43,697 bases of DNA from contig JAQGDQ010000270.1 of assembly GCA_030141605.1 (NCBI GenBank), forward strand, positions 231,793 through 275,489, in the 5' to 3' direction. Made by a program: the position numbers and the translations under genes. This stretch comes from Tubiluchus corallicola. Its lineage: Eukaryota > Animalia > Priapulida. Below the pieces are notes generated by a model. The model was given only the letters and a program-made list of their open reading frames with translations, ran no database searches and was not told the DNA's origin. Below are positions 1 through 43,697 of this stretch, one piece after another (the stretch's first letter is position 1; each line of letters starts with the position of its first letter).

Positions 1-18
1 TGTCAATAGTTTTAAGTT

Positions 19-345
19 TTAATTTTTGTTTATATCGCTTACTGCACCAACAAGTTCAATCCATGAGTTCTCTAATTCGCCTAAAAAAACTTTGCCTTTT
101 TGGGTTAGTTCATAATATTTTCGTGGGGGACCCTGTGAGGACTCTTCCCACTTATAGGTTAGAAATTCAGCATTTTTTAAGCGGGTAAGAAGAGGGTATA
201 GTGTGCCTTCCACTACTATCAGTTTTGCCTCTTTCATCTCATTTATTATATCGGAGGCGTATGATGATTTTCGAGAGAGTATAAGTAGTATACAGTATTC
301 TAAGACTCCCTTTCTCATTTGTGCTTTTGTATTTTCCAAGTTCAT
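19..345 (-). CDS. PadR family transcriptional regulator
   Basis: QMRKGVLEYCIL...EGTLYPLLTRL...WEESSQGPPRKYYELT, the typical Bacteroidota PadR winged helix. Confidence 0.93.
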   Translation of the reverse strand: MNLENTKAQMRKGVLEYCILLILSRKSSYASDIINEMKEAKLIVVEGTLYPLLTRLKNAEFLTYKWEESSQGPPRKYYELTQKGKVFLGELENSWIELVGAVSDINKN

Positions 346-376
346 TGTTCCTTATTTTACATTGAAGTGTGCATTG

Positions 377-420
377 CAAATATATAAAATAAACATAGTA
401 CTATGCAATACAAAATACTA
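377..420 (-). promoter_or_regulatory. Bacteroidota sigmaA promoter of padR with a possible autoregulatory operator
   Basis: TATATTTG (TAnnTTTG -7 box) on the minus strand at 377-384; inverted repeat TAGTA-N15-TACTA at 396-420. Confidence 0.55.
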
Positions 421-521
421 ATTTTATTTTTTTTTTTAATTTATTATTGTTTTGCCGTTATTATCTATGTTTTATAAAGTAGCGTATTTTTTGCTTTTCG
501 ATATTTTTTCAATATTGTTAA

Positions 522-529
522 TATATTTG
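522..529 (+). promoter_or_regulatory. -7 promoter box of recO
   Basis: TATATTTG matches TAnnTTTG about 80 bp upstream of the ATG. Confidence 0.45.
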
Positions 530-606
530 AGATGCTTTGAAAGGCTAAACTTTCTGCAAAGGAGCGGTTTTGATATAATATTATAGACAGGGAGTAAGGT
601 AAAAGG

Positions 607-1332
607 ATGCAACATAAGACAAAGTGTATTGTGCTTCGCTCTATTAGGTATGGGGAGAGCGGTGTAATTATTACTGTTTATTCGGAGCTGCTGGGCAGGT
701 TGTCATTTATAATGTATGGGGTTAAGAGTAAGCGTGCGCGGGTGAAAAGCAGCTTTATGCAGCCTCTGTTTTTACTTGAAGTAGATGTTACTTACAGGCC
801 TTCTCGCGAGGTTCAACATGTAAAAGAGGTTAAGAATTATGCTCCTTTTACCTCTATACCATTTGATATTGCAAAGTCGACTCAGGCGATTTTTATTTCT
901 GAGGTTTTGTATAGGGTTTTACAGGAGGAGGAGTCCCGTCCGGAGCTTTTTGGTTTTCTGGAGCGATCTGTTCGTATATTGGATTTACTAAATGAGGGGG
1001 TGGCAAACTTTCATCTTGTTTTTCTTATTATGCTTTCCAGGTACCTGGGCTTTGAGCCAACTTCTAATTACGGAAGTGGCAATAGTATTTTTGATCTTAA
1101 AAGTGGATGTTTTGTGAAGGGTGAACCCGGGCATAGTCATTTTATTCCTCCGGGAGAGAGTGTTGTTTTTTCCCGCCTTATTAAGATGAGTTTTGAGTTG
1201 CTGGCCTCATTTAAAACAGATCATTATCACCGCTTGTTTCTTCTTGAGTCCATTATCGAGTATTATGGATTACATTTGGGAAATCGATTGAATATAAAAT
1301 CACTGGATGTTTTTAGGGAGGTGTTTGGGTAG
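607..1332 (+). CDS. recO: DNA repair protein RecO
   Basis: N-terminal OB fold (KCIVLRSIRYGESGVIITVYSELLGR), LSRYLGFEP and LNIKSLDVFREVF C-terminus. Confidence 0.95.
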   Translation: MQHKTKCIVLRSIRYGESGVIITVYSELLGRLSFIMYGVKSKRARVKSSFMQPLFLLEVDVTYRPSREVQHVKEVKNYAPFTSIPFDIAKSTQAIFISEVLYRVLQEEESRPELFGFLERSVRILDLLNEGVANFHLVFLIMLSRYLGFEPTSNYGSGNSIFDLKSGCFVKGEPGHSHFIPPGESVVFSRLIKMSFELLASFKTDHYHRLFLLESIIEYYGLHLGNRLNIKSLDVFREVFG

Positions 1333-1608
1333 GGAGTAGATATGGTTTTTTGAGCCTATTTTTAAAACACCTGTGGCAGCCAACCTATCTTATCAAAGCT
1401 TGAGCTCTTAGCAAGCCCCTTTTTTTATTAATATTCGCCTCCTTAATATCCCTTATTTACGCTAGTAAACTGCGGGTTTTATCGAATTTTTCCCCAGTAT
1501 AAGTCAAAATTTTCGCCTTGCAAAGGTCTCAGCTGGTAGTTTTGTGCTATACTAAGTTCAGGTAAGCGAAAAATATGGAAAATAGTTTATTGACAATGCT
1601 GTTTTTTT

Positions 1609-1616
1609 TACCTTTG
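1609..1616 (+). promoter_or_regulatory. -7 promoter box of tRNA-Arg
   Basis: TACCTTTG about 38 bp upstream of the tRNA. Confidence 0.55.
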
Positions 1617-1653
1617 AGGCCTGTTTAGGTGCGGTGGCAGGTGTAGTCGATAT

Positions 1654-1725
1654 GGCCCCATAGTTCAAGGGATAGAATAGCAGTTTCCTAAACTGTAGAT
1701 CCAGGTTCGAGTCCTGGTGGGGCTA
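1654..1725 (+). tRNA. tRNA-Arg (anticodon CCT); CCA end not fully encoded
   Basis: Acceptor stem GGCCCCA/TGGGGCT, anticodon arm GCAGT-TTCCTAA-ACTGT, T arm CCAGG-TTCGAGT-CCTGG. Confidence 0.96.
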
Positions 1726-1767
1726 CAAGACAAATTAAGACATTTCGTCGCAAAAACGAGACAAAGC

Positions 1768-2493
1768 TCACAACAGTACATAATTTAAATAGATTTCCAA
1801 GTTTGGTAGTTTTTTTTCCAAGCTACTTATATCTTCTACGTATGTATTGGATAAATCAAGGGTTTTTAACCCTGCTAAAGCTTTAATAGAGCTAATATCT
1901 ACTATCTCAGGGTGATAACTATTACCACTCATTTCAAGAGACTCAATATCTGTAAATGGCGCTAAAGTGTTTTCATCGGGCAGTGGCGCTATAAGTATAA
2001 GTTCCTTTAAATTATTGATATATCCAAACATGGAGAACACCGTTTCTTGATCTAATTCATCGAGAGGTTCCATCTGTATGGCCAGAGTCCTATTTCCACC
2101 TTCCAGCTCCTTAGTGATAATACCATATGAGGAGAGAAACTTAACTGCCTGATTATGTTGAGTATCTGTGTCTTTTCTATAAAGTGGAAGTATAATAAAA
2201 ACTGATAAGAGCCAAATAATCAAAGATATTGGGCCTATACTATTTAGTATTTTTTGAACACTTGTGCGTTTTTGCTTGCGGATGATTTTTGTAGCAAGAG
2301 TTAAAACCAGAGGAGTTGCTGCGATTAACAATGCTTTCCACTATTGAAGCTTATATTTCGTGTTAAGAGTTTCATAGCCCACAATTAACACAATTACCCC
2401 GGCAAGGTATATGATAAATCGGCCGACTCTGGATAACGTGTTTTTTGACGTTTTGTCTAGTAGAGTATTTGGTGTTGCTTTGCTGTTAGTCAT
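1768..2493 (-). pseudogene. Membrane-anchored leucine-rich-repeat protein interrupted by an in-frame TAG
   Basis: ATG at 2493 opens MTNSKATPNTLLDKTSKNTLSRVGRFIIYLAGVIVLIVGYETLNTKYKLQ*WKALLIAATP; TAG at 2341-2343 is in frame with ORF 1768..2331; hydrophobic helices, then LRR-like LKTLDLSNTYVEDISSL. Confidence 0.6.
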
Positions 2494-2636
2494 AACTAAT
2501 ATTGGAATTTATTAACTACTTATATTTTAAGTTGTAAATCCTCAACTAGAAGCGAACTGATTATTGAAGGTGTTAAGTTGCATTTTTTTATTTTCAAGGC
2601 TCGCATTGAGGATAAAGTTAACAAATAATGGCAAGG

Positions 2637-2779
2637 GGTCAATGTTTTTTTAAGTTCTTTTGTCTTGGTACAAAAGCACCAAAAGGTCGATGTTTTTTAT
2701 GCTCTTTTGTTTTGATGCAAGAGAGGTGAAAGGTCAATGTTTTTTTAAGTTCTTTTGTTTTGGTAGAAAATAGGCGAAA
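2637..2779 (+). repeat. Three degenerate 47-48 bp tandem units (end motif of the dispersed structured repeat)
   Basis: Units start with GGTC at 2637, 2685 and 2732; consensus approximately GGTCAATGTTTTTTAAGTTCTTTTGTYTTGRTACAAAAG..AAA; further units near 2995 and 4110-4209. Confidence 0.8.
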
Positions 2780-2998
2780 GGTCAAGCCTGTAAATTCTTT
2801 TGATGAAAAACTACGCTGTCGTCTTCGCTATCTTCTCAAAACTCGCTTTTTTTTAGAAAAAAGGCTCAGACAGTGATAAGATTTTTCGCTTCGTCTTTCG
2901 CTGTTTTTCTATCAAAAGCCTTTAAGGGCATTCCTTTTACTCGCTGTTTCGCTGTTTTCTAGTTAAGAGCTTTTAGTAGTTGCGGTTGTGTTTCAGGG
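2780..2998 (+). repeat. Dispersed structured repeat, part A, copy 1
   Basis: Near-identical to 4202-4370 (AAGCCTGTAAATTCTTTTGATGAAAAACTACGCTGTC...GCTCAGACAGTGATAAGATTTTTCGCTTCG). Confidence 0.9.
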
Positions 2999-3058
2999 TT
3001 TTTTTTAAGTTTTTTTGTTTTGATACAAGAGAGGCAAGTATCAAGCCTTTAGTGGTAT

Positions 3059-3240
3059 TTCTCTGCTTCGCAGAGTTTATAAGGTTCATTTGGTTTCGAC
3101 TTGACGATTTTCCTATGACAATCTGCAAGGTTTTGCGTGGAAGTTACAGTAATTCTTGCAGCTTGGGCCACTATAATCTGCTAGGCTTCAGCTTTATGTC
3201 ATTAACATTAAATAAGTTAAGTTTAATTTAATGAGCGACT
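3059..3240 (+). repeat. Dispersed repeat, part B, copy 1
   Basis: AAGGTTCATYTG...CGATTTTCCTAT...AATCTGCAAGGTTTTGC..GGAAGTT shared with 28323-28486 (+) and 13205-13357 (-). Confidence 0.85.
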
Positions 3241-3368
3241 ATTTATACGGGCTTTATTGCTGAATTTTGCCTCAACCTGAGCCGGACTATTTTGTGTTGC
3301 AGATGTCTGGTAGTTTGTATTGTGCGTTATGAAGAGTATATTTAACAGATAAATATAAAGTTTCAGCA

Positions 3369-4070
3369 ATGGCAAATAGTACGGTTATCAGTTTCTCTGG
3401 AGTTACAAAGCACTTTCCTGTGGGCAGTGGGAGATTTACGGCTCTCAGTGGTGCGACCCTGAGCTTTGAGGAGGGTGAATTTGCCGGCTTGGTAGGGCCC
3501 AGTGGCTCGGGTAAAACCACGTTATTAAACATAGCTGGGCTTCTGGATGCTCCTTCAGATGGTGAGGCGCTGTTTTTGGGGGAGGATGTTACCGGGCTGT
3601 CAGCAAAGCAGGCGGCATGGCTGCGAAGAAAGTACATCGGGTTTATATTTCAGAGCTATAATCTTCTTCCTGTTTATACCGTATATGAGAATATTGAGTT
3701 TCCGCTTCTATTGCTTAAGCTGCCATCGAGTGAGAGGAGAAAGGCTGTTCTTGATGCTGTTGAGTGGGTAGGCCTTACAGACAAGATAAACTCGAAGCCT
3801 TTGCAGCTTTCCGGAGGGGAGAGCCAGCGTGTTTCGATAGCGAGAGCGATGGTTAAAAAGCCCCGGCTGGTACTTGCTGATGAGCCTACTGCAAACCTGG
3901 ATGCAGAGAATTCGAATAAAATTCTTAAAACTATGGAGAGTCTGAATGGCGAGTTGAAAACGACTTTTTTGTTTGCTACACATGATGATAAGGTGTTGAG
4001 ATATCTTCGACGTAAAGTGTATTTGGATGACGGGAAAGTTATAAAGGATGAAAAGGTAGAACAAGGGTAG
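3369..4070 (+). CDS. ABC transporter ATP-binding protein (LolD/MacB-like), orphan
   Basis: Walker A GPSGSGKT, LSGGESQRV signature, Walker B LVLADEPT, ATHD switch. Confidence 0.93.
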   Translation: MANSTVISFSGVTKHFPVGSGRFTALSGATLSFEEGEFAGLVGPSGSGKTTLLNIAGLLDAPSDGEALFLGEDVTGLSAKQAAWLRRKYIGFIFQSYNLLPVYTVYENIEFPLLLLKLPSSERRKAVLDAVEWVGLTDKINSKPLQLSGGESQRVSIARAMVKKPRLVLADEPTANLDAENSNKILKTMESLNGELKTTFLFATHDDKVLRYLRRKVYLDDGKVIKDEKVEQG

Positions 4071-4109
4071 GGAAGCGGATTCCTAACTTTTGTATGACTT
4101 GGAAGTGGA

Positions 4110-4370
4110 TGGGTTTTTTAAGTTTTTTTGTTTTGGTAGAAAAGAGGCGAAAGGTCAAGGATTTTTTTAAGTTTTTTTGTCTTGATACAAAAGAACCAAA
4201 AGATCAAGCCTGTAAATTCTTTTGATGAAAAACTACGCTGTCGGCTTCGCTATCTTCTCAAAACTCGCCTTTTTTCAAAAAAAAAGGCTCAGACAGTGAT
4301 AAGATTTTTCGCTTCGCCTTTCGCTGTTTTCTTGTTAAGAGCTTTTAGTAGTGGTGGTTGTGTTTTAAGG
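4110..4370 (+). repeat. Dispersed structured repeat: two end units plus part A, copy 2
   Basis: Direct repeat of 2732-2998. Confidence 0.9.
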
Positions 4371-4601
4371 AGCGGCTACCTATTTGTACTACCTTCCCGT
4401 TTTATCAAACCCTTTATTTGTGCTGACAAGGAGTGGTTTCTCTGTCTGTTTTTCTTCAATCTGAGCCCAAATAATATTTTCTTACTACAAAGGCCTTGTT
4501 GCCGGATTACCGGAAAGGGAATAGAGCACACTGAGAATTTTCATTTGTGCTGGGTTTTTTCAGCGTTGTTGGATGAGTTTAGGCAGGGGCAGATGGTGTA
4601 G

Positions 4602-4646
4602 AAACATAAAAATACCGGAAGAGAAACTTCCGGTATTTTTATGTTT
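4602..4646. terminator. Intrinsic terminator, probably bidirectional
   Basis: Perfect 20-bp inverted repeat AAACATAAAAATACCGGAAG-AGAAA-CTTCCGGTATTTTTATGTTT downstream of the convergent GLUG gene. Confidence 0.85.
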
Positions 4647-4698
4647 ACACTTTTATTTAGTCTATCAGCATTAAGGTAGATAGACTTATTACTTACTG

Positions 4699-7209
4699 CT
4701 ATCTCAGGTATGGATAATTATAATATATACCCCAAATAGTGAGAAAATTCCAATCTTTATAAGTTTGCCCACTTTGCATCTCAGCTGTGTTTTTCCCTTG
4801 TATCTGTTCATGACTGGAGTCTGAGTCGTCATAGACACTACCGAAATAACTATCTTGTCCCGTTGTATTTTTGTCCCAGAAACACCATTTTACTGTCGTT
4901 CTACTGCTTGTGCTTTTTAAGTAACCTACCATCCCTCCTGACTGGTTTACAGCAGTGCTACTAACCCTTCCGACAGCGTAGCAGTGTTGTAGCAAGAAGG
5001 ATCCAGGATAGACGACATTGGCATACACGGCGCCAATTAAGCCACCAATACTAGTTTCTCCTGTTACACTTCCAGATGCATAACAGTTCTTTATTCTAGC
5101 AGTTATGTATCCACTTCCGTTGATTTCCCCTATAAGTCCACCGGCATAATTACCTAAGCAAGCTACCTCTCCCGAGGCGTAAGATCTCTCAACGTTTATT
5201 GTCGACACAGTCTCCCCTATCAGGCCTCCAACAGCATTATGGGCTTTTACCTTTCCTGTAGAGTAACTTCCTATTACTTGGACTGATAAATCAATGGAAG
5301 CAACAGAGCTCCCTACCAGGCCACCAACTCCCGAGGCTCTATCTCCCTCTACACTCACGCCACTATTACGGCTATCTTCGATAGCTGTTCCTTTTTTACA
5401 TAATCCCACTAGGCCACCAATAGAGGATGCGGCAAAAGTTTCCGATTTTATTTCACTTTCGTTATCTTTTGCAATAATATTGCATTTGGAGATACCCCCA
5501 TTGTAACTTACCCCTACCAAACCACCAACATAGCTTTTCCCATATATTTTCCCCACTTCTACGTTCAGGTCGGTTATTTCCCCGCCACTACCCAAACATC
5601 CAAATAGTCCTACATGATCACTACTGGACAAGGAAATATTGAGATTGTATATTGTGTTTCCCTCACCATCAAACTTACCTCTAAATGTATAGCTGTCATT
5701 AGGCGTACTAGAAGAATTAGAAGCATTGTCTCCAATATATTCTCCTATTGGCGTAAAGCCTTCAGAGGGGAGGCCTGCAGGGAATGCACCGCTACCTGTA
5801 GGTTGAGGCAGGCTTATATCGTTCTTCAGGTTATAATCTTTAGATAGATCATTCCTCATCATATATAAGTCCTGCCAGCTCCTTATATTTCCTGGCTCAT
5901 GCATTACGTGTCGAATGTATTCAAAAGTCTCAGATATACTACCATTATCAAAACTGAGAAATAACTCGAACGAAATATTTTCTGATGGAATATCACTTCT
6001 CCATTTTTCAGGGATAATCTCAGAACTAGATAAATATTCTCCGTCTTGGCTGTTAACCACAATATGTCCAGCCCCTAGTTCAATATAATTATCATTTATG
6101 TCTTTTACCTTTAGGGCGTAGGCATATGTAACATTATTATTCACATTACTCACCTTAAACAAATCTTTCGTTTTTGCATAATCTCCTACCCCTATACGAT
6201 GTTTGCTCTTACTATCCTCGGAGTAGCTATTAACTGTTAAACTGGGCTTGATAGTAGTTACTTTAATGGAATAGTCAACACTTATATTCTCATCCTGGGC
6301 TGTTACCGTGTATATCCTGTTACCAGAGAAAAAACTTTTACCATTATTAGTTACTGATGCATGTTCTGACATTTCAATATTAGGCTCTCCCAGCTCGTCT
6401 ATGTTTATACCCATAAGAACATCTAAAATAATTTCATTACTATCATGGTATATTTTACCTCCAATATCACTAATTAAATCATTACCCTCCCCTGCAGGGA
6501 ATACAAATTCGGTTATTTTTGCATCCTGGCTAGGAAGACCATTATCAACCTCTACACTAAAAGTTTCTTTTTTATTTTTATCTGCAGCAGTGACTTCGTA
6601 TTCTATCTTATTATAGAAGTTCTGAGCTATATTACTTGCCGGTGATATGGATGCACCTGCTGAGTATTCTATACGAGGTATTAAACCATCTCTATTTATG
6701 CCAAAAGGAATTGTTATACTGATAATATTATCTTTATCTGGAGTAGCAGAATAATCTTTATCCAGAGTATTATTATCTATCTGTTTAAACATAAAATTCG
6801 TAATTTCAGCCTTGTCACTAGCTACTTTTACATATACCTCGTAATCTTTTGTACTTTCATCTTCAGCTGTTACTGTATACGTTACTTCCTTATTATTGTC
6901 GAAATCGCGTACATCACCAACTCCGGGATATATAGTAGCGTTTTCATTTGCAAGCACAATCTCGGTGGCTGCCAGTGATGTAAGATCGGTTCCTTTAAGC
7001 ATGAGAACCTCTATTATATTGCGTCCTTCGGAGTTGCTGATAGTTCCGGTTACCCCGGCAAGTACAAACTTATCAATCGCTGTGTTCATCCCCTCTTCTA
7101 CTACTTTTACACTATAAGTAGTACTATTATTGCCTAGTTCTACAGCACACAACCATTCGATTAACACAAAGATATCAGGTATTTTACATTTATCTTGTAT
7201 TATGTTCAT
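4699..7209 (-). CDS. Large surface-type protein: repeated Ig-like (DUF5018-like) domains plus GLUG-motif beta-helix; probably 5'-truncated, usable start possibly 7089
   Basis: Repeated YTVTAED/YEVTAAD/YTVTAQD domains; many VGGLVG/IGGLIG GLUG repeats; WDKNTTGQ...WNFLTIW..YPYL end; no signal peptide. Confidence 0.8.
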   Translation of the reverse strand: MNIIQDKCKIPDIFVLIEWLCAVELGNNSTTYSVKVVEEGMNTAIDKFVLAGVTGTISNSEGRNIIEVLMLKGTDLTSLAATEIVLANENATIYPGVGDVRDFDNNKEVTYTVTAEDESTKDYEVYVKVASDKAEITNFMFKQIDNNTLDKDYSATPDKDNIISITIPFGINRDGLIPRIEYSAGASISPASNIAQNFYNKIEYEVTAADKNKKETFSVEVDNGLPSQDAKITEFVFPAGEGNDLISDIGGKIYHDSNEIILDVLMGINIDELGEPNIEMSEHASVTNNGKSFFSGNRIYTVTAQDENISVDYSIKVTTIKPSLTVNSYSEDSKSKHRIGVGDYAKTKDLFKVSNVNNNVTYAYALKVKDINDNYIELGAGHIVVNSQDGEYLSSSEIIPEKWRSDIPSENISFELFLSFDNGSISETFEYIRHVMHEPGNIRSWQDLYMMRNDLSKDYNLKNDISLPQPTGSGAFPAGLPSEGFTPIGEYIGDNASNSSSTPNDSYTFRGKFDGEGNTIYNLNISLSSSDHVGLFGCLGSGGEITDLNVEVGKIYGKSYVGGLVGVSYNGGISKCNIIAKDNESEIKSETFAASSIGGLVGLCKKGTAIEDSRNSGVSVEGDRASGVGGLVGSSVASIDLSVQVIGSYSTGKVKAHNAVGGLIGETVSTINVERSYASGEVACLGNYAGGLIGEINGSGYITARIKNCYASGSVTGETSIGGLIGAVYANVVYPGSFLLQHCYAVGRVSSTAVNQSGGMVGYLKSTSSRTTVKWCFWDKNTTGQDSYFGSVYDDSDSSHEQIQGKNTAEMQSGQTYKDWNFLTIWGIYYNYPYLR
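7167..7174 (-). promoter_or_regulatory. Possible -7 promoter box inside the first codons of the annotated GLUG ORF
   Basis: TATCTTTG on the minus strand, preceded by AT-rich DNA. Confidence 0.4.
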
Positions 7210-7315
7210 TAAAATTATATTTATTATAATAACATTACATTAAGGTATCTTCTGCTCGTTGTCAGTAGGTCCTCCCCCTCCAATCTTGCCTCCTTGCCTC
7301 TTTTAGATCCTGTTT

Positions 7316-7614
7316 TTAGTTATTATTTTGCCAATATAGAACAGGCCACTTACCAGTCTCCAGCCAGTCCCAATCATCGCCAAACTTCCAGTCAACGAAA
7401 ACTTCAGCTTTAGGATTCGGGCCTGTGTCGTAGTATTTGCCTTCAATTTTGGTAAGGTTATCTGCGGAAGAGACACCATATCCTCCCATAGATTTATTTT
7501 GTCCTGTGCTATCCTTGTCCCAGTAGCTGTTGTTGAATTCACAGTATATACTATACCCCGCCAAACCGCCGACACCTCTCAATTCTCCTGCCTGACTACT
7601 CGTAGCTTCTACAC
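7316..7614 (-). pseudogene. 3' fragment of a second GLUG-motif surface protein, cut by the miniature IS
   Basis: VGGLAG...NSYWDKDSTGQ...FVDWKFGDDW...WPVLYWQ; the frame runs into the element end at 7615. Confidence 0.85.
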
Positions 7615-7876
7615 TGTTTAACTTCAAAACTTATTGGACAAATTGATGCTTAAAGTTAAGAGATAGTTTTATAATTCAAATTCTCTTTTTTATGGTGATG
7701 ATAATTCACTGTTGACTTGTTCGAAACTCGCAGAGTTTTCAATAAATCAAAAGTGCTACACTGCGATTTTCTGATTCCTTTTTCTTTTTTCATTTAGCGT
7801 TTTTATTGGTTATAATTTAAGAAATGTCTCTCTTAATTTTTAAACCAATTTGTCCGAATTAAGCTGAAGATTTACA
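7615..7876 (-). mobile_element. 262-bp MITE-like internal-deletion derivative of the IS3-family element at 20545-22105
   Basis: Reverse complement equals 20545-20623 joined to 21923-22105 (about 2 mismatches seen); both TGT...ACA ends retained. Confidence 0.95.
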
Positions 7877-8097
7877 AAAATTTGACTATTAGAGTTAGTT
7901 ACGACGAAGGTACAACATGGACAGAGGGTAAAAATATCTATCAGGGCAGTTCAGCTTATTCATCTTTAACCATTCTCAAAAATGGAGATATTGGTGTTTT
8001 TTTTGAGAAGGATGATTACAGGGAGAATCCGTTTGTTAGTTTCTCTTTGGAGTGGCTAACAGATGGTATGGATGTTTATAAGAAGCCTTTGAAGTAA
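7877..8097 (+). pseudogene. 3' fragment of a GH33 sialidase
   Basis: Asp-box SYDEGTTW followed by SAYSSL...DIGVFFE, the usual sialidase C-terminus; begins at the element junction. Confidence 0.85.
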
Positions 8098-8411
8098 AGA
8101 GTTGCGAAAAGGCTGGCTTTTATCTTATGCCTATAGTTTTGCTATTTCAGTTTTGGCAGAAAAACAGCCCTGCGTTATCTGGCTGGTAGTTCAGGGTTTA
8201 TTATAAGGTAATGCTACCAGTTCTCGTAGTCATTATAGTAGCAATTTACTTTTCCATGATTAAGGCTTTTCGTCAGTTGCGCTTTTTTGCTTTTTTCATG
8301 TGCTATGGCTATGTTTCGATTATAAAGACAGAATAAATTTTTTTGGGAGCGACAGGGAGGTGTTTATGGCAATTTATAGTTGTAATGTTTTAAAAATATG
8401 ATTGATATTTT

Positions 8412-8419
8412 TATCTTTG
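8412..8419 (+). promoter_or_regulatory. -7 promoter box of nifJ
   Basis: TATCTTTG about 105 bp upstream of the ATG. Confidence 0.55.
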
Positions 8420-8525
8420 TTCCGTTTTCTGCACGAATTGGTTTAATTCAGGGATTGAGGAAGTCGGGTGTTGTATGGGAGAATAGTTAGTTGCCAGGCA
8501 TTAATTAAATAAAAATATTAAAAAG

Positions 8526-11500
8526 ATGACAAAACAGAAGAAATTTATCACCTGTGATGGCAATTATGCTGCATCTCATATTAGCTACATGTTTAGTGAG
8601 GTGGCATGTATTTACCCCATCACTCCTTCGTCACCAATGGCAGAAGTGGTAGATGAGTGGGCTGCAACCGGGCGCGAGAATATTTTTGGGCAACCTGTGC
8701 GTCTTGCGGAGATGCAGAGCGAGGGTGGAGCTGCCGGCGCTGTTCATGGCGCGTTACAATCTGGCGCATTGGCATCGACTTATACAGCTTCTCAGGGATT
8801 GTTATTGATGATCCCGAATATGTATAAGATTGCTGGGGAGCTATTGCCTACGGTTTTTCACGTTAGTGCGCGTACACTGGCATCTCAGGCACTGTCAATT
8901 TTTGGTGACCATAGTGATGTTTATGCTTGTCGTCAAACGGGGTTTGCGTTACTTGCTACTGGCTCGGTACAGGAGGTAATGGACTTGGGGGGTGTTGCTC
9001 ATCTCGCTACTCTTAAAACAAGAATTCCATTTCTACACTTTTTTGATGGTTTCCGCACTTCGCATGAGGTTCAGAAAGTTGAAGTACTGGAGAAGGAGGA
9101 TTTTCTACCACTACTCGATATGGAAGCCATCCAGTCTTTTCGCGATAGTGCACTGAATCCTGAGCATCCTGTTACTCGTGGTACAGCGCAGAATCCTGAC
9201 ATATTTTTCCAGGCGAGAGAGGCATCAAACAGGTTTTATGATGCTGTACCTGATGTTGTGGAGGAGTATATGCAGGATATATCTAGGATAACCGGTCGTG
9301 AGTACCATCCGTTTACATATTATGGTTCTAAAGATGCTGAGAATATAATTGTTGCTATGGGGTCTGTTACGGAGACTATACGTGAAACGATTGATTATAT
9401 GGCTGGTCAGGGGAAGAGTGTCGGGCTTGTTTCTGTGCATCTGTATCGTCCATTTTCTGAAAAATATTTTTTAAAAGTACTTCCTAAAAGCGTTAAGCGC
9501 ATTACTGTACTTGATCGCACAAAAGAGCCGGGTGCAAATGGAGAGCCGCTATATTTAGATGTGCGTGATATTTTCTACGGGAAGCAGAATGCTCCTGTTG
9601 TGATAGGTGGCCGTTATGGATTAAGCTCCAAAGAGACAACCCCTTCGCAGATAATATCAGTATATGAGAATCTTGAGATGGCAGAGCCAAAGAATGGTTT
9701 TACGCTGGGTATTATTGATGATGTTACATTTAAATCATTACCGTTAAAGCCGGAGGTTAAGGTGTCTCCGGATGGGCTTTACGAGGCAAAGTTTTATGGT
9801 TTAGGGTCGGACGGTACTGTTGGGGCAAATAAAAATTCAATTAAGATTATAGGTTCTGCAACCGATAAGTACTGTCAAGCATATTTTGCTTATGACTCCA
9901 AGAAGTCAGGAGGTTTCACAGCTTCGCATCTTCGTTTTGGGGATGAGCCTATTCGCTCTACATACTTGATTACTACGCCGGACTTTGTGGCGTGCCATGT
10001 TCAGGCTTATCTTACCCAGTATGATGTACTGAAAGGATTAAAGCGGGGTGGTTCATTTTTGCTTAATACAATTTGGGATGAGGGTGAGGTGAAAAAGCAT
10101 CTCCCCAATAGTATTAAGAGGTATCTGGCGAAGAATGATATTAAGTTTTATATTATTAACGGAACAAAGCTTGCTGTTGATATCGGGCTTGGGAACCGTA
10201 CAAATACTATAATGCAGTCTGCATTTTTTAAGGTAACGGAAGTGATACCTTATAGTCTGGCTGTAGATGAGATGAAGAGAGCCATTGAGAAATCGTATGG
10301 TGCAAAGGGAGAGAATATTGTTAACATGAATTTTGCCGCTGTTGATGCAGGAGGGTTACATGTTCGGCAGGTTGAAGTTCCTTCTGAGTGGTGCAGTATT
10401 AGCTCTGACGAGGGGGATGAAAATGATAAGCGCCCCGAGTTTATCAGCAAGTTTGTGGATGTCATTAATGCACAAAAAGGGGATGATCTGAAGGTGTCTG
10501 CATTTAGTGGTATTGAAGATGGAACGCTTCCTGCTGGGACTTCGGCGTATGAGAAGCGCGGTATCGCAGTGAGTGTCCCAGAGTGGGTGTCTGATAACTG
10601 TATTCAGTGTAATCAGTGTGCTTATGTGTGTCCTCATGCAGTGATACGCCCTTTCCTTATTGATGAGAAGGAGATGGCAGGTGTTCCTGAAGGGACGAAG
10701 GTTATAAAGGCAAATGGCAAACAGTTTGCCGGGCTTCAGTTTCGCATTCAGTTGAGTCCTCTGGACTGTACAGGGTGCGGGAATTGTGTTGATGTTTGTC
10801 CATCTAAAGAGAAAGCTCTTATTATGAAACCGTTGGATACTCAGGAGGCTGAGGTTGCTCGTTGGGAGTATTTCGACAGCAACGTCTCTTATAAAGATAA
10901 GCTGGTGGAAAAAAGTAAGAGTGTGAAGAATTCTCAGTTTGCTCAGCCTCTGTTTGAGTTTTCAGGTGCTTGTGCCGGTTGCGGAGAGACACCATATATC
11001 AAGCTTATTACCCAGCTGTATGGCGAGAGGATGCTTATAGCTAATGCAACGGGGTGTTCTTCAATTTATGGAGGTTCGGCTCCAGCAACCCCTTATTGTG
11101 AGCATAAGGAGTCGGGGTGTGGGCCGGCGTGGGCAAATTCTCTTTTTGAGGATAATGCTGAGTATGGGTTTGGTATGGCAGAGGGTATTATTTTCCACAG
11201 AGATCGTATTGAGGAGGTGATGAAGAGAGCGCTTAGCGATGGTGTTAGTGAAGAGGAGCGTGATGCTTTTACTAAATGGATAGAGGGTCGTGAGGATGCT
11301 GATGCTTCTGTTGAGTTGTCAGATAGAGTGCTTAAAGCAATAGATGGTAGTAGCACGTCACATGCTGCAGAGATTATGTCGTTAAAGCAGTATCTTATCA
11401 AGAAGTCGGTATGGATAATAGGTGGCGATGGATGGGCGTACGATATTGGCTATGGTGGAGTAGACCATGTGTTGGCTTCAGGGAAGGATGTAAATATACT

Positions 11501-12071
11501 GGTTTTGGATACAGAAGTTTACTCCAATACAGGAGGGCAGGCTTCCAAAGCGACACCTGTAGGGGCCGTTGCTAAGTTTGCTGCTTGTGGAAAACGTATC
11601 CGCAAGAAAGACCTGGGCGCTATATTCATGAATTATGGTTATATATACGTTGCACAAGTGGCAATGGGAGCTAGTCAGTCTCAGTATCTTAAGACTGTCA
11701 GGGAAGCGGAGGCTTTCCCCGGCCCGTCAATTATAATAGCCTACTCGCCATGTATAGCACATGGGTTAAAGGTATCAATGGGACGCACACAGGAGCAGGA
11801 GAAACGTGCTGTGGCTTGTGGGTACTGGCAACTATTTCGTTTTAATCCTCTGCTGGAGAACGAAGGGAAGAATCCATTTCAGCTGGATTCTAAAGAGCCG
11901 GACTGGAGCCTGTTTCAGAAGTTCCTTAACAGCGAGGTGAGGTATACTTCACTTAAAAAGTCATTTCCCAAGGAGGCAAATCAACTGTTTAGGGCTTCTG
12001 AAGAGGATGCCAAGTGGAGATATCGCTCATACCAGCGCATGGTGTCAATGGATTGGGTACTAGAGGAATAG
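8526..12071 (+). CDS. nifJ: Pyruvate:ferredoxin (flavodoxin) oxidoreductase
   Basis: YPITPS, QSEGGAAG, GLGSDGTVGANKN, two CxxCxxCxxxCP motifs, GGDGWAYDIG TPP motif. Confidence 0.98.
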   Translation: MTKQKKFITCDGNYAASHISYMFSEVACIYPITPSSPMAEVVDEWAATGRENIFGQPVRLAEMQSEGGAAGAVHGALQSGALASTYTASQGLLLMIPNMYKIAGELLPTVFHVSARTLASQALSIFGDHSDVYACRQTGFALLATGSVQEVMDLGGVAHLATLKTRIPFLHFFDGFRTSHEVQKVEVLEKEDFLPLLDMEAIQSFRDSALNPEHPVTRGTAQNPDIFFQAREASNRFYDAVPDVVEEYMQDISRITGREYHPFTYYGSKDAENIIVAMGSVTETIRETIDYMAGQGKSVGLVSVHLYRPFSEKYFLKVLPKSVKRITVLDRTKEPGANGEPLYLDVRDIFYGKQNAPVVIGGRYGLSSKETTPSQIISVYENLEMAEPKNGFTLGIIDDVTFKSLPLKPEVKVSPDGLYEAKFYGLGSDGTVGANKNSIKIIGSATDKYCQAYFAYDSKKSGGFTASHLRFGDEPIRSTYLITTPDFVACHVQAYLTQYDVLKGLKRGGSFLLNTIWDEGEVKKHLPNSIKRYLAKNDIKFYIINGTKLAVDIGLGNRTNTIMQSAFFKVTEVIPYSLAVDEMKRAIEKSYGAKGENIVNMNFAAVDAGGLHVRQVEVPSEWCSISSDEGDENDKRPEFISKFVDVINAQKGDDLKVSAFSGIEDGTLPAGTSAYEKRGIAVSVPEWVSDNCIQCNQCAYVCPHAVIRPFLIDEKEMAGVPEGTKVIKANGKQFAGLQFRIQLSPLDCTGCGNCVDVCPSKEKALIMKPLDTQEAEVARWEYFDSNVSYKDKLVEKSKSVKNSQFAQPLFEFSGACAGCGETPYIKLITQLYGERMLIANATGCSSIYGGSAPATPYCEHKESGCGPAWANSLFEDNAEYGFGMAEGIIFHRDRIEEVMKRALSDGVSEEERDAFTKWIEGREDADASVELSDRVLKAIDGSSTSHAAEIMSLKQYLIKKSVWIIGGDGWAYDIGYGGVDHVLASGKDVNILVLDTEVYSNTGGQASKATPVGAVAKFAACGKRIRKKDLGAIFMNYGYIYVAQVAMGASQSQYLKTVREAEAFPGPSIIIAYSPCIAHGLKVSMGRTQEQEKRAVACGYWQLFRFNPLLENEGKNPFQLDSKEPDWSLFQKFLNSEVRYTSLKKSFPKEANQLFRASEEDAKWRYRSYQRMVSMDWVLEE

Positions 12072-12099
12072 GCATTATATAAAGTATATACATGTTAGT

Positions 12100-12135
12100 G
12101 AAAAGCCCGGACGTAGTTTCGGGCTTTTCTGTTTT
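12100..12135 (+). terminator. Intrinsic terminator of nifJ
   Basis: GAAAAGCCCG-loop-CGGGCTTTTC followed by TGTTTT. Confidence 0.85.
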
Positions 12136-12336
12136 ACCCACCATATATGTTATGCTATCCTGTTTTTGCAAAGTGTAATGTTTAGAGAAAGTTGATAAAA
12201 GAGCCTCAGTTTACCGGTGCAGCGGGGTTTAGAAGAGAGCATTAGTAAAAGGATGAGTTTGGCAAATGCCTCAGTTTTTGTATATTTTAGAGAATTATGA
12301 TTAATTTGAGCGTATAATTTGAGTAAATAGACTACT

Positions 12337-13122
12337 ATGAAAAGGCGTAATTTTCTCCGTGTTACAGTGGTGGGCTCTGCCGTGGTAAGTGTATTGGCAT
12401 GTGGTACCACTCCTGTTTTATTTTCATCGAGGAAGCAGGTTTATGAGCTAAGGGAGTATGAGCTTGTTGCTCCTGAGCGACAAGAGCTTCTTGATAGGTA
12501 TTTTCAGTATGGGCTTATACCTGCTTTGAACAGAGACGGAATATCTGATGTAGGAGCGTTTAAAGAGATTGAGGCAGATAATCCAGCAAAGGTATATTTG
12601 CTAATTCCTTATCCTTCAGGAAAAAAGTTTTTTCAAATGGAGGAGAGGTTGAGCAAGGATAAGGCGTATGTCGAGCATCTCAAGATTTATGATGGTATAC
12701 CAGTTGAAGACCGGGTTTTTAGCCGTTATAAGATACACTTGCTGGAGGCTTTTGATGCTATTCCTATGCTTGAAAAGCCCATACCTGCGACAGAGGATAG
12801 GGTGTTTGAGTATCGTACCTATGAGAGTTATAGTGAGGATGCAGGAAGAAGAAAGATAGAGATGTTTAACAGGGAGGAGCTAGAGCTTTTTAGGCAGATA
12901 GGCCTGAGTCCGGTGTTTTTTGGTAAGGTGTTGGCGGGTGATGTCATTCCCGGGCTGTCCTATATGCTCTGTTTTCATAATATGCAGGAGATGGAGGAGA
13001 AGTGGGAGCGGTTTAGAAGTAGTAAAGAGTGGGGAGAGATGAAGGATAAGCCTGAGTACAACAATACCGTAAGTAAAGTGGTCAAGCGTTTTTTAAAACC
13101 ATTGTATTATTCCCAAATATAG
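12337..13122 (+). CDS. NIPSNAP family protein with twin-arginine signal
   Basis: MKRRNFL; two YELREY/FEYRTYES repeats; KIEMFN, PVFFG, FLKPLYYSQI end. Confidence 0.85.
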   Translation: MKRRNFLRVTVVGSAVVSVLACGTTPVLFSSRKQVYELREYELVAPERQELLDRYFQYGLIPALNRDGISDVGAFKEIEADNPAKVYLLIPYPSGKKFFQMEERLSKDKAYVEHLKIYDGIPVEDRVFSRYKIHLLEAFDAIPMLEKPIPATEDRVFEYRTYESYSEDAGRRKIEMFNREELELFRQIGLSPVFFGKVLAGDVIPGLSYMLCFHNMQEMEEKWERFRSSKEWGEMKDKPEYNNTVSKVVKRFLKPLYYSQI

Positions 13123-13204
13123 GGGGAGCTTTTGTGTTGGCTGTTGTTTTAAAAGTTTTATTTTACAGTTTTTAGACTGTTTGAAAGTTACTTCCCATCT
13201 CCTA

Positions 13205-13447
13205 GGTTAAGTTTAGCTTGTTTATTATTAATGATATATAGTTGGAAATCTAATGAGTTGCTGTGTCCCAATTTGCAATGATTATTGCAAATTCTGTGCA
13301 AAATCTTGTAGGTTAAGATAGGAAAATCGTTAGGTTACAATCAGATGAACCTACAAGTTCTGTGAAACAGAAAAAATTGTCCTTAAAGGGTTTTGAGAAA
13401 CACAGCGAAAAGCGAAGCGAAAAATCTTATTGCTGTCTAAGCTTTTT
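13205..13447 (-). repeat. Dispersed repeat: 3' half of part A joined to part B, inverted copy
   Basis: Reverse complement reads GCTTAGACAGCAATAAGATTTTTCGCTTCGCTTTTCGCTG...CTTGTAGGTTCATCTGATTG..CGATTTTCCTATC. Confidence 0.85.
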
Positions 13448-13519
13448 ATTATTGTATACCAGATCAAAACATACAAATAGTAAATTTTACTTCAACAAAA
13501 ACTAATTCATAATGGGTGA

Positions 13520-14230
13520 TTAATTAGCACGTATGAACGGTACGAAGCGTACAGGGAAAAGGTACTCTTTTTTCATTTTATTATTTTTATTTTTTGTAAT
13601 CAGCATAAGCATTTGTGTTTGTGATGGTGAGTCGACCGGGATAATCATTTTACCTCCCTTTTTCAACTGTTTTATAAGTGGGGGAGGTATTTGCTGAGCA
13701 GCGGCAGTTACCACTATTGCATCAAATGGTGCGTGTTCCTGCCAGCCTACATATCCATCGCCTATTTTTACCACGACATTATCGTACTCCATATTGTTTA
13801 GTCGTTTCATTGTAGCTTTTCCTAATGCCTCTATGATTTCAATTGTGTAGACTGTGTCAACTATTTCTGCCAACACAGCTGCCTGATATCCGGAACCTGT
13901 TCCTATCTCCAGTACTTTAAATCCTGGCTTAGGCTTAATCGCCTCAGTCATATAGGCTACTATGTATGGTTGTGAGATGGTTTGTCCATAACCAATTGGT
14001 AAAGGTGTGTCCTGGTATGCGGCTTCCTTATAGTATTCGGGTACAAACAAGTGGCGTTCAACACTCATCATGGCTTTCAATACCGTTCTGTTGGATACAT
14101 CTCTGCTTTTTATTTGATGGTCCACCATTGCTTTTCTGCGTAATTCAAATGTATCCTGCCCATATCCGACAAGTGTAAGGCTTATGGAGTATACTGATAG
14201 TAGTACAATTATTGATAGTTTTGTCCTCAT
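13520..14230 (-). CDS. pcm: Protein-L-isoaspartate O-methyltransferase
   Basis: GQTISQP, VLEIGTGSGYQAA, APFDAIVVTAA, VRFVP. Confidence 0.96.
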   Translation of the reverse strand: MRTKLSIIVLLSVYSISLTLVGYGQDTFELRRKAMVDHQIKSRDVSNRTVLKAMMSVERHLFVPEYYKEAAYQDTPLPIGYGQTISQPYIVAYMTEAIKPKPGFKVLEIGTGSGYQAAVLAEIVDTVYTIEIIEALGKATMKRLNNMEYDNVVVKIGDGYVGWQEHAPFDAIVVTAAAQQIPPPLIKQLKKGGKMIIPVDSPSQTQMLMLITKNKNNKMKKEYLFPVRFVPFIRAN

Positions 14231-14467
14231 TTGCTTGTGATTTTACAGTTGTATGCTTTAGAAAGCAGCAAAGTCATGTAAGTTTTTGTCCGAAGTATCT
14301 TGGTGTTAAAGCTATTTTAACATCGTGCAAGATAACCTTTTCATCGAATAAACGGAACAGTTTGAAGCACAAAGGGTATATATTCTGTTTTTAATATAAT
14401 TACCAAAGAAATAATACGATACTTTTTGCTAATATGCTTTTTTTCAAAGAGAAAATTGAGGGCATTA

Positions 14468-14499
14468 TTTGGAATTCACTGTAAAAGTATATAGGTTTG
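14468..14499 (+). promoter_or_regulatory. sigmaA promoter of the aspartate kinase-metY-metA operon
   Basis: TTTG (14468-14471), 20-nt spacer, TAGGTTTG (14492-14499): Bacteroidota -33/-7 consensus. Confidence 0.7.
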
Positions 14500-14639
14500 T
14501 CTTAGCAATATATCTCCTTCTGCGATGTGTCTGTTTTAGGCTATGAGAAGAGCCTACTGATTGGGCTTTATAAAGTTTTTACATCATGCAGATAATATGG
14601 TGAGATGTAAAGTGTCCTAATGAAAAATAGAAAAAGAGA

Positions 14640-14750
14640 ATGAGAGAGTTGATCACGACATCCGCGACTACGAAAGGTAATAAAAGTTTAACCATTTTTA
14701 CCTTGCTCTCTTATATGTGCCTCTTTATAGTTTCCATGTACATGTTATAG
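14640..14750 (+). CDS. Putative regulatory leader peptide, 36 aa, Thr- and Met-rich
   Basis: MRELITTSATTKGNKSLTIFTLLSYMCLFIVSMYML*, immediately followed by hairpin TCTTCAGT/ACTGAAGA (14751-14781). Confidence 0.55.
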   Translation: MRELITTSATTKGNKSLTIFTLLSYMCLFIVSMYML

Positions 14751-14846
14751 TCTTCAGTCTTATTTTTTTATGTACTGAAGAGATTGTAGAAGCTTGTTTT
14801 TGTAAGCTCCAATAGTTTTATTCGCCTATTTTAGTACTGCACTTAA

Positions 14847-16238
14847 ATGATTATTATGCCAAGAGTTGTTGTAAAGGTTGGTGGCTCCAACCTGAAGTAT
14901 AAGAAGGATATTCATCGCGTTATTGAAGTAATAAAGAGTTATGACCAGCCTCTTATAGTTGTTATTTCCGCATTTTATGGAGTAACTGATTATCTTATAA
15001 GTTCACTGGAAGAGGCACCTCTTAATGAGGGTATGGCTAAGAAGGTAGCTAGATGCTTGTATGATCAAAAGAAAGAGATACTGCAGGAGCTTGTGGCTGA
15101 TAAGTCTGATCGAGAGTCTATATTAAACAGTATATCAGAGGTGTTGCTGGATTTGGAGAAGTACCTTCATGGGGTTGCATTGACGGGTGATGCTTCACGG
15201 GCGTTGGAGGATAATATTCTATCTTTTGGGGAGAGATTGTCAGCTACATTACTACAAGGGGTTTTAGCAGGTGAAGGGTTACAGGCTGAGGTTGCTCTGC
15301 CCGAGAATATAGGGCTATATACAAATGGGGAGTTTGGAAATGGGACTATTGATTTTGCGCGGTCGACTTCACCTGTGAGAGATGCTCTTGCAAAGAAGCA
15401 GATATTTATTGTCCCCGGATTTTACGGGATATCCGAAAGCGGCAAGGTTACCCTTCTTGGGAGGGGAGGTACTGATTATGCAGCGGCATCAATAGCACGA
15501 TGTGTAGGAGCCTCTTCATTAGATATATGGAAGGATGTTGACGGGTTTCAGAGTGCCGACCCCAAGCTTATTGATAATCCTGTAAGAATAGATAGGCTCA
15601 CCTATACAGAGGCTTCGGAGCTGGCCTATTTTGGAGCGAAGATACTTCACCCCAGGACGGTGGAACCTCTTTCTGCTCCACATATTCCTATTCGTATATT
15701 TAATATACGTGGTAAGCTGAACGCAGCCTCACCTCTTTCTGTAATCAACTCTGAGTCTTATGTTCGTGAGGGTATAATCAAGAGTGTTGCGTATAGTGAT
15801 GAGTTCGGCATTCTCAAATTGATGGGGCCTGGTGTTGGGCTAAAGCCAGGTATCCTGGCTAAGGTTGCCACTGCTTTGTGTAATGAAAATATAAATATAA
15901 ACTCCGTTATCACATCACAAATCTCAATAAACATGCTGCTGGCAAAAAAAGATCTGCGCACTGCTTATGAAGTTGTCAGTTCAGTTGATCTTGCTACTGT
16001 TGGCGAAGTGGTGATGAATGAGAGTGTGTCTGTGGTTGCCGCTATTGGCGATGGGCTGATTGATAATTATGGAGTTGCAGCACGCATTTTTTCTTCAATG
16101 GCTGAAAGAGGTATAAATGTTATTATGAGTTGTTCTGGGGCTTCATCTGTGGTAAGTTATTTTCTTGTAGATGAGGCAGACAGGACGGAGGCCATCAGGG
16201 CTGTGCATGATGAGTTTTTTGGGTTGGCAAGAGGGTGA
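14847..16238 (+). CDS. Aspartate kinase with C-terminal ACT domains
   Basis: VVKVGGSN, ILSFGERLS, TLLGRGGTDY, ELAYFGAKILHP. Confidence 0.95.
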   Translation: MIIMPRVVVKVGGSNLKYKKDIHRVIEVIKSYDQPLIVVISAFYGVTDYLISSLEEAPLNEGMAKKVARCLYDQKKEILQELVADKSDRESILNSISEVLLDLEKYLHGVALTGDASRALEDNILSFGERLSATLLQGVLAGEGLQAEVALPENIGLYTNGEFGNGTIDFARSTSPVRDALAKKQIFIVPGFYGISESGKVTLLGRGGTDYAAASIARCVGASSLDIWKDVDGFQSADPKLIDNPVRIDRLTYTEASELAYFGAKILHPRTVEPLSAPHIPIRIFNIRGKLNAASPLSVINSESYVREGIIKSVAYSDEFGILKLMGPGVGLKPGILAKVATALCNENININSVITSQISINMLLAKKDLRTAYEVVSSVDLATVGEVVMNESVSVVAAIGDGLIDNYGVAARIFSSMAERGINVIMSCSGASSVVSYFLVDEADRTEAIRAVHDEFFGLARG

Positions 16239-16262
16239 AGTTAGAGGTTTAGTTATTTTTAA

Positions 16263-17582
<1,320 letters not shown>

Positions 17583-17751
17583 GCGCGTAGCAGCTTGGGA
17601 GTGTAGCCCAGTTCTATTCAGTATTGTTTGAAGTATTTCAGTCTCATTGTGGGTGTTGTAAATGATAGTTCAGCAGATAGTTTTGATGAAAATATTAGTA
17701 AGTGTGTGGTTCTTATAAAGATTTAGGAATAGGTTATAAATTAAAAGAGTA

Positions 17752-18669
17752 ATGCCACTAAAGATACCTGATAAGTTACCGGCTATAAAGCTACTTCGAG
17801 AGGAGAATATTTTTGTTATGAGCGAAACTCGCGCTGTGCATCAGGATATACGCCCACTCAAACTGGTTATCTTGAACCTTATGCCATTAAAGATAACAAC
17901 GGAGACAGATTTACTCAGACTTTTATCCAATACACCTCTTCAGGTTGAGATAGACTTCCTTAGGGTTGAAGGGCATGCCTCAAAGAATACTTCTGCTGAG
18001 CACATGAAGGCTTTTTATAAATCTTTTGGAGAGATAATGAAGAGCAACTATGATGGGATGATAATCACCGGCGCACCAATAGAGCATATGCCGTTTGAGG
18101 ATGTTACATACTGGGATGAAATGCAGAAGATACTGGACTGGTCACTCAGGCATGTAACCTCAACAATGCTCATTTGCTGGGCAGCACAAGCAGGGTTGTA
18201 TCATTTTTACGGAATACCTAAGTATCCTTTGGGGAAAAAGATGTTTGGTGTTTTTGAGCATCATGTTACCGATAAAAATATCCCTATATTCAGAGGGTTT
18301 GATGATGCTTTTTATGCACCACATTCAAGGTATACAGAGGTGAGGAGAGAGGATGTGGAAAAGGTAGGGGAGCTGGAGGTTGTTTCTTATTCTGAGGATG
18401 CTGGTATCTACATGGTGATAGGCAATAATGGCAGGCAGATATTTTTAACCGGACATTCTGAATACTCCCGATTTTCATTACATAGTGAGTATCAGCGAGA
18501 TCTGTTAAAAAGAACGTCGATAGAGATGCCACGTAATTATTATTTAAAAGATAATCCAGATAGTTTCCCTATGTTAAGGTGGCGTTCGCATTCCAGCTTG
18601 TTGTTTTCTAATTGGATGAACTACTATGTATATCAGGAAACGCCGTATAATATAGATGATATAGTGTGA
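17752..18669 (+). CDS. metA: MetA-family homoserine O-acyltransferase, probably acetyl-specific
   Basis: ILNLMP, ITGAPIE, ICWAAQA catalytic Cys, GHSEY, NYYVYQETPY. Confidence 0.96.
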   Translation: MPLKIPDKLPAIKLLREENIFVMSETRAVHQDIRPLKLVILNLMPLKITTETDLLRLLSNTPLQVEIDFLRVEGHASKNTSAEHMKAFYKSFGEIMKSNYDGMIITGAPIEHMPFEDVTYWDEMQKILDWSLRHVTSTMLICWAAQAGLYHFYGIPKYPLGKKMFGVFEHHVTDKNIPIFRGFDDAFYAPHSRYTEVRREDVEKVGELEVVSYSEDAGIYMVIGNNGRQIFLTGHSEYSRFSLHSEYQRDLLKRTSIEMPRNYYLKDNPDSFPMLRWRSHSSLLFSNWMNYYVYQETPYNIDDIV

Positions 18670-18910
18670 TATGAGTCCTTTGTAAAGGTATCTGCTAATT
18701 ACTTTTTGCCAAAGTTTTACTTAAAAGACTTTGGTTATTCTGCTAAGCCACGGTTTATTATTGACTCTCCTTCTAATCCGAATCCGGAGAAGCATCTTGT
18801 GCTGTAAAAGATTCTATATATGCGATTTTTTCAGTGCCAGGACAGATGTTGACAAGTAGGTGTAAAGTTACTAAATTGAAGAGTATACGGATGTTTTATA
18901 TTTATAGGGA

Positions 18911-19765
18911 ATGTACCGCTTTGCTTTTTCTTTTGTTTTATGGATTTTGTCTTTTGCTGCTTATGGACATCCACGCCTGCTTCAACCTGACAACCCCGGC
19001 ATATCTGTAGGTGATACGGTGGACAGTAGTAATCAGTCTGTACTGCAGGAAGAGTTTAATGGGAGTATGAGCTTGTGGGTAAAAGGAGAAGTTAGTGAGC
19101 AGGGAGTTGCGAACGAAAGCAGCAGTGGTGTAAGCTTGCGTGATCTTTACAGTGTTTCTGATTTACTGAGAATAAAAAATGAGATGGATAGAGATATTCC
19201 TCGGCAAGGAAAGAGAACAAGCAAGAGCAAGGGAAAACAAAAGAGAGCCAAACTTATGAGAATTGAACCTTTGAGAGGTGTTGCCATTTCTGCACAGGTT
19301 TTTGCATTTGGTGATACTGTATCTGGTCAGCTTGCAGGATTGGAGCATCGAAACAAATTGTTACAAATGATGGCGCTTCAGCAGTTAATTGCTAGCTCCA
19401 ATAAGGGTGATAAAGGTCTGGGTGAAGGGGTGGAGCTGGAGGTTGATGGCCTTATTATAGATGAGACACGGTCGAAGGTGGGGCGTGATTTTTATGATGT
19501 GTTTTACACAAATTGGGAAGCGCCACCAGAAACCAGCAATTATTCTATCACCATTAAGGAGATGCCTCCCAAAAGGGGGCGCGTGTATGTGGCGGCGTTG
19601 GTTGACGGGGAGGAGGTTTTCTCGACCCATCTCTCTCCTGGAATTGAGATAATTGAGTCGTATGCGTTATATACTATTCAGCTGATCACAAGCTATCTTA
19701 ATAGTCGAAATGAGATGTTACGCACGCTTGAAGATGAGGATATGGCAGGTACAGGTATTTTTTGA
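18911..19765 (+). CDS. Secreted protein with a C-terminal CsgE (curli assembly)-like domain
   Basis: Signal peptide; EVDGLIIDETRSKVGRDFYDVFYTNW..NYSITIKEMP..EDMAGTGIF resembles CsgE. Confidence 0.75.
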   Translation: MYRFAFSFVLWILSFAAYGHPRLLQPDNPGISVGDTVDSSNQSVLQEEFNGSMSLWVKGEVSEQGVANESSSGVSLRDLYSVSDLLRIKNEMDRDIPRQGKRTSKSKGKQKRAKLMRIEPLRGVAISAQVFAFGDTVSGQLAGLEHRNKLLQMMALQQLIASSNKGDKGLGEGVELEVDGLIIDETRSKVGRDFYDVFYTNWEAPPETSNYSITIKEMPPKRGRVYVAALVDGEEVFSTHLSPGIEIIESYALYTIQLITSYLNSRNEMLRTLEDEDMAGTGIF

Positions 19766-20202
19766 TCCAGTAGCAAGCAAGTATGACGTTTATCTTAGGT
19801 TAGCTTCTTCCATACAGGTAATTTTGAGCTATTCCGATCTCCCATCATAGCCTATAAAGTTTTACATGAAAGCTACAGCAAATCCTTGCAGTTCAAGACA
19901 CAATAATTTTTTTGGTTTTTGCCTTTATGTTGTTTATGTTTGATAGGCTGAGTTTGAATTTATGGGTGGCTATTTAGGTTAATACTTGTTTGTTTATGTT
20001 TGGCGCACTGTGCCCAACAGGTGTGTGTACTGAATGGTTATGATGCCGTCTCAAAGTTATTTTAGGCTGCGCCTGTCGACTTTTCATTCAGTGTACGCGT
20101 GAGTTTGTAGGTAATGCCTAAGTCTTAATATCTCAGTTTATTTTGATTTGTACAAGTGTAAATAAGTAGTTGCCTTCATAATAATAAATATGATTATAAT
20201 AA

Positions 20203-20399
20203 ATGAAGTCTTCGACATTACACAAAATATTGACAAAGGATGGTTGGTATCCTGTTTCTCAAAAAGGTTCTCATATAAAAATGAGACATAATGAAAACCT
20301 GGACAGATTATCTTTCCTAATCATGGCAGTCAGGAGCTTGGTAAGGGGCTTGAGAAGAAGATTCTTAGAGATGCAGGAATAAAATTAGAGACAGATTAA
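20203..20399 (+). pseudogene. hicA: HicA toxin, frameshifted
   Basis: MKSSTLHKILTKDGWYPVSQKGSHIKMRHNE/PGQIIFPNHGSQELGKGLEKKILRDAGI; 197 nt, one base missing at GAAAACCT near 20293. Confidence 0.85.
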
Positions 20400-20420
20400 A
20401 ACTGAAGAGGATAAAAAAAT

Positions 20421-20544
20421 ATGAAGAAAAAGATCACTATCACTATTGAAAAAACAGATACTGGATTTTCAGCGTTTTGCGATGATTATTCTATATATAC
20501 AACTGGTCGTACAATACCAGAGTTGATTGATAACTCCTTTGAAG
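20421..20544 (+). pseudogene. hicB: HicB-type antitoxin, 5' fragment cut by IS
   Basis: MKKKITITIEKTDTGFSAFCDDYSIYTTGRTIPELIDNSFE, then the IS end. Confidence 0.8.
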
Positions 20545-22105
20545 TGTAAATCTTCAGCTTAATTCGGACAAATTGGTTTAAAAATTAAGAGAGACATTTC
20601 TTAAATTATAACCAATAAAAACGAGTAAGATTAAGGCAAAAAAACAGACTACCGAACAAAAGGTAAAAGAGATTAAGAGACACCCGAGGAAGAAGTATTC
20701 AGCTGAAGAAAAAATCAGGATTGTACTAGAGGGCATGCGTGGCGAATATAGCATTGCCGAGTTATGCCGAAAAGAAGGCATCAACGCGAACCTTTGTTAC
20801 AAGTGGAGTAAAGATTTTATGGAAGCTGGCAAAAAACGCCTTGCAGGTGACATTAAGCGGGAAGCTACATCGGGCGAAGTAAACGGTTTAAAGAACGAGA
20901 ACCACGACCTAAAGCAGTTTGTAGCAGAGCTGAGTTTGGAAGTACGCATGCTTAAAAAAAAGCTTAACTGGAACCGAGTAACTTATAAATATATGAGACG
21001 AAGCGCCAGTGAAAAGATGGAAATTATCCGTATTGTTCAAGATTCGGAATTCGGAGTTAAGCGCACACTTGAAGAGCTTGACATCAGCCGAAGTACCTTT
21101 TACGAGTGGTACAAACGCTTCCTTGAGGGAGGATATGATGCACTCAAGCCCAAGCCGGTAAAACGCAAAAAGTTTTGGAACAAGATATCCAACAAAGAAC
21201 GAGAACTGGTTTTAGACACCGCTTTGTAACGTACAGACTTATCGCCTAGGGAACTAGCCCACCACATCACCGACCATCAAAAGTGGTTTATCAGCGAAAC
21301 CAGCGTATATCGGATTCTCAAAGAGCAAGTGCTAATCACATCTCCTGCGTGGCTTTTAATGGCTGCATCCGATGATTTTAAAGATAAGACCACGCGTGTG
21401 CACCAGCAATGGCAAACCGATTTCACCTACTTAAAAATCATTGGATGGGGCTGGTATTATTTGGCTACCGTAATGGACGATTATTCAAGGTATATCGTCA
21501 CCTGGGAGCTTTGCCAAAGCATTGAGTCGGCCGATGCCAAGCATGTTATTCAAAAGGCTTTACATACGGCCAAAATACCTGCAGGCGATTGTCCCAGGTT
21601 GCTCTCCGATAATGGAGCGTGCTACATATCAAACGAGTTTCAAAGCTTTTTAAAAGACACCAAAATGGGACATTTACGTGTAGCCCCATACCACCCTCAA
21701 ACACAAGGGAAAATTGAGCGTTACCACCGCACCATGAAAAATCAGGTAAAGTTGGATAACTACTACTTTCCTGATGAACTAATGACGGTTCTACAGGAGT
21801 TTGTATATAATTACAACAACCACCGGTATCATGAATCACTCAAGAATGTTACACCTGCCGACGTGTATTTTGGAAGGCAAAAACAGTTACTGGGCAATCG
21901 TGAAAACATTAAAATAAAAACGCTAAATGAAAGAAGAAAAAGGAATCAGAAAATCGCAGTGTATCACTTTTGATTTATTGAAAACTCTGCGAGTTTCGAA
22001 CAAGTCAACAGTGAATTATCATCACCATAAAAAAGAGAATTTGAATTATAAAACTATCTCTTAACTTTAAGCATCAATTTGTCCAATAAGTTTTGAAGTT
22101 AAACA
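20545..22105 (+). mobile_element. IS3-family insertion sequence (1561 bp), inactivated
   Basis: Imperfect terminal IRs TGTAAATCTTCAGCTTAATTCGGACAAATTG / TGTTTAACTTCAAAACTTATTGGACAAATTG; no target duplication. Confidence 0.93.
20621..21973 (+). pseudogene. IS3-family transposase OrfA/OrfB pseudogene
   Basis: KYSAEEKIRIVLEGMRGEYSIAELCRKEGI HTH; DDE core WQTDFT, SDNG, QGKIER; ACG at the expected start; in-frame TAA at 21227. Confidence 0.9.
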
Positions 22106-23228
22106 CTCTTACGATTCAGAAAATGAAACTTTTCAGGCGCTAAAATTAGATTTAGGTATATCTCAACCGGTATATGCGTCACAGAAGGATATTTATACAG
22201 ATATGTTGGCAACATTGGAGGATGCTGCAGGCAAACTCGATGTAAATGAGGGTAGCGTTATGCCTGGTGGAGACCTGATGTATGGTGGTGATGTAGAGCA
22301 GTGGAAAAGGTTTGCTCACTCACTCAGGTTACGGTTTGCTGTACAGATAAGGGCAAAAGTGCCGGATATTGCAGATCCTGTAATAGATGAGTTGAAGGAT
22401 GGTACGAAACTGCTTCAGAGCAATGATGATAACGCGGGTGTGATGTTTGTTGATGATGACAGGAATGGAGCACCTATGCATCTTGCTTATTTTGTCAATA
22501 ATAGAGAAGATTTTACACTTACAATAAATTTTGTAGAGTTGTTGCAGGGGAAAAATTATTATCATAACGGCGATGTGGAAAATCCTTTTTATGGGATTAC
22601 TGATCCCAGGTTGGCAAGATTTATGGAAGAGGGGAAGAGCGGAGGTTATGCACCTATGCCATACGGTGCTCCGGGAAAGATCCAGGAGATAACAGATGAG
22701 GAGTCTATTCCCAGTAAAGAGAATGTGCTACAGCGTGATGCAACTGAGTATCTGATGGAGTACTCCGAAGTGTGCTTTTTATTGTCGGAGGTTAATAGCA
22801 AAGATGAAGCTTTATATAAAGATGGTGTACGGGCATCAATGGAGAGATGGGGCGTGGAAGAGTCTGATATTGATGATTATTTGGGCAATCTGCCTATAGG
22901 AGGAACCCTCACGGATGATGAGTTATACACTCAAATGTATACATCGTTTTTCAGAATATCGTTGCAGGGGTGGAATGTTTACAGACGTACAGGATATCCT
23001 GAAAGCTTAGTGAAGCAGGGAGACCCTATTTATGAGTATGAAGATGGTGGAGAAGTGAAAGTTATAACGTTTACTTCGGTAGCAGGAGACATTGATGAGG
23101 TTCCGAGGAGAATCAAGTATGCGTTGGATGAGCGGACGTTGAATGGAGCAAACTGGAAAGAGGCATCTAATAAGATGGGGAGAGGAGACCACATGTTGTC
23201 AAGGTTTTGGTGGGATGTGGAGTTGTAG
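22106..23228 (+). pseudogene. SusD/RagB family lipoprotein, 3' part only
   Basis: Open frame from the IS junction: SYDSENETFQALK..PVYASQKDIYTDML..DLMYGGDVEQWKRFAHSLRLR..WNVYRRTGYP..VPRRIKY..FWWD. Confidence 0.9.
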
Positions 23229-23271
23229 GTAGCTGTAGAGAAGTAGATTTTATTATGATGATACTATATAG

Positions 23272-23320
23272 GGGGAGATACTTTTGTAAGTGAAGCAAAA
23301 GTATCTCCCCTTTATTTTTT
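23272..23320 (+). terminator. Intrinsic terminator
   Basis: GGGGAGATACTTTTG / CAAAAGTATCTCCCC stem followed by TTTATTTTTT. Confidence 0.88.
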
Positions 23321-23333
23321 ATAGCACTATCTC

Positions 23334-23665
23334 ATAAAAAGCTGGCGAGACAACTGGGAAGACCTAACCGTATTCTTTGAGTTTTCACTGGAAATCAGAA
23401 AGATAATTTATACAACCAACCTGATTGAGAACCTCAACGGAAAAATCAGAAAATACAAAAAACAAACTTTCATTCCCGTCAGACCAGGCTGTAATGAAAT
23501 CTGTATTTTTGGCAACCAGAGAAGCAACTAAAAAATGTTCAATGCCAATCAGGAACTGGGGCATTGTCTTGAATCAGTTCTTAGTTATATTTGAAAAAAG
23601 GGTCCAGCTATAAACAGCCAAACCCTCGGTGTTTTTTTAGTTTACACACTTTGTGAAACAGTGTC
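23334..23665 (+). mobile_element. IS256-family remnant: frameshifted transposase C-terminus and right end
   Basis: [61 protein letters not shown]; end TTTACACACTTTGTGAAACAGTGTC. Confidence 0.88.
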
Positions 23666-23669
23666 TTTT

Positions 23670-24674
23670 TTATATTTCCTTCAGAGTTGCAGCCATAACG
23701 GCCTTTATTGTGTGCATACGATTTTCCGCTTGTGGAAAGACAATTGAGCGCTCAGATTCAAATACCTCTTCTGACACCTCCATACCATCCAGTCCATATT
23801 TTTGATACACCTCTTCTCCTATTTTTGTTTCGCGGTTGTGAAAAGCTGGCAGGCAGTGCATAAATTTCACATCTGGATTTTCTGAAAGCTCAATTGTGTT
23901 TTTGTTTATTTGGTATGGTTTTAGCAGCTCTATGCGTTTGTTCCACACTTCAGCGGATTCACCCATTGAGACCCATACGTCACTATATAGAAAGTCGCAC
24001 CCTTTAACACTTTCTTCTACGTTATCTTTTATGGTAATTTTTGCTCCTGTGTTGGTAGCTATTTCCCTGCACGCTTTTATTAGTTTCTCCTCAGGCTGGT
24101 TTTGTTTTGGTGCGCAGAGGCGCACATCCATGCCCAGTTTAGCGCCACCAATCAGTAGAGAGTTTCCCATGTTGTTTCTTGCATCGCCCAAGAAGCAGTA
24201 GGATATATCGCTGAGCGCTTTGTCTGAGTGTTCTGTCATAGTAAGTATATCCGCGAGTATCTGTGTGGGGTGGAATTCATCGGTTAGCCCATTCCACACA
24301 GGGACTCCTGCATATTGTGCCAATTCTTCTACAACTGCTTGCCCGTGCCCCCTGTATCCTATTCCATCGTACATACGTCCAAGCACCCTCGCTGTGTCTT
24401 TCATCGATTCTTTATGTCCTATTTGTGAGCCCGATGTGTTAAGGTAAGTAACGTGAGCACCTTGGTCGAAAGCGGCAACTTCAAAGGCACATCTTGTTCT
24501 TGTTGATGGTTTTTCAAATATGAGAGCGATGTTCTTCCCTTTTAACAGTTGTTTTTCACGCTTGTTGTATTTCGCATTTTTAAGTTTCTTCGACAGGTCG
24601 AGGAGGGATAGAATTTCTTCGGGGGTAAAGTCAAGTAGTTTTAAAAAGCTCTTGTTTTTAAGGTTAGATGCCAT
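23670..24674 (-). CDS. argF: Ornithine carbamoyltransferase (start refined to MASNLKN)
   Basis: [23 protein letters not shown]. Confidence 0.96.
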
Positions 24675-24900
24675 GCTCAATGTTTTTATTTTAAATTGTG
24701 AGGTCTTTGCGAGGCTCATCCGTTTATTAATATTTTAGCTAAGATTCTTTTTAAAATATTTACTCGTGAGCGGGCTGAAAGTCTTTATTGGTTATTTTTA
24801 GTGCGAACCAGTTTTTTTCGTTTTGCAAAGGCTTCAATGTAATGTTTTTATTTATGTTATTAGCAAATTTACAAATTTTACATATACGAGTAACAATTTT

Positions 24901-25917
24901 CTATTCAACTATAATGGAGTTAAATCCGGAAGTGTAGTAAGTTCTGTTTTCTCCATTTTCACCGGAGTAGATAAAGTATGCGTCAAGCGATGCTGTATTT
25001 TCCGTTATTGCTATTGCTTTTTCGAGTCCCAAAACCATAAATGCGGTGGCAAATGCATCTGCTGTTATGCAGTCATCTGCAATGACCGATGCACTCAAAA
25101 GGTTGTGCTGTACCGGGTATCCATTTCTGGGGTCAATGGTGTGGGCATATTTTTTTCCATCTTCAACATAGAAGTTACGATAGTTGCCAGATGTTGCTAA
25201 TCCCTTGTTTTTTAATTTAATAATAGCTTGTAAGTCTTGTTGGATAAACGGAGTGTTTTCCTCCGGCTTGTTTATCCCTATTCTCCATGTTCTTCCTTGT
25301 TTGTTAACGCCACGTGCTATGATTTCCCCGCCAATTTCCACAATATAATTTATGCATCCTGCCGAGAGTAGAAAGTTTGCTACTACATCAACAGCCTGGC
25401 CTTTGGCAATGGCACTGGCATCAAGCATTGTCATAGGGTTGTCTTTTTGTATGGTATCTCCCGCCAATCTCACTTTTTTGTATCCAACATGCTTCAAGAG
25501 GCTGTCTATTAGAGATGTAGATATATTTTTTCTACGTTCGAAGCCAAATCCCCAGGCATTCACCAAAGGCGCAACTGTTATGTCAAATGCTCCGTCTGTT
25601 TGTTTAGACACTTCCGCAGCTTTAAGAAAGCATTTTCTAAAAAAGAGGTCTGTTTTTACTCCCGGCTCATTTTTGTTAATTCTGGATATTATGCTGTTAG
25701 GGTTAAACGTGGAAAGGGAGTTGTCAAAGCGGTTCATCTCCTTTTTGATACCTTGGTGCAGATCTTTGCCATCAGGGCTTTCGTAGCTTATTTGGTATAT
25801 GGTTCCGTAGATCGCTCCACTATTATGTATATAGTTGCTTTTGCTTTGTAGGGAGCAGAAGTTTGTAAGTAGTAAAAGAGCGGGGAGAGCAGCAGACAGG
25901 GGGAAAAACTTTCTCAT
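24901..25917 (-). CDS. apbE: FAD:protein FMN transferase
   Basis: DASAIAKG, VEIGGE, ATSGNYRNF, HTIDP, ADAFATA. Confidence 0.95.
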   Translation of the reverse strand: MRKFFPLSAALPALLLLTNFCSLQSKSNYIHNSGAIYGTIYQISYESPDGKDLHQGIKKEMNRFDNSLSTFNPNSIISRINKNEPGVKTDLFFRKCFLKAAEVSKQTDGAFDITVAPLVNAWGFGFERRKNISTSLIDSLLKHVGYKKVRLAGDTIQKDNPMTMLDASAIAKGQAVDVVANFLLSAGCINYIVEIGGEIIARGVNKQGRTWRIGINKPEENTPFIQQDLQAIIKLKNKGLATSGNYRNFYVEDGKKYAHTIDPRNGYPVQHNLLSASVIADDCITADAFATAFMVLGLEKAIAITENTASLDAYFIYSGENGENRTYYTSGFNSIIVE

Positions 25918-25978
25918 AATGTTGTTTAAAGTTTATTGAAGAGCCAAATTTAGCACATTTGGCTTTTTCCCCAATATT

Positions 25979-26827
25979 TCAGCGAGGTAGAGCCATGCTG
26001 ATTTTTTTGCGCAGCCTTGCCAGCTGTTTATCTTCGATATCTCCTGTTGCACCGATCAGATATTTGCCTTTCCACTTTATTTTTACTGTTCCGTTGAAAG
26101 GGTCTTCGATTGTAAAAGTTCCCTCTTTTACTTTTTTCAGTTCTGTACTTGTAAATTCATGATATTTTTTAACAACTTCTGCAATAGCCTCAGAGTTTTT
26201 TCTCTTTATAATGAACACTGTGTATTCGTCTTTATCACCGGATGTGTATTTTGCGCGGTATGCTGACCCCAGAAATCCAAATCCCATAAAGTTTTCGGAG
26301 ATATACTGGCGCGAGTTTGTTACAAGTCCTTTAGAGGGGAAAGCGTCAATGACGGGAGGCATGCCAGGGTTATTGCACAACTTAGGAGCAAGTTCTCTGG
26401 CTAATCCGGGGAGAAGTTCATTTTCGGCATTTTCTACGCCGTGTGTCATAATTTTCACATAGTATCTGCCTGTAACAAAATTGAGAGTGCTGCTATCACT
26501 GTATCCTTGTAGCCCGAAAGCTTTTGTTTTGGCTTTTGATGGGCGTTCCATGCTGTATATGCCATATGCGTGAACGCTATCTCCATGGTCATAAACCTCA
26601 ATGGTAAGTTCGGACTCTTCTTTTTTAAATGACGCGACATGAAGCTCTTCGAAGTTGTAGCTAAAGTAAAACTCTGAGGCACCGTTTATATGGTCAAACA
26701 GGTTGTCTTTGTTAAATGTTTTAGCTTTTCGGTCCTGTTCCCACCCTTCGGGTTTTGTGAAGTTGATCTGTTGCGCTACAGAGATGTATGTGCTGAAGGC
26801 AAAGAACATAAAAAGGATGTGTTTCAT
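25979..26827 (-). CDS. Exported protein, DUF6599-like
   Basis: Signal peptide; NLFDHINGASEFYFSYNFEEL, TIEVYDHG..AYGIYSMER pattern. Confidence 0.6.
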   Translation of the reverse strand: MKHILFMFFAFSTYISVAQQINFTKPEGWEQDRKAKTFNKDNLFDHINGASEFYFSYNFEELHVASFKKEESELTIEVYDHGDSVHAYGIYSMERPSKAKTKAFGLQGYSDSSTLNFVTGRYYVKIMTHGVENAENELLPGLARELAPKLCNNPGMPPVIDAFPSKGLVTNSRQYISENFMGFGFLGSAYRAKYTSGDKDEYTVFIIKRKNSEAIAEVVKKYHEFTSTELKKVKEGTFTIEDPFNGTVKIKWKGKYLIGATGDIEDKQLARLRKKISMALPR

Positions 26828-26883
26828 ATTTTCAATTCACTTTTTACTTGTTTTTATTAATGTCAGGGATGCCGTTTGGTTTT

Positions 26884-28056
26884 TTATACCAGGAAGTCAG
26901 CCGGAACATTTTGTATTCTTGCGATATTCGTTATCCTCTCTTTAACGTTAATTTTCCCAGGACAGCTCACCTTACATTTGTCACACCCCCTGCATGGGTT
27001 TTGGTCGATGTTTAGCGATGCAACTGTTCCGTGTGCCTTAGCAGGATCAGAGTATCCGTAGTTGTACATGTATGCCCGCATCAGTTCGGGTATCGGCAAG
27101 TGTTTGGTGCACTGCGCTTCGCATGTAAGGCAACTTTTACAAAAGAGTCCTGTTTCGGAGTATGCCAGCTCAAGGTCCTTTTTATCTTGCGTTGTCAGAC
27201 TGGTGTTTTTTGCCACTTCCCAGTTTTCAAGCAGCATTTCATAGTTGCTTATCCCTGGTATTGTTGTGTGTATGTGTTGGTTTGCCAACGCCCATCTAAG
27301 AGCAGCTTTATAGTTTACAGGCTTCTTTTTTTTCTCATCAATGTATCCGCCAGACATAGTTTTCATTGCCACTACACCAATTCCTGCTTTTCCAGCTCTT
27401 TCAATAGCACTGTTTAACGCTTTGTCGTCTTGCAGGTTAAAGTTGTAAGACGTGAGTGCAACATCGTATATTTTGCTGTCTGTGGTTGCATTAATTATTT
27501 TTGCCATGTTTTTGTGAGTAGAGATGCCGGCAAACCGTATTTTCCCACTCTCTTTTGCCAACCTTATAGCTTCGTGGTGGCGCTTGTCATGGACAATATC
27601 TTCATTGTCTACACTGTGAATATAAAAGATATCTACATAGTCCATTTGGAGTCTCTCCAAGCTCACGTCTATAAGTTCCAGAAACTGCCTAGTGTCGATT
27701 CCATTTTCCCCAACTTTTATCTTTGTTGCAACTGTGTAGGACTTCCTTGGCACATCTTTAAGAGCATTGCCCACCATCACTTCATTTTTCCCATTCTGGT
27801 AGCTTTGTGCCGAATCGAAATGCCTGATGCCAATTTTATAAGCTGCTTTTATTATTGTCTCATTATCGGCTTTATAGACCCCCATGCTTATCACCGGAAG
27901 TTCTATTCCCGTTTGTCCGAGGGTACGATATGAGATGTTACTATTCTGTTTTTTACTTTTTGCAGAGGCTATTGAGCTTGTCCCTGTTGCTACTAGGCCA
28001 GCAGCTGCTGCAACTCCTGTCTGGAAGAAGCTTCTTCTATTTACTTTGTTCCCCAT
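26884..28056 (-). CDS. Aldo/keto reductase with twin-arginine leader and C-terminal Fe-S motif
   Basis: NRRSFF; YRTLGQTG, FDSAQSY, SLERLQMDYVD, AMKT; CKSCLTCEAQC and CRGCDKCKVSCP. Confidence 0.9.
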   Translation of the reverse strand: MGNKVNRRSFFQTGVAAAAGLVATGTSSIASAKSKKQNSNISYRTLGQTGIELPVISMGVYKADNETIIKAAYKIGIRHFDSAQSYQNGKNEVMVGNALKDVPRKSYTVATKIKVGENGIDTRQFLELIDVSLERLQMDYVDIFYIHSVDNEDIVHDKRHHEAIRLAKESGKIRFAGISTHKNMAKIINATTDSKIYDVALTSYNFNLQDDKALNSAIERAGKAGIGVVAMKTMSGGYIDEKKKKPVNYKAALRWALANQHIHTTIPGISNYEMLLENWEVAKNTSLTTQDKKDLELAYSETGLFCKSCLTCEAQCTKHLPIPELMRAYMYNYGYSDPAKAHGTVASLNIDQNPCRGCDKCKVSCPGKINVKERITNIARIQNVPADFLV

Positions 28057-28322
28057 GGTCGCTAAAATTTAGATTGAGCGTTTCTTAAAGTTTATTTTTT
28101 TATAGTTTTTTTTGTCAAAAGTTTTTTCTACTCCCGGTATACGCAGTAAGTTGTAGTTTTTCATCAATTTCTCCCTCCTTCAGTTTCTTTTGGCTTGCAA
28201 AAAGCCCGGGTGTTTGTCATTTGCCAAATATATAATGACATAGAAAGGTGAAGGTACGATTTTTTTTTTACCTGTGGAGATTTTGCTATGAAATTGCAAA
28301 GTTTACAAATGCTTTGGGGTGC

Positions 28323-28486
28323 TTGTAAGGTTCATCTGATTTTGACTTGCCGATTTTCCTATCATAATCTGCAAGGTTTTGCACGGAAGTTGCAATAATT
28401 CTTGCAATTTAGGTTATGACAATTTGTTGTGGTTAATTCTATATTGCTAATATTAAATAAGTTGAGTTTGATTTAAGGAGCAGCTG
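28323..28486 (+). repeat. Dispersed repeat, part B, copy 3
   Basis: Colinear with 3077-3240. Confidence 0.85.
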
Positions 28487-28630
28487 ATTAATGTTTGTGA
28501 TAGATGATTTGCATTTTATTGGGGAGCTATACAATAGCTTAATATTTTATGTTTTTTAACAACTTTTAATATATACAATTTTTTCTGTTTTTCTCGTTTA
28601 ATCTTACAAGTGAGTATTATAATTAAACCT

Positions 28631-31057
28631 ATGAAAAGAAAACTTATGAAAAAACTATCTGCACAGGCTATACAAACCGTATTTATATTCGTAATAATAT
28701 TAACCCCTTCATGTAAGAAGAAAGATTTAGATATAAAGTATACTGGGAACACCATAGATAGATTTAGTTTTGAGATAAGTGATGTGGAAACATACGATGC
28801 ACAAATAAGCAAGACTCCCAATGAGAATAATCAGTATCTTATAACTTTTACAGCTCCAGTGGGGACAGATATAAGTAATTTAACAGCTAAAGTATCTTTC
28901 TCAACAGGAGCGACAATAGACCCTAATCCCGAAAGTATAAGAGATTACACCAGCTCTATAGAATGTGTGGTAACTTCTGGAATTGGAGAGGAAAAAATAT
29001 ATTTGATAGTAGTAGATGTGTCTTTGTCAACAGATAAAGAAATACTAAGCTTTGCTTTTATGGTAAGTGATAATGATGAAGTGCTGAGTGTAGATATAGA
29101 AGGATATATAGTAGATAATACAGATATATTGGCAACCTTGCCAAGTGGCACGAGTAAAGCCTCACTTATACCAACTATTACCTTTAAAGGCAGTAGCGTC
29201 AGTCCTGCCAACAAAGTTGAACAAAATTTCACAGGCCCCATAACTTACACAGTAGAAGCAGAAGATGAAAGCACGAAAGATTATAATGTGACTGTGGATG
29301 TAGCATCTTCTACTGACAAAGAAATTACATTCTTTATTTTCAGGAAAGATGATAATAGTGAATTAAATAGAGGCGTTATAGGAAATGTATCTAATGAAGA
29401 TATGACAGTAAAGGCGGATGTCCCATATGGTGTAGACCTGAGTTCATTAGTACCTACAATTGGTTTTAGAGGAAGTGGCATTAGCCCCGCCAGTAAGTCA
29501 CCGAAGGACTTTACAGTACCTGTAATTTATACCGTAAGTGCAGGAGATCATAGCACAATACCTTATACAGCAACAGTAGTGTCCGAGCCTGTTCTTAAGG
29601 CAGTAAGTCACTATAAAGGAGAAAACCGTATAGGGGCAGGAGATTTTACAAAAGAGGACTTGTTTGAAATAAGTAACATAAAAGATGGAGAGTGGAATTA
29701 CCTTTTGACAATACCGTCCTCCTCCTCTTCTATGTCAAACCAAACTATCATAGTAGAAAATAATAGAGCATATGTGTCTGGTAACGTTTTAACAGTAGAT
29801 GATTGGAGATTAATTGCTGAAGGAGATTTTAACATTTCTTTGACTTTATCCAACACAGAAATAGCAGAAGCAGTGTTTAATTACACTATTCCTAAGGAGC
29901 AGTATGAAGTGAAAAGCTGGCAAGACTTACAAAGAATAGATTATGATTTAGGTGGAGAGTATACATTAAAAAATAATATAGAATTTCCAGAACCACTTGT
30001 TGATGACTTTCCTTCCAGTGGTTTCACTCCTTTAGGTGATATATATAATGCTTTTACGGGAATATTTGAAGGGGGCAATTATAAATTAAGTAATTTTTAT
30101 ATATACGGAGAAGGGGGAAAAGATGTTGGCCTCTTTGGAGCAATACTTGGTGCTCAAATAAAAAACTTAAAAATAGAAACTTCAGATGAAGGAGTAACCG
30201 GGCAGTCACATATTGCTTGTTTAGTTGCAAATAATTTGGTAGGAACTATAAGCAATTGTGGTGCAAAAGGGATGGTGATAGAAGCTGACGGAGAAGGAGG
30301 CTCTACGGGACTTGTTGGGGGTCTTGTCGGGTACAATAATGGAACTGTAACAGATAGTTATTTTGAAGGGACTGTAATAGGATATGACTATGCTGGAGGT
30401 CTTGTGGGGATGAATGTTGCAGGAAGCGTAAGTCATAGCCATTTTGCAGGGGACATGCAAGGAGTTGCCAGCAAGATTGGAGGATTGGCAGGAGTAAGTG
30501 ATTTTAACTCTAACATAACTAATAGCTATGCTATAGGAAGTATAGCAGGTGGAGGCTTGTATGTTGGAGGGTTAGTTGGAGATAATGAAAGTTCTAATAT
30601 AGAAAACAGTTACGCCGTAGTAAATGTAGATGGAAATGCGAGTAGTGTTGGAGGTTTAGTAGGGGTTAATAGAAAGAGTAGTTCAATAAGTAATAGTTAT
30701 GCTAAGGGAAATCTAATAGGTAATCAAATGGTTGGAGGAATTATAGGGTTAAATGATAGCACTGGAGAGATAACAAACTGCTATGCTGCAGGAAGAGTAG
30801 AAGGGTTAAGTTTTATAGATACGTTTTTAGGAGGGCTGGTAGGGAAAAATGACAATGGTGCAGTAACTGATTGCTATTGGGATAAAGAGACAACAGAACA
30901 ACTAACTTCTGACGGTTCAGATGATTCATATGGCAAGACCACAAATGAAATGCAAGAAGAGACAACCTTTACAGACTGGGATTTTTCTACCATTTGGGAC
31001 ATAAATGCTACAGTTAATGAAGGTTATCCATTTTTAAAGAATGTGGATGGGCAGTAA
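28631..31057 (+). CDS. Surface lipoprotein: three Ig-like (DUF5018-like) domains plus GLUG-motif beta-helix
   Basis: ATG at 28631 or 28646; lipobox LTPS-C then KKKD; YTVEAED/YTVSAGD repeats; many VGGLVG repeats; YWDKETTEQ..WDFSTIW..YPFL end. Confidence 0.88.
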   Translation: MKRKLMKKLSAQAIQTVFIFVIILTPSCKKKDLDIKYTGNTIDRFSFEISDVETYDAQISKTPNENNQYLITFTAPVGTDISNLTAKVSFSTGATIDPNPESIRDYTSSIECVVTSGIGEEKIYLIVVDVSLSTDKEILSFAFMVSDNDEVLSVDIEGYIVDNTDILATLPSGTSKASLIPTITFKGSSVSPANKVEQNFTGPITYTVEAEDESTKDYNVTVDVASSTDKEITFFIFRKDDNSELNRGVIGNVSNEDMTVKADVPYGVDLSSLVPTIGFRGSGISPASKSPKDFTVPVIYTVSAGDHSTIPYTATVVSEPVLKAVSHYKGENRIGAGDFTKEDLFEISNIKDGEWNYLLTIPSSSSSMSNQTIIVENNRAYVSGNVLTVDDWRLIAEGDFNISLTLSNTEIAEAVFNYTIPKEQYEVKSWQDLQRIDYDLGGEYTLKNNIEFPEPLVDDFPSSGFTPLGDIYNAFTGIFEGGNYKLSNFYIYGEGGKDVGLFGAILGAQIKNLKIETSDEGVTGQSHIACLVANNLVGTISNCGAKGMVIEADGEGGSTGLVGGLVGYNNGTVTDSYFEGTVIGYDYAGGLVGMNVAGSVSHSHFAGDMQGVASKIGGLAGVSDFNSNITNSYAIGSIAGGGLYVGGLVGDNESSNIENSYAVVNVDGNASSVGGLVGVNRKSSSISNSYAKGNLIGNQMVGGIIGLNDSTGEITNCYAAGRVEGLSFIDTFLGGLVGKNDNGAVTDCYWDKETTEQLTSDGSDDSYGKTTNEMQEETTFTDWDFSTIWDINATVNEGYPFLKNVDGQ

Positions 31058-31134
31058 TTAACAAGTATAACAGCTTTATAGTTTAAAAGTGGCTTAAAAC
31101 TGTTTCTTAAAAGGGAAGCTTTCAATAGTAGTGT

Positions 31135-31878
31135 TTAGGGGGAATTCACTTGCTTGCATCTTTGCCTTACTGCTTCATAGCATAGTACTGCGGCTGATGC
31201 AGAGACGTTTAGTGAGTTTATTTTACCAAGCATAGGGATTTTCACAAGTTCATCGCATTTTTTAATTAGGAGTGGTGAGACCCCTTTTTCTTCTGACCCC
31301 AATATTATTACTATCGGTGTGGAGTAGTCTATTTTTGTGTAATTTTTTTCTGCTTTTTCACTTGCTACTATCACTTTTACTCCACTCTCCTTCAGGAACT
31401 TTGTTGTTTGTTTCAGGTCCCGTTCTCGGCACACCGGTATTTTCATTAAGGCTCCTGCTGAGGTTTTTACTGCATCAGCTCCTACTAAAGCCCCACCTTG
31501 TGCAGGTACGATGATGGCATTTACTCCTGCGCATTCTGCTGTGCGTGCAATAGCTCCAAAGTTACGCACATCTGTAATTCCATCCAGTAGTAGAATGAAA
31601 GGCGTTTCGCCTTCTTCATACAGTTTGGGTAGCAGATTTTCAATTTTTATGTATTCAACGGGAGATATAAATGCTACAACTCCTTGGTGAGCTTTGCGCG
31701 TTATTCTGTTTAGTCTTTCTACCGGCACATATTGAACAGGGCAGTTGTATTCTTTTAGCATGGATAACAGTTTTTTTATTGGCTCACTTTGCAAGCCTTT
31801 TTTTATCAGTACCCTGTTTAGCTCCTTGCCCGAATGTATTGCTTCTATTACAGCATGTATCCCAAATATGAAGTTCAC
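31135..31878 (-). CDS. rlmB: 23S rRNA (guanosine-2251-2'-O)-methyltransferase
   Basis: HQGVVA, LDGITDVRNFGAIART, GSEEKG, IPMLGKINSLNVS; GTG start at 31878 chosen because a TATCTTTG box lies at 31910-31917. Confidence 0.95.
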   Translation of the reverse strand: MNFIFGIHAVIEAIHSGKELNRVLIKKGLQSEPIKKLLSMLKEYNCPVQYVPVERLNRITRKAHQGVVAFISPVEYIKIENLLPKLYEEGETPFILLLDGITDVRNFGAIARTAECAGVNAIIVPAQGGALVGADAVKTSAGALMKIPVCRERDLKQTTKFLKESGVKVIVASEKAEKNYTKIDYSTPIVIILGSEEKGVSPLLIKKCDELVKIPMLGKINSLNVSASAAVLCYEAVRQRCKQVNSP

Positions 31879-32156
31879 TGCTTTTAATTTTTGTTTAAGT
31901 AATTTTTTACAAAGATACACAAATGATTGCGGAGTGGTAGGTGGTGTATTTTAATTTGCTTATCTTCCCGGGCAGGAGGTTTGGGTTCATTAGAGGCGGG
32001 ATTTAGAGAGCAGTGCCCATACAGTTTATCTACAGGGTACCTGCTATTATTATAGTGTTCCGCATAACAAGCTTGTCGATTGGTTTTAAGTGAGCATTGC
32101 GTTGCTAATATTTTTATTAATTGGGTATTTGTCCCCATGTTTTATTTAAAAGAAAA

Positions 32157-32918
32157 ATGAAAGGAGTCATGAGAAGTGTTAAGTACCTTATACTGGGCTT
32201 ATTTTTTTGTTGTTTTACTTTATTTATTTCCTGTAGTGTTTCTAATTATGTCTCATCTTCCGGCGAGACTTTAAGTATTGATGGGAGTGGAGAGATGAGT
32301 GTTGTTCCTGAGGTAGTCATATTTTCTATTATGTTGTCGGCTTTGGACATGGATTATGTGTCAAGCGTAAGCAAGCTGGAAGAGAAGAGTAAGGGGTTGT
32401 ACGACGCCTTGGCAAAGATAGATGTTGAGGAGGAAAGTGTTAAGACTTCCAGCTTGAATATTCATAAGAAATACAAATATGATAGCAAGTTAAGGAAAAA
32501 TGTATTTGCAGGGTTTGAAGTAAACCATAGTGTTTATGTCAAATTGCCCCTTACAGGAAATATTATTAATGAGGTGTTGGGAGCTATCAGTAAAAACTTA
32601 GTAGAGGCGACTTTCAGCATCTCTTTTGATGTAGGAGATGATAGTAAGGCGGAGATAAAGAGGCGTTTGATAGAAATGGCAATAGAGGATGCCAGAGAGA
32701 AGGCTGCCCTGATAGCTAATAGTGCGGGGGTAGAGCTTAAAAGAGTACATAAGATATCTTATAATCGGCATTCAAAGCCTGCGCCTATGCGATCTAATTT
32801 TCATGTACAAAATGATACTGGTTCCGCACCACATGATTCTTTTGTGTCTTCTCTTGCCTATACCCCCACGCAGTTGATTTTTAAGGAGGAGGTTTTTGTT
32901 TCTTGGGAAATAGAGTAG
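32157..32918 (+). CDS. SIMPL (DUF541) domain protein, probable lipoprotein
   Basis: LSIDGSGEMSVVPE, AIEDAREKAALIANSAGVEL; FISC lipobox; start at 32157 or 32169. Confidence 0.85.
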   Translation: MKGVMRSVKYLILGLFFCCFTLFISCSVSNYVSSSGETLSIDGSGEMSVVPEVVIFSIMLSALDMDYVSSVSKLEEKSKGLYDALAKIDVEEESVKTSSLNIHKKYKYDSKLRKNVFAGFEVNHSVYVKLPLTGNIINEVLGAISKNLVEATFSISFDVGDDSKAEIKRRLIEMAIEDAREKAALIANSAGVELKRVHKISYNRHSKPAPMRSNFHVQNDTGSAPHDSFVSSLAYTPTQLIFKEEVFVSWEIE

Positions 32919-33004
32919 TTGTGCTTTAAGGTTTTGTTGTTTAAGTTTTGTAAAGGCCTCATTTTGGCAATGTAGGCTACAGAGCATTAAGCCCGAGGAA
33001 TTGT

Positions 33005-33012
33005 TATATTTG
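33005..33012 (+). promoter_or_regulatory. -7 promoter box of the GH2 gene
   Basis: TATATTTG. Confidence 0.5.
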
Positions 33013-33081
33013 TTTGCAGGCTTATGAGAGTGCTACTATTCTGTTTTTTTGATTGAGTATTAGCTAGCCAATTTAAAGTAA

Positions 33082-36327
<3,246 letters not shown>

Positions 36328-36523
36328 GTGAGTATGGGTAGAGGTAGTTTTTAATTGAGTAGTTTTAAGGGTTCCTGTAATTCTTTATGTTTTGCTTGTA
36401 AAGTTCTGGTGGTGAGTGTTGTCGGATAAGAGCTTAAGAGCTTGTTGCAAGCGGGTATAGCGAACGCTTTATTTTTTGATAAGTGAGTTCTGTAGGCCGG
36501 TTTGTTTTACATTTTTTCTGTTC

Positions 36524-37966
36524 ATGAAGAGAAAGTTTAGTTTATCGGAGTTAAATAGTTTGGTAAAGGGAGTTGTAAGTGATGCATTTCCTGATGTTGT
36601 CTGGGTGGTAGCAGAGATATCCGAGATAAAGGTAAATCATAGTGGGCATTGCTATTTAGATCTTGTGGAGAAGAGAGATAAGGATGATTCTGTAGTGGCA
36701 CAAGCGCGTGCGACTATATGGTCGTATACTTTTAAGGTGCTTGCTGCCTATTTTAAGTCTACAACAGGGCAGCCCCTTTCGGAGGGCTTAAAGATTTTGG
36801 TACAGGCTTCTGTAGAGTTTCATGAGCTTTATGGGTATAGCCTTAATATCAGAGATATTGATTCTACCTACACCGTAGGGGATATAGCTAGGAGGCGCAT
36901 TGAAATACTTGAGAGGCTTGATTCGGATGGAGTTTTAAATATGAACAGTGAGCTTGAGTTACCCCTTGTTCCTCAGAAGATAGCTGTAATTTCATCTTCT
37001 ACTGCTGCCGGTTATCAGGACTTTATGGATCAGTTGCTGGGTAATCAGTACGGACTGTGCTTTTATACGCATTTGTTTCCTGCCGTTATGCAAGGGAAGC
37101 AGGCTGAAGAGTCAATTATAGGTGCTTTGGAGCATGTTTACCAGTATGAAGGTTTTTTTGATCTGGTGGTTCTTATAAGGGGGGGCGGCGCGCAGTCTGA
37201 TCTTAGTTGTTTTGATAGTTATGAACTGGCATACCATATTACACAGTTTCCACTACCGGTTATTACAGGTATTGGTCATGAGAAGGATGATACGATAGCA
37301 GACAGGGTGTCTCATACCAAGATGAAGACCCCGACTGCGGCGGCAGAGTTTATTATTGGTAGTGTTGCGAAGTTTGAGGCTCATCTTGACGAACTCCAGA
37401 GGCAGATCGTATATGGTGTCAATGTTATGATATCTGATTTCAGGCAGGCTATAGGTAAGATAAAAGGGGCTATGGGCCAGGGGGTCCAGAGTAGTGTTTA
37501 TGTGTGGCGTGAAGCATTAAGTAGGCATGTGTTGAGGCTAAATAATTTGACAGATAGGGTGTTAATGGAGAGAGGGAGTAATATTGAGCGCAGCAGAGAT
37601 AGGGCAGTCAGTTTGTTTTTTCAGTATGCTAAAGATAGAAGGCGCCTGCTTGGGCAATATTCTGAGATGCTGTTAAAGAAGCCACGGAAAAGTATTGAAG
37701 GAAATAGGGAATGTATTGACAGTTGCAGGGTAAGGTTGGGTCAGGTGGTAAATGGGTTGATAAGGCAAGAGAGGCATAGGTTGCAGTTGTCGGAGCAAAA
37801 GAGTGATCTTCTTGATCCTATCCATGTTTTAAGTCGGGGATATTCTATTACCCGTCACAGTGGGAAGGTGTTAAAAAGCAGTGAAGAGGCAATGGAGGGA
37901 GACGTTGTAGAGACCCGTCTGTACCAGGGAGTTTTAAGGAGTAAAGTTAGTGATATTGAAAAGTGA
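36524..37966 (+). CDS. xseA: Exodeoxyribonuclease VII large subunit
   Basis: SLSELN, SGHCYLDL, IRGGG, TGIGHEKD, KTPTAAAE, LSRGYSI. Confidence 0.96.
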   Translation: MKRKFSLSELNSLVKGVVSDAFPDVVWVVAEISEIKVNHSGHCYLDLVEKRDKDDSVVAQARATIWSYTFKVLAAYFKSTTGQPLSEGLKILVQASVEFHELYGYSLNIRDIDSTYTVGDIARRRIEILERLDSDGVLNMNSELELPLVPQKIAVISSSTAAGYQDFMDQLLGNQYGLCFYTHLFPAVMQGKQAEESIIGALEHVYQYEGFFDLVVLIRGGGAQSDLSCFDSYELAYHITQFPLPVITGIGHEKDDTIADRVSHTKMKTPTAAAEFIIGSVAKFEAHLDELQRQIVYGVNVMISDFRQAIGKIKGAMGQGVQSSVYVWREALSRHVLRLNNLTDRVLMERGSNIERSRDRAVSLFFQYAKDRRRLLGQYSEMLLKKPRKSIEGNRECIDSCRVRLGQVVNGLIRQERHRLQLSEQKSDLLDPIHVLSRGYSITRHSGKVLKSSEEAMEGDVVETRLYQGVLRSKVSDIEK

Positions 37967-37972
37967 TATTTT

Positions 37973-38170
37973 ATGACAAAGAAGCATATTTCTTATAAAG
38001 AAGCGGTGGCTGAGGTAGAGGCAATTTTAGAGCTTATAGAGGATGGAGAGCTTGATGTTGATGAGCTTTCGGATAAGGTTAAAAGGGTTTCGTTTCTTAT
38101 TAAGGTTTGTAAAGACAGATTGCATAAGACAGAGGAAGAGGTGGAGAAGATACTGAATGACATTGAGTGA
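37973..38170 (+). CDS. xseB: Exodeoxyribonuclease VII small subunit
   Basis: SYKEAVAEVEAIL..ELDVDEL..LIKVCKDRL, directly after xseA. Confidence 0.95.
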   Translation: MTKKHISYKEAVAEVEAILELIEDGELDVDELSDKVKRVSFLIKVCKDRLHKTEEEVEKILNDIE

Positions 38171-38577
38171 TGTGGGGGCGTGGTGCGACTTTTAAAGGTT
38201 TTATTTGAGATAGCGGTTTTAGAGTTATTGTCTCCGGGTGGTTTGGTGTAAAAGATAAAGCCGATGCGAGTACGGAAGATGCTTTTTAAGTGTGCAGTTT
38301 ACAGCCTAGGGGTGTGTAATATGTGTCACAGGGTCTAATGTAATTATTTGAGGAAGTCTGAGTTAAAGTTTTCGTCTTGCAAAGGGTTTTAAATAATCAA
38401 GAGCAGGGTAGAGGCGTTGATTAGATTTATTGTTTATTTTTATGGGCTTGATTTTGTATTTGCTTCAGTTCCGGTATTATGATTATTGTTATGTTGATAC
38501 CAGAAAGGTTCAAATGGAAATAGGTGTTTTATCGTTTAAAATAGTTTGCAAGGTGTAGGTACAGTTTGTTAATTTTT

Positions 38578-38585
38578 TATATTTG
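38578..38585 (+). promoter_or_regulatory. -7 promoter box of the etf operon
   Basis: TATATTTG 40 bp upstream of the ATG. Confidence 0.6.
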
Positions 38586-38625
38586 CTAGCCAAATCACTA
38601 AATTGATATTTTTATTAAGATCATT

Positions 38626-39501
38626 ATGGAGGGATTAAGAGTAATAGTATTAGCTAAGCAGGTTCCGGATACCAGGAATGTGGGCAAGGATGCAATGAAG
38701 GCAGACGGGACTGTAAATAGAGCTGCATTACCTGCGATTTTCAATCCTGAAGATTTAAATGCGTTAGAGCAGGCATTAAGGATTAAAGAGAGGGTTCCCG
38801 GCTCAACAGTCACAGTGTTAACCATGGGCCCTGGGCGGGCAGCTGAGATAATCCGGGAGGGCTTGTATCGTGGAGCTGATTACGGTCTATTGCTGACAGA
38901 CCGTGCTTTTGCCGGCTCAGACACATTGGCAACTTCTTATGCTATTGCCCGTGCTATAGCTGAGCTTGATGCTGTTGATGTTATTGTAGCTGGGAGGCAG
39001 GCTATTGATGGCGATACTGCACAGGTAGGGCCTCAGGTTGCTGAGAAACTTGGTATGCCACAGGTTACATATGTGGAAGAGTTGCTAGAGATAAGTAAGG
39101 AGGTGGTGGTTGCTCGTCGCCGTCTGGAAAATGGAGTAGAGGTTGTAAAGAGTCCGTTACCGGTTGTTTTAACAGTAAATGGGAGTGCCCCTCCGTGTCG
39201 TGCACGAAATGCCAGGCTTTTAATGAAGTATAAGCATGCACGTACGGTTAGTGAATGCCAGGAGGCGAGAGAGGACTATCTTCACCTATATGATTCACGT
39301 CCATACCTGAATATTCGCGAAATGACAGTTAACGATATAAAAGCGGATAGTGAGCAACTTGGGCTTGGGGGATCACCAACAAAGGTTAAGAAGGTTGAGA
39401 ATATAGTGTTGCAGGCTAAAGATGCAAGAATTTTAGGTTCGTCAGATAAAGACATTAATGAGCTTATGGAAGAGTTAATTGAGAGCCATGTTATTGGATA
39501 G
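38626..39501 (+). CDS. etfB: Electron transfer flavoprotein beta subunit
   Basis: KQVPDT, NPEDLNALE, FAGSDTLAT, GRQAIDGDTAQVGP, GSPTKV. Confidence 0.96.
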   Translation: MEGLRVIVLAKQVPDTRNVGKDAMKADGTVNRAALPAIFNPEDLNALEQALRIKERVPGSTVTVLTMGPGRAAEIIREGLYRGADYGLLLTDRAFAGSDTLATSYAIARAIAELDAVDVIVAGRQAIDGDTAQVGPQVAEKLGMPQVTYVEELLEISKEVVVARRRLENGVEVVKSPLPVVLTVNGSAPPCRARNARLLMKYKHARTVSECQEAREDYLHLYDSRPYLNIREMTVNDIKADSEQLGLGGSPTKVKKVENIVLQAKDARILGSSDKDINELMEELIESHVIG

Positions 39502-39696
39502 CTGCCATTTGATTCTTTTATAATAGACTGGATGGAGCAGAGCGGGGTTTTATTTTAAGGGTAATATATAACAAAGCTTTGTAAGTTAGCGTATCAGGTT
39601 CTGTTTTTTTTACCGGAGAGATGGTAGGAGTAGTTTAGAGGATAGAGGCTTGTCCAGCTTATTTAAGTTTTATAGTAAAATAAAATTATACAACGT

Positions 39697-40716
39697 ATGA
39701 ATAACGTGTTCGTTTATTGCGAAGTTGAGGGGGGGAATGTTGCTGAGGTAAGCCAAGAGCTTCTTACAAAGGGGCGTGGTTTGGCAAACCAGCTACAGTG
39801 TCAGCTTGAAGCGGTAGTTGTGGGTTCAGGCCTTAATGGAGTGGAGTCACAGATATTCCCTTATGGGGCGGATATTGTTCACATTGCTGATGATCCGCGC
39901 CTTGAGCCGTACACTACTTTACCCCACTCTTCAGTGCTGATAAGGTTGTTTGGTGAGACAAAGCCCCAAATAGTGTTAATGGGTGCTACTCCCATTGGTC
40001 GTGATTTAGGGCCGCGTGTCTCTTCTGCTATGCATAGTGGCTTAACGGCAGATTGTACGCGTCTTGAAATAGGGGATCATGTTGATAAGAAGCAAGGGAA
40101 GACGTACAAGAGTCTTCTTTATCAGATACGTCCTGCATTTGGGGGGAGTATTATTGCAACTATTATCAACCCAGATTGTCGTCCTCAGATGGCGACAGTA
40201 AGGGAAGGGGTTATGAAAAAGGAGGCTTTCAATCCGAGAGCTAAAGGTGATGTAAAGAGACTTGATGTTTCAAAGTATGTAAGTGACGAGGACTTTGTTG
40301 TTGAAATAGTTAAGCGCCACGTAGAGAAGAAGAAAATAAATATTAAGGGTGCCCCGATTATTGTTGCGGGTGGATATGGCATCGGTTCGAAGGAAAATTT
40401 TAAGCTTCTTCATGATTTTGCAGGAGTTATTGGTGCTGAGGTAGGGGCATCCCGGGCAGCAGTTGATTCAGGTTATGCTGAGCATGATCGTCAGATAGGG
40501 CAGACCGGCGTTACTGTGAGGCCCAAGTTGTATATTGCGTGTGGGATATCTGGTCAGGTGCAGCATAGAGCAGGTATGGAGGAGTCAGCACAGATTATTT
40601 CTATAAATACCGATCCTGAGGCTCCTATGAATAGTGTTGCCGATTATGTAATAAATGGGGATGTGAGTGATGTTATTCCTAAAATGATCAGACATTACAA
40701 GAAAAATACTAAGTGA
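39697..40716 (+). CDS. etfA: Electron transfer flavoprotein alpha subunit
   Basis: GLTADCT, RPAFGG, GASRAAVD, QIGQTG, GISGQVQH. Confidence 0.96.
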   Translation: MNNVFVYCEVEGGNVAEVSQELLTKGRGLANQLQCQLEAVVVGSGLNGVESQIFPYGADIVHIADDPRLEPYTTLPHSSVLIRLFGETKPQIVLMGATPIGRDLGPRVSSAMHSGLTADCTRLEIGDHVDKKQGKTYKSLLYQIRPAFGGSIIATIINPDCRPQMATVREGVMKKEAFNPRAKGDVKRLDVSKYVSDEDFVVEIVKRHVEKKKINIKGAPIIVAGGYGIGSKENFKLLHDFAGVIGAEVGASRAAVDSGYAEHDRQIGQTGVTVRPKLYIACGISGQVQHRAGMEESAQIISINTDPEAPMNSVADYVINGDVSDVIPKMIRHYKKNTK

Positions 40717-40763
40717 GTTATAGTCTTAAGTCAGGGCTTTACCGTTGAAAATATTTAAGTGAA

Positions 40764-42470
40764 ATGGCAAATTATTATACAGATAACAAAAGTTTAAAGT
40801 TTCATTTGTCACACCCTATGATGCAGAAGCTTATAGCGTTGAAAGAGCAGGGGTTTGAGGACAAGGATAAGTTTGATTATGCTCCTGTGGATGTAGAGGA
40901 TATGATGGATAGTTATGAGCAGGTTCTTGAGATAGTGGGTGAGATAAGTGGAAGTATTATTGCTCCTAATGCAGAGGGAATTGATGCAGAGGGGCCGGAG
41001 GTGATCAAGGGGCGTGTGAAGTACGCTGCCGGGACACAGGAGAATATAGATGCATTGGTGAGTGCGGGATTGATGGGGATTACCCTTCCTCGCAAGTATG
41101 GCGGTCTAAATTTTTCGCTTATTCCTTATGTTATGAGTGCGGATATTGTCTCTCGGGCTGATGCCGGATTTGTTAATATATGGGGGTTACAGGATTGTGC
41201 AGAGACACTTAATGAGTTTGCATCTGATGACCAGAAGGAGCGTTTTCTGCCACGTGTTTCGGCTGGTGAAACCATGGCAATGGATCTTACGGAGCCTGAT
41301 GCCGGCTCAGACTTGCAGGCTGTACAGCTGAAAGCTACTTATGATGAGGACAGGGGTAAGTGGTTATTGAACGGAGTTAAGCGTTTTATAACTAATGGCG
41401 ATGGGGATATATCCCTCGTGCTTGCCCGCTCAGAAGAGGGTACTAGAGACGGGCGCGGACTCTCTATGTATGTTTATGATAAGCGGGATGGCGGTGTAAC
41501 TGTTCGCCGTATTGAGCATAAGATGGGAATTATAGGTTCACCTACCTGTGAGCTTGTTTTCAAAGATGCTCCTGCTGAGCTGGTCGGTTCCCGCAAGATG
41601 GGGTTGATTAAGTATGTCATGGCGTTGATGAATGGTGCGCGTTTAGGAATAGCAGCACAGTCTGTGGGGCTATCTGAGGCGGCATATCAGGAGGCGCTGA
41701 AGTATGCAAAAGAGCGCAATCAGTTTGGAAAAGCAATTATTAAGTTTCCTGCGGTCTATGAGATGTTATCTGTAATGAAAGCAAAGCTTGATGCATCGAG
41801 AAGTTTGTTGTATGAAACAGCACGGTTTGTAGATATATATAAGACATATCAGCACATTTCTGGAGCGCGCACTCTTGAGAGGGAGGAGCGTCAGGAGATG
41901 AAGAAGTATCAGAGGCTTGCTGATATTTATACTCCATTGGTAAAGGGGATATCTTCTGAGTATTGTAATGAGAATGCATATGATGCGGTGCAGATTCATG
42001 GTGGTTCAGGTTTTATGAAAGACTATCCCGTAGAACGTATTTATCGCGATGCACGCATCACCTCAATTTATGAGGGTACTACCCAGTTACAGGTTGTGGC
42101 CGCTATTCGTGGTGTAACTACTGGCGGCTACCTTAATCAGATAAGGGAGTATGAGAAGGAGCCTTTGTCGGCGGAACTGGAGGGTTTGAGGAAGACACTT
42201 ATGGCTATGACAAAGGATTATGAAGAGGTGGCAAATAAAGTGGTAGAGAGTGAAGATAGCGAGTTTATCGATTTTCATGCGCGAAGGTTGGTAGAGATGG
42301 CTGGCTATATTATTATGGGCTACTTGCTTACGCTGGATTCTAATCGTGATATGGACAATTTACGCTCGGCAAGTGTGTATGTGAAGATGGGCAGGAGTGA
42401 AGTGAAGTCCAGAGCAGAGTTTATCAGGAATTCCGTACTCGAAGAGGTTGGGCATTTCTATAAGTACTGA
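40764..42470 (+). CDS. Acyl-CoA dehydrogenase (Etf-associated)
   Basis: LTEPDAGSD, LNGVKRFIT, ERNQFGK, QIHGGSGF, IYEGTTQLQ. Confidence 0.95.
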   Translation: MANYYTDNKSLKFHLSHPMMQKLIALKEQGFEDKDKFDYAPVDVEDMMDSYEQVLEIVGEISGSIIAPNAEGIDAEGPEVIKGRVKYAAGTQENIDALVSAGLMGITLPRKYGGLNFSLIPYVMSADIVSRADAGFVNIWGLQDCAETLNEFASDDQKERFLPRVSAGETMAMDLTEPDAGSDLQAVQLKATYDEDRGKWLLNGVKRFITNGDGDISLVLARSEEGTRDGRGLSMYVYDKRDGGVTVRRIEHKMGIIGSPTCELVFKDAPAELVGSRKMGLIKYVMALMNGARLGIAAQSVGLSEAAYQEALKYAKERNQFGKAIIKFPAVYEMLSVMKAKLDASRSLLYETARFVDIYKTYQHISGARTLEREERQEMKKYQRLADIYTPLVKGISSEYCNENAYDAVQIHGGSGFMKDYPVERIYRDARITSIYEGTTQLQVVAAIRGVTTGGYLNQIREYEKEPLSAELEGLRKTLMAMTKDYEEVANKVVESEDSEFIDFHARRLVEMAGYIIMGYLLTLDSNRDMDNLRSASVYVKMGRSEVKSRAEFIRNSVLEEVGHFYKY

Positions 42471-42681
42471 TGACAAAGAGTAGTAGTTTTGGGAAGTGTA
42501 TACATGGTGTGAAACTCTAATAGAACGCTTTTTTATTCGGGTTTAACCGGGAAAGGGTAGAGGGTATGCAATTATGCATGCGTCTTCTTTAGTGTGTAGG
42601 TTTAGAAACATTTAGGTTTTTACACCTTAGTTGGCAGTCATGCTGAAAAAACAAGACCTATAACTAAAAAAACACATAAAT

Positions 42682-43385
42682 ATGAACAAATTGATTTCCC
42701 TAAAAAGTTGAATTTATTGACAGGAATAATAACCTTATTTTTTCTCTCTTCATGTTCAACAGAAAATGATTGCAATACACTTTTCGGATTTAATGGAAGT
42801 GTGAAATCTTCCTTAGAGTGGGTTTATGAAGCTGAGGAGAAATTTGGAAAGTGGGAAAATGGAGATATAGAGTATTATGGTCATAGTCTCATAAAGTTTG
42901 ACGAAAAAGGAAACTACACTGAAATAAGTCAATTAGATGATGATGGAGAGTTGACAAGGAAAATAATTCCTAATCGAGAAAATGGTCAAATAATAGAAGA
43001 AGTTTTTTATAACGAAGATGGAGAAAAGGAAAGTCTTATAAAGATTAACTTCATTAGCACCAATGAAATTGAGACAGAATCATTTGATAATAATGGAGAA
43101 AAAGTTGGTGGTGGAAAACTCTTTAGAGAAAACGGAAAAAATGTGAAATCTGTTTTTAACCAAGACAATGAAAATACGACTATAACGGAATGGGAATATG
43201 ACGAAAATGGAAATCAAATTTCTCAAAAAATGACTGACCAAAAGGGAGAAATAGTTTTTTACCAGAAATATGAATATATCGAGTTTGATGAAAAAAATAA
43301 TTGGACAAGAAGACTTATTTATGAGGAAGGTAATAGTATGACTCCTAAAAACATTACGATAAGAGAGATAGAATATTACAAATAA
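42682..43385 (+). pseudogene. Cassette-borne lipoprotein with YD/RHS-like repeats; probable frameshift just after the ATG
   Basis: ATG at 42682 is out of frame with 42708..43385 by one base (repair gives MKQIDFPKKLNLLTGIITLFFLSSC); FDEKGN, YDENGN, FDEKNNW, REIEYY motifs. Confidence 0.65.
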
Positions 43386-43394
43386 AGCACGAAC

Positions 43395-43581
43395 TGCCAA
43401 CATTTTGTATAGTGCATAGGGCGGAAATGCTGTATTTGAAACATTTGCGCTTTCTTCAACCTCGCCGAAGCGCAGCTTCGACGATTAGTCAGATTGCAGG
43501 TGTCAAACCTGCGCTTCGGCTACTTAGTGGTTTGACAGGAAAGTGTTTTCTATTGCCCTACGCACCATACAATTTACCGTT
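43395..43581 (+). other. attC-like recombination site, about 190 bp
   Basis: TGCCAAC inverse core; arms TTGTATAGTGCATAGGGC (43405-43422) and GCCCTACGCACCATACAA (43555-43572) pair at 16/18; GTT at 43579. Confidence 0.75.
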
Positions 43582-43697
43582 TATGTTATTAATAAGTTGC
43601 AGATTCAAATATATTTTCTAATTGAGTTTTTATCTGTGTGTTAGTGTTTTGAGTTTCCGAAGATATATTAATAGCAGGAATCACAAAAAAATATTTC

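Follow-up and report, generated by a model that had tools for sequence, protein, structure and literature searches.

The last 1.1 kb of the window (the whole stretch of 43,697 nucleotides that was analysed) is occupied by a unit that opens with GTTGGCAG at 42630, in which the gene ends at 43385 and a hairpin finishes at 43581. Judged from its sequence, this unit is a real, mobile cassette, and with a probability of roughly three in four we read 42631–43579 as a single cassette (a gene, then a hairpin) of a Bacteroidota integron-like system, which would have been inserted at a secondary site by a tyrosine recombinase devoid of the IntI-specific insertion and cutting the folded bottom strand at G/TT (the slash marks the cut point). 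Comparison with other genomes provides the ends and the polarity, identifies the hairpin family, ties it to arrays that begin with a co-oriented recombinase and a TATA-N5-GTT platform, and reveals scattered single cassettes in the same genomes. The features are collected in Table 1.

Table 1. Positions of the cassette features and of the neighbouring gene in the window.
Feature	Position	Strand	Basis
Left junction, putative secondary target site	42621..42632	+	TACA at -9 to -6, core G/TT at 42630-42632; matrix rank; L001 homology begins at 42630
R' half of cassette site, at cassette 5' end	42630..42644	+	Complements 43386-43401 with one bulge; first 14 bases as in L001
R'' half, ending in AAC (43399-43401)	43386..43401	+	L001 homology stops here
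3-nt spacer and left arm (43405-43422)	43402..43422	+	Fixed A at arm positions 7 and 12; family covariation
Inner 57-nt stem-loop of the long (180-190 nt) site class	43464..43520	.	Inverted repeat I1; pairing conserved in 10 family members
Right arm (43555-43572), 6-nt spacer and right core G/TT (43579-43581)	43555..43581	+	Fold; most full-length family copies end homology at GTT
Cargo gene, 225 aa from TTG	42708..43385	+	Predicted lipoprotein, weak RHS/YD-like relatives
Acyl-CoA dehydrogenase, last gene of upstream ETF operon (context only)	40764..42470	+	Pfam

The initial annotation of this DNA had proposed a gene bounded on the left by a G/TT sequence and, right after its stop codon, by the complement of that sequence, followed by a palindrome with 16/18 outer arms that ends in GTT, and each of these elements was recovered. 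The left end of the cassette is GTTGGCAGTCATGCT, with its first base at 42630, the TAA stop codon (43383–43385) is followed directly by AGCACGAACTGCCAAC, and the hairpin extends for 183 nt from AAC (43399) to GTT (43581), with 16 of 18 outer-arm positions paired; the right end of the cassette presumably lies at 43579. In-silico removal of the cassette yields the product that had been foreseen, CCTTAG/TTTATG. Circularization, which had been expected to rebuild a full hairpin site, did so in the model: with the two G/TT cores joined by script, the circle junction folds at −50.9 kcal/mol versus −39.5 kcal/mol for the linear site, which is 11 kcal/mol better, and complementarity past the core covers 11 of 12 bases with a single bulge, a level reached by none of the 421 other AAC triplets on the + strand. 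The linear hairpin attains its −39.5 kcal/mol on the bottom strand (z of −4.5, equalled by none of 200 shuffles) and −36.4 kcal/mol on the top strand. A structural scan and the covariance model described below each picked out only the 43399–43581 site in the window (E of 3e-4; next 0.31), and an Rfam scan of the window gave no matches.

The site has the core of an attC-type site, namely a conserved AAC/GTT and complementary R' and R'' around one gene; its R boxes, TGCCAAC and GTTGGCA, depart from the consensus RYYYAAC/GTTRRRY. As had been observed for the outer arm, the arms pair without gaps and carry no extrahelical bases near L'', with A.C mismatches at positions 7 and 12 instead, and the one bulged base of the modelled circle lies outside the R box. 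Two further descriptions stood in part. The site had been called oversized at about 190 bp; it measures 183 nt and belongs to the long class of a family in which sites are usually 122–126 nt. The switch in base composition at both ends is present, modestly on the left (45% GC in the upstream gene, 37% in the intergenic region and 31% in the cassette body) and, on the right, as read from 116 bases only (24%).

The cargo protein matches no Pfam family; it has 12 homologues with 27–89% identity, its Atlas neighbours are unnamed Bacteroidota proteins with RHS_repeat in 25–27% of the members of some clusters, and a lipobox-like LSSC can be read from its sequence. No further homologue was found in 401 Bacteroidia genomes at E 1e-25, in viral contigs or in plasmids. 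The gene is one base shorter near 42703 than its homologue in a metagenome contig (L001), and the ATG at 42682 is thus out of frame, the open frame running from the TTG. Sequencing run X1 agrees with the window on this difference; a sequencing error at the gap may still account for it, because X1 may be the source of the window and one-base errors are numerous in sister runs. Upstream of the cassette, at 42564–42581, there is a terminator-like stem, and expression of the cargo gene by read-through from the upstream operon is doubtful. This ETF/acyl-CoA dehydrogenase operon is that of a Bacteroidales-type bacterium, the best relatives of the dehydrogenase (79–80% aa) being of the Prolixibacteraceae-type Bacteroidales, and the contig is likely to represent a bacterial symbiont or contaminant co-sequenced in the assembly. 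Elsewhere in the window, paralogous large GLUG/DUF5018 surface proteins are encoded on opposite strands (4699–7209 and 28610–31057), a short intergenic repeat family of the TAAGTTCTTTTG type occurs in several copies (2600–3050 and 4100–4250), and an IS3-type transposase pair adjoins a truncated SusD-like gene (20735–21973).

Evidence of movement comes from L001, the only close locus in the metagenome scan, which is 89% identical to the window over 775 bases. The similarity begins exactly at the left end (G/TTGGCAG) and stops at the AAC(A) of R'', and the flanks of L001 consist of unrelated genes, unlike those in the window. Since one gene thus occurs with identical exact ends in another genome, it is regarded as a mobile gene cassette. 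The hairpin of L001 is another one, of 85 nt, whose best local match to the window hairpin has a score of 19 that was reached by 24 of 500 shuffles. In run X1, two small low-depth contigs carry R'' and the arm start, or the hairpin, behind different genes, and one of them joins a different gene to the window hairpin exactly at 43399. Relatives carrying the gene without these ends had been named as counter-evidence; L001 has the exact ends, but they are missing from a homologue in G035 (70% identity) and from six distant homologues (L002–L007), and the cargo gene family is therefore not always a cassette. An empty site was sought at 80 upstream-gene loci (best 80% aa; 11 of 64 scan parts) and in 251 Bacteroidales genomes (best 72% nt) and was not found because no close relative is present among the searched genomes. 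No circle joints appeared in the contigs of three runs from one sample, the possible source, and contigs speak neither for nor against circles.

The hairpin itself was found in two of the 251 Bacteroidales genomes, G120 and G031. G120, a complete genome in one 4.08-Mb contig, holds 24 matches, 13 of them near full length (72–85%), nine in an array at 1.87–2.04 Mb and four outside it; one further copy is in G031. The absence of similar palindromes linked to unrelated cargo had also been named as a point against a cassette; in the arrays, the hairpin family adjoins unrelated genes. The G120 array starts 67 bases behind a 381-aa tyrosine recombinase and runs in the same direction, and a further genome, G004, is arranged likewise, the two regions read containing 104 sites. 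The covariance search that had been suggested for the window site was carried out with a model built from 21 short-class hairpin types rather than from that site alone, and it uncovered further sites in four genomes. In G120, where 150 of 913 candidates were scored, the model gave 85 sites, of which 51 belong to the array cluster (one of these lying just upstream of the recombinase) and 34 are spread over 19 further locations; it gave 49 in G001 (Prolixibacter bellariivorans), 22 in G031, two in G005 and none in G002 and G035. A search of phage records for the hairpin gave no match. In G120 (C1, 1997603–2036022), a hairpin of the 183-nt class lies in two halves about 38 kb apart, split by genes that appear phage-like by eye, and the G004 arrays (L121 and neighbours) contain 15 repeats of a 480-bp cassette that has no clear long ORF and stands first behind the recombinase.

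Family sites fall mostly at 122–126 nt, and a long class of 180–190 nt carries the inner stem-loop. A derivation of the long site from the short one by one clean 57-nt insert is attractive by eye and was set aside, since two alignments place the gap elsewhere. In all 26 hairpin types the arms pair gap-free, and an A.C mismatch (G.T on the bottom strand) occupies arm position 7 in 24 and position 12 in 22, two of the exceptions being shifted by one base; the seed scan left wobbles unpenalized and fixed neither their position nor their kind. The spacers, 3 nt on the left and 5–6 nt on the right, give an asymmetry of 2–3 nt in 26/26 types (3 and 6 nt in the window), and in computed folds the bottom strand is the more stable in 25 of 26. 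Two-sided changes occur in 14 of 15 arm pairs across the 21 types, and 96% of cells pair, levels reached by none of 500 shuffles and set against 29–36% in slid controls, in a test that is favoured by the structure having been derived from the same sequences.

The recombinases that head the arrays of this family in other genomes match PF13495 and PF00589, and on TIGR02249 the score is 188 against a cut-off of 265, in two stretches. In an alignment with VchIntIA, 68 IntI residues span 26 in the recombinase, and the spacing from the catalytic R to HxLR is 91–92 aa in 30 of 32 recombinases (two unparsed) versus 133–134 in two IntI; the IntI-specific insertion is absent from these proteins, and the mover of the window cassette is probably not an IntI. 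In a quick tree, to which long-branch warnings apply, IntI form their own clade (99) and the cassette recombinases do not form one resolved clade. The best sequence matches of the catalytic domain are archaeal XerA (PDB 4a8e, 5hxy), and two Bacteroidota Xer-like proteins have a similar R–HxLR spacing of 96–97 aa; unlike Xer, the cassette recombinase shares a SAM_4 core-binding domain with IntI, has an extra N-terminal domain and heads cassette arrays. The N-terminal 75 residues have a confident predicted fold (pLDDT 89), with weak matches to DUF5710 in seven of 21 proteins (best 5.7e-05) and to HARP in two of 21 (best 0.0017). The model superimposes on the N-terminus of UvsW with a Z of 6.3 (rmsd 2.1, 58 aligned residues), tied by CASTOR2 (Z 6.5), with SMARCAL1 HARP at Z 3.6, and Foldseek returned nothing under E 0.001 for it; that a HARP-like domain helps the recombinase to read the hairpin is a guess. 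Related recombinases were matched in 79 of 151 sampled Bacteroidia genomes, the weaker matches of which may be other recombinases. A platform ending in TATA-N5-GTT stands behind 28 of 31 recombinases, by a pattern that was written after seeing the data, with a few rows out of register and L253 left out, and the first cassettes of arrays follow this platform and not a hairpin.

These observations bear on whether the locus is an ordinary integron cassette (SALIN) with an atypical attC, one that a true IntI inserted at an attG site. The likeness is considerable: a G/TT-bounded gene with a downstream hairpin, a bottom-strand bias (here from computed stability), arrays behind a platform and single cassettes at secondary sites are common to both systems. 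In the available text of the respective papers, GWT sites throughout genomes are targets of cassette insertion by IntI and lone cassettes are frequent (10.1101/2022.09.11.507474), and some attC sites recombine without extrahelical bases (PMC5027507). G001, moreover, combines a lone true IntI with its 49 sites, which form small scattered clusters, and has no strong match to the cassette recombinase, only a partial one (C12:22452–22910) upstream of a site cluster. However, no site was found within about 13–16 kb on either side of that IntI, and the arrays of the hairpin family are headed by insertion-less recombinases. Classical attC sites are described with 2–3 extrahelical bases, 5–6-nt spacers, lengths of 57–141 bp and the R-box consensus given above (same part of PMC5027507), whereas the system here has no extrahelical bases, two fixed mismatches and spacers of 3 by 5–6 nt, and the window site is 183 nt long with R boxes off consensus. 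The restored site TTTATGTTA lacks the right motif of attG, CRGM at +6 to +9. The array recombinase differs from IntI in lacking the insertion, in having about 100 extra N-terminal residues and in pointing into the array. In the accessible parts of the literature, integron function is said to require the insertion (PMC8138268), recombinases that lack it and occur close to attC were not accepted as IntI (PMC4889954), and IntegronFinder surveys gave almost no complete integrons in Bacteroidetes (PMC9024848); further literature on known systems comprises PMC8352920, PMC11523902 and PMC12901181. We consider a SALIN unlikely. The IntI-type geometry that had been recognized in the initial annotation thus holds for the order of gene and downstream site, and the mover is probably another enzyme.

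For our preferred reading, the left junction should be a secondary target. On the platform matrix it scores −6.5, below all 28 training sites, and is therefore not a platform; a platform stump at this position is ruled out by the same score. Of 29 dispersed clusters examined in G120 and G001, 15 had an assignable left end; two of these were dropped as hairpin remnants and 13 were used. TAYA occupies −9 to −6 in nine of these 13 junctions, against a background of 1.0–1.2% (15 of the window's 1517 GTT triplets and 69 of the 5750 in the loci themselves). The motif was recognized post hoc, and the G001 junctions include several that are alike. On a matrix of the 13 other-genome junctions, from which the window was excluded, TTTTACACCTTA/GTT of the window ranks third among its 1517 GTT triplets, and the left junction of L001 misfits, with a score of −8.5. 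The ranking supports insertion of the window cassette at what would be a relaxed copy of the platform core. Insertion at TAYA-N5-GTT parallels the attG insertion by IntI described in the available part of 10.1101/2022.09.11.507474, with a different motif: secondary sites here share TAYA upstream of the cut, unlike integron attG. The locus could instead be the remnant of a platform or a small array, with the recombinase and other cassettes lost or lying beyond the window end. No recombinase was found among the 23 of 29 long ORFs scanned in the window, in line with the earlier remark that neither integrase nor array is nearby, which for arrays covers the upstream side only; the window stops 116 bases past the site, and the platform motif, too, has TAYA-N5-GTT at its core. 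Against such a remnant stand the low platform score, the 159 bases between the dehydrogenase stop and the junction, which hold no recombinase tail, the T that follows the right core, a base seen there in 0% of 143 mostly array sites, and the single site that the model finds in the window. This alternative appears improbable.

Complementarity alone leaves the unit undefined, because the gene has R' and R'' on its two sides regardless of which hairpin accompanies it. Between cassette bodies that are at least 95% alike, the downstream hairpin type is kept in 116 of 116 pairs and the upstream type in 56 of 116, in pairs that are not independent, as they come from about ten clusters in two genomes with one dominant hairpin type in G004. 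The unit is therefore the gene with its downstream hairpin, cut at G/TT, and a hairpin-first polarity is ruled out by the same comparison. The downstream hairpin is shared in ten of 11 pairs at 85–95%, the exception being the window and L001, and in seven of 37 pairs at 70–85%; hairpins are thus replaced on a slower clock. In G120 (C1, 1.867–1.985 Mb; L176–L181, L185), an IS91-like element, comprising a transposase-like gene and a small tyrosine recombinase (named by eye), lies directly after the R'' AAC at ten array sites, parting gene from hairpin, and the element end precedes two dispersed sites too. Insertion of this kind after AAC is a possible route to hairpin exchange. That the gene from GTT to AAC might move alone, among hairpins that are separate resident or independently mobile repeats, would fit the interval shared by the window and L001, whose hairpins are unrelated, the ten insertions after AAC and the change of gene at 43399 in the X1 contig, yet it is made highly improbable by the constancy of the downstream hairpin in near-identical pairs and in those at 85–95%, and by first cassettes that follow a platform.

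The closest published system is rAID-1 of gut Bacteroidales, which the available part of 10.1101/471110 describes as integron-like, without giving there the cut site, the anatomy of the hairpin, any dispersal or a rule for targets; some of the site anatomy may already be contained in its motif figure S4 and tables. Common to rAID-1 and the system here are an XerD-like tyrosine recombinase, low-GC genes that follow it in one direction, and integron-like repeats between the genes. As defined in the same part, rAID-1 has a 5' recombinase more than 44% identical to BF9343_RS08045 and, behind it, at least two co-directional genes of at most 41% GC; the window, with one cassette and no recombinase, departs from this layout, and the G120 and G004 arrays are co-directional. 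The G120 recombinase is 49% identical over 273 aa to that of an rAID-1-like Parabacteroides distasonis plasmid record (L274), in which 10828–15906 contains seven sites of 42–46 nt with an A/TT core, a TATAAATAA/ATT platform and R-complementary immunity-gene cassettes. These gut-type sites contrast with the 122–190 nt and G/TT of the system here, and the window cargo is not an immunity gene. Model R1 gave no site in L274, the short sites of which were found by pattern instead. The long-site form also occurs on a plasmid of Chryseobacterium sp. SNU WT5 (L270:11974–22106), with a platform and five sites, broken by IS110 and a group II intron. A literature search that reached few subscription papers returned no mechanistic paper on this system. 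We assign the system to a long-site, dispersed variant of the rAID-1 type, outside the classical attC/IntI family and integron-like in working at a secondary site. The suggestion that a little-described system of Bacteroidota scatters single cassettes agrees with the exact-ended homologue and with the 34 of 85 G120 sites outside the main array, with the correction that the system is partly in print as rAID-1, going by the accessible part of that paper. To the rAID-1 type, this locus adds the secondary-target motif and hairpin exchange.

From these comparisons, we infer all of the recombination chemistry. A cassette would leave its array in circular form, with R' paired to R''; the recombinase would read the single-stranded hairpin through the two fixed G.T wobbles and the asymmetric spacer, and not through extrahelical bases; the circle would then be joined to the chromosome at a GTT with TAYA in front of it, as in a relaxed version of the platform motif; and in one lineage, that of the window or of L001, the hairpin may have been replaced at AAC by a slower process. 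More tentatively, and at somewhat less than even odds, Bacteroidota may possess a second integron class, in which hairpins are recognized via fixed G.T wobbles by a recombinase that has a HARP-like domain but no insertion and that seeds single cassettes over the chromosome at predictable TAYA-N5-GTT sites, and in which rarer cuts at the R'' AAC exchange hairpins.

The locus provides three testable rules: the cut point, the off-platform target motif and a natural hairpin swap at AAC. If the proposed second class is real, cutting at AAC would be a direct route to re-tagging, and perhaps to creating, cassettes, the origin of which is open for all integrons. Single genomes hold from 49 to more than 100 sites, and if integron chemistry can spare the IntI insertion, a large gene-capture system is being missed.
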